From Mustelus asterias (taxonomy: Eukaryota), in the NCBI RefSeq assembly GCF_964213995.1, contig NW_027590217.1, positions 372,001 to 436,000 of the forward strand: DNA of 64,000 nucleotides, read 5' to 3'. The notes beneath the pieces are model-generated. The model saw only the letters and a list, made by a program, of their open reading frames with translations. It did no database searches and was not told the origin of the DNA. Below are positions 1-64,000 of this stretch, piece by piece; the stretch's first letter is position 1; the number at the start of each line of letters is the position of its first letter. The translations under genes were made by a program, and so were the position numbers.

Positions 1-15
1 TGGACAGGGAATTAG

Positions 16-2490
16 AACAAAGAACAATACAGCACAGGAACAGGCCCTTCGGCCCTCCAAGCCCGTGCCGCTCCCTGGTCCAAACTAGACCATTCTTTTG
101 TATCCCTCCATTCCCACTCCGTTCATATGGCTGTGTAGATAAATCTTAAAGGTTCCCAGTGTTTCCGCCTCCACCACCTTGCCTGGCAGCGCATTCCAGG
201 CCCCCACCACCATCTGTGTAAAATATGTCCTTCTGATATCTGTGTTAAACCTTCCCCCCTTCACCTTGAACCTATGACCCTTCGTGAACGTCACCACCGA
301 CCTGGGGAAAAGCTTCCCACCGTTCACCCTATCTATGCCTTTCATAATTTTATACACCTCTATTAAGTCTCCCCTCATTCCCCGTCTTTCCAGGGAGAAC
401 AACCCCAGTTTACCCAATCTCTCCTCATAACTAAGCCCCTCCATACCAGGCAACATCCTGGTAAACCTCCTCTGTATTCTCTCCAAAACCTCCACGTCCT
501 TCTGGTAGTGTGGCGACCAGAACTGGACGCAGTATTCCAAATGCGGCCGAACCAACGTTCTATACATCTGCAACATCAGATCCCAACTTTTATACTCTAT
601 GCCCCGTCCTATAAAGGCAAGCATGCCATATGCCTTCTTCACCACCTTCTCCACCTGTGACGTCACCTTCAAGGATCTGTGGACTTGCACACCCAGGTCC
701 CTCTGCGTATCTACACCCTTTATGGTTCTGCCATTTATCGTATAGCTCCTCCCTACATTATTTCTACCAAAATGCATCACTTCGCATTGATCAGGATTGA
801 ACTCCATCTGCCATTTCTTTGCCCAAATTTCCAGCCTATCTATATCCTTCTGTAGCTTCTGACAATGCTCCTCACAATCTGCAAGTCCTGCCAATTTTGT
901 GTCGTCCGCAAACTTACTGATCACCCCAGTTACACCTTCTTCCAGATCGTTTATATAAATCACAAACAGCAGAGGTCCCAATACAGAGCCCTGCGGAACA
1001 CCACTAGTCACAGGCCTCAAGCCGGAAAAAGACCCCTCCACTACCACCCTCTGTCTTCTGTGACCAAGCCAGTTCTCCACCCATCTAGCCACCTCCCCCT
1101 TTATCCCATGAGATACAACCTTTTTCACCAGCCTACCATGAGGGACTTTGTCAAACGCTTTACTAAAGTCCATATAGACGACATCCACGGCCCTTCCCTC
1201 GTCAACCATTCTGGTCACTTCTTCAAAAAACTCCACCAGGTTAGTGAAGCATGACCTCCCTCTCACAAAACCATGCTGACTATTGTTAATGAGTTTATTC
1301 CTTTCTAAATGCGCATACATCCTATCTCTAAGAATCTTCTCCAACAACTTCCCCACCACGGATGTCAAGCTCATCGGCCTATAATTACCCGGGTTATCCT
1401 TCCTACCCTTCTTAAATAACGGGACCACATTAGCTATCTTCCAATCCTCTGGGACCTCACCTGCGTCCAGTGACGAGACAAAGATGAGTGTCAGAGGCCC
1501 AGCGATTTCATCTCTCGTCTCCCTGAGCAGCCTTGGATAGATTCCATCAGGCCCTGGGGATTTGTCAGTCTTTATATTCTCTAACAAACCTAACACTTCC
1601 TCCCTTGTAATGGAGATTTTCTCCAACGGTTCAACACTCCCCTCCGAGACACTCCCAGTCAACACATCCCTCTCCTTTGTGAATACCGACGCAAAGTATT
1701 CATTTCGGATCTCCCCTACTTCTTTGGGCTCCAAGCATAATTCCTCACTTTTGTCCCTGAGAGGTCCGATTTTTGTTCCGAACGTATGAATAAAATGCCT
1801 TGGGATTCTCCTTAATCCTGTCTGCCAAGGACATTTCGTAACCCCTTTTTGCCCTTCTAATTCCCCGTTTGAGTTCTTTCCTACTTTCTTTGTACTCCTC
1901 CAGAGCTCCCTCCGTTTTTAGCTGCCTGGACCTAACATACGCCTCTCTTTTCTTTTTGACCAGTCCCTCAATTTCCCTGGATATCCACGGTTCTCGAATC
2001 CTACCCTTCCTATCCTTTTTTACAGGCACATGCCTGTCCTGTAGCCCTAACAACTGTTCCTTAAAAGACTCCCACATGCCAGATGCGGATTTACCCTCAA
2101 ACAGCCTCTCCCAATCAACAGCTGTCAATTTCTGCCTAATCCCACTAAAGTTAGCCTTCCCCCAATCCAACACCTTACCCTTGGGACACCACTCATCCTT
2201 TTCCATCACTATCCTAAAGCTAACAGAATTGTGGTCACTATTTGCCACATGTTCCCCTACCGAAACTTTGAAGACCTGACCGGGCTCATTCCCCAGTACT
2301 AGGTCCAGTATAGCCCCCTCTCTAGTCGGGCTATCTACATATTGTTTCAAAGAACCCTCCTGTACGCATTTTACAAATTCCTCCCCATTCAGAGTGCCAG
2401 CTCTCAGCGATTTCCAGTCTATACCAGGGAAATTGAAGTCTCCCACTACAACAACCCTGTTTTTCCTGCACCTATCCAGTATCTCCTAAC
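16..2490 (-). mobile_element. CR1 LINE, 5'-truncated ORF2 (APE end + RT), frameshifted
   Basis: ORFs 1745-2446 (GDFN...SDHN) and 85-1734 ([18 protein letters not shown]); TTG/TTC-type 3' tail. Confidence 0.95.
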
Positions 2491-2494
2491 TAGA

Positions 2495-2970
2495 TGTTAT
2501 TCTGGGACATGGACACTAAAGGACTGGGAATCTGACCTTATTCTGGGACATGGACACTAAAGGACAGAGATTGCGACTTATTTCCAAATTCTTATGTTCC
2601 TATTCCAGACCCTGAACACTAAAGGACTGGGAATCTGAGCTTATTCTGGGACACAAACATGAAAGGACTGGGAAACTGAGCTTATTCTGGGACATGGACA
2701 CTAAAGAACAGGGAATCCGACCTTATTCTGGGATATGGACACTAATGGACAGGGAATCCGGCCTTAATCTGGGACTTGGATATGAAAGAACAGGAAATCT
2801 GACCTTATTTTGGCAGAGGGACACTTAAGGACAGGGCATCTGATGTTATTCTGGGACTTGGACACTAAAGGACTGGGAATCTGACCTTAGTCAGGGACTT
2901 GGACACTAAAGGACTGGGAATCTGACCTTAGTCAGGGACTTGGACACTAAAGGACTGGGAATCTGACCAC
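2495..2970. repeat. 41-bp minisatellite, about 11 diverged copies
   Basis: Unit TTATTCTGGGACATGGACACTAAAGGACTGGGAATCTGACC. Confidence 0.9.
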
Positions 2971-3174
2971 TCGGGTGAATCGAAGCCCCCAGATCAGGTG
3001 AAGTGAAAAGCTTAAAATGCCAGTAGTTTGTTGCCATTCAACTGTGTGTGTGTTTGTAACCTAATGATTGGAATTAGAGAGTTGGAGAATAAGATGTGGG
3101 GATCAATTGGAGATAAACCCTGGCTTTATAGTGTGTGTTTGTTATCATTGAATTGAAAATTAAAGTCTGGTCAC

Positions 3175-3317
3175 CTTGACGACAGTAACAAAGGTGCTGT
3201 AGAGGAAACTGAGAATAAACAGAATGGCAAAGGCAGCAACTGTCAGTGCGTTGTCATCTCCCTCCAAGTCTCCCATTTCTTCCTTTCCTTCCTCTCCTGT
3301 CTCATCTGGAGGTTTCT
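3175..3317 (-). CDS. IgW: IgW transmembrane exon TM1
   Basis: tttttctttgtttcag|AG...AAG|gtgacc; EKPPDETGEEGKEEMGDLEGDDNALTVAAFAILFILSFLYSTFVTVVK: acidic spacer plus a hydrophobic helix with the antigen-receptor TM (CART-like) motif F-x-L-S-x-x-YST. Confidence 0.93.
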
Positions 3318-3426
3318 CTGAAACAAAGAAAAATCGGAGCTGTTAAAGTTCACATCAAGGTCCCCAAGATCTCAACAGTTTGACGGTAACACAGCGAAGG
3401 AGGGGACGACAGTGGAGCAGCGGGGG

Positions 3427-3790
3427 AGAGGGAGGCGATGGCCTCGTGGTATTATCGCCAGACTATTCAACCAGAAACTCAGCTAATATTCTGGGGACCC
3501 GGCTTCGAATCCCGCCACAGCAGATGGTGGAATTTGAATTCAATAAAAAGTATCTGGAATTAGAGTCGACCAATGATCATGAAACCATTGTCGATTGTTG
3601 TAAAAAAAACCCATCTGGTTCACCAATATCCTTTAGGGAAGGAAATCTGCCGTCCTTACCCGGTCTGGCCTACATGTGACTCCAGAGCCACAGCAATGTG
3701 GTTGATTCAACTGCCCTTGGGCAACTAGGGCTGGGCAATAAATGCTGGCCAGCCAGCGACGCCCATGTCCCACAAATCAATAAAGGAAAA
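3427..3790 (+). mobile_element. tRNA-derived SINE (second family; related copies at 17150-17492 on minus and 44020-44460)
   Basis: A/B-box-like head (TGGCCTCGTGG...TTCGAATCC) and a body shared among dispersed copies. Confidence 0.7.
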
Positions 3791-4660
3791 GCACTGGGAG
3801 CAGTGAATCATTAGAAACTCTAATTAGAAACTTCTCGACCTGTCTCTCTCTCTGATTCTGTCTCCCTCTTTGTCTTTCTCCCTCTCACACTGTCTTCCCT
3901 CTACCCCCAGGAATTCTGTTCTCTTGTTTCACTGTCACTCTCACACTTTCTCTCTGTCATACTCTCTTTGTCTCCAAAACACCCATTGACCTGCAGGGAG
4001 CACTCTGAGATTATCCCCACAACCAGGATGAGATTCCTTTCACTTCAAGTATTTCTTTCTTTTTGATTTGCTGCTTCTATTTAATATTTCAGTTGACCCA
4101 ATATTTTCTGAGGCGACATTAGATGAACTTGTGCAGTCACCAGATACGACACTGACCTTATCTGCTCAGTGACACAAATTCCTGTGAGTGGTGATGTGAG
4201 AGAATGAGGGACCAAATGGGTTCTGAAAGCCTGCAGTTCATGGATTGATGTGATGGGGTTTTGTGGATAACATTTCCACCTCTGGCTCAGAAAATTGTGG
4301 GTTTGAGTTTCACTCCAGAGACTAGAGTGCATCATTCAGGCGGGCACTCGGATGCAGGACTGAGAAAGTGCTGCAGTGTCGGAGGTGCCGCCTTTCGAAT
4401 GAGATGTTAAGCGATGGCCCTCAGGCTGATGTTAATGTGTAAATGATCCACAACACGACTGGAAGAAGAGCAGGAAGTTCCCTGCAGTGTTCTGAGCCGG
4501 ACAACATCCATCTTTCAACCTCAACACCCAAAACCAGATGATCCGGTCATTCTCACAGTTCTCACTGTGGGAACTTACTGAGCGCAAATTGAAATGGGTA
4601 AACCGAGAAAGACCAAAGCCAACCTAACATTAGTATGGTAGAATGATGATGGAGTTGTTT

Positions 4661-4968
4661 TAAAGTTTATTTATTAGTATCACAAGTAGGCTTACATTCA
4701 CGCTACAATGAAGTTACTGTGAAAATCCCCTCCTCGCCACACTCTGGCGCCTGTTCGGGTTACACTGAGGGAGAATTTAGCATGGCCAATGCACCTAACC
4801 AGCGTGTGTTTTGGACTGTGGGAGGAAACCGGAGCACCCGGAGGAAACCCACGCAGACACGGGGAGAACGTGCAGACTCCGCACAGACAGTGACCCAAGC
4901 TGGGGATTGAACCCAGGTCCCTAGCGCTGCGAGGCAGCAGTGCTCACCGCTGTGCCACCGTGCCGCCC
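4661..4968 (-). mobile_element. HE1/V-SINE-like tRNA-derived SINE
   Basis: Head GGGCGGCACGGTGGCACAG...GGTTCAATCCC; core GGGTTTCCTCCGGGTGCTCCGGTTTCCTCCCACAGTCC. Confidence 0.85.
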
Positions 4969-5126
4969 TGTTGTGGGCCATTCATCGCAACTGGTCTCCG
5001 ATTAATCAGTGCACAATAAACCCAGACTTGAAGTGAGGAAATCCCAATGGGAAAATTGAAAACCTCAGGTCCAAGGACTCTGCTGGTCGCAAGCACGTTA
5101 CACACCACACCTCATGTCTTAAGTTA

Positions 5127-5415
5127 GGGCGGCACAGGGGTTAGCACTGCTACCTCACAGCGCCGGGGACCCGGGTTCGATTCCCAGCTTGGGTCACTGT
5201 CTGCATGTTCTCCCCGTGTCTGCGTGGGTTTCCTCCGGGTGCTCCGGTTTCCTCCCACAGTCCAAAACACGCGCTGGTTAGGTGCATTGGCCATGCTAAA
5301 TTCTCCCTCAGCGTACCCAAACATGCACTGGAGTGTGGCGACCAGGGGACTTTCACAATAACTTCATTGCAGTGTTAATGTCAGCCTACTTGTGACACTC
5401 ATAAATAAACTTTAA
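5127..5415 (+). mobile_element. HE1/V-SINE-like SINE (further copies at about 8958-9250+, 28030-28387-, 29054-29345+, 35668-35958+, and 58200-59380+ split)
   Basis: Same head and core as 4661-4968, in the opposite orientation. Confidence 0.85.
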
Positions 5416-5487
5416 GTTTGACTCATTTACTGTTTCTGAAAACGCACCAACGATGAAGACTCAAAACTGAAACCTTTTCACATCACG

Positions 5488-5493
5488 TTTATT
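5488..5493 (-). terminator. Poly(A) signal of secreted long IgW
   Basis: AATAAA about 330 nt after the stop, followed by GT/T-rich sequence. Confidence 0.7.
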
Positions 5494-5820
5494 GAAACTG
5501 GATCAGGACATTGACATTTTGCCACATACAATTAACCCTTTGTGGGATCTCAGACAGCTTTCACACTCGATCAAACGCAGCAGAAAAATATTGCAAAGGG
5601 AACTCAGGACCTTCAGACATTTGGAGAAAAGGACGTTCGGTGTCTGATTCAATCACCAAATAGTTTTTTTTTCTCAATTATTGAGCAAGGTCAGATTTTG
5701 TTGCCGTTTTCTGTGACCTGTCACCAGAAGAGAGATGTTCTTGTGATCACAACAATCCTCTGGCTGCGTTAACCATCCATTCACAAGGATTATATAAATG
5801 GCTGATTAAATCGCCAGATG

Positions 5821-6203
5821 TTATGAGCAGGATTTATAGCTCTCGGTCAGGACAAGTGACACATTGACCAGGGTGGGTTTGCTGTGAGATTTATTAATGC
5901 TCCTGAACAGGTTTGTTGTGACTGACTCATGTCCCACCACACAGGAGTAAGTGGTGCCGCTGTTCCACTCGTCCGCAGAGACTGTCAGCTGACTGCCCGA
6001 GTTCCAGCCGCTGCGGCCGTCCTCGGTCACCGGCTGGTTCACGAATCCTGATTTCAGGAGAGTGTCGTTGGCCATCCAGGCCAGGTAGATTTCTGCGGGG
6101 GAGAATCCGGTCACCAGGCACACCAGGGTCGCAGTCTGATCCGTCTCCATCTCATCCGACGAAGGGGGAAGGAGGTAGACTTGAGGCTGAGTCTTAACCT
6201 CAA
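5821..6203 (-). CDS. IgW: IgW CH6 exon plus long-form secretory tailpiece
   Basis: tctttttccag|TT; QPQVYLLPP...ATLVCLVTGFSP...YSCVVGHE, then KPTLVNVSLVLTESYKSCS* (NVS sequon, penultimate Cys). Six CH domains plus a CH1-type first domain indicate IgW rather than IgM or IgNAR. Confidence 0.96.
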
Positions 6204-6337
6204 CTGGAAAAAGAGACAACATAGGTTAGACTGAGTCTTTCTCTCATCTTGTATTTACCCACTGACGCAAACCGGGTGAGGGAGACAGGGCGGCACGGTC
6301 GCACAGCGGGTTTCCATGCTGTAAACCTCTATGACTC

Positions 6338-8421
6338 TAAACAAAGAACCATACAGCACAGGAACAGGCCCTTCGGCCCTCCAAACCCGCACCGCTCCCT
6401 GGTCCAAACTAGACCATTCTTTTGTATCCCTCCATTCCCACTCCGTTCATGTGGCTATCCAGATAAGTCTTAAACGTTCCCAGTGTGTCCGCCTCCACCA
6501 CCTTGCCTGGCAGCGCATTCCAGGCCGCCACCACCCTCTGCGTAAAATACATCCTTCTGATATCCATGTTAAACCTCCTCCGCCTCACCTTGAACCTATG
6601 ACCCCTCGTGAACGTCACCACCAACCTGGGAAAAAGCTTCCCACCATTCACCCTATCTATGCCTTTCATAATTTTATACACCTCTATTAGGTCACCCCTC
6701 ATCCTCCGTCTTTCCAGTGAGAACAACCTCATTTTACCCAATCTCTCCTCATAACTAAGCCCTTCCATACCAGGCAACATCCTGGTAAACCTCCTCTTTA
6801 CTCTCTCTAAAGCCTCCACGTCTTTCCGGTAGTGTGGTGACCAGAACTGGGCGCAGTATTCCAAATGCGGCCGAACCAACGTTCTATACAACCGCAACAT
6901 CAGACCCCAACTTTTAAACTCTATGCCCCGTCCTAAAAAGGCAAGCATGCCATATGCCTTATTCACTACCTTCTCCACCTGTGACGTCACCTTCAAGGAT
7001 CTGTGGACTTGCACACCCAGGTCCCTCTGCGTATCTATACCCTTAATGGTTCTGCCATTTATCGTATAGCTCCCCCGTACATTAGTTCTACCAAAATGCA
7101 TCACTTCGCATTTATCTGGATTGAACTCCATCTGCCATTTCTTTGCCCAAATTTCCAGCCTATCTATATCCTTCTGTAACCTCTGACAATGTTCCTCACT
7201 GTCTGCAAGTCCAGCCATTTTCGTGTCGTCCGCAAACTTGCTGATCACCCCAGTTACACCTTCTTCCAGATCGTTTATATAAATCACAAACAGCAGAGAT
7301 CCCAATACAGAGCCCTGCGGAACACCACTAGTCACAGGCATCCAGCCGGAAAAAGACCCTTCCACTACCACCCTCTGTCTTCTATGACCAAGCCAGTTCT
7401 CCACCCATCTAGCCACCTCCCCCTTTATGCCATGAGATCCAACCTTTTGCACCAACCTACCATGAGGGACTTTATCAAATGCCTTACTAAAGTCCATATA
7501 GACGACATCCACAGCCCTTCCCTCGTCAACCATTCTAGTCACTTCTTCAAAAAACTCCACCAGGTTAGTGAGGCATGACCTCCCTCTCACAAAACCATGC
7601 TGACTATCGTTAATGAGTTTATTCCTTTCTAAATGCGCATACATCCTATCTCTAAGAATCCTCTCCAACAACTTCCCTACCACGGACGTCAAGCTCACCG
7701 GCCTATAATTTCCCGGGTTATCCTTCCTACCACATTAGCTATCCTCCAATCCTCTGGGACCTCACCTGTGTCCAGTGACGAGACAAAGATTTGCGTCAGA
7801 GGCCCAGCGATTTCATCTCTCGTCTCCCTGAGCAGCCTTGGATAGATTCCATCAGGCCCTGGGGATTTGTCAGTCTTTATATTCCCTCAAAGACCTAACA
7901 CTTCCTCCCTTGTAATGGAGATTTTCTCTAACGGGTCAACACTCCCCTCCGAGACACTCCCAGCCAACACATCCCTCCTTTGTGAATACCGACACAAAGT
8001 ATTCATTTAGGATCTCCCCTACTTCTTTGGGCTCGAAGCATAATTCCCCACTTTTGTCCCTGAGAGGTCCAATTTTTTCCCTGACAACCCTTTTGTTCCT
8101 AACGTATGAATAAAATGCCTTGGGATTCTCCTTAATCCTGTCTGCCAAGGACATTTTGTGACCCCTTTTTGCCCTTCTAATTCCTCGTTTGAATTCTTTC
8201 CTACTTTCTTTGTATTCCTCCAGAGCTCCCTCCGTTTTTAGCTGCCTGGGGCCTAACGTACGCCACTCTTTTCTTTTTGACCAGTCCCTCAATTTCCCTG
8301 GTTATCCACGGTTCTCGAATCCTACCCTTCCTATCCTTTTTTACAGGCACATGCCTATCCTGCAGCCCTAACAACTGTTCCTTAAAAGACTCCCACATGC
8401 CAGATGTGTATTACCCTCAAA
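6338..8421 (-). mobile_element. CR1 LINE in the CH5-CH6 intron (same young family as 16-2490)
   Basis: RT ORF 6409-7698 plus frameshifted upstream pieces; 5' end about 28 nt from the CH5 donor. Confidence 0.95.
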
Positions 8422-8449
8422 CTCTATGACTAATTCCATCCACACGTAC

Positions 8450-8770
8450 CTTGGGCTTTCCTGATTGACCTCTTCCCCGGCGTGGGCAAACTCTTGTCCT
8501 CCACCGAACACAAATACTTGACCCCGCTCTCCCACTCTGCGGCAGGGACCATCAGACTGCTGAAGATCACGTCTCTGTCTCCATTTCTCTTGGGACTCTG
8601 AGTCTTCACTCCATCTACTCTCTCAATTCCATCCACCAGCCAGGTCACCCTGGCTTCCTCCAAATCACCATGCAGTATCTCACAAAGAATAGTGGCCGTC
8701 CTGTTTCTCCAGATCTCTTCGAAAGGAGGCTTCCTTAAGGTGACTGAGATCCCAGTGTCCAAACACTCAC
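8450..8770 (-). CDS. IgW: IgW CH5 exon
   Basis: ttctcacccag|GT...CAAG|gtacgt; 321 nt; GECLDTGISVTLRKPPFEEIWRNRTATILC...AAEWESGVKYLCSV. Paralogous to CH3. Confidence 0.93.
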
Positions 8771-9251
8771 CTGGGTGAGAAATTACAATGATTATTTCAT
8801 GATTCCCCAATGGGATGTGGACGTGGCTTTGCAAGGCCGGCGTTTCATGCCTGGCGTCACAGGTACAATAGTGGCTCACAGGGCTCTTTCACAGGGCACT
8901 TATGAGGCAACCACATTGGTTTATGCCTGGAGCCACATCTGAGGCAGACAGGGTCAGGGCAGTAGGCACAGCGGCGCAGTGGTTAGCACTGCTGCCTCAC
9001 AGCGCCAGGGACCCAGGTTCAAATCCGGCCTCCGGTCACTGTGTGGAGTCTGCACGTTCTCCCCGTGCCTACGTGGGTTTCCTCCGGGTGCTCCGGTTTC
9101 CTCCCGCAGTCCAAAGACGTGCTGGCTAGGTGGGTTGGCCGTGCTAAATTGACCTTCGTGTTAGGGGGATCAGCAGGGTAAATATGTGGGGTTACAGGAA
9201 TGGGGCCTGGGTGGGATTGTGGTCGGTATAGACTCGATGGGCCGAATGGCC

Positions 9252-9805
9252 TCAAAGAACAAAGAACATTACAGCACAGGAACAGGCCCTTTGGCCCTCC
9301 ACGCCTGCACCGACCATGGTGCCCCGACTGAAATAAAACCCCCTACCCTTCCGGGGACCATATCCCTCCGTTCCCATCCTATTCATGTATTTGTCAAGAT
9401 GCCCCTTAAAAGTCACGATCGTATCTGCTTCCACTCCCTCCCCCGGCAGTGAGTTCCAGGCACCCACCCACCCTCTGTGTAAAAACTGCCTCGTACATCT
9501 CCTTTCAACCTTGCCCCTCGCACCTTAAACCTGTGCCCCCTAGTAATTGACTCTTCCACCCTGGGGAAATAGCTTCTGACTATCCACTCTGTCCATGCCT
9601 CTCATAATCTTGTAGACTTCTATCAGGTCGCCCCTCAACCTCCGTCATTCCAGTGAGAGCAAACCAAGTTTCTCCAGCCTCTCCTCATAATTAATGCCCT
9701 CCATACCAGGCAACATCCTGGTAAATCTTTTCTGTCCCCTCTCCAAAGCCTCCACATCCTTCTGGTAGTGTGGCGACCAGAATTGAACACTATATTCCAA
9801 GTGCC
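9252..9805 (-). mobile_element. CR1 3' fragment nested in a SINE
   Basis: Encodes ...AWNSLP...FKGHLDKYM, the ORF2 C-terminus. Confidence 0.85.
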
Positions 9806-10279
9806 TCCTTCTGTGCTGTAGGGATTCTAATCTATAATCCTTCCTGAAAGGAACATTAACAAACCGGTTGGGTTTTTAACGACAATATAACAGCTTCTGG
9901 TTTACTGATGCCAGCGTTTAATTTCCAATTTTTGCTTTCTAAAACCGAATTCAGATTCTCAAGCTGTCTTGGATTTGAACTTAGTCCTCTGGATCATTAA
10001 TTGGCTGTGTCAACCTTGGCGCGTTAGCCGGGCTGCCTCCTCTACATTGCTGCATGTTCAAGCCCCATGACAGATACTTGAGTACATGAGCAAGAATGGC
10101 CAACCAGTACTGAGGGAACTCTGCACTGTTTGCAGTGCCATCTTTCAGAAAGAGACCTGAAACCAAGGCCCCTTCTCAGGCTGAAGAAACAGATCCGATT
10201 GTCAGGGTTTTGAAGAAGGGGAAAGTAGTCAATATTTAGCAGATTACCTGATCGCCATATTGCGATGTTGGCGTGTCAG

Positions 10280-10795
10280 CCCCGACTCTCACCAACTTTT
10301 ACAGATGCACCATAGAAAGCATTCTTTCTGGTTGTATCACAGCTTGGTATGGTTCCTGCTCTGCCCAAGACCGCAAGGAATTACAAAAGGGTCGTGAATG
10401 TAGCCCAATCCATCACGTAAACCAGCCTCCCATCCATTGACTCTGTCTACACTTCCCACTGCCTCGGCAAAGCAGCCAGCATAATTAAGGACCCCATGCA
10501 TCCCGGACATTCTCTTTTCCACCTTCTTCCATTGGGAAAAAGATACAAAAGTCTGAGGTCACGTACCAACTGTCTCAAGAACAGCTTCTTCTCTGCTGCT
10601 GTTGGACTTTCGAATGGACCTACCTCACATTAAGTTGATCTTTCTTTCCACCCTAGTTATGACTGTAACACTACATCCTGCACTCTCTCCTTTCCTTCTC
10701 TATGAACAGTCTGCTTTGTCTGTGCAGTGTGCAAGGAACAATACTTTTCACTGTATACCAAGACATGTGACAATAATAAATCAAATCAAATCAAA
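10280..10795 (+). mobile_element. Rex1/Babar-like LINE 3' fragment (others at 34230-34925-, 55520-55830-, 56188-56730+, 59500-60355+, 63245-63985)
   Basis: Encodes TLTNFYRCTIESILSGCITAWYG; (TCAAA)n tail. Confidence 0.75.
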
Positions 10796-11085
10796 TTTCT
10801 CTCGGCAAATTAGCTGACATTTTCCTTGCCTTGAAGCTGTGTCTCCACCTGATGGAAAGTACTTTACTGGTCGTGAAACACATTGGAACATCATGAGGAT
10901 GTGAAAAGTACAACATTCATGCGATTGTTTCTTTCTGTGTTCAGGCCTCTGGATGACTGGCCCACGCAAACACCCACTGCATAAACACGCGGACATTGTC
11001 CGTGTTAAACTTCCTGACCCTCACAGAGTTTAAAGCTTCAGGGATAAACAGTGTTAATTTTGGAGTTGGAGCCCCAGGGTCATAC

Positions 11086-11403
11086 CTTGGATGTTCTTCA
11101 CTGTCTCGTTGCCGTTGGAGTGGGAGGGTGGGTGAGACACAGCGCAGGTGAAAGCTGAGCCTTTCCTCCACTCCACTGTACTCACAGTCAGGTAGTGCCT
11201 GACACTGAATGTCTCTGTCTGCTCCAGAGCGGTGAGCCCAGCACGAGTCTTGGAGGAGATGAGAACACCATCTTTCTCCCAGGTGACATTCACGAGGTCT
11301 GGGTAGAATCCAGTGATCAAACACTCGAGTGTGGCTGTGTTCTTACTCTTCATCTCTTCTTCTGTTGGGGGCAGCAGTCTAACTGTGGGACTTTTTGGCT
11401 TCA
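11086..11403 (-). CDS. IgW: IgW CH4 exon
   Basis: tttgttccag|TG...CAAG|gtatga; 318 nt, after a 90-nt intron; PTVRLLPP...ATLECLITGFYPDLVNVTW...FTCAVSH. Confidence 0.95.
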
Positions 11404-11493
11404 CTGGAACAAATGGGTAAACAATGGAAGTGTTAAACTTTTCCCCCTCAAGCTTACCAAAGTCAGATGATTAATTTCTGAATGTTTGCCCAC

Positions 11494-11796
11494 CTTTTGC
11501 TCTGCTTATCCGTTTCGACACCGGTGCAGACGAGGCAGCACCGTGGACGGAGCACACAAACTCCACCCCGCTCTCCCACTCCTCTGCACTGGTTCGAAGT
11601 TGGCTGACGATAATGTGCAGGCTCCCTTCCCCTGTGGGCGGACGAGTCAAAACTCCGTCACTTCTCCTCTTGTCGCTCACTTCCCAGAGGATCTGGATTG
11701 GGCTCGGATCAGAACAGACGACTGAGCACTCCAGGGTAGCCGTCTTGTTCATCCAAACCTCTCTGATGGAAGGATTTTGGATCAAGACAGACATTT
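11494..11796 (-). CDS. IgW: IgW CH3 exon
   Basis: cattcccag|AA...AAAG|gtgggc; 303 nt; EMSVLIQNPSIREVWMNKTATLECSVVC...SAEEWESGVEFVCSV. Confidence 0.94.
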
Positions 11797-14049
11797 CTGG
11801 GAATGGGAAAGGGGAAAAGTTCAGAGAAATTGAAACAAAAACAGAAAATGCTGGAGAAACTCAGCAGGTCTGACAGCATCTGTGGAGAGATGGGGCTTCC
11901 AATTCCAAACACAAAGAGACTTGGGAGTCCTTGTTCAAGATTCTCTTGAGGTTAACGTGCAGGTTCAGTCAACAGTTAGGAAGGCAAATGCAATGTTAGC
12001 ATTCATGTCGAGAGGGCTAGAATACAAGGGCAGGGATGGACTGCTGAGTCTGTATAAGAGTCTGGTCAGGCCCGATTTGGAGTATTGTGAGCAGTTTTGG
12101 GCCCCGTATCTAAGGAAGGATGTGCTGGCCTTGGAAAGGGTCCAGAGGAGCTTCATAAGAATGATCCCTGGAATGAAGAGCTTGTCGTATGAGGAACGGT
12201 TGAGGACTCTGGGTCTGTACTCGTTGGAGTTTAGAAGGATGAGGGGAGGGATCTTAGTAAAACTTACAGGATACTGCGAGGCCTGGATAGAGTGGACGTG
12301 GAGAGGATGTTTCCACTAGTAGGAAAAACTAGAACCAGAGGGCACAACCTCAGGCTAAAGGGACGATCCTTTAAAACAGAGATGAGGAGGAATTTCTTCA
12401 GCCAGAGAGTGGTGAATCTGTGGAACTCTTTGCCGCAGAAGGCTGTGGAGGCCGGGTCATTGAGACAGCGATAGATAGGGTCTTCATTAATAAGGGATCA
12501 GGGGGTTATGGGGAAAAGGCAGGAGAGTGGGGATGAGAAAAATATCAGCCATGATTGAATGGCGGAGAAGACTCAATGGGCCGAGTGGCCTCATTCTGCT
12601 CCTATGTCTTGTGGTCTTCCCCAACTTGGTTTCCTGTGAAGATTGAGTTTCTGTCATTGACTGATATTAGTCTCCAGGATTGCAGGAGTGAAGGGAACTG
12701 TTTCCGTTTCTGCAACCCAGAATTTAATCTAAAACTGCGCAGATAGCGCAGGGCACCAGTTAAATCCTTGTGTCCTGAATCACCGATTTGCCACAGGGCC
12801 AACACCATTGGAGGAGCCAATCACACCATTCTACTGGATCAACGAGGCCCAACCCACCAGATCCCAACCTTACCGTCTCTCTGGGTGACAAACGTGCTTC
12901 TAATTCTTGACAGACTTTGAGAGACAATGGTCAGGCGCTGGGGTCAGGTTCCTATTCAATCTGACCTGGAGCATTTCACAAGAAAATGACCATTTAGATT
13001 AGAAACATAGAAGATAGGAGCAGGAGGAGGCCATTCAGCCCTTCAAGCCTGCTCCGCCATTCATCACCATCATAGCTGACTGTCCAACTCAACAGCCTAA
13101 TTCTGCTTTCTCCCCAGAATCTTCGATCCTGTTCACCCCAAGTGCTACATCCAGCCGCCTCTTGAATACATTCAATGTTTTGGCATCAACTACTTCCTGT
13201 GGGAATGAATTCCACAGGCTCACCACTCTCTGGGTGAAGAAATGTCTCCTCACCTCCTTCCTGAATGGTCTACCCCGAATACTCAGACTGTGAGCCCTGG
13301 TTCTGGACACTCCCACCATCGGGAACATCCTCCCTGCATCTACTGTCTAGTCCTGTTAGAATTTTACAAGTCTCTATGAGATCCCCCCCCCCCCGTCATT
13401 CTTCTGAACTCCAGCGAAAACAATCCTAATCTAGTCAATCTCTCCTCGTACGTCAGTCCCGCCATCCCCGGGATCAGCCTGGTAACCCTTCGCTGCACTC
13501 CCTCGAGAGCAAGAACATCCTTCCACAGAAAAGGAGACCAAAACTGCACACAATACTCTAGGTGTGGCCTCACCAAGGCTCTGTATAATTGCAATAGCAC
13601 ATCCCTGCTCCTGTACTCGAAACCTCTCGCAATGAAGGCCAACATACCATTTGCCTTCTTTACCCCCTGCTGCACCTGCATGCTTACCTTCAGCGACTGG
13701 TGCACAAGGACACCCAGGTCCCTCTGCACACTCCCCTCTCCCAATTTACAGCCATTCGGGTAGTAATCTGCCTCCTTGTTTTTGCTTCCCAAGTGAATAT
13801 CCTCACACTTATCCAAATTACACTGCATCTGCCACTGATTAGCCCACTCAGCCAACCTGTCCAGATCATGCTGAAGGATCTCTGCATCCTCCTCACAGTT
13901 CAGGAGTGTGTTGGGTGGGGGGGGGGGAACCCAAACTATCGCTGTTGCTTGTTGCATTGTTGACACTTTCATTCTGACAGACACCATGGGCTGGATCTGA
14001 ACCTCCTGGATGGTTCTTAATAACATCCAGCAGCCAATTCCATTCACAG

Positions 14050-14183
14050 TCAATGCTTTATTGAACAAATTTGAGGGCGACAGTTAAATTGGAGCTTGTC
14101 GCCATTTTTGAGGGTCACATTGAGGTTAGTCTTGTAAACAATATTCGGCATACACCCAGCACAAGTGCGAACATCATTTCCAC
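14050..14183 (-). CDS. IgW: Cys-rich secretory-tail exon of the two-domain IgW short form
   Basis: Acceptor ctcttccaactccag|GT; phase 1 compatible with CH2; GGNDVRTCAGCMPNIVYKTNLNVTLKNGDKLQFNCRPQICSIKH* (4 Cys, NVT sequon). Fits the long Cys-rich tail known for IgW-short/IgX. Confidence 0.85.
14057..14062 (-). terminator. Candidate poly(A) signal of the IgW-short mRNA
   Basis: AATAAA within TCA ATA AAG, 4 nt before the TGA. No other AATAAA seen before the CR1 at about 13900. Confidence 0.55.
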
Positions 14184-16100
14184 CTGGAGTTGGAAGAGTT
14201 GCAGATTAAGCCTTACACATTTTCACTCCCCCTCCCGTGTGCCGGGAAAGTGGGAGAACCACACGGCCCCGGAACTCAGCTCAGTCCTGCCTTTTCAGGA
14301 TCCGAAAGGGTCCGGATCATGTTGATGTTGAAAAGCCGACTCACCTTGTCCAGAACGGTCAGAGGAAATTGACCTGAGCTTCGAGGGGGGAGGGGGGTGC
14401 GGTCAGAGAGTCATACAGCGCAGAAAAGGCCTTTCAGCCCATCGAGTCTGCACCAACAATAATCACCAGTAAACATGCGCTAATCCCATTTTCCAGCACT
14501 TCTCCATATCCTTGAACGTTATGGGGAGGAATTCACCCCTCCCGCCCACCAAGGGAATCATAGCGAGGTGTGGGGGGGGGGGGGGGGGCGGTGCGCGGGG
14601 TTGACCACGCAAAGGTCTATTGACTCAGGTGGGGGGTCTCCGGTTTGGGGCGGGCGTGGCTGGAAAATCCCACCCATGATGTTTCAAATGCCCATCCAAA
14701 TATCTTTAAAAGGTTGTAAGGTTTCCAGCCTCCACTACCTTCCCAGGCAGCGCATTCCAGATTCCCACCAACTCCTGCGTGATTTTCTTTTCTCAAATCC
14801 CCTCTGAATCTCCTACCCCTCACTCTAAAACTCTGCTCCCTCCTGATTGAGGGATGAGGGGTTTGTCGTACGAAGAGAGATCGAGCAGTTTAGGCCGATA
14901 CTCTCTGGAATGTCGAAGAATGAGGGAAGATCACAATGAGGTGTACAAGATGATAAAAGGTATGGATGAAGTAGACGTGGAGAGGACGCTTCCTCGTGTG
15001 GGACATTCTGGGACGAAAGGTCAGAGTCTTAGGATAAGGGGCAGCAAATTTAAAACAGAGTTGAGGAGAACTGACTTCTCCCAAAGGATTGTGAATCTGT
15101 GGAATTCGCTACCCCAAAGTGCAGTGGATGCTGGGACAGTGAGTAAATTTAAGGAGGCGTTAGACTGATTTTTAATTGGTAATGGGTTGAAGGGATACGG
15201 GGAGAATGCAGGAATGATTGACTCCTCAACCCAGAGGAACAGCTACTCCCTACTCACCCTATCCAAAGCCCTCATAATCTTATCCACCTCAATCATGTCC
15301 CCCTCAGCCTTCTCTGCCCTAAAGAAAGTGATCCAAGCTTATCCAGTCTCTCCTTATAGTTCAAATACTCCATTCCCAGGCAGCATCCTGGTGAACCTCC
15401 TCTGCACCCCCTCCAGTGCGATCAATCCTTCCTATAGTGAGGTGGCCAGAACTGCACACAGTCCTCCAGCTGTGGCCTCACCAACGCTCTGTACGGCTCC
15501 AACATGACCTCCTTGCTCTTCTACTCTACCACGTCTGATAAAAGCAAGTGGTGGGGGGGGGGAGTTCTATCGAAAAGGAAAATGTGGGGAATGAATCGAT
15601 GAGCAGTCAGTTGGGTGATTTCTGGAGCAGGCTCAGGAGATGGTGAGGCCAATCCCGGCAATTCCTTCAAACGCAAAACTGGAAAGGTTTCTTGGATGAC
15701 GCAGCGTTTGGGAGGCAGTAGAAAAGGAAACGCTGGGAGCTGATTTGAACTGTGGATGGGATTCGATGTGTTGGGTATCAGATGGGATGTTATCAGGTGA
15801 ACCACTTCACACCCAGCCCCATTTTCATTTCGAGTCACAGAGAGTCCCATTGGATAAGGCTGGGAAACAGACAGTGACCCAATTCCAGCAGTTTCCCTCT
15901 GCTTCCTGCATTCCCTTCAAATTACTCCCCTTCAGTGTCAGTTAAATGTCAAAACACCAAACACTAAACATTTCACCTCTCACTGCAGGGTTGTTACTGG
16001 GGACAGTGATTCTGAATTGAGGGAGAGTCTTTGCCCATGAAGTGAACACAAGTCTGAATTACTGACGGGATATTCCTTTCCTCTCTCAGACACCACTTAC

Positions 16101-16400
16101 CCTCTCGGTATCTCAAGCTGATCCCGCGGTTGAAGTTCGAAGGTGTGTGGGTCACTTGACAAACGTAGACATCTCCTCTCTTCCAATCCGCCACAGGGAC
16201 TGTCAGGTAAGAGACCGTTTTGAATGTATCGCCGGGTCTCTGTTTGGAAGGTAATAAAACATCGACTTGGACTTGTCCGGCTTTAGTCCAGGAAACCTGT
16301 ACGCTGTTGGGATAGAATCCGGATATCACACATCCCAGGACGGCAGTAGTTTGGTTGTAGACAGTCTCCAGGGATGGAACCAGTGGGATGATCTTGGGGG
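16101..16400 (-). CDS. IgW: IgW CH2 exon
   Basis: ccacag|CC...GAGG|gtaagt; 300 nt; PPKIIPLVP...AVLGCVISGFYPNSVQVSW...YLTVPVADWKRGDVYVCQVTH. Confidence 0.95.
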
Positions 16401-17489
16401 CTGTGGAATATTGCAATATTACAGATTACACGATTATTTTGGCCAGAGACAAGAACAAAGAACAAAGAAAATTACAGCACAGGAACAGGCCCTTCGGCCC
16501 TCCAAGCCTGCACCGACCATGCTGCCCGTCTGAGCTAAAACCCCCTACCCTTCCTGGGACCGTATCCCTCTATTCCCATCCTATTCATGTATTTGTCCAG
16601 ACGCCCCTTAAAACTCACTCTCGTATTTACTTCCACTACCTCCCCCAGCAGTGAGTTCCAAGCACCCCCAACACCCCCCCCCCCCCGCCCCCCCTCCCCG
16701 CCCCGGCCATCCTCTGTGTAAAAGTCTTGCCTCATACATCTCCTTTAAACCTTGCCCCTCGCACCTTAAACCTGTGCCCCCTAGTAATTGACTCTTCCAC
16801 CCTGGGAAAAAGCTTCTGACTATCCACTCTGTCCATGCCCCTCCTAATCTTGTAGACTTCGCCTTGTAGACAAGACACATTCAATTCCCTCAACATCGAA
16901 AGGAACCATCCCAAAAACAGCCCCTTCCAATGATGATGTTGACTTTCCCGTGAGCATGTTGACATGATGAGAAGAACCGTGACTGTTAAAGGATGCTGGG
17001 ATTGGGTGAGCTGGCAGTATACCTGGGGTCTGCCAAGTGGATACCGAGCAAAGCAAATGGAAGTTGGGGTGTAAATCAGTCCTGATCTTCACTGATGATG
17101 AAGCAGACTGAAGGAGCTGACTGGCCTCTACCTATTCATGTATTTTTTTTATTCCTTCATGGGCCATGTGCGCCCTGGCTGGCAGCATTTACTGCCCATC
17201 CAGAGGGCAATTGAGAGTCAACCACATTGCTGTGGCTCTGGACTCACGTGTAGGCCAGACTCGGTAAGGACGACAGATTTCCTTCCCTAAAGGCCATGAG
17301 TGAACCAGATGGGGTTTTTCCAACAATCGACAATGGTTTCATGGTCATCAGTCAATTCTTAATTCCAGATTTTTTTTATTGAATTCAAATTCCACCAGCT
17401 GCCATGGCAGGATTTGAACCCGGGTCCCCAAAACATTAGCTGTGTTTCTGGATCAATCATCTAGCCATAATAGCACCAGGCCATCGCCT

Positions 17490-17965
17490 CCCAGGACAGT
17501 GTAGATTGTACATGGGCTGTGGAAGGAGATTAATTGGGTGGTAATCCCAGGACAGTGTAGATTGTACATGGGCTGTGGAAGGAGATTAATTGGGTGGTAA
17601 TCCCAGGACAGTGTAGATTGTACATGGGCTGTGGAAGGAGATTAATTGGGTGGTAATCCCAGGACAGTGTAGATTGTACATGGGCTGTGGAAGGAGATTA
17701 ATTGGGTGGTAATCCCAGGACAGTGTAGATTGTACATGGGCTGTGGAAGGAGATTAATTGGGTGGTAATCCCAGGACAGTGTAGATTGTACATGGGCTGT
17801 GGAAGGAGATTAATTGGGTGGTAATCCCAGGACAGTGTAGATTGTACATGGGCTGTGGAAGGAGATTAATTGGGTGGTAATCCCAGGACAGTGTAGATTG
17901 TACATGGGCTGTGGAAGGAGATTAATTGGGTGGTAATCCCAGGACAGCGTAGATTGTACATGGGT
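17490..17965. repeat. 56-bp minisatellite, 8.5 near-identical copies, in the CH1-CH2 intron
   Basis: Unit CCCAGGACAGTGTAGATTGTACATGGGCTGTGGAAGGAGATTAATTGGGTGGTAAT. Confidence 0.97.
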
Positions 17966-19312
17966 GACGATAGTGATAATACCACTAGGCCATCGTCTCC
18001 CCTGTATCCATGCACAGGGGGAGATGGAGAGAAGCTATTTCCATTGGCAGGAGGATTGGTCGTGACAGATGTAAGGTAATTTATCGAATAAACCCAGGTA
18101 GGCATGAGGAGGCTGTTCTTTCTCAACACAGCTCCTCTGTTTGCATCTGGACTGCACTGCCTGAAAGGAAGCATCTTCAAGAAATAAGGTTGAAATTTTC
18201 AAAAGGGGATTGGGTAATTTCTTGGAAGGTGGAAAATTTCCTGGGATATGTGGAATGAGGAGGGGAGTGGGACTAAATTGCGATCTCAGATAATGCTGGA
18301 TTGGTATGGTGGATTGAATGGCCTTCCTCTGTCCTGTATGATTTTAAGACTCAGGATCTTACAGCGAGTTGGGGCAGAGGGCTGGGGAGGCTCTAAAATT
18401 GGACTGGAGTTAAAACACAGTGCGGGCATTATGGCATCATTCACCTGTTGTACTCCAACCCCAATATCCAGCTTCACTGGCTTCCATAGAACTGAATATT
18501 GAGCACGTGATATCTCAGGCGTCTACATTGTTTCCCGGCCATTGTCCAATTTGGTCTGGTTTCTCACTGAGCTTTGTTTAGTCACCAGCAGCACTGCTAG
18601 CAGACAGAGGTGGAGTAAATGGTCCCACAAGTTCATAAGATATAGGAGTAGAATTAGGCCATTCGGCCCATTGAGTCCGCTCCGCCATTCGATCGTGACT
18701 GATACGCTCCTCATCCCCATTTTCCTGCCTTCTCCGCATAACCCTTCAACCCATTACCAATTAAAAATCAGTCTAACTCCTCCTTAAATTGACTCACTGC
18801 CCCAGCATCCACCGCACTCTGGGATAGCGAATTCCACAGACTCACAACCCTTTGGGAGAAGCCGTTTCTCCTCCAACTCTGTTTTAAATCAGCTGCCCCT
18901 TATCCTAAGACGATGACCTCTTGTCCTAGAATGCCCCACAAGAGGAAGCATCCGCTCCACATCTACTTTATCCATGCCCTTTATCATCTTGTAGACCTCA
19001 ATTTGATCTCCCCTCATTCTTCTAAATTCCAGAGAGTAGAGGCCTAAACTGTTCGATCTCTCTTCACACGACAAACCCCTCATCTCTGGAATCAATCAAG
19101 TGAACCTCCTAAATGGATAAATGGACATAAGAATCCATTTGGATTGTGCTTTGTTGTGTTAGCAGTAGCACAGTTGGCGGACAGGGATCGAGTATAAGAA
19201 TTCATTCAGGTTCTATTTGTGACAACCTCCTACATTGGTTGCCAAAGGTTCCTATTCTAATGTCATCTCCTGATAGCAGTTTGGTTCTCAATGGTAAATA
19301 CTAAGTACTAAC

Positions 19313-19633
19313 GTTTAGGTTGAGGTTTTTGGATCTGAGCTGCCACCATTGCGTTGGGGTCGTAGCCCGCCTTGCAGTGGTAGGCCCGATTGGTATTCCA
19401 ATCCGACGCAGAGACTTTGAGCACACTGCTCATCGTATATTTCATGTTTTGCCCCAAGGTCGCCGGATACTTTATGATTCCAGTATTGATGTTTCCGCTG
19501 CTACTGGACCATGTCTGACTGATGCTCTCAGGCTGAAAGTCCTTGACCAGACAGAGCAGGCTGATTTCATCTTGGTTGGAGCTTGTCTCACAGAAAGGGC
19601 TGGAGATGTAAACTGATGGTGTGACCTGGACAT
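19313..19633 (-). CDS. IgW: IgW CH1 exon
   Basis: ttttcag|AT...AAAC|gttagt; 321 nt, open: [42 protein letters not shown]...[22 protein letters not shown]...QPK. C1-set C/W/C plus an N-terminal Cys suited to light-chain linkage. Confidence 0.93.
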
Positions 19634-21293
19634 CTGAAAAGTAAATAGATGTACACAGATAAGCTCAGTAAACAAATAAGACCATAAGATATAGGAGCAG
19701 AATTAGGCCACTCGGCCCATTGAGTCTGTTCCGCCATTCATCCCCATTCTCCTGCCTTTTCCCCATCACCCCCAATCCCCTTATTAATCAAGAACCTATC
19801 TATCTGCCTTAAAGACACTCAATGACCCGGCCTCCACAGCCTTCTGTGGCAAAGAGTTCCACAGATTCACCACTCTCTGACTGAAGAAATTCCTCTTCAT
19901 CTCTGTTTTAAAGGATCGTCCCTTTAGCCTGAGGTTGTGCCCTCTGGTTCTAGTTTTTCCTACTAGTGGAAACATCCTCTCCACGCCCACTCTATCCAGG
20001 CCTCGCAGTATCCTGTAAGTTTCAATAAGATCCCCCCTCATCCTTCTAAACTCCAACGAGTACAGACCCAGAGTCCTCAACCGTTCCTCATACGACAAGC
20101 TCTTCATTCCAGGGATCATTCTTGTGAACCTCCTCTGGACCCTTTCCAAGGCCGGCACATCCTTCCTTAGATACGGGGCCCAAAACTGCTCATAATACTC
20201 CAAATGGGGTCTGACCAGAGCCTTATACAGACTCAGAAGTACATCCCTGCTCTTGTATTCTCACCCTCTCAACATGAACGTTAACATTGCATTTGCCTTC
20301 CTAACTGCCGACTGAACCTGCACGTGAACCTGAAGAGAATCTTGAACAAGGACTCCCAAGTCCCTTTGTGTTTCTGATTTCCGAAGCATGTTTCCACTGA
20401 GAAAATAGTCTGTGCCTCCATTCCTCCTTCCATTACAATGCGTACAAGCATATAAATTTGGAGCAAGAGAGGTCACTTGGTGCTTCGAGCCCACTCTGCC
20501 ATTCAATACAATCATGGCTCATCTAATTTTAAACTCAACCCCACATCCCAGCCTACCCCCAATAACCAGTGCCCCGTATAACTGAACCATTACCTCTCTA
20601 ACTTCATGTTCAATTCCCCCCTGCACAACAAACAATCAAATTCTGTTGCTTTCCTAATTACTCACTGTCCCTTCAGACTAACATCTTGTGATCAACACAC
20701 TAGGACACCGGATTGTTCTGTGTCTCACAGCTCTGCAATCTCTCACCATTAAAGTAAAATGGCTGAACTTTCCGACCACTCGTGCTGGTGGGATCGTCCA
20801 GTCCTGCTGACGTCACACCCCTCACCGCGGGTTTCACAGCAGTGAGTGCTTCATTCAACTGGAAACCCCGTTGGCAGTGGCGGCACCAGAAGGTCCCACC
20901 GTCAGCCAATGGCAGGCTACCTCCGCGAAATGCAAGGTGGGTTGTGTGGAAAATCCTGTCCCGTGTTTCTTTTTCATTCTTCCTGCCAAGAAGGATATTT
21001 TCACATTTTCCCACATTCTACTCTCTTTGCCATATCTTTGCCCACTCACTTAACATCTTTATCCTTTTGTAGCCTCCTTATGTCCTCTTTAGCTATGACT
21101 GTAACACTACACTCTGTACTCTCTCATTTCCTTCTCTATGAATAGTATGCTTTGTCTGTATAGTGCACAAGAAACAATATTTTTCACTGTATGTTAATAC
21201 AGATGACAAGAATAAATCAAATCAAATCAAAAAATCTTTGGATCATTGACAAATTTAGCCATCATTCCTTCAATCCCTCCACCAAAGTCATTA

Positions 21294-22110
21294 AGATGAA
21301 GTAGAAAAGGTCGAGAGCTTCAAGTTTTTAGGTGTCCAGATCACCAACAACCTGTCCTGGTCCCCCCATGCCGACACTATAGTTAAGAAAGCCCCACCAA
21401 CGCCTCTACTTTCTCAGAAGACTAAGGAAATTTGGCGTGTTAGCTCCGACTCTCACCATCTTTTACAGATGCACCATAGAAAGCATTCTTCCTGGTTGTA
21501 TCACAGCTCGGTATGGGGCTCCTGCTCTGCCCAAGACCGCAAGGAACTACAAAAGGTCATGAATGTAGCCCAATCCATCACGCAAACCAACCTCCCACCA
21601 CTGACTCTGTCTACACTTCCCGCTGCCTCGGGGAAAAGCAGCCGGCATAATTAAGGACCCCCCCCACACCCCGGACATTCTCTCTTCCAGCTTCTTCCAT
21701 CGGGAAGAAGATACAAAAGTCTGAGGTCACGCACCAACCGACTCAAGAACAGCTTCTTCCCTGCTGCTGTCAAGACTTCTGAATGGACCAACCTCGCACT
21801 AAGTTGATCTTGCGTGATGGATTGGGCTACATTCATGACCTTTTGTAGTTCCTTGCAGTCTTGGGCAGAGCAGGAGCCCCAGACCAAACTGTGATACAAC
21901 CAGAAAGAATGCTTTCTATGGTGCATCTGTAAAAGTTGGTGAGAGTCGTAGCTGACATGCCAAATTTCCTTAGTCTTCTGAGAAAGTAGAGGTGTTTGTG
22001 TGGTTTCTTAACTATAGTGTCGGCATGGGGGGGACCAGGACAGGTTGTTGGTGATCTGGACACCTAAAAATTTGAAGCTCTCGACCCTTTCTGCTTCGTT
22101 CTACTTCATC
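21294..22110. mobile_element. Two inverted Rex1/Babar-like fragments in the J-CH1 intron (21294-21808+, 21811-22110-)
   Basis: The same approximately 290-bp RT-end segment is present on both strands. Confidence 0.8.
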
Positions 22111-22810
22111 TGCCATCTACTTAATTTCCATTATTAATTCCCCAGAATCACTTTCTATCGGACCAATGTTCATTTTGTTCACTCATTTCTTTTTTTATTC
22201 ATCTCTTGAAATGCTTATTATCTGTTTTTCTATTTCCAGCTTGCTTTCGCTCTTTCTCTATTTTTCCTCTCATTAATCTGGTCGCCATTCTTTGCTGGTT
22301 TGTACATTGTGTCCAATCTTCTGACCAGCAATGTTTGAACTGCAATAAATAACATTTAAAACCACTCTGACACCAACAATTAAATCATGAGACAATTGTA
22401 TGAAATATTTGAACTCAGATTAGAACAAAATCCTAACCCAACCTGCAAATATCCGAAAATCCAAAATCACCAAACCTGCCCCAACATAATGTCCTGAAAA
22501 CTATAATCTGAATCAAGCAGAACACACTAAACAGATCCGGGAATCGTTATTCGATTCTGAGAATCGATTCTGTGGAGTTAAATCTGAACCTTTGAGAGTA
22601 AATCCAGTTATCAGATTTCAGCTCCAATTACTGGGTATGTTCTTGTCTCTACAGAAATCCAGCTCTCTCAGAGAGAATCATTTCATTGTTCGAAATATCT
22701 CACTGATTTCAGGTAAATCACACATTACAACTGAACAATCAAATTCACTAATAACACAAATTAAAGAAAATAAATGTTGGATAAGAAAGGAATTGAGAAG
22801 TTTGTCTTAC

Positions 22811-22857
22811 CTGAAGTCACTTTCACCAGGGTTCCGCTCCCCCAGTAGTCAAGAGAT
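22811..22857 (-). CDS. IgW: IgW JH segment (SLDYWGSGTLVKVTS)
   Basis: WGxG motif; 47 nt; heptamer immediately 5'; donor TCAG|GTAAGA in phase 1. Confidence 0.96.
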
Positions 22858-22885
22858 CACAGTGCTTCACCCCAGGTCATAAACC
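22858..22885 (+). other. 12-bp-spacer RSS 5' of JH
   Basis: CACAGTG + CTTCACCCCAGG (12 nt) + TCATAAACC (7/9). No nonamer-like word at 22/23-nt spacing. Confidence 0.88.
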
Positions 22886-23000
22886 ACAGGTATAAGATCC
22901 AGCCCAAAATAAAATGACCCAGACAAGCAGCCAGAAGCTTTATTAACTCCTCAGTCTGTATCCGTGTGTGCCCCACACACCAGGTATCAAACTCGGGGTC

Positions 23001-23235
23001 TGTGGTAAACCACTGTTAGCTTATTCCCTATATATGTGACATGCCTGGACACATCCCTGCTGGCCCTACCCGAGACTCCTCCCCCCCCTCGTCCAGGTAT
23101 AAAGGCGACTGCTCCCCACCCCCCTGCCTCAGTCTGGACCAGTTCATCGGCATGGGTGCGCTCCAAGTCTTTTGCTAATAAAAGCCTATTTGTTCTTGCG
23201 TACAAACTAGTCTTTGCTTGATTGCTGGTGCATCA
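23001..23235 (+). mobile_element. Solo LTR (235 bp) between the V and J RSSs
   Basis: TG...CA termini; exact 5-bp direct repeats GGGTC at 22996-23000 and 23236-23240; TATAAA at 23098-23103 followed by AATAAA at 23177-23182. Confidence 0.8.
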
Positions 23236-23465
23236 GGGTCTTTCTGGACTTTACAGGAAGATGAGATGATCCACAAGGAGTTTTCATTGCTCAGCATCCT
23301 CTCGCTGTTACTCACTGAGGTTTCCTCCTTTCCAATAATATCTCCAAAGGAAGTTGTTCACACACCCAGATTATTGAATCAGGATCTGATTTATATCCAC
23401 GGGCCATGAGATAAAGGTCGGTAATATCGCCCGAAAGCTCCAGTTTAAATAGCTCTCCTGTGGCA

Positions 23466-23504
23466 GGTTTTTGAATGGAGGATTCCCCCATCTCTCTCAC
23501 TGTG
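23466..23504 (-). other. 23-bp-spacer recombination signal sequence 3' of V(D)
   Basis: CACAGTG + AGAGAGATGGGGGAATCCTCCAT (23 nt) + TCAAAAACC (8/9 nonamer match). Confidence 0.95.
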
Positions 23505-23820
23505 TCACCCCAGTATCCCTGGCCTCTCGCACAGTAATACATGGCGGTGTCGTCCACTCTCAGATTGGTGATTTCTATGTAAGAGATGGTGCTGCCATTG
23601 GACGGGGTAAATCGACCTTCAATTCCAGGCGCGAAATACTTGCTACTTTCTGAACGATAGTACAGTAACCACTCCAGCCCTTTCCCAGTGACCTGTTTCA
23701 CCCAGTGTATGCCATACTGACTGAGGCTGAACCCACTGACTGCACAGGACAGTTTGACTGACTCCCCCGGCTTTTTCACAACAGACTCGGGCTGGGTCAG
23801 CACGATATCAGACCGGACAC
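23505..23820 (-). CDS. IgW: IgW VH exon with a 20-nt 3' D-like extension
   Basis: Acceptor tttattaacag|GTGTCC. Translates (G)VRSDIVLTQPESVVKKPGESVKLSC...IHWVKQVTGKGLEWL...DTAMYYCAR-GQGYWG with canonical C, W and YYC and no stop. FR1 resembles elasmobranch IgW VH. Confidence 0.95.
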
Positions 23821-23954
23821 CTGTTAATAAAAGAGAGAAAGAAGAGAGTTGACTTTAGTAAACCCCGTTGGATAAACAGATGAATAAAAACGTTGGATAA
23901 AAAGAATCCCTGAGTAATCAGACTGTGTGGGGACAAAGTCCCGGCACCTCTCAC

Positions 23955-24000
23955 CTGTCAGACAGAACAGAAGGACACAGAGATAAGGAGCAGTCCCCAT
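23955..24000 (-). CDS. IgW: IgW heavy-chain leader exon (MGTAPYLCVLLFCLT+G)
   Basis: ATG at 24000; 46-nt hydrophobic signal-peptide exon ending ACAG|GTGAGA in phase 1; 134-nt intron to the V exon. Confidence 0.95.
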
Positions 24001-24079
24001 TGTCCTGTGTATTCAGACACAGACACTCCAGAAACCGGCTGCTTCACAGCCACTTTGTTTGGAGCTGGAGTCAGTGCTG

Positions 24080-24170
24080 TTTAAATAGGGAAGTGGAGTG
24101 AGTGAGGGTCGCACAGCTCAAACTGCAGCTCCACCCACTGAAACCAGAAGCTTCCTGTCCCCGCCTCCAG
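24080..24170 (-). promoter_or_regulatory. VH promoter region: TATA-like box, ETS-like GGAAG words, GC box
   Basis: TATTTAAA at 24080-24087, 80 nt upstream of the ATG; GGAAGT adjacent; CTTCCTG and CCCCGCC at about 24151-24166; no octamer seen. Confidence 0.55.
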
Positions 24171-24321
24171 CAGAGATTTCAATCCTCAACAAGTTATTTA
24201 CTGATCCAACAGGCGGCAGATCAGCAGCAATAATAAGTTTCAAGATCCAGTCACACTTTCTACTATCTATTTCAAAGTTAAACAGTTTGAATAGATCCGA
24301 TAACCTGTGAGACTGCACCTA

Positions 24322-27105
24322 TATATATCTACCTGAGATAGGGACTGAGAGACAGTCAGTGTACAGATATCTCCCTGACAAAGAGGGGACTAAGAGACAC
24401 CAGTCACTGTACAGATATCTCCCTGAGAGAGAGAGAGGGGGAGCTGAGAGACACCAGTCAGTGTACAGAGATCTCCCAGAGAGAGAGGGGGGACTGAGAG
24501 ACACCAGTCAGTGTACAGATAACTCCCTGAGAGAGAGTGGGGCTGAGAGACACCAGTCAGTGTACAGATATTCTCCCTGAAAGAGAGAGAGGGGACTGAG
24601 AGACACCAGTCACTGTACAGATATCTCCCTGAGAGAGAGGGGACTGAGAGACACCTGCTAGTGTACAGATATCTCCCTGAGAGAGAGGAACTGAGAGACA
24701 CCAGTCAGTGTACAGATATCTCCCTGAGAGAGTAAGGGAACTGAGAGACACCTGCTAGTGTACAGATAACTCCCTGAGAGAGAGGAGACTGAGAGACACC
24801 AGTCAGTGTACAGATATCTCCCTGAGAGAGTAAGGGAACTGAGAGACACCTGCGATTGTACAGATATCTCCCTGAGAGAGAGGAGAGTGAGAGACACCAG
24901 TCACTGTACAGATATCTCCCTGAGAGAGAGGGGGGGTCAGAGAGACACCAGTCAGTGTACAGATGTCTCCCTGAGAGAGAGGAGACTGGGAGACACCAGT
25001 CAGTGTACAGATACCTCCTTGAGAGAGACAGGGGACTGAGAGACAGTCAGTATGCAGATAACTCCCTGGGATATAGAGGACTGAGAGACACCAGTCAGTG
25101 TACAGATATCTTCCCGTGAGAGAGAAGGAACTGAGAGATACCAGTCAGTGTACAGATATCTCCCTGAGAGAGAGGGGACTGAGAGACACCAGTCAGTGTA
25201 CAGATATCTCCCTAAGAGAGAGGGGGGACTGAGAGACACCAGTCAGTGTACAGATATCTCCCTGAGAGAGAGGAGACTGAGAGACACCAGTCAGTGTACA
25301 GATATTTCCCTGAGAGAGAGAGAGGGGGGACTGAGAGACATCAGTCAGTGTACGGATATCTCCCTGAGAGAGAGGGGACTGAGAGACACCTGCTAGTGTA
25401 CAGATATCTCCCCGAGAGAGAGGGGACTGAGAGACACCAGTCACTGTACAGATATCTCCCTGAGAGAGAGTGGGGCTGAGAGACACCAGTCAGTATACAG
25501 ATAACTCCCTGAGAGAGAGGGGACTGAGAGATACCAGTCAGTGTACAGATATCTCCCTGAGAGAGAGGGGACTGAGAGACACCTGCTCGTGTACAGATAT
25601 CCCCCTGAGAGAGAGGAACTGAGAGACACCAGTCAGTGTACAGATATCCCCCTGAGAGAGAGTGGGGCTGAGAGACACCAGTCAGTATACAGATAACTCC
25701 CTGAGAGAGAGGGGACTGAGAGACACCAGTCACTGTACAGATATCCCCCTGAGAGAGAGAGGTGGGTCAGAGAGACACCAGTCAGTGTACAGATATCTCC
25801 CTGAGAGAGAGAGGGGGGGTCAGAGAGACACCAGTCAGTGTACAGATATCTCCCTGAGAGAGAGAAGACTGGGAGACACCAATCAATGTACAGATATCTC
25901 CTTGAGAGAGACAGGGGACTGAGAGACAGTCAGTATGCAGATATCTCCCTGAGAGACAGGAGACTGAGAGACACCAGTCCGTGTACAGATATTTCCCTGA
26001 GAGAGAGGAGACTGAGAGACACCAGTCAGTGTACAAATAACTCCCTGAGAGAGAGGGGGCTGAGAGACACCAGTCACTGTGCAGATATCTCCCTGAGAGA
26101 GAGTGGGGCTGAGAGACACCAGTCAGTATACAAATAACTCCCTGAGAGAGAGGGGACTGAGAGACACCAGTCAGTATACAGATAACTCCCTGAGAGAGAG
26201 GGGACTGAGAGACACCAGTCAGTGTACAGATATCTCCCTGAGAGAGAGGGGACTGAGAGAAAGCAGTCAGTGTACAGATATCTCCCTGAGAGAGAGGAGA
26301 CTGAGAGACACCAGTCAGTGTACAGATATCTCTGAGAGGGAACTGAGAGACACCAGTCAGTGTACAGATATCTCCCTGAGAGAGAGGAGACTGAGAGACA
26401 CCAGTCACTGTACAGATATCCCCCTGAGAGAGAGAGGGGGGTCAGAGAGACACCAGTCAGTGTACAGATATCTCCCTGAGAGAGAGATGACTGGGAGACA
26501 CCAATCAATGTACAAATATCTCCTTGAGAGAGACAGGGGACTGAGAGACAGTCAGTATGCAGATAACTCCCTGGGAGATAGAGGACTGAGAGACACCTGT
26601 CACTGTACAGATATCTCCCTGAGAGAGAGGGGACTGAGAGACACCAGTCAGTGTACAGATATCTCCCTGAGAGGGAGGGGTCTGAGAGACACCAGTCAGT
26701 GTACAGATATCTCCCTGAGAGAGAAAGGTCTGAGAGACACCAGTCAGTGTACAGATATCTCTCTGAGAGACAGGGGTCTGCGAGACACCAGTCAGTGTAC
26801 AGATATCCCCCTGAGAGAGAGAGGGGACTGAGAGACACCAGTCAGTGTACAGATATCTCTCTGAGAGAGAGGGGTCTGCGAGACACCAGTCAGTGTACAG
26901 ATATCTCCCTGAGAGATAGAGGACTGAGAGACACCAGTCAGTGTACAGATATCTCCCTGAGAGATAGAGGACTGAGAGACACCAGTCAGTGTACAGATAT
27001 CTCCGTGAGAGAGAGGGGACTGAGAGACAGCCGTCAGTGTACAGATATCTCCCTGAGAGAGAGAGGGGACTGAGAGACACCCGTCAGTCGACAGATATCT
27101 CCGTG
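24322..27105. repeat. About 48-bp minisatellite, about 55-58 copies, just upstream of the VH promoter
   Basis: Unit GAGAGACACCAGTCAGTGTACAGATATCTCCCTGAGAGAGAGGGGACT with variable GA runs. Confidence 0.97.
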
Positions 27106-27109
27106 AATA

Positions 27110-28630
27110 AAGGTGTTACATTGGCAGTTTTCCAATCCTCTTGGACCTTTCCAAATTTAAGGATTCTTGAAAGATTGCTACCAGTACATCCATTATCTCT
27201 GCAGCACTTTCATAGAGTCATAGAGGTTTACATCATGGAAACAGGCTCTTCGGCCCAACTTGTCCATGCTGCCCTTTTTGTTGAACTCCCGAAGCTAGTC
27301 CCAATTGCCCGCATTTGGCCCATATTCCTCTATACCCATCGTACCCATGTAACTGTCTAAACGCTTTTTAAAAGACAAAATTGTACCCGCCTCTACTACT
27401 GCCTCTGGCAGCTTGTTCCAGACACTCACCACCCTCTGTGTGAAAGAAATTGTCCCTCTGGACACTTTTGTATCTCTCCCCTCTCACCTTAAACCAATGC
27501 CCTCTAGTTTTAGACTCCCCTACCTTTGGGAAAAGATGTTGACTATCCAGCTGATCTGTGCCCCTCATTATTTTATAGACCTCTATAAGATCACCCCTCA
27601 GCCTCCTACGCTCCAGAGAAAAAAGTCCCAGTCTATCCAGCCTCTCCTTATCACTCAATCCATCAAGTCCCGGTAGCATCCTAGTAAATCTTTTCTGCAC
27701 TCTTTCTAGTTTAATAATATCCTTTCTATAATAGGGTGACCAGAATTTCCTTTAATATCCTGGGATGCGACCCATCAGGTCCAAGAAACTTATCAGCCTT
27801 TAGCACCATTAGTTTCCTTCGTACTTTGTCTCTGGTGATGGTTATTGTATTAATTTCATGCCCTGTTTTGCCCCTTGAGTATTTAGTATTTTTGGACTGT
27901 GAAGACTGATTGAGTTAAAACATTTATTTAACTCCTCTGCCGTTTTCTAGTTCCCCATTATTATTTCCCCAGTTTATTTTTAAGGGACCGATGCTCACTT
28001 TGGCCTCTTTCTTCCTTTTTATATGTTTAGAATCATAGAATCATAGAGTCATAGAATCCTACAGTGCAGAAAGAGGCCATTCGGCCCATCGAGTCTGCAC
28101 CAACCACAATCCCACCCAGGCCCTATCCACATATTCCTACATATTTACGCACTAACCCCTCTAACCTATTCATCCCGGGACACTAAGGGGCAATTTAGAA
28201 TGGCCAATCAACCTAGCCTGCACATCTTTGGACTGTGGGAGGAAACCGGAGCACCCGGAGGAAACACACGCAGACACAGGGAGAACGTGCAGACTCCGCA
28301 CAGACAGTGACCCAAGCTGGGAATCGAACCCAGGTCCCTGGAGCTGTGAAGCAGCAGTGCTAACCCACTGTGCTACCGTGCCGCCCAACGTTTAAAGACG
28401 TTCTGACTTTCCATTTTTATATTATTTGCTAATTTACTCTGATAGTTTACCATCTCCCTCTTCATTGTTTTTGGTCATCTTTTGTTGGTTTTTAAAACTT
28501 TCCCAATCCTCTTGTTATCACTAATCTTTGCCACGTTGTGTGTTTTTTCATTTCAGTTTAATACTGTCCTTAACTTCCTTGGTTAACAATGGTTGACTTG
28601 TCCCCTCCCTAGAATCCTTCTTCCTCACTG
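27110..28630 (-). mobile_element. Nested CR1 fragments and SINE
   Basis: ORF 27368-27700 (QKRFTRMLPG...) inside an older degenerate CR1. Confidence 0.8.
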
Positions 28631-30164
28631 GGATCTTGAAGGCAGTGTGTTGAGACTGTGAGATTCTGGACAGACAGGAAGGATTTGATGGGAGTGGCCC
28701 TTCTCATCACCAGCCAATAAATACAATAAATGCTGTGTTTGCCAGCACCATCCACACCCTGACAATGAATGAAAAAACAGAGATGGCTGGATGGAAGGTG
28801 GATTATATACTTTCTTTCCCAGGATCTAGACAATGAACGTGACATTTGTCTGGGTATTGGGAAAGACTCCTCTCACCATCATGTTCAGCGGTCAGTCTGA
28901 GAGAGGCAGGTCTTTTGACGCAGAGTTTTCAGAAACAGAATACAGACACCAAGAGAGGATTTGGGAAACAGAAGCTCCTCAGTCAGGTGGGCAGCCAACC
29001 GATGCAAGAAACACAATTTTGCGCACCACACTTCAGGGAAGGTGTGAATACCTTGGGTGGCACGGTGGCACTGTGGTTAGCACTGCTGCTTCACAGCGCC
29101 AGGGACCCGGGTTTGAATCCCGGCTTGGGTCACTGTCTGTGTGGAGTTTGCACGTTCTCCCCGTGTCTGCGTGGGTTTCCTCCGGGTGCTCTGGTTTCCT
29201 CCCACATTCTGAAACACATGCTGGTTAGGGTGCATTGACCCGAACAGGTGCGGAACTGCAGCGACTAAGGGAATTTCACAGTAACTTCATTGCAGTGTTA
29301 ATGTAAGCCTTACTTGTAACCAATAAATTAACTTTACTTTTTAACTTTACCGCAGAAAGGAGACAGAGGAGGATTTTACCAGGATGTTATCAGGGATGAC
29401 GGGCTTCAGTTATGAGGAGAAGCCTGAAATGTTTGGACTGTTCCTTTTGGAAATGCCGGAATTCTCTCCTCAAATTTCTCAACCTCTCTCCCCTCCTTTA
29501 AGATTCTCTTTAATCATCACCCTTTGACCGAGCATTTGACCATCTGCCCGAGTATCTCCTCATGTGGTTTGTGTTAAATTTTGTTTTATCGTGCTCCAGT
29601 GAAGCATGTGGGATGTTTTACTGTGTTAAAGATACTCTATAGATACAGGTTGTTGTTGTTGGAACAGAGAAGGTTAAGAGGCTACTGAATAGACGGTGTG
29701 TGGTTTTGATAGGATAGATAGAGACAAATTATTCCTCTGGTGAGTTGGTCAATAACTTGATTTAAAATCATTGACAAAGGATGGGAAAGGGGGAATGAGG
29801 AGAATTGTTTTCACTCAGAGAGTTGTTGGGCTCTGGAATGGTCTCGTGACAAGATGGAGGAAGCTGATCCGATTTTAAAAAGGAGTTAGACAGATCTCTG
29901 AGGAGGAGGAAGTTACAGGATTATAGACAAAAAGCAGGAGTGTGGAATGAAGCATGGCTGCTCTGTCAAAGAACCAGTACAGTCACAATGGGCTGAATGG
30001 CCTCCTTCTGTGCTGGAAGGTTCTAGGATTCTAACTGGAACCAAAGTTCACCTGTGTTCACACTAACCGGCATCGACAGAGTTCATTTCACAAGCTCAGT
30101 ATCTCCCAGAGCACTTTACAGCCTCGGTGTGACTGTTGTAATGTAACCAAGAGAGGAGACAATG

Positions 30165-31132
30165 GCACACAGGAATGTCCAAAAAACAGCAATGTCCCAA
30201 AACAGCAATGTCCCAAAACAGCAATGTCCCAAAACAGCAATGTCCCAAAACAGCAATGTCAGCAAAACAGCAATGTCCCAAAAACAGCAATGTCCCAAAA
30301 CAGCAATGTCCCAAAACAGCAATGTCCCCAAAACAGCAATGTCCCAAAACAGCAATGTCCCCAAAACAGCAATGTCCCCAAAACAGCAATGTCCCAAAAA
30401 CAGCAATGTCCCAAAACAGCAATGTCAGCAAAACAGCAATGTCCCAAAAACAGCAATGTCCCAAAACAGCAATGTCCCAAAACAGCAATGTCCCCAAAAC
30501 AGCAATGTCCCAAAACAGCAATGTCCCAAACAGCAATGTCCCAAAACAGCAATGTCCCAAACAGCAATGTCCCAAAACAGCAATGTCCCAAAACAGCAAT
30601 GTCCCAAAACAGGAATGTCCCAAAAACAGCAATGTCCCAAACAGCAATGTCCCAAAAACAGCAATGTCCCAAAACAGCAATGTCCCACAAACAGCAATGT
30701 CCCAAAACAGCAATGTCCCAAAACAGCAATGATCCAAAACAGCAATGCCCCCAAAACAGCAATGATCCAAAACAGCAATGCCCCCAAAACAGCAATGATC
30801 CAAAACAGCAATGTCCCAAAACAGCAATGTCCCAAAACAGGAATGTCCCAAAAACAGCAATGTCCCAAACAGCAATGTCCCAAAAACAGCAATGTCCCAA
30901 ACAGCAATGTCCCAAAAACAGCAATGTCCCAAAACAGCAATGTCCCAAAAACAGCAATGTACCAAAACAGCAATGTCCCAAAACAGCAATGATCCAAAAC
31001 AGCAATGTCCCCAAAACAGCAATGATCCAAAACAGCAATGTCCCAAAACAGCAATGTCCCAAAACAGCAATGTCCCAAAAACAGCAATGTCCCAAAAACA
31101 GCAATGTCCCAAAACAGCAATGTCCCAAAAGC
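30165..31132. repeat. 16-bp (15-17) tandem repeat, about 60 copies
   Basis: Unit AAAACAGCAATGTCCC. Confidence 0.97.
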
Positions 31133-31464
31133 AAAGAACCAGTCCAAGCACACTACCCCTCCCAACACCCACCCTATTCCCCCCTCCACAACACCCACCC
31201 TACACCTGGCCCCAACACCCACCCAGGACAAGTCAGTGGGTTCTTTCAGAACCGGTCCCCTGTCACACTCGAGATAAAACAGCGGAAAGGCCTTTTTAGA
31301 CGGAGTCTTTATCAGCGACAAGCAGAACACACACCCAGAACCAAACTCAGCCCCATCAGCAATGATTGATGGAAACCGCACTGGAAATGTTTCGCTGACT
31401 GGGCTGCCTCCACACGCAGCAAATTGTTTCTGAGCTGGCAATGTTATCCAGCCTTGAATATCCC

Positions 31465-31594
31465 CCATAAGCTTTCGGAGCGCTGCCCCTTCGTCAGATA
31501 ACCACTCCATCTGACGAAGGGGCAGCGCTCCGAAAGCTTATGGTATTTGCTACCAAATAAACCTGTTGGACTTTAACCTGGTGTTGTGAGACTT
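31465..31594 (+). mobile_element. Penelope-like element pLTR fragment with inverted 5' duplication
   Basis: 31501-31594 matches the reverse complement of about 37256-37349. A perfect 35-bp inverted repeat spans 31465-31499 and 31509-31543. Confidence 0.8.
31507..31543 (+). ncRNA. Minimal type I hammerhead ribozyme motif
   Basis: CCAT-CTGACGA-A-GGGGC-AGC-GCTCC-GAAA-GCTT-ATGG: core CUGANGA/GAAA, stem II, palindromic AGCU stem III, stem I CCAU/AUGG. Confidence 0.7.
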
Positions 31595-31940
31595 TTTTCT
31601 GCTGATCCACAGATTTTGGATATGAACAGCCATCCACAATCCAGTTATAAACAGGTTGTTTGTGAGCACAGAACTAAAGGAAGGAGCTGGGTGAATATCA
31701 TTGTCCCTGTTGTTGGGACAGGTCCTGACGGAGATCGTCAATACTACAGGGAACAGAATGGATCCTGTGAGGAAAGAGGATCCAGACACATTCCTGATGG
31801 AGGTGTGAGGATTGATGAATATTCAGGAGAGTTTCTCCAAGTGTATTTGGCAGCCGGACAGTTTTTCTCCAGAGATTTTCTCGGGAGATTAAATGTATTT
31901 AGAGTTCATGATAGGGGAGAGTTTACAGAGTATCTGGTAA

Positions 31941-32671
31941 GAGATTAAATGGTTGATAATCCCAGGACAGTGTAGATTGTACATGGGCTGTGGAAGGAGA
32001 TTAATTGGGTGATAATCCCAGGACAGTGTAGATTGTGCATGGGCTGTGGAAGGAGATTAAATGGGTGATAATCCCAGGGCAGTGTAGATTGTACATGGGC
32101 TGTGGAAGGAGATTAATTGGGTGATATTCCCAGGACAGTGTAGATTGTACATGGGCTGTGGAAGGAGATTAAATGGGTGATAATCCCAGGGCAGTGTAGA
32201 TTGTACATGGGCTGTGGAAGGAGATTAATTGGGTGATAATCCCAGGGCAGTGTAGATTGTGCATGGGCTGTGGAAGGAGATTAAATGGGTGATAATCCCA
32301 GGGCAGTGTAGATTGTACATGGGCTGTGGAAGGAGATTAAATGGGTGATAATCCCAGGACAGTGTAGATTGTGCATGGGCTGTGGAAGGAGATTAAATGG
32401 GTGATAATCCCAGGGCAGTGTAGATTGTACATGGGCTGTGGAAGGAGATTAATTGGGTGATAATCCCAGGACAGTGTAGATTGTACATGGGCTGTGGAAG
32501 GAGATTAATTGGGTGATAGTCCCAGGACAGTGTAGATTGTGCATGGGCTGTGGATGGAGATTAAATGGGTGATAATCCCAGGGCAGTGTAGATTGTACAT
32601 GGGCTGTGGAAGGAGATTAATTGGGTGATAATCCCAGGACAGTGTAGATTGTACATGGGCTGTGGAAGGAG
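31941..32671. repeat. 56-bp minisatellite, 13 copies (same unit as 17490-17965)
   Basis: Unit ...GGAGATTAA(A/T)TGGGTGATAATCCCAGG(A/G)CAGTGTAGATTGT(A/G)CATGGGCTGTGGAA. Confidence 0.97.
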
Positions 32672-35600
32672 CCTGATTCATGGGTTGACTGGCATTTCCA
32701 GTTCAATGTTTCTGGGTCACAGGGTGAATTCCCTGTGTTGTTAACCAGTTAATCAGCACCTTCAATCTGAGGTCATCTCAATTTTCCTGATGAACCAAAC
32801 CAATGTCTTTCTTGAAATACTTGACCAAGTTCCTCAAGATTTCAGCTGAAGAATCTCCAGTTTAGAGACAGTTTAATGCTGTTCCTGTCCAAGGGACAGA
32901 TTGTTCTCCACTCGAGCAGGGAGATTGGGTTTTGAGCCTCTTTTACCTTCAAACATTCGGTCCTGTTGGCCTGGTCTCTTTTGGGTAAATTTAAGAATTG
33001 TTTATTGGTGTGGGTCACGAAATCAGAACCGTATTTCCATATGTAAAACACTGTGCTTATTCTTTTTAGTAACACTGCTCCCTCTGGGAGGCCCCCTGTT
33101 CAGTTTAAGTGGTGCCGCTAACTCCTACAGGAAGCATAAGGAGAAGGAAATAGACCTGAGGTTGTTGCCAAGTTTCACATGTCTGAAAGCGAAGAGTGAA
33201 AATATCAAACCTGTTTCTCATAACTCAACAGCTGCACATTGAGAGATTCTGCTCAAAGACATTGGAGAATCAGAATGGGAGTAGACCATTCGGCCCCTCG
33301 ATGCTGTTCTGTCATTCAGTTCAACCATGGCTGATAGAAATATAGAAACTAGAAGCAGGAGGAGGCCCTTCAGCCCTTCGAGCCTGCTTTGCCATTCATT
33401 ATGATCATGGCTGAGCGTCGAATTCAATATCCTGATTCCCCCCTTCCTCCCATATCCCTTGATCCCTTTCGCCCCAAGAGTGATATCTAATTCCTTCTTG
33501 AAATCACACACCGCTTTGGTAGTGAATTCTACAGATTCTCCACCCTCTGGGTGAAGACATTTCTCCTCACCTCAGTTCTAAAAGGTTGACCCCTTATCCT
33601 CAAACTATGACCCCTAGTTCTGGGCACCCCCCACCATTGGGAACATTCTTTCTGAATCTACTCTGTCTCATCCTGTTAGAATTTTATAAGTTTCTGTGAG
33701 ATCCCCTCTCACTCTTCTAAACTCCAGTGAATATAATCCTCACCGACTTAGTGTCTCCTCATATGACAGTCCTGCCATCCCAGGAATCAGCCTGGTAAAT
33801 CTTCACTGCACTCCCTCTATAGCAAGGACATCCTTCCTCAGAAATGGACACCAAAACGGCACACAGTACTCCAGCTGTGGCCTCACCAACAATTGCACCT
33901 GTACCTTGACTCCATTCAACTGCCTTGTTTCTAGATCCTTCAATTCTTGTACTTTAACCAAATTCTGTCAATCCCAATATTGAGTTTTCCAGTTGACATT
34001 CCAGCCTCAATATCGTTTCAGGTTTGAGATTTCCAGATGTTCACCATGCTTTGTGTGAAGAAATACTTCCTGAAATCACCCCTTAACCACCTGGCTCAGA
34101 GCTTTAGGTTCTGTCCACTTGTTCTCGACAGCCCCAGCCCCCAGCAAGGAGATAGTTTCCCTCGATATACCCCAGCAAATCTTTTCATGAACTGAAACTC
34201 CTCAAGTCGATAGTCCTTTAATCTTCTATTTTGATTTGATTTGATTTATTATTGTCACATGTATTAACAGACAGTGAAAAGTATTGTTTCTTGCGCGCTA
34301 TACAGACACAGCACACCGTTCATAGAGAAGGAAAGGAGAGGGTGCAGAATGTAGTGTTACAGTCATAGCTCGGGTGTAGAGAAAGATCAACTTAATGCGA
34401 GGTAAGTCCATTCAAAAGTCTGACAGCAGCAGGGAAGAAGCTGTTCTTGATTCGGTTGGTACATGTCCTCAGACTTTTGTATCTTTTTCTCGACGGAAGA
34501 AGGTGGAAGAGAGAATGTCCGGGTGCGTGGGGCCCTTAATTATGCTGGCTGCTTTTGCCGAGGCAGCAGCAAGTGTAGACAGTCAGTGGATGGGAGGCTG
34601 GTTTGCGTGATGAATTGGGCTACATTCACGACCTTTTGTAGTTCCTTGCGGTCTTGGGCAGAGCAGGAGCCATACCAAGCTGTGATACAACCAGAAAGAA
34701 TACTTTCTATGGTGCATCTGTAAAAGTTGGTGAGAGTCGTAGTTGACATGCCAAATTTCCTTAGTCTTCTGAGAAAGTAGAGGCGTTAGTGGGGCTTTCT
34801 TAACTATAGTGTCGGCATGGGGGACCAGGACAGGTTGTTGGTGATCTGGACACCTAAAAACTTGAAGCTCCCGACCCTTTCTACTTCGTCCCCGTTGATG
34901 TAGACAGGGGCATGTTCTCCTTTACTCTATTTCCTATATTTGAGGGAATATGAGTCTAATCAATGCAGCTTGTTCACAGAATTTAACCCTTTCTGCCCTG
35001 ACACCATTCTGGTAAATCCCACTCCAAACCCAGTCCATCCTTCCTGAGCTGTGGTGCCCAGAACTGAACACAATTCTGTACAAGTGATCAAACCAGAACT
35101 CTATTAAACTGGAGCATGGTGTCCACCGCTTTGTGTTCCAATGTTCATCACCAGACACTGCACATTGAGAGATTCAGTTCAAATCTGCTCTAATTAAAAC
35201 CCAAAACCTACCAGTTATCACTCACACATGAAGTATGAGGAATGGCTGAGGACTCTGGGTCTGTACTTGTTGGAGTTTAGAAGGATGAGGGGGATCTTAT
35301 TGAAACCCACAGGATACTGCGAGGCCTGGATAGAGTAGACATGGAGAGGATGTTTCCACTAGTAGGAACAACTGGAAGCAGAGGGCACAACCTCAGGCTA
35401 AAGGGATGATCCTTTAAAACAGGAGGAAATTCTTCAGCCAGAGAGTGATGCATCTGTGGAACTCTTTGCCACAGAAGGCTGTGGAGGCCGGGTCATTGAG
35501 TGTCTTGAAGATAGAGATAAATAGGGTCTTGATTAATAAGGGGATCAGGGGTTATGGGGAAAAGGCAGGAGAATGGGGATGCGGAGCAGACTCGATGAGC

Positions 35601-37211
35601 CGAGTGGCCTAATTCTGCTCCTATGTCTTATGGTCTAAACTTTCCCCTTGTGTCTGACAGGATTGGTCAGTTAGCGCTGCTGCCTCACAGCGCCAGGGAC
35701 CCTGGTTCGATTCCTGGCTTGGATCACTGTCTGTGTGGGGTTTGCACGTTCACCCCGTGTCCGCATGGGTTTCCTCCGGGTGCCCTGGTTTCCTCTCTCA
35801 GTCTGAAAGACGTGCTGGTTAGGGTGCATTGGCTGTGCTAAATTCTCCCTCAGTGTACCCGAGCCGGTGCCAGAGTGTGGCGACTGGGGGATTTTCACAG
35901 TAACTTCACTGCAGTGTTAATGTAAGCCGACTTGTGCCACTAATTAATAAACTTTTAAATCTTTTTTTTGAATATTTATTTCAATTAGCTTTGTGATTGG
36001 TGTAAATGACATCCTCTGTGACTGTGACCATGGTGCACTGTCCCTCCTCATCCTGTTGAACCTGTCTGCAGCCTTTCACACCACTGACCACATCATCATC
36101 ATCCTCCAATGTCTCTTCTTCATTGTCCAGCAGAGTGGGACTGCCCTCGCCTGGTTTCACTCTTACCTGTCCAGTCATAGCCAGAGAATCACCTCCATTG
36201 CCTTCCCTTCCTGCCTCGACACCATTCCCTCTGGAGCCTCTCCTTGGTCTCCCTCCGATTGACAATTATCTTAAATCTGTGCTCTCTGGAGTCAGGATAA
36301 ATGGCTCTTTATCTGGCTGGGAAGACGTAACTAACGGAGTGCCACAGAGCTTGGTCCTCAGGCCCCAACTCCTTACAATCTATATTAATGACTTGGATGC
36401 AGGGATGGTCGGTACCACAGGCAAATTTTCAGATGACACTAAAATAGGTGGGAGATTCCAAGTTGCGATAATGAAATAAGAAGTTTGCAAATGAATATGG
36501 ACAGGTGAAGTGAATGGGGCAAAATTTGGCAGATGGAGTTTAACGTGGATAAGTGTGAGGTTATCCATTTTGGTCGGAAAAATACAAAGGCCAGTTGTTA
36601 TCTAGTTGGAGAGAAGCTGCGTAGTATCTCGATGCAGAGGGATCTGGGTGTCCTCGTGCATGGATCGCAGAAAAGTAGTTTGCAGGTACAGCAGGTAATG
36701 AGGAATTCAAATGGAATTGCATTTATTGCGAAAGGAATAGAGTATAAAAGTAGTGAAGTGTTGCTGCTACTGTACGAAGCATTAGTGAGACCGCACTGAG
36801 AATATTGTGTACAGTTTGGGTCCCCTTACTTGAGGAGGAATGTAGTTACATTGGAGGCAGTTCAGAGGAGGTTCACGAGATTGATTCCAGGGATGAGGAG
36901 TTTGTCTTGTGTCGAGACATTGGGCAGTTTAGAAGAATGAGAGGAGATCTCATTGATGTGTACAAGATGATCAGGGGGATTGACAAAGTAGATGTGGAGA
37001 GGATGCTTCCTCTTGTAGGGCAATCTTGGACAGGAGGTCATAGCTTTAGGATAAAGGGTAGCAAATTTGAAACAGAGATGAAGTTAAATTATTTCTCTCA
37101 AAGAATCGGGAGTCTGTGGAATTCACTATCCCAGAGCGTGGTGGGTGCCGGGACATTGAGTAAATTTAAGGAAGAGGTGGGCTGATTTTTACTGAGCAAT
37201 GGGTTGAAGAG

Positions 37212-37700
37212 AACGATGTGGAGATGCCGGCGTTGGAATGGGGTAAGCACAGTAAGAAGTCTCACAACACCAGGTTAAAGTCCAACAGGTTTATTTGGTA
37301 GCAAATACCATAAGCTTTCGGAGCGCTGCTCCTTCGTCAGATGGAGTGGATATCTGTTCTCCAACAGTGCACAGACACAGAAATCAAGTTACAGAATACT
37401 AATTAGAATGCAAATCTCTACAGCCAGCCAGGTCTTAAAGGTACAGATAATGTGGGTGGAGGGAGCATTCAACACAGGTTAAAGAGATGTGTATTGTCTC
37501 CAGACAGAACCGCTAGTGAGATTCTACAAGCCCAGGAGGCAAGCTGTGGGGGTTACTGATAATGTGACATAAATCCAACATCCCGGTTTAGGCCGTCCTC
37601 ATGTGTGCGGAACTTGGCTATCAGTTTCTGCTCAGCGACTCTGCGCTGTCGTGTGTCGTGAAGGCCGCCTTGGAGAATGCTTACCTGAAGATCCAAGGCT
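37212..37700 (-). mobile_element. Penelope-like retroelement 3' fragment (GIY-YIG end + pLTR)
   Basis: LQVSILQGG...RQRRVAEQKLIAKFRTHEDGLNRD, a typical PLE endonuclease C-terminus, followed by a hammerhead-bearing repeat. Confidence 0.85.
37308..37344 (-). ncRNA. Minimal type I hammerhead ribozyme motif
   Basis: CCATCTGACGAAGGAGCAGCGCTCCGAAAGCTTATGG, with a perfect GGAGC/GCTCC stem II. Confidence 0.72.
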
Positions 37701-38676
37701 GCAGTCACGGGCATTTCCCATCGGGAAATTCTATATTTCAATTATATATATTATATATTCAATTCTATATTCCCATCTTCCACTTGAAGCTCTCGACCAT
37801 TTCTACTTCATCCCGTTGATGTAGACAGGGACATACCCTCCACAACTCTTCCTGAATCAATGACTATGTCCTTCGTTTTGTTGACATTGAGGGAGAGATT
37901 ATTGTTGCTGCACCAGTTCACCAGATTCTCTATCTCTTTCCTGTACTCTGTCTCATCATTGTTTGAGAGCCAACCGAAGGCAATCGGAAGGCAAACGCAA
38001 TGTTAGCATTCATGTCGAGAGGGCTAGAATACAAGAGCAGGGATGGACTTCTGAGGCTGTAAAAGGCTCTGGTCAGACCCCATTTGGAGTATTGTGAGCA
38101 GTTTTGGGCCCCATATCTAAGGAAGGATGTGCTGGCCTTGGAAAGGGTCCAGAGGAGGTTCACGACAATGATCCTGGAATGAAGAGCTTGACATATGAGG
38201 AACGGTTGAGGACTCTGGGTCTGTACTCGTTGGAGTTTAGAAGGATGAGGGGGGGGGATCTTATTGAAACTTACAGGATACTGCGAGGCCTGGGTAGACT
38301 GGACGTGGAGAGGATGTTTCCACTGGTAGGAAAAACTAGAACCAGAGGGCACAACCTCAGGCTGAAGGGACGATCCTTTAAAACAGAGATGAGGAGGAAT
38401 TTCTTCAGCCAGAGAGCGAAACTCTTTGCCGCAGAAGGCTGTGGAGGCCAGGTCATTGAGTGTCTTTAAGACAGAGATAGATAGGTTCTTGATTAATAAA
38501 GGGACCAGGGGTTATGGGGAAAAGGATGAGAAAAATATCAGCCATGATTGATTGGTGGAGCAGACTCGATGGACCGAGTGGCCTAATTCTGCTCCTATGT
38601 CTTATGGCCTTATTGACGCACTACGATGGTGTCATCAGCAAACTTGAAAATGGAGTTGGAGGTGAATTTGGGCACT

Positions 38677-39040
38677 CAGTCCTGGGTGTATAAGGAGGAG
38701 AGTAAGGGCTCATTACATTGTAGCTCAGTGAGGTTAGCCAGGAGTTTTCCAACGTGGTTTTCGATTCCCATGAATCCCGGGTGCTCAGTCACATTGTGAG
38801 GAGCTGGAAACTCCTTGATTGTTCTTGTCTTCTGTGGATCAGATCCGACACCGCGTGTATCCACCGTCTGCCCAAGGAACCTGACTGTCGGCTGTAGGAA
38901 TTCCCGTTTTCTGTTGAGTGTAAGTCCTGCTTCCTTTAGGCATTGGAGCACAGCTTGCATTCTCGTGTCACGTTCTGTCTGACTGGATGCATGGATCAGA
39001 ATATCATCCATGTGACACGCTGCTCCGTCCAGTCCTTCTC
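38677..39040 (-). mobile_element. Ty3/Gypsy-like RT relic
   Basis: MDDILIHA...LKEAGLTLN...VRFLG...DPQK...FPAP. Confidence 0.75.
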
Positions 39041-40359
39041 TGATATTTCACATTGTTCTCTGAGTGTCCGAGGCTGCCGGGTTTTAGACAACAGTCCTGT
39101 AGAAACAGTTTCTTTATGTCGATCCGATCAAATCATTCCATAATCCTGAGGACCTCGATCAGGTCACCTCTCAGTCTTTCATTTTCTGAAGAAAAGAGCC
39201 TTAGCCTGTCCAATCATTCCTCATGGGTGTAACCTCTCAGTTCTGGTGTCAATCTGGTTAACCTTCCAGAAACTTTCTCCAGTACCTCTATATCTGTATT
39301 AGAATATGGAGATCAGAACTGTTCCCAGTAACCCCGAGTGTCTGCTGGAACCCAGGTTTCATACTCTTCAATTCTATCCCTCAAGAAATTAATTCTTTAG
39401 GGAAGGAAATCTGCCGTTCTTTTTTTTGTTCATTTGTGGGACACGGGCATTGCTGGCTGGCCTGCATTTATTGTCCTTCCCAAGTTGCTCTTGAACTGAG
39501 TAGCTTGCTAAGGCCATTCCAGAGGGCAGTTAAGAATCAGTCACATTGCTGTGGCTCTGGAGTCACATACAGGCCAGACCAGGTAACAGGCAATTTAACC
39601 CCTTGCAAGGTAACTATTATTGCTGGACGATTGTTTGTTCTTTGTACTCTGGACTCCTACCGCGACCACAGCAACAATGGTAAAAGCCTTAAACCGTATT
39701 TATCCCAAACATGGTATTCCTGACATTTAACTATCCAGAGGCTTGGAATACAAAAGCAGGGATGTACTTCTGAGGCTTTATAAAGCACTGGTTAGGCCCC
39801 ATTTGGAGTACTGTGAGCAATTTTGGGCCCCACACCTCAGGAAGGACATACTGGCACTGGAGCGGGTCCAGCGGAGATTCACACGGATGATCCCAGGAAT
39901 GGTAGGCCTGACATACGATGAACGTCTGAGGATCGTGGGATTATATTCATTGGAGTTTAGGAGGTTGAGGGGAGATCTGATAGAAACTTACAAGATAATG
40001 AACGGCTTAGATAGGATGGACGTAGGGAAGTTGTTTCCATTAACAGGGGAGACTAGGACGCGGGGGCACAGCCTTAGAATAAAAGGGAGTCACTTTAGAA
40101 CAGAGATGAGGAGAAATTTCTTCAGCCAGAGAGTGGTGGGTCTGTGGAATTCATTGCCACAGAGGGCTGTGGAGGCCGAGACGTTGAGCGTCTTCAAGAC
40201 AGAAATTGATAAATTCTTGATTTCTCGAGGAATTAAGGGCTATGGGGAGAGAGCGGGTAAATGGAGTTGAAATCAACCATGATTGAATGGTGGAGTGGAC
40301 TCGATGGGCCGAATGGCCTTACTTCCGCTCCTATGTCTTATGGTCTTATGGTCTAGTTT

Positions 40360-40580
40360 GTAAATAAACACTTCAGACAATTTACTGAAGAATACAGATT
40401 TAGCCATGTGAGAAATTCGCCACACCATCTGCAAGCCAACAGAAAAGTGGAGAGGCGCATAAAGACTATCAAGATGCTTATGAAAAAGAACGATCTAGAT
40501 TTGACCTTCCTTAATTTGACAACATTAAGAATGGACTTTCACCAGCAGAACTACCAATGGGAAGAAAGCGAAAGACTCCA
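40360..40580 (+). mobile_element. Ty3/Gypsy-like integrase relic
   Basis: F...YRFSH...SPHHLQANRKVERRIKTIK, a degenerate SPxxPQxNGxxER motif. Confidence 0.6.
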
Positions 40581-40595
40581 CTTAAAAAAAAAAAG

Positions 40596-43500
40596 GTCTA
40601 TAAGTGTGGTGGCTGGGGACGGGCTTGGGGCTGGGACAAGGCTGGCAAAGAAGAAGAGCACTCTGGGGGAGGACGACCTCACTGAGCCTGGGGGTCTGCA
40701 GTGCTTATACTTCAATGCAAGGAGCGTAGCAGGTAAGACAGACGAACTTGGGGCCTTAATGCGCACGAGGAATTTGGATGTGGTTGCGGTGACAGAGACT
40801 TGGTTGAAAGAGGGACAGGACTGGCAGCTGAATATTCCAGGGTACAATTGTTTTAGGCGAGGCAGAGGAGGGGCCAAAAGAGGTGGGGGAGTAGCGGTAT
40901 TAGTTGGAGAGCATATTACAGCGGTGCAGAGGGAGGACAATTCAGAGGAGTCGTGTAACGAGTCACTCTGGGTGGAGCTTAGAAACAGGAAAGGCGCAGT
41001 CACTATGTTGGGGGTGTACTACAGGCCCCCCAACAGCCCAAGGGAAGTGGAAGAATGGATATGTCAGGAGATACTGGATAGGTGCAGGAAATATAGGGTT
41101 GTTGTAGTGGGAGACTTCAATTTCCCTGGTATAGACTGGAAATCACTGAGGGCAGGGACTCTGGATGGGGAGGAATTTGTAAAATGTGTACAGGAGGGTT
41201 CGTTGGAACAATATGTGGACAGCCCGACTAGAGAGGGGGCTATACTGGACCTGGTACTGGGGAATGAGCCCGGTCAGGTCTTCAAAGTTTTGGTTGGGGA
41301 ACATGTGGCAAATAGTGACCACAATTCTGTTAGCTTTAGGATAGTGATGGAAAAGGATGAGTGGTGTCCCAAGGGTAAGGTGTTGGATTGGGGGAAGGCT
41401 AACTTTATTGGGATCAGGCAGAAATTGGCAGCTCTTGATTGGGAGAGGCTGTTTGAGGGTAAATCCACATCTGGTATGTGGCAGCCTTTTAAGGAACGGT
41501 TGTTAGGGCTACAGGACAAGCATGTGCCTGTAAAAAAGAAGGATAGGAAGGGTAGGATTAGAGAACCGTGGATAACCAGGGAAATTGAGGGACTGGTCAA
41601 AAAGAAAAGAGAGACGTATGATAGGTCCAAGCAGCTAAAAACGGAGGGAGCTCTGGAGGAGTACAATGAAAGTAGGAAAGTACTCAAACGGGGAATTAGA
41701 AAAGCAAAAAGGGGTCACAAAATGTTCTTGGCAGACAGGATTAAGGAGAATCCCAAGGCATTTTATTCATACGTTAGGAACAAAAGGGTTGTTAGGGAAA
41801 AAATCGGACCTCTCAGGGACAAAAGTGGGGACTTATGCTTGGAGCCCAAAGAAGTAGGGGAGATCCTAAATGAATACTTTGCGTCGGTATTCACAAAGGA
41901 GAGGGATGTGTTGACTGGGAGTGTCTCGGAGGGGAGTGTTGAACCGTTGGAGAAAATCTCCATTACAAAGGAGGAAGTGTTAGGTTTGTTAGAGAATATA
42001 AAGACTGACAAATCCCCAGGGCCTGATGGAATCTATCCAAGGCTGCTCAGGGAGACGAGAGGTGAAATCGTTGGGCCTCTGACGCAAATCTTTGTCTCGT
42101 CACTGGACACAGGTGAGGTCCCAGAGGATTGGAGGATAGCCAATGTGGTCCCGTTATTTAAGAAGGGTAGGAAGGATAACCCGGGTAATTATAGGCCGGT
42201 GAGCTTGACGTCCGTGGTGGGGAAGTTGTTGGAGAAGATTCTTAGAGATAGGATGTATGCGCATTTAGAAAGGAATAAACTCATTAACGATAGTCAGCAT
42301 GGTTTTGTGAGAGGGAGGTCATGCCTCACTAACCTGGTGGTGTTTTTTGAAGAAGTGACCAAAATGGTTGACGAAGGAAGGGCCGTGGATGTTGTCTATA
42401 TGGAGTTTAGTAAAGCATTTGACAAAGTCCCTCATGGTAGGCTGGTGAAAAAGGTTGGATCCCATGGGATAAAGGGGGAGGTGGCTAGATGGGTGGAGAA
42501 CTGGCTTGGTCATAGAAGACAGAGGGTGGTAGTGGAAGGGTCTTTTTCCGGCTGGAGGCCTGTGACTAGTGGTGTACCGCAGGGCTCTGTATTGGGACCT
42601 CTGCTGTTTGTGATTTATATAAATGATCTGGAAGAAGGAGTAACTGGGGTGATCAGTAAGTTTGCGGACGACACAAAACTGGCAGGACTTGCAGATTGTG
42701 AGGAACATTGTCAGAGGCTACAGAAGGATATAGATAGGCTGGAAATTTGGGCAAGGAAATGGCAGATGGAGTTCAATCCTGATAAATGCGAAGTGATGCA
42801 TTTTGGTGGGAATAATGTAGGGAGGAGCTACACGATAAATGGAAGAACCATAAAGGGTGTAGAGACGCAGAGGGACCTGGGTGTGCAAGTCCACAGATCT
42901 TTGAAGGTGACGTCACAGGTGGAGAAGGTGGTGAAGAAGGCATATGGCATGCTTGCCTTTATAGGACGGGGCATAGAGTATAAGAGTTGGGGTCTGATGT
43001 TGCAGATGTATAGAACGTTGGTTCGGCCGCATTTGGAATACTGCGTCCAGTTCTGGTCGCCACACTACCAGAAGGACGTGGAGGCTTTGGAGAGAGTACA
43101 GAGGAGGTTTACCAGGATGTTGCCTGGTATGGAGGGGCTTGGTTATGAGGAGAGATTGGGGAAACTGGGGTTGTTCTCCTTGGAAAGACGGAGGATGAGG
43201 GGAGACTTAATAGAGGTGTATAAAATTATGAAAGGCATAGATAGGGTGAACGGTGGGAAGCTTTTCCCCGGGTCGGTGGTGACGTTCACGAGGGGTCATA
43301 GGTTCAAGGTGAAGGGGGGGAGGTTTAACACAGATATCAGAAGGACATATTTTACACAGAGGGTCGTGGGGGCCTGGAATGTGTTGCCGGGCAAGTTGGT
43401 GGAGGCGGACACACTGGGAACGTTTAAGACTTATCTAGACAGCTATATGAACGGAGTGGGAATGGAGGGACACAAAAGAGTGGTCTAGTTTGGACCAGGG

Positions 43501-44018
43501 AGCGGCGCGGGCTAATTGTTCCTTGTTTCTCGTTTCAAGGCTTCATTCTATGATCTGCCAGTACAGAGCGAGACTGCGGATAGTTGGGAACCTGTCTCGG
43601 GGGCAGGGAATTCATATGGTGTTCGTGGAAGTGGAAATGACTAGGGTTGGGAAGCATTTTCCGATCAGGGCCGGTGTGATCTCCTGGACTCGTTTCGATC
43701 GCCTCAGGGGGTCGGAGAGGAATTTCCCAGATTTTTTTTTCCCCATATTGGCCCTGGGGTTTTCACTCTGGGTTTTCGCCTCTCCCTGGAGATCACATGG
43801 TCTGGAATGGGGGGGTGGGGGTGAGTTAATAGGTTGTGATGAACAAAGCATCGTAGCTGTGAGGGACAGCTCGGTGGATAGGATATTGGTATGTAGATAG
43901 GCTGGAAAATTGGGCGGGGATCCTGGATTCAGGATTCAATCCTGGACCAGGGAGCGGCGCGGGCTTGGAGGGCCGAAGGGCCTGTTCCTGTGCTGTATTG
44001 TTCTTTGTTCTTTGTTCT
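40596..44018 (+). mobile_element. CR1 LINE with uninterrupted ORF2 (APE + RT)
   Basis: [38 protein letters not shown] and FADD all in one frame ending at 43488; TTCTTTG tail. Confidence 0.97.
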
Positions 44019-44852
44019 TGATTAATTCAGAAACTCAGTTAATATTCTGGGGACCCAGGTTCGAATCCCACCACGGCAGATGGTGGAATTTGAATTCAAT
44101 AAAAGATAGCTGAAATTAAGAATCTACTGATTTCCTTCCCGAAAGGACATTCGTGAACCAGATGGGTTTTTCTGACAATCAGTTCATGATCACCAGTGGA
44201 TTCTTAACACCAAATATTTTGTATTGAATTCAAATTCTACCATGGCGGGACTCGAACCCAGGTCCCCAGAACATTAGCTGAGTTTCTGGATTAATAGTCC
44301 AGCAATAATACCATTAATCCATCACCTCTTACCTGTTCTCACCTACATGTGACTCCAGACACTCAGAAACGTGCTGAATTCTTACCCGCCCTCTGCGTCT
44401 CTCAGTTCGAGGGCAATTTAACCCCTTGCCAGTGACACGGACATCCCGTTGAAGAATTTAAAAAGCTGCTTGCCACATTGGATCATTTGTGTGTCTGCTC
44501 CCAGATCCTTCTATCTTCTATCCTATTCCAATGCTTATTTCCCAATGCTAATGTGTCTCGTGTATTCATTCTCCCAAATGTCCCACCTGACACTTCCAGA
44601 GTCAGAGGGTAGAATTTGACCATTTCCCCGCCGGGGGGGGTTTGTCGGTGGAAGGGATTGGAGTGACTGGAAAACATCCCAGATAGATTTCCCATCGGGG
44701 CCCCCACCCGCCCCGACCAATGGGTCATTTTATGTTTGGATGGTTGAGACCTGGTCAGTCCTGTCCACCCTCACCCCAACTTAAACCCTTCAGTGGCTAA
44801 TTATTCAGCACTTAAAGGCCGTTTCCCATCCAGCCTTAATTTTGAGGCTGGC

Positions 44853-47800
44853 AATAGAACCATAGAAAATTACAGCTCAGAAACAGGCCTTTTGGCCCTT
44901 CTTATCTGTGCCGGACCATTTTTTGCCTAGTCCCACTGACCTGCACTTGGACCATATCCCTCCACACCCCTCTCATCCATGAACCCGTCCAAGTTTTTCT
45001 TAAATGTTAATTTATCCGGCAGCTCATTCCACACTCCCACCACTCTCTGCGTGAAGAAGCCCCCCCTAATATTCCCTTTAAACTTTTCTCCTTTCACCCT
45101 TAACCCATGCCCTCTGGTTTTTTTCTCCCCTAGCCTCAGCGGTAAAAGCCTGCTTGCATTCACTCTATCTATACCCATCAAAATCTTATACACCTCTATC
45201 AAATCTCCCCTCAATCTTCTACGCTCCAGGGAATAAAGTCCCAACCTATTCAATCTCTCTCTGTAACTCAGCTTCTCAAGTCCCGGCAACATCCTTGTGA
45301 ACCTTCTCTGCACTCTTTCAACCTTATTTACCTCCTTCCTGTAACTAGGTGACCAAAACTGTACACAATACTCCAAATTCGGCCTCACCAATGCCTTATA
45401 TAACCTTACCATAACACTCCAACTTTTATACTCGATACTCCGATTTATAAAGGCCAATGTACCAAAGGCACTCTTTACGACCCTATCCACCTGTGACGTC
45501 ACTTTTAGGGAATTCTGTACCTGTATTCCCAGATCCCTCTGTTCAACTGCACTCTTCAGAGTCCTACCATTTACCCTGTACGTTCTACTTTGATTTGTCC
45601 TTCCAAAGTGCAATATCTCACACTTGTCTGCGTTAAATTCCATTTGCCATTTTTCAGCCCATTTTTCTAGTTGGTCCAAATCCCTCTGCAAGCTTTAAAA
45701 ACCTTCCTCACTGTCCACTACACCTCCAATCTTTGTATCATCAGCAAACTTGCTGATCCAATTTACCACATTATCATCCAGATCATTGATATAGATGACA
45801 AACAACAATGGACCCAACACCGATCCCTGCGGCACACCACTAGTCACAGGCCTCCACTCAGAAGCAATCCTCCACAACCACTCTCTGGCTTCTTCCATTG
45901 AGCCAGAGTCTAATCCAATTTACTACCTCCCCATGTATACCTAGCGACTGAACCTTCCCAACTAACCTCCCATGAGGGACCTTGTCAAAGGCCTTGCTGA
46001 AATCCAGGTAGACAACATCCACCGCCTTCCCTTCATCCACATTCCTGGTAACCTCCTCGAAAAACCCTAATAGATTGGTCAAACATGACCTACCACGCAC
46101 AAAGCCATGTTGACTCTCCCTAATAAGTCCCTGTCTATCCAAATATTTGTAGATCCGATCCCTTATCACACCTTCCAATAACTTGCCCACCACCGACGTC
46201 AAACTTACTGGCCTATAATTTCCCGGATTTCTTTTGGAACCTTTTTTAAACAACGGAACAACATGAGCCACCCCCCAATCATCCGGCACCTCCCCCGTGA
46301 ATACTGACATTTTAAATATGTCTGCCAGGGCCCCTGCAAGTTCAACACTAGCTTCCCTCAAGGTCCGTGGGAATACCCTGTCTGGTCCTGGGGATTTATC
46401 CACTCTGATTTGCCTCAAGACAGCGAGCACCTCCTCCCCTTTAATCTGTAAAGGTTCCATGACCTCCCTACCTGTTTGCCCTATTTCCGTAGACTCCATG
46501 CCCGTTTCCTCAGTAAATACGGATGCAAAAAAACCATTTAGTATCTCCCCCATCTCTTTTGGTTCCATACACAGTCTACCACTCTGGTCTTCAAGAGGAC
46601 CAATTTTATACCTCACTATCCTTTTGCTCCTAACATACCTATAGAAGCTCTTTGGATTTTCCTTCACTCTGTCTGCCAAAGCAACCTCATGTCTTCTTTT
46701 AGCCCTCCTGATTTCCCTCTTAAGTAGCTTCTTGCACTTTTTATACTCCTCGAGCATCTGATGTGTTCCTTGCTGCCTGTACATTTCATACAACTCTCTC
46801 TTCCTCTTAATCAGTGTTACAATCTCCCTCGAGAACAAAGAACAAAGAAAATTACATCGAACATAGAAAAGCTACAGCACAAACAGGCCCTTCAGCCCAC
46901 AAGTTGTGCTGAACATGTCCCTAGCAAAGAGTGGGCGTAAATGGGTGTTTTTCTGGTTTGCGATCAGTGACTAGTGGTGTGCCTCAGGGATCAGTGTTGG
47001 GACCGCAATTGTTTATGATTTACATAGATGATTTGGAGTTGGGGGCCAAGTGTAGTGTGTCAAAATTCGCAGATGACACGAAGATGAGTGGCAGAGCAAA
47101 GTGTGCAGAGGACGCTGAGGGTCTGCAAAGGGATGTAGATAGTCTAAGTGAGTAGGCGAGAGTCTGGCAGATGGAGTAAAATGTTGGTCATCCATTTTGG
47201 TAGGAATAACAGCAAAATGGACGATTATTTAAATGGTAAAAAATTGCAGCATGCTGCTGTGCAAAGGGACCTGGGTGTCCTTGTGCAGGAATCACAAGGA
47301 GTTGGTTTGCAGGTGCAGCAGGGAATGAAGAAGGCAAATGGAATTTTGTTCTTCACTGCTCGAGGGATGGAGTTTAAAAACAGCAAGGTTATGTTGCAGC
47401 TGTATAAGGTTCTGGTGAGGCCACACCGGGAGTACTGTGTACAGTTTTGGTCTCCTTACTTGAGAAAGGATATACTGGCACTGGAGGGGGTGCAGAGGAG
47501 ATTCACTAGGTTGATTCCGGAGTTGAGAGGATTGGTTTATGAGGAGAGACTGAGTAGACTGGGGCTATACTCATTGGAATTCAGAAGAATGAGGGTAGAT
47601 CTTAGAGAAACATATAAGATTATGAAGGGAATAGATAAGATAGAAGCAGGGAAGTTGTTTCCACGGGCGGGTGAAACTAGAACTAGGGAGCATAGCCTCA
47701 AAATAAGGGGGAGCAGATTTAGGACTGAGTTGAGGAGGAACCTCTTCACACAAAGGGTTGTGAATCTGTGGAATTCCCTGCCCAGTGAAGCAGTTGAGGC

Positions 47801-48862
47801 TACCTCATTGAATGTTTTTAAGGCAAGGGTAGATACATTTTTGAACAGTAAAGGAGTTAAGGGTTATGGTGAGTGGGCGGGTAAGTGGAGCTGAGTTCAC
47901 AAAAAGATCAGCCATGATCTTATTGAATGGCGGAGCAGGCTCCAGGGGCCAGATGGCCTATTCCTGCTCCTAGTTCTTATGTTCTAAACAAAGGAACAAC
48001 ATTGGCTATTCTCCAATCCTCTGGGATCTCCCCTGTAAGGAGTCTAACAACACATCATGACCTCCCCTGTCGCCAGTGAGAATACAAAGATTTCTCTCAA
48101 GGCCCCAGCAATTTCCTCCCTTGCCTCTCTCAGTATTCTGGGGTATATCCCATCAGGCCCTGGGGACTTGTCTACCTTAATATTTCTCAAGCACCCCAAT
48201 ACCTCCTCCTTTTTGATCTCAACATGACTCAAACTATCTACACATCCTTTCCCAGACTCATCATCCACCAAGTCCTTCTCTTGGGTGAATACTGACAAAA
48301 GTACTCATTTAATACCTCACCCATTTCCTCTGGCTTCACACATAGATTCCCTCCCTTGTCCTTGAGTGGGCCAACCCTCTCCCTGCCGACCCTCTTGCTC
48401 TTTATATGTGTATAAAAAGCCTTGGGATTTTCCTTAATCCTGCTAGCCAATGCTTTTTCATGACCCTTCTTCACCCTTCTTTCTCCTTGCTTAAGTTTCT
48501 TTCTACTTTCCTTGTATTCCACACTTGCTTCGTGTGTTCCCAGCCTCCTAGCTTTGACAAATGCTTCATTTTTCTCTTTGACTAGGCTCACAATATCTCT
48601 CGTTATCCAAGGTTCCCAAAACTTGCCATACTTATCCTTCATCCTTACAGGAATGTGCCGGTACTGAATCCCTATCAACTTACACTTGAAAGCCTCCCAC
48701 ATGCCAGATGTTGATTTGCCCTCAAACAATTGCCCCCAATCTACATTCTTCAATTCCTGCCTAATATTGTTGTAATTAGCCTTCCCCCAATTTAGCACCT
48801 TAACTTGAGTTCTACACTTATCTTTATCCATCAGTACCTTAAAGCTTACGGAACTGTGGTCT
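44853..48862. mobile_element. CR1 elements (44853-46838-, 46928-47985+, 47990-48862-)
   Basis: Frameshifted ORF2 pieces in the ORF track. Confidence 0.9.
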
Positions 48863-49014
48863 TACGGAAAAGAGGCGTTCAGGAACAGGGGAAAGCTGTT
48901 TTCAGGCCTGAGGCAGGAAATGGGGAAGAGGAACCACCACCAGCAGCCTCCATTTAACATTGGGCACCACCCCCCCCCCCCCCCCGCCCCCTCCACCCCG
49001 GCCTCCAACCAGCT

Positions 49015-49245
49015 CCTGGGAGGGCAGTGTAGAGGGAGCTTTACTCTGTATCTAACCCCATGCTGTACCTGTACTGGGAGTGTTTGATGGGGACAGTGTA
49101 GAGGGAGCTTTACTCTGTATCTAACCCCATGCTGTATCTGTCCTGGGAGTTTTTGATGGGGGACAGTGTGGAGGGAGCTTTACTCTGTATCTGACCCCAT
49201 GCTGTACCTGTCCTGGGAGTGTTTGATGGGGTCAGTGTGGAGGGA
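49015..49245. repeat. 69-bp tandem repeat, about 3.3 copies
   Basis: Unit CAGTGTAGAGGGAGCTTTACTCTGTATCTAACCCCATGCTGTACCTGTCCTGGGAGTGTTTGATGGGGA. Confidence 0.9.
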
Positions 49246-49827
49246 TTGCAGAAAACTTAAACTGTTTGCCTGAAGTGAAATTGAAATTTGGGAGATTGCG
49301 GTATTTGAATTAAGTTTGAATTATCGCTTCTTAAATCTCTAAAGGAGCCGTTCTCATTTACTCGAAGCACAGCGACTATTTGTCTAACACTTGACAGATG
49401 TCCGAAACTCAGCGATATCATCAAGACAAGTTCCTTCTCTTTCCACATCCCCTCAGAGAGCAGAGTCAGATTTAATCTGAGCAGGGGGACGTCCCAGAGG
49501 GACTTTGTTACTAAAAAGAATAAGCACCCTGCTTCAAATATGGAAATACCATTCTGATATTGTACTTTGCACCAATAAACAGGTTTATATTGACCCAAAG
49601 GTGACAGACTGGCAGAACTGAAACTCATGGTCAAAAGATGGACAACATCAAGACTTTATCTTCACCTCTGAACTACCTCAAGATGCCACGGACATTCAGA
49701 TTCTTCCACTGAACATGTTCTGAGGAAGTTATGGATAAGAAGTTGGGTTATTGAGTGGGGAATTTTATAATCTCAAATTAAAGTTGTCCGGACAACTTTT
49801 CAGAAGCAGAGTGTGGGAAATCTACAG

Positions 49828-52800
49828 GAACACAGTTACAGCGTGGGACTGTACACAGAGTGAGAGAACTGTACACAAACACAGTGACAGTGTGGGACTG
49901 TACACAGAGTGAGGGAACAGTACACAAACACAGTTACAGTGTGGGACTGTACATAAACACAATGACAGTGTGGGACTGTACACAGAGTGATGGAACTGTC
50001 CAGAAACACAGTGACAGTGTGGGACTGTACACAGAGTGATGGAACTGTACACAAACACAGTGACAGTGTGGGACTGTACACAGAGTGAGGGAACTGTACA
50101 CAAACACAGTGACAGTGTGGGACTGTACACAGAGTGATGGAACTGTCCAGAAACACAGTGGCAGTGTGGGACTGTACACAGAGTGAGGGAACTGTACACA
50201 AACACAGTGACAGTGTGGGACTGTACACAAAGTGAGGGAACTGTACACAAACACAGTTAGTGTGGGACTACACAAAGTGAGGGAACTGTACACGAACACA
50301 GTTACAGTGTGGGACTGTACACAGAGTGAGGGAACTGCACACAAACACAGTTACAGTGTGGGACTGTACACAGAGTGAAGGGACTGTACAGAAACACTGA
50401 CAATTTGGGGCTGTACACAGAGTGAGGGAAGTGTACACAAACACAGTGACAGTGTGGGACTGTACACAGAGTGAGGGAACTGTACACAAACACTGACAGT
50501 GTGGGACTGTACAGAGTGAGGGAACTGTACACAAACAGTGACAGTGAGGCACTGTACACAGCGTGAGGGAACTGTACACAAACACAGTTACAGTGTGGGA
50601 TTGTACACAGTGAGGGAACTGTACACAAACACAGTGACAGTGTGGGACTGTACACAGGGTGAGGGAACTGTACACAAACACAGTTACAGTGTGGGACTGT
50701 ACACAAAGTGAGGGAACTATACGCAAACACAGTGACAGTGTGGGACTGTACACAGAGTGAGGGAACTGTACACAAACACAGTGACAGTGTGGGACTGTAC
50801 ACAGAGTGAGGGAGTTGTACACAAACACGGTGACAGTGTGGGGCTGTACACAGAGTGAGGGAACAGTACACAAACACAGTGACAGTGTGGGACTGTAGAC
50901 AGAGTGAGGGAACTGTACACAAACACAGTTACAGTGTGGGACTGTACACAGAGTGAGGGAACTGTACACACACAATGACAGTGAGGGACTGTACACAGAG
51001 TGAGGGAACTGTACAGAAACAGTTATAGTGTGGGATTGTACACAGTGAGGGAACTGTACACAAACACAGTTACAGTGTGGGACTGTACACAGAGTGAGGG
51101 AACTGTACACAAACACAGTGACAGTGTGGGGCTGTACACAGGGTGAGGGAACTGTACACAAACACAGTGACAGTGTGGGGCTGTACACAGTGAGGGAACT
51201 GTACACAAACACAGTGACAGTGTGGGACGGTACACAGAGTGAGGGAAGTGTACACAAACACAGTTACAGTGTGGGACTGTACACAGAGTGAGGGAACTGT
51301 ACACAAACACAGTGACAGTGTGTGGCTGTACACAGAGTGAGGGAAGTACACAAATACAGTGACAGTGTGGGACTGTACACAGAGTGATGGAACTGTACAG
51401 AAACACAGTGACAGTGTGTGGCTGTACACAGAGTGAGGGAAGTGTACACAAACACAGTGACAGTGTGGGACTGTACACAGAGTGAGGGAACTGTACACAA
51501 ACACAGTGACAGTGTGGGACTGTACACAGAGTGAGGGAACTGTACACAAACACAGTGACAGTGTGTGGCTGTACACAGAGTGAGGGAAGTGTACACAAAT
51601 ACAGTGACAGTGTGGGACTGTACACAGAGTGATGGAACTGTACAGAAACACAGTGACAGTGTGTGGCTGTACACAGAGTGAGGGAAGTGTACACAAACAC
51701 AGTGACAGTGTGGGACTGTACACAGAGTGAGGGAACTGTACACAAACACAGTGACAGTGTGGGACTGTACACAGAGTGAGGGAACTGTACACAAACACAG
51801 TGACAGTGTGGGACTGTACACAGAGTGAGGGAACTGTACACAAACACAGTGACAGTGTGGGACTGTACACAAACACAGTGACAGTGTGGGACTGTACACA
51901 GAGTGAGGGAGCTGTACACACACACAGGAACATAGAACATTACAACGCAGTACAGACCCTTCGGCCCTCGATGTTGCGCCGACCTGTGAAACCAATCTAA
52001 AGCCCATCTAACCTACACTATTCCAACATCATCCATATGTTCATCCAATAACCATTCGAATGCTCTTAATGTTGACGCGTCTACTGCTGCTGCAGGCCGG
52101 GCATTCCACGCCCTTACTCCTCTCTGAGTAAAGAACCTACCTCTAACATCTGTCCTATATCGATCACCCCTCAATTTAAAGCTATGTCCCCTCGTGTTAG
52201 CCATCACCATCAGAGGAAAGAGGCTCTCACTATCCACTCTATCTAATCCTCTGATCATCTTGTATGCCTCTATTAAGTCACCTCTTAACCTTCTTCTCTC
52301 TAACGAAAACAACCTCAAGCCCCTCAGCCTTTCCTCATATGATTTTCCCACCATCCCAGGCAACATCCTGGTAAATATCCTCTGCACCCTTTCCAACGCT
52401 TCCACATCTTTCCTATTATGTGGCGACCAGAACTGTACGCAATACTCCAAGTGCGGCCACACCAGAGGTTTGTACAGTTGCAACATGACGTCCTGGCTCC
52501 GAAACTCAATCCCTCTACCAATAAAAGCTAACACACCGTACGCCTTCTTAACAACCCTATCAACCGAGGTGCCAACTTTCAGGGATCTATGCACATGGAC
52601 ACCCAGATCCCTCTGCTCATCCACACTACCAAGTATCTTACCATTTGCCCAGTACTCTGTATTCCTGTTACTCCTTCCAAAGTGAATCACCTCACACTTT
52701 TCCGCATTAAACTCCATCTGCCACCTCTCAGCCCAGCTCTGCAGCTTATCTATGTCCCTCTGTAACCTGCCACTTCCCTCCACACTGTCTACAACTCCAC

Positions 52801-54755
52801 CGACTGGAGTGTCACATAAGAACATAAGAAATAGGAGCAGGAGTGGGCCATCTAGCCCCTCGAGCCTGCCCCGCCATTCAATAAGATCATGGCTGATCTG
52901 ACGTGGATCAGTACCACTTACCCGCCTGATCCCCATAACCCTTAATTCCCTTACCGATCAGGAATCCATCCATCCGCGCTTTAAACATATTCAGCGAGGT
53001 AGCCTCCACCACCTCAGTGGGCAGAGAATTCCAGAGATTCACCACCCTCTGGGAGAAGAAGTTCCTCCTCAACTCTGTCTTAAACCGACCCCTTTATTTT
53101 GAGGCTGTGTCCTCTAGTTTTAACTTCCTTACTAAGTGGAATCTCTCCGCCTCCACCCTATCCAGCCCCCGCATTATCTTATAAGTCTCCATAAGATCCC
53201 CCCATATCCTTCTAAACTCCAACGAGTACAAACCCAATCTCCTCAGCCTCTCCTCATAATCCAAACCCCTCATCTCCGGTATCAACCTGGTGAACCTTCT
53301 CTGCACTCCCTCCAATGCCAATATATCCTCATATAAGGGGACCAATACTGCACACAGTATTCCAGCTGCGGCCTCACCAATGCCCTGTACAGGTGCATCA
53401 AGACATCCCTGCTTTTATATTCTATGCCCTTCGCAATATAAGCCAACATCCCATTTGCCTTCTTGATCACCTGTTGTACCTGCAGACTGGGCTTTTGCGT
53501 CTCATGCACAAGGACCCCCAGGTCCCTTTGCACGGTAGCATGTTTTAATTTGTTTCCATTGAGAAAGTAATCCCATTTGTTATTATTTCCTCCAAAGTGT
53601 ATAACCTCGCATTTCTCAACGTTATACTCCATTTGCCATATCCTCGCCCACTCACTCAGCCTGTCCAAATCTCTCTGCAGATCTTCTCCGTCCTCCACAC
53701 GATTCACTTTTCCACTTATCTTTGTGTCGTCTGCAAACTTCGTTACCCGCAAATTTACTCACCCATCCTTCTACGCCCTCATCCAGGTCATTAATAAAAA
53801 TGACAAACAGCAGTGGCCCTAAAACAGATCCTTGCTGTACACCACTCGTAACTGAACTCCAGGATGAATATTTCCCATCAACCACCACCCTCTGTTTTCT
53901 TCCAGCTCGCCAATTCCTGATCCAAACCACTAAATCACCCTCAATCCCATGTGTCCGTATTTTCTGCAAAAGTTTACCACGGGGAACCTTCTCAAACGCT
54001 TTGCTGAAATCCATAAACACATCAACCGCTTTACCCTCATCCACCTCTTTGGTCACCTTCTCAAAGAACTCAAGAAGGTTTGTGAGGCACGACCTACCCT
54101 TCACAAAACCGTGCTGACTATCCCTAATCAAATTATTCCTTTCCAGGTGATTATAAATCCTATCTCTTATAATCCTTTCCAATACTTTGCCCACAATAGA
54201 AGTAAGGCTCACCAGTTACCAGGATTGTCCCTACTCCCCTTTTTGAACAAGGGGACAACATTTGCTATCCTCCAGTATTCTGGCTACAGTGTGGGACTGT
54301 GCACAGAGTGAGGGAACTGTACAGAAACACAGTGACAGTGTGGGACTGTACACAGAGTGAGGGAACTGTACACAAACACAGTGACAGTGTGGGACTGTAC
54401 ACAGTGAGGGAACTGTACACAAACACTGAAAGTGTGGGACTGTACACAGAGAGGGAACTGTACACAAACACAGTGACAGTGTGGGGCTGTACACAGAGTG
54501 AGGGAACTGTTCACAAACACTGACAGTGTGGGGCTGTACACAGAGTGAGGGAACTGTACACAAACACAGTGACAGTGTGGGACTGTACACAGAGAGAGGG
54601 AACTGTACACAAACACAGTGACAGTGTGGGACTGTACACAGAGTGAGGGAACTGTACACAAACACAGTGACAGTGTGGGGCTGTACACAGAGTGAGGGAG
54701 CTGTACACAAACACAGTGACAGTGTGGGGCTGTACACAGAGGGAGGGAGCTGTAC
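49828..54755. repeat. 49-bp minisatellite (49828-51925, about 43 copies; 54286-54755, about 10 copies) split by CR1 insertions
   Basis: Unit ACAGTGACAGTGTGGGACTGTACACAGAGTGAGGGAACTGTACACAAAC. Confidence 0.97.
51927..54285 (-). mobile_element. CR1 with a second CR1 (52815-53745) nested inside
   Basis: Outer RT is split near its FADD region. The inner copy is nearly identical to 57166-57853. Confidence 0.88.
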
Positions 54756-57165
54756 GGAAATGGTTGAAATGTTTGGCTGTACACAGGGTGAGGGAACACG
54801 GGGTTCGTACGTGACAGTGTTGAGACAGGGCTGATAGTAAATCCAGAGCTGCCCAAAGGAAGATTGAAACAGCTGCCAAAACAATGGTTTCAATTTGTAC
54901 ATTATGAAGCGGCTTCCTGAAATCAGGTGATGACTTCGATCATTTGTGAAGATTTTATGTTCAACTAAATTAAATTTGTTGATTAAAACAAAACAAAATT
55001 ACACTTAAACACAACAATCAGTTCACACAGTTAGCACTACTTTTTAATAGTTCCAGAAAGATCTCGGGTGAAACGCGACGCAAAGCGAACCTTCCATTTT
55101 CTGATGGTGACTCCTGTTGGATATTTAAATCTGTGGAACTCCAGTAAGTTAACCAACAATGTCCTGTTGTTCTTGGCGTTTTCTCTGACTGTTGCAGCAA
55201 ACTGTTTTTCCAGGTCTGATCCTGTCCGCACAGTGCCTTCTTTTAGCTATTACCAGCCACCACACCATCTGCTTGGGGATATTAGCAGCTCCCACACTGT
55301 CTCCTTGGAGATCTCAGTAACTAACACCCTTACACAGGCTTCAGTATTTTCTTCAATGTGATCCTTCCCTTTGGTCTCCCTATTCTGTATTTTTTCATGC
55401 AGTCTCTCAGACGTTTCCCTTTTCCCAGAACTGCCTCATTTCCATAACTATACAGCCCCTACATTTTAAACAGTAAACGAACCCTACCTTTGTCTCAGCT
55501 TCTTACAATTTTACAACTTTGATTTGATTTATTATTGTCACATGTATTAACATACAGTGACAGGTATTGTTTCTTGCGCACTATACAGACAAAGCATACC
55601 GTTCATGGAGAAGGAAACGAGAGAGTGCAAAACATAGTGTTACAGTCAGATCAGGGGCCCATACCAAGCTGTGATACAACCAGAAAGAATGCTTTCTATG
55701 GTGCATCTGTAAAAGTTGGTGAGGGTCATAGCTGACATGACAAATTTCCTTCGTCTTCTGAGAAAGTAGAGGCGTTGGTGGGGCTTTCTTAACTATAGTG
55801 TCGGCATGGGGGGGACCAGGACAGGTTGTTGGATATGTTCCAAACTATTTATTCTGTTGCCTGATGTAAATTCTAATGAAATTCCCCTGGTTCACTCTGT
55901 TCATTAACATATCAACACCATTTCTTACTGATGTTTCGATCCTTGCAGTCTCTCTTAATCCAATTACACCAATCACACCCCCACTAGCCTGTTTTCCAAT
56001 CTGTGAGAATTATTATTACTCTGTGAGAGTTATTACCAAAAAAAATATTATAACTCCTCGTTTACAACGTGGATCTGTTTTAAGGTTGTGTAAATGAACC
56101 TTTATTTGGCTTCTTGAGTGGCAGGCAGTAGTTTGGGTGCAACGACTGAAGGGGATTTATTAAGTAATAATAGCAGTATTATAGCAGGATGAAGTAGAAA
56201 GGATCGAGAGCTTCAGGTTTTTAGGTGTCCAGATCACCAACAACCTGTCCTGGTCCCCCCCATGCCGACACTATAGTTAAGAAAGCCCCACCGACGCCTC
56301 TACTTTCTCAGAAGACTGAGGAAATTTGGCATGTCAGCTATGACTCTCACCAACTTTTACAGATGCACCACAGAAAGCATTCTTTCTGGTTGTATCACAG
56401 CTTGGTATGGGGCTCCTGCTCTGCCCAAGACCACAAGGAACTATAAAAGGTCTTGAATGTAGCCCAATCCATCCTTCTTCCTTCGGGAAAAAGATACAAA
56501 AGTCTGAGGTCGCATACCAAGAACAGCTTCTTCCCTGCTGCCATCAGACTTTTAAATAGACCTACCTCGCGCTTAGCTGAGCTTTCTCTACACCCCAGCT
56601 ATGACTGTAACACTACATTCTGCACTCTCTCCTTTCCTCTATGAACGGTATGCTTTGTCTGTATAGCGCACAAGAAACAATACTTCTCATTGTATGTTAA
56701 TACATGTGACAATAATAAATCAAATCAAAGTTACGGCCTGAATTTTAATTAATTTAATTAATTAATTTTACCAAAATTAAGCTCCTACATTTTAAAAAGC
56801 AAACTTACCCTATCTTTGCCTCACATGCTGACAATTTTACAACTTGGATATGTTCCTCTTTGAACTGAAGCAACCCAGTTCCAAACTATTTATTCTATTG
56901 CCTGATGTAAATTCTAATGAAATTCCCCCGGTTCACTCTGTTCATTAACATATCAACACCATTTCTTACTGATGTTTCGATCCTTGCAGTCTCTCTTAAT
57001 CCAATTACACCAATCACACCCCCACTGGCCTGTTTTCCAATCTGTGAGAAATACGACAGTGTTATTACCAAAAGAAAAATATTATAACTCCTCGTTTTCC
57101 TGACAACAGTTACAATGTGGATCTGTTTTAAGGTTGTGTAAATGAACCTTTATTTGGCTTCTTGA

Positions 57166-59176
57166 GTCTGCAGGTACAACAGGTGATCAAGAAGGCAAAT
57201 GGGATGTTGGCTTATATTGCGAAGGGGATAGAATATAAAAGCAGGGATGTCTTGATGCACCTGTACAGGGCATTGGTGAGGCCGCAGCTGGAATACTGTG
57301 TGCAGTATTGGTCCCCTTATATGAGGAAGGATATATTGGCATTGGAGGGAGTGCAGAGAAGGTTCACCAGGTTGATACCGGAGATGAGGGGTTTGGATTA
57401 TGAGGAGAGGCTGAGGAGATTGGGTTTGTACTCGTTGGAGTTTAGAAGGATGAGGGGGGATCTTATGGAGACTTATAAGATAATGCGGGGGCTGGATAGG
57501 GTGGAGGCGGAGAGATTCTTTCCACTTAGTAAGGAAGTTAAAACTAGAGGACACAGCCTCAAAATAAAGGGGGGTCGGTTTAAGACAGAGTTGAGGAGGA
57601 ACTTCTTCTCCCAGAGGGTGGTGAATCTCTGGAATTCTCTGCCCACTGAGGTGGTGGAGGCTACCTCGCTGAATATGTTTAAAGCGCGGATGGATGGATT
57701 CCTGATCGGTAAGGAAATTAAGGGTTATGGGGATTAGGCGGGTAAGTGGTACTGATCCACGTCAGATCAGCCATGATCTTATTGAATGGCGGGGCAGGCT
57801 CGAGGGGCTAGATGGCCTACTCCTGCTCCTATTTCTTATGTTCTTATGTTCTTATTGAGTGGCAGGCAGTAGTTTGGGTGCAACGACTGAAGGGGGTTTA
57901 TTAAGTAATGATGGCAATACTTAATAAACAGGCATTAGTTCACGAGTCACACACAGCCTTTCCTGTCCAGAGTAACTCAGACACAGATCAAAGCTCATTC
58001 TCGTCAGGCCTGACTTCTTTCTGCTGTTTTCCTCCTCCTCCTCCTCGCTTCCACCATGCATGTTCACATGTTGTTTCACACGTAACACATTACAGTTCTG
58101 CACAGACGTTGCCAGACTCGCTGAGTTTTTTCCAGCACTGTCTGTTCTATTACAAGTTACAACAGCACACTGACACCAGTGCAGTATCAGTATTCAACAC
58201 GTGCGGCACGATGGCACAGAGGTTAGCACTGCTGCCTCACAGTGCTAGGGACCCCGGTTCAATTCCGGACTCAGGTCACTGCCTGTGCTAGGATGTGACC
58301 GGGACTTGATGGTTTATACTAATGACTTGGATGAGAATATGGGAGGCATGGTTAGTAAGTTTGCAGACCACACCAAGATTGGTGGCATCATGGACAGTGA
58401 AGAAGGTTATCTCGGATTGCAACAGGATCTTGATCAATTGGGCCAGTGGGCTGATGAATGGCAGATGGAGTTTAATTTAGATAAATGTGAGGTGATGCAT
58501 TTTGGTCGATCGAACCAGGGCAGGACTTACTCAGTTAATGCTCGGGCGTTGGGGAGAGTTACAGAACAAAGAGATCTAGGGGTACAGGTTCATAGTTCCT
58601 TGAAAGTGGAGTCACAGGTGGACAGAGTGGTGAAGAAGGCATTCGACATGCTTGGTTTCATTGGTCAGAACATTGAATACAGGAGTTGGGACGTCTTGTT
58701 GAAGTTGTACAAGACATTGGTAAGGCCACACTTGGAATACTGTGTGCAGTTCTGGTCACCCTATTATATAAAGGATATTATTAAACTAGAAAGAGTTCAG
58801 AAAAGATTTACTAGGATGCTACCGGGACTTGATGGTTTGAGTTATGAGGAGAGGCTGGATAGACGAGGACTTTTTTCTCTGGAACGTAGGAGGCTGAGGG
58901 GTGATCTTATAGAGGTCTATAAAATAGTGAGGGGCACAGATCAGCTGGATAGTCAATATCTTTTTGAGTGTCTGGAACGAGCTGCCAGAGGTAGTAGTAG
59001 AGGCAGGTACAATTTTGTCTTTTAAAAAGCGTTTCGACAGTTACATGGGTAAGATGGATATAGAGGGATATGGGCCAAACCCGGGCAATTGGGACTAATT
59101 TAGGGGTTAAAAAAAGGGGCAGCATGGAAGTTGGGCCAAAGGGCCTGTTTCCATGCTGTAAACCTCTATGACTCTA
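57166..59176 (+). mobile_element. CR1 3' fragments (57166-57853, 58310-59176)
   Basis: ORFs 57162-57737 and 58285-59025. Confidence 0.9.
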
Positions 59177-60395
59177 TGAGTCTGCACATTCTCCCCACCG
59201 TGTCTGCATGAGTTTCTTCCAGCAGTTCCGGTTTCCTCCCACACTCCAAAGTTGTGCAGGTTCGGTGGATTGACCATGCTAAATTGCCCCTGATGTCAGG
59301 GGGTCGAGCTTGGGTAAATGCATGGGGTTATGGGTGGGATTGTGGTCGGTGCAGACTCAATGGGCCAAATGGCCTCCTTCTGGTTCGCAATGCCTTGGGT
59401 AGTGGTCAGTTAGCAACTGCATTTGTCTTTTAAAAAATTCTTAGGCGAGGATACAAATTCCACCCAGACCCTATCCCAGTAACGCCGTGTATTTACCCTT
59501 CTGGAGAACATGCCCCTGTCTACATCAATGGGGACCAAGTAGAAAGGGTCGAGAGCTTCAGGTTTTTAGGTGTCCAGGTCACCTACAACCTGTCCTGGTC
59601 CCCCCCATGCCGACACTATAGTTAAGAAAGCCCCACCAACGCCTCTACTTTCTCAGAAGATGAAGGAAATTTGGCATGTCAGTTACGACTCTCACCAAGT
59701 TTTACAGATGCACCATAAAAGACCATAAGAAATATGAACAGAATTAGGCCACTCGGCCCATCGAGTCTGCTCCGCCATTCAATCATGGCTGATTTTTTCT
59801 TATCCCCATTCTCCTGCCTTTTCCCCATAACCCCTGATCCCCTTATTGACCAAGAATCTATCTATCTCTGTCTTAAAGACACTCAATGATCTGACCTCCA
59901 CAGATACACCATAGAGAGCATTCTTTCTGGTTGTATCACAGCTTGGTATGGGGCTCCTGCTCTGCCCAAGACCGCAAGGAACTACAAAAGGTCGTGAATG
60001 TAGCCCAATCCATCACTCAAACCAGCCTCCCATCCATTGACTCTGTCTACACTTCCTGCTGCCTTGGGGAAAAGCAGCCAGCATAATTAAGGACCCCCAC
60101 GCACCCCGGACATTCTCTCTTCCACCTTCTTCCATCGGGAAAAAGATACAAAAGTCTGAGATCACGTACCAACCGACTCAAGAACAGCTTCTTCCCTGCT
60201 GCTGTCAGACTTTTGAATGGACCGACCTTGCATTAAGTTGATCTTTCTCTACACCCTAGCTATGACTGTAACACTACATTCTGCACCCTCCTTTCCTTCT
60301 CTATGAACGGTATGCTTTGCCTGTACAGTGCGCAAGAAACAATACTTTTCACTGGAGAGAAAGATCAGCCGAATGCAAGGTAAGTCCATTCAAAA

Positions 60396-60888
60396 GGAGG
60401 GGAGAGGGAGGGAGGTGGAGGGGAGAGGGAGGGAGGTGGAGGGGAGAGGGAGGGAGGTAGAGGGGAGAGGGTGGGAGGTGGAGGGGAGAGGGAGGGAGGT
60501 GGAGGGGAGAGGGAGGGAGGTGGAGGGGAGAGGGAGGGAGGTGGAGGGGAGAGGGTGGGAGGTGGAGGGAGAGGGGTGGAGGGGAGAGGGAGGGAGGTGG
60601 AGAGGGAGGGAGGTGGAGGGGAGAGGGAGGGAGGTGGAGGGGAGAGGGAGGGAGGTGGAGGGGAGAGGGAGGGAGGTGGAGGGGTGAGGGTGGGAGGTGG
60701 AGGGAGAGGGGTGGAGGGGAGAGGATGGGAGGTGGAGGGGAGAGGGAGGGAGGTGGAGAGGGAGGGAGGTGGAGGGGAGAGGGAGGGAGGTGAAGGGGAG
60801 AGGGAGGGAGGTGGAGGGGAGGGGAGAGGGAGGGAGGTGGAGGGAGGTGGAGGGGAGGGGAGAGGGAGGGAGGCGGAGGGGAGGGGGA
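60396..60888. repeat. G/A-rich 21-bp tandem repeat
   Basis: Unit GGAGGTGGAGGGGAGAGGGAG. Confidence 0.95.
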
Positions 60889-61112
60889 TGTTGAAGTGAG
60901 ACGGGGTCCACTGGGTGTGAATGATTTTTTTCTCTGCGGTGTGAAGTGATACAACACCGCTCTCTGCTGGTGGACAGTCGCTCCTACAGCACAGTCCATG
61001 GATCCCCGTCCACAGGGCCTGCAGCTTGTCGTGGAGCCCATCAACCAGAGGGTAGCATTGTGTGTAATTCATCCAACCCACCCCTGATAGAACAGCTCGT
61101 ATTGCAGCAACA

Positions 61113-61680
61113 ACGCACACACAGACAGATAGACACACACACACACATACACACAAAGACACACACACAGACAGGCATGCACACACAGACACGCACACAG
61201 ACATGCACACAGTCACAGACAAGCATACACACACACACACAGATACACACACACACAGACATACACACACACAGACACAAACAGATGGACAGACAAGCAT
61301 GCACACACACACACAGACCGACACACACACACACATTCATAGACAGATACATACAGACGAGCATGCACACACACACAGATAGACACACACAGACAGACAG
61401 ACAAGCATGCATACACACACACACATACGAACACACAGACAGACACACGCAGACAGATACACACGTATACACACACAAGCGTGCGCACACACAGACAGAT
61501 ACACATGCAAGACAGACACACACAGATACACACACAGGCAGATACACACACACACAGGAAGCACACGCACACAAATACACACACAAACAGATATACACAT
61601 ATGCACATACAGGCGTGCACACACAGATGGATAAACAGATGCAAGACACACACACAGGCAGATATACACACACGCACACA
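61113..61680. repeat. Degenerate (CA)n low-complexity tract (related tract at 62930-63070)
   Basis: CA/CAGA runs. Confidence 0.95.
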
Positions 61681-64000
61681 AGCATTGTAAGTTTTTCGGG
61701 CAACACCAACGCATATAAGGACTGTAAAACGCACATTGGCCATTTAAATGGTAGAAGTGGCCATGTTTGGCTGCAGAAACTGGCTGTTTTCTCCCAGCAG
61801 ACTCAGCCCTGCCTGTGTGCAGAAAGGGTGCCTCCAGTCGAATTCACAAACAGTCAGGGTCCAGACAGGCTGCTGATTAGATTAACTGAATCACAAAGGG
61901 AGCAGATGACGTCACCAGACCAGACCTGCATCGAGATTGGAAGATCGATACCAACCACAATGTACCTGGATAAGATACAATAGATATGATAATGGGGCTA
62001 TCCAGCAATAAGGAGAAACCCATCTCCATGATGGGAAAGCAATCTGTAAAGTGATTAGGAACATCGATGGGCCATTCATACTGGACAAGGCAGTCTCAGC
62101 CGTTTGTGATTTCAATAGACTGTGCTATCACTGAGGCTGATAGCGATCCAGGACCATTATTCTTGCAATTGCCGGTGGGGGCGGAGCTCACGGGACTTTT
62201 GAAATCTGAACTTTGAAAAGTGTGGCTTCGCAGCCATTCTCTTTCTCTTCGAACCCGCATGGCAACTCTCTCACCCTCCTGAACCGTGTTGCAGACAGCA
62301 GTTTTCCAGCACACAGCCAGCCCAGAAGGTCAAGGTCGGCTCGACTGAGTATTTCCTAGTAATTTGCGAAGTTCCCGAGGGTAACATAGCAGTGGAGGCT
62401 TTTGTGGGAATGGTGGGTGCATGAACCTTTTCATAGTATAAGATATTGCTAACACTGTTTAAAGTTAGAATTTACGTTGTGCCCGTTTAGTTTTGTTCCC
62501 ATAGTCATAGTTATAGAGTATAAGATACCTATATGTTTGTTTTCTGGTGTTGATGAGGTTTAATTTTGGTGTTTAATAAAAGATATATGATTTGAACTCG
62601 ATTGGAGCCCATCTTGCTCTTTCATTTTCTCATCAGCTATCTCTGGTCGGGTCACATTTTAATATCCCTTACCATAATTCCGGAGTCGAGAACCGAGGGT
62701 ACTCTGGGCAATTCGAACCCGCCCACTCAGGAAAGGCTGCCAGGTAGTGGATAGGCAGCAGTTTCCTTTTCTCTCTCTTGGGGGCGCTACTCGAGTGAAG
62801 TCGGCGCAAGGTGGCCGTTGTTCCATCGGCGAGAGAGAGAATCACTCGGGCATTGGTGGGTTTTGGGTAACGGAGAACCAAACCTAAAATAAGCCTGTGA
62901 GTGGAGTTAAAAAGAGGGAGCCCGCTGCAGCGTGCACACACAGACAGATACACAGATGCAAGACACACACAGAAACACACAGACAGGCAGATACACACAC
63001 ACACACAGGCATGCATGCACATACAGATACGTACACACAGACAGATACACATATACACACACACACACATCTTTTATTGCTGATCAGAGACATGCTGAAG
63101 CTTCCCATTTTGCACTCATCAGGGCAGCTTGCAGGATAATCCAGCAGACACAGAGAGGCAGGAGAAACAGTGAGAGTGATAGAGAAATAAAGCAAGCGAG
63201 AGAGAGAGAGACAAAGAGCGAGAAACAGCTGAGAGCAGAAATCGGATCGTTGGCGTTGGTGGGCTTTCTTAACTATAGCGTTAGCGTGGAGGGACCAGGA
63301 TAGGTTATTGGTGATCTGGACACCTAAAAACCTGAAGCTCTCGACCCTTTCTACTTCGTCCCCGTCCATGTAGACAGGAGCATGTTCACCTTTATGCTTC
63401 CTGAAGTCGATGACAATCTCCTTCGCTTTGTTGACATTGAGGGAGAAATTATTGTCGCCGCACCAGTTCACCAGATTCTCTATCTCGTTCCTGTACTCTG
63501 TCTCGTCATTGTTTGAGATCCGACCCACAATGGTGGTGTCGTTGACAATTGAAGACTTGAAAATCGAGTTGGAGGGGAATTTGGCCACACAGTCAGAGGT
63601 ATAAGGAGTATAGTAGGAGGCTGAGACACAGCCTTGTGGGGCGCCGGTGTTGAGGATGATCGTGGAGGAGGTCACACAGCCCGGACATTCTCTCTTCCAC
63701 CTTCTTCCGTCGGGGAAAAGATACAAAGGTCTGAGGTCACGTACCGACCGACTCAAGAACAGCTTATTCCCTGCTGCTGTCAGACTTTTGAATGGACCCA
63801 CCTCGCATTAAGTTGATCTTTCTCTACACCCTAGCTATGACTGTAACACTACATTCTGCACCCGCTCCTTTCCTTCTCTATGAACGGTATGCGTTGTCTG
63901 GACAGCGTGCAAGAAACAATACTTTTCACTGTATCCCAATACATGTGACAATAATAAATCAAATCAAATCAGATCAAATCAAAAGTATTTATAAAATTCC

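Follow-up and report, generated by a model that had tools for sequence, protein, structure and literature searches.

An IgW cluster in 64 kb of Mustelus asterias DNA (the whole stretch analysed, hereafter the window) drew attention because its VH exon, read on the minus strand, continues past TGT GCG AGA (CAR) for 20 in-frame nucleotides (GQGYWG) before a 23-RSS is reached; this feature of a preliminary description was found again exactly as described. The locus raises the question of which rearrangement steps are already present in the DNA, whether they are inherited, and what would be left to a B cell.

Organization of the IgW cluster

The elements of the cluster are collected in Table 1. 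The 23-RSS has one mismatch to the consensus and is the sole 22/23-RSS with at most one mismatch in the whole 64 kb; the 12-RSS has two mismatches. The distance from nonamer to nonamer is 580 bp, or 340 bp after removal of a 240-bp insertion made of a solo LTR and one 5-bp target duplication, and no further RSS lies between the two nonamers, in agreement with the earlier failure to find an RSS-flanked D in this interval.

Table 1. Features of the IgW cluster in the window (window positions; L024 and L025 are the two paralogous clusters described in the text)
Feature	Position	Strand	Remarks
Leader exon, ATG to GT, phase 1	23955..24000	-	46/46 identical to L024 and L025
IgW VH exon to CAR, ends TGT GCG AGA	23525..23820	-	about 4 nt of V end lost if paralogue-like
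V-D1 junction, 20 nt, GQGYWG	23505..23524	-	about 8 G/C-rich bases, then D1-like 3' part; boundary putative
23-RSS, the D1 3' signal	23466..23504	-	identical to both L025 D1 copies
D1-D2 spacer, retained	22886..23465	-	about 97% to L025 outside the insertion
Solo LTR (TG..CA), 235 bp	23001..23235	+	high-copy family; absent in L024 and L025
LTR 5-bp target duplication	22996-23000 and 23236-23240		
12-RSS, the D2 5' signal, facing D1	22858..22885	-	identical to L025 D2 5' RSS
D2-J junction	22855..22857	-	D2 remnant AT and one extra base (two if J began L025-like)
JH (LDYWGSGTLVKVTS)	22811..22854	-	own 23-RSS lost; GT donor intact, at 22810
C1, second IgW C1 type	19313..19633	-	81% aa to Triakis IgW protein, 63-64% to paralogues
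C2 with read-through into cysteine-containing tail	16101..16400	-	putative short form, 378 aa
C3 (11796-11494) and C4 (11403-11086)	11086..11796	-	sequence mapping, open frame
C5	8450..8770	-	sequence mapping, open frame
C6, secretory tail and stop	5821..6203	-	sequence mapping, open frame
Transmembrane exon 1	3166..3317	-	3' end approximate; only one TM exon located

The leader intron exceeds that of either paralogue by 15 nt (window 23884-23900). A 48-bp satellite (24341-27106) lies directly upstream of the promoter, and the same repeat is found upstream of L024 and L025. Farther away, a 49-bp satellite (49810-51900 and 54286-54755) consists of units that resemble a 12-RSS, with a heptamer-like word, 12 nt and a nonamer-like word; dozens of copies stand at two to four mismatches. 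A bacterial promoter scan and a PDB search gave nothing informative for the window cluster.

Two joins made and one step left

A search of the animal's own genome assembly (G000) with the V end and its flank returned 23 matches, the close ones being two other clusters on the same contig, L024 and L025, both unjoined. L024 follows the plan V-23, 12-D1-22, 12-D2-12, 23-J, and L025 has the same plan with a tandem second copy of D1; thus the order V-D1-D2-J with 23/12-23/12-12/23 signals is present in both (the D1 spacer of L024 being 22), and its remnants are present in the window. The window 23-RSS is identical at 39/39 positions to the 3' signal of both L025 D1 copies, and the window 12-RSS at 28/28 positions to the 5' signal of L025 D2. 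The D1 3' signal occurs at four places in G000, all of them IgW D1 (reversed control, 0), and about 210 bp of flank behind the window 23-RSS are D1 flank. In both paralogues J bears its own 23-RSS, about 410 bp past D2. From these matches it follows that V has been joined to D1, with the loss of about 750 bp, and that D2 has been joined to J, which removed about 410 bp, among them the 23-RSS of J. The window gene is therefore VD1-D2J (VD-DJ), with two joins made and one D1-D2 step left. A VD-J gene with a 12-RSS borne by J is ruled out, since that signal belongs to D2 in both paralogues. Hence the V-to-D join of the preliminary description holds, with D1 and not the last D as the joined segment, and its single remaining 23/12 step is likewise there, only that it leads from D1 to D2 and not from D to J.

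Both paralogous V segments end 4 nt past CAR, each with its own RSS, so about 4 nt of the window V were lost; the 1-3 nt quoted earlier as the usual end of a germline VH does not describe these genes. Neither of these unjoined IgW VH genes carries the long 3' end seen in the window, as the earlier reading implied, and a long germline V end was accordingly rejected as the source of the extension. A likeness between L025 D1 and the final 12 bases of the extension appears only if gaps are allowed, and the paralogous D1 cores, of 15 and 24 nt, are strongly unlike each other, so that neither the donor D1 nor the limits of an N region can be recovered. Seven of the first eight or so bases are G or C, no template for them was found, and we infer that they are N bases. 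A paralogous D matching GGATACTGGGGTGA had been named as a check on the V-to-D join; no exact match was found, and the V-D1 join stands all the same because the RSS and the adjoining flank are those of D1. A donor D elsewhere in the genome was also considered: with up to two mismatches the search gave 173 matches (27 for the control), and of nine loci examined among the ten listed with one mismatch, eight were 5' ends of SINEs and none had a nonamer, so that no supported source emerged among the matches examined.

At the other joint, two of the seven D2 bases (AT) are followed by one or two extra bases and then by J, which is trimmed by 4 if its start was L024-like; what had been taken for a plain J behind the 12-RSS is thus a D2-J product. 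With this second join both ends of CDR3 are fixed, and not one half as first supposed. A flush D1-D2 join is in frame, as claimed, and the CDR3 then reads CARGQGYWGESLDYW; being a one-in-three event, this says nothing about selection.

RAG requires the pairing of a 23 with a 12 signal. Both deletions in the window have their ends at coding ends, V/D1 in one case and D2/J in the other, each representing a 23 + 12 pair; they obey the 12/23 rule, and the inner signals of the cluster are kept unchanged.

Some features of the paralogues themselves were also recorded. The D1 duplication of L025 (L025:3580-4320; G000:C185:587079-587819) retains both signals, 717 bp apart, so this cluster is V-D1-D1-D2-J, with room for an extra join. 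At the heptamer, J of L025 (2762) is 5 nt shorter than J of L024 (3351), and the differing D1 cores lie amid near-identical flanks; these differences could be scars of cutting and resealing at the signals. The 5' end of a common SINE (L033-L041) holds a perfect RSS heptamer, and one copy is located in the V-D1 spacer of L025 (L025:4860-4880).

Isotype and integrity of the gene

The assignment to IgW and the description of the gene as intact were both borne out by V and C matches and by the open exons. The best named match of the window V is a Heterodontus IgW V (65%), and identity with Triakis and Carcharhinus IgW V is 69-71%; the six C exons map in open frame to Carcharhinus P0037 and Triakis P0038 at 60-96%, and the C exons, secretory tail and TM exon map also to Squalus IgW and to a paralogue model. 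Leader, V, J, the six C exons and the one TM exon are all open; the flush-joined long form has 784 aa, one terminal stop and canonical splice sites throughout. The C2 read-through tail contains three Cys, in a sequence unlike the tails of P0042 and P0064. Upstream of the cluster, 312 of 317 aligned bases agree with L024.

Of 464 candidates in G000, 150 were scored, and three C1 exons passed E 1e-12; among the C1 scored the window cluster is the only one of the three IgW clusters with the second C1 type. In a 12-row tree the window C1 groups with a Triakis IgW protein at 85/89, which is short of the starred level, and falls outside a well-supported group (96/93) formed by a paralogue, Carcharhinus and the other Triakis chain. 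The Triakis chain that shares the C1 type has an unrelated CDR3, CARDRMGGAW; this one sequence is a hint that the C1 type predates the joins.

The cluster has a mosaic appearance (window 19313-22325): its agreement with the paralogues is about 92-98% from the upstream region to 486 bp past J, gives way to the older second type in C1 and the beginning of C2, and exceeds 90% again in the remainder. The similarity to the paralogue ends 486 bp after J and returns near C1 (76%) and C2 (94%). A fresh class-switch product was rejected, since this C1 type is also found in Triakis and the three C1 correspond to three V; an old mosaic is the better fit.

In protein searches no CDR3 like that of the window was found, and none of 27 listed IgW CDR3s starts with GQGYW. 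Annotated models cover the paralogues only, and their CDR3s look like gene-model artefacts, with the J heptamer read as STV.

Probable origin of the joins and possible use of the gene

The explanation that we hold with high confidence is that of an intact IgW VD1-D2J cluster, whose joins, of the RAG type, were likely made in an ancestral germ cell and since inherited, and which would need one D1-D2 join in a B cell to be expressed. RAG would have made the cuts there in a single event or in two separate ones; end-joining would have trimmed the segments (about 4 nt of V, 5 of D2 and 0-4 of J), bases of the TdT type were probably added at the joints, and the joined allele would since have been passed on through the germline. 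A single 23/12 join in a B cell would then remove the 646-bp D1-D2 stretch, LTR included; about one third of such joins would be in frame, and the CDR3, of the predicted form CARGQGY(WG)-n-(S)LDYW, would vary only in its middle. As far as the DNA allows a prediction, the product would be a semi-invariant IgW.

The joins may also be neutral accidents in an inherited cluster that yields no protein and has as yet no visible lesion; this is compatible with the favoured explanation as to origin, differs from it as to use, and is considered a possibility of some weight, although not the probable outcome. It would suit the presence of an LTR within the D1-D2 spacer; however, the exons, the splice sites, both RSS and the upstream region are intact, and the cluster is the sole locus of a C1 type that is recorded as a protein in Triakis. 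A bolder reading, which we regard as rather unlikely, makes the gene a working, recent and perhaps segregating VD-DJ allele, produced by RAG and TdT in a shark germ cell at the sole locus of one IgW constant-region type; that entire subclass would then be restricted to one V and a CDR3 of the type CARGQGYW...LDYW, and some conspecifics might retain an unjoined form of the locus.

Inherited or somatic

According to PMC2435157, VD-DJ is a normal somatic intermediate in thymocytes and spleen of the nurse shark, so a somatic origin had to be tested: the assembly would then hold the two-step intermediate of a lymphocyte clone or of an early mosaic. Four public read runs were compared with the region; one of them, X1, probably comes from the assembled animal, without recorded tissue, and is thus not independent, and the other runs are shallow (depth about 5). 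In X1 the depth of the window-type J is 17.6, that of both paralogues combined being 32; for V the window type stands at 20 and the paralogues at 20.3 and 23.3. The joined form thus appears to be present at about single-locus depth, which makes a stray lymphocyte unlikely.

Contigs spanning the junctions in X1 were inferred from contig ends and bin sums. Six contig ends (22822, 22856, 22969, 23365, 23504 and 23541) coincide with branch points that a 31-mer graph of the three IgW loci, in their assembled form, predicts, and L024 and L025 alone predict none of them; two more ends, 23677 and 23744, are predicted by neither graph. The end at 22856 needs a non-paralogue base beside the AT of D2, as in the D2-J join. 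At V-D1 the bin sums favour a junction contig (implied depth 54, against 82 without it, with three D1 copies), whereas at D2-J they also fit the unjoined model (implied depth 50-54) and do not separate joined from unjoined. In G000 there is no unjoined copy of the window locus: three close V, three C1 and four D1 signals were found. The depth and branch points in X1, together with this lack of an unjoined counterpart, argue against a somatic origin and agree with the earlier statement that the join is probably inherited.

One contig of another sample, record 17 of X3 (depth 5.4), points the other way: it starts within the LTR, reaches 22856 at the AT of D2 and continues with 132 letters unlike the window, suggesting an LTR-bearing allele without this D2-J join. 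The record may represent such an unjoined allele, so that the sample of X3 may lack the D2-J join, or else a chimera with the paralogues at low depth. A hypermutation signature was sought and rejected: the window V has 12 private changes, against 11 and 24 in the paralogues, hence no excess, and WRC/GYW motifs hold 7 of the 23 G/C changes where they make up 159 of 719 sites (22%), which is no clear bias towards AID hotspots. J and the first 325 bp of its intron contain 14 private changes, two of them tandem pairs, and these few tandem changes near J would suit a somatic history; three apparent private changes at 23318-23320 are an alignment effect, common to one L025 D1 copy. The TLVKV of the window J, however, is also present in IgW proteins of Triakis and Scyliorhinus, and those differences from the paralogous J are therefore old. 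Partial rearrangements are, moreover, described as infrequent in shark B cells in PMC2435157. Taken together, capture of a somatic intermediate is improbable.

Partial joining was also surveyed at 46 IgM-type loci of the same genome (40 matches out of 107 candidates, and six from a V-end search), with classes read by hand from marker positions; L007 and L011, which have other V types, were left out of the count. Thirty-three loci are unjoined, three unresolved and ten partly joined (three V-D-DJ, two V-DDJ, two VDD-J, two V-DD-J and one VD-D-J), and the VD-DJ state was found at none of the 46. Partial joins are thus common in the M. asterias genome. Two junctions recur identically on two contigs each (L018/L020 and L055/L057), as expected of inherited joins. 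In one stretch, L046/L017 (G000:C138:216623-219803), an IgM D1 is fused to 10 further bases followed by a different 23-RSS, and no IgM J was seen in the stretch examined; a segment from a locus of a different type may have been joined here. The IgM cluster L054 (G000:C127:488782-491961) has two D2-like segments instead of D1 and D2.

Deletions from short homologies, without RAG, were also weighed. The V and D1 3' signals of the paralogues share CACAGTGAG, their D2 and J signals share AGCAC.GTGA, and the last bases of the extension with the heptamer resemble the common SINE 5' end, and the paralogues have one such SINE in their V-D1 spacer. Such events would, however, leave the V end or the J start whole and without added bases; in the window V is trimmed and followed by 20 new bases, the AT of D2 is kept before a trimmed J, and both events follow the 12/23 rule, which makes this origin highly improbable. 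An assembly artefact, for which three similar clusters on one contig of unplaced size and tandem arrays upstream might be adduced, is scarcely credible, as no paralogue contains the junction sequence and the ends of short-read contigs agree with the assembly.

Comparison with known systems

The VD-DJ layout itself is not new: the review PMC5192425 names VD-J and VD-DJ among the states in which shark and skate IgM clusters occur in the germline, and the VD-DJ clusters there share with the window gene the V-D1-D2-J background and the retained signals of the last step. Unlike them, the window gene is IgW and intact; it belongs to a set of only three IgW clusters and is alone in its C1 type. No germline-joined IgW turned up in the literature searched, and PMC12227049 contributed nothing on joins. 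The IgW chains of Carcharhinus (P0037) and Triakis (P0038 and P0054) match the window gene in V, six C, secretory tail, TM exon and, it may be, a short-form tail, and differ in CDR3, none starting with GQGYW among the 27 listed.

The somatic 2R VD-DJ intermediates of nurse shark IgM have the same structure, with trimmed joints and added bases (PMC2435157); those are cell-specific, whereas the window form appears to be present at about locus depth in one read set. For germline joining itself, PMC4279169 gives an account by RAG in germ cells, and PMC2193156 proposes the same origin for joined light chains, with little TdT activity. The NS4 (kappa) light chains of nurse shark treated there were likewise joined from split genes, but they are fully joined and show little TdT, whereas the V-D1 joint of the window has about eight untemplated-looking, G/C-rich bases.

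Pre-joined shark heavy chains are thus known; for the joined H chains of horn shark, PMC2193156 notes that no expression was detected. For the use of partly joined heavy chains the window gene offers a clean test case, being intact, single-copy, LTR-marked and provided with its own C1; the two close unjoined paralogues serve as controls, and the CDR3 tag is searchable in RNA. Should the allele prove to segregate, a date could be set for a RAG event in a germ cell, and it would become apparent whether TdT was involved. The nurse shark IgM1gj (PMC4279169, PMC5192425) is likewise a pre-joined heavy chain with fixed CDR3 residues; it is, however, fully joined and needs no RAG, whereas the window gene requires one join.
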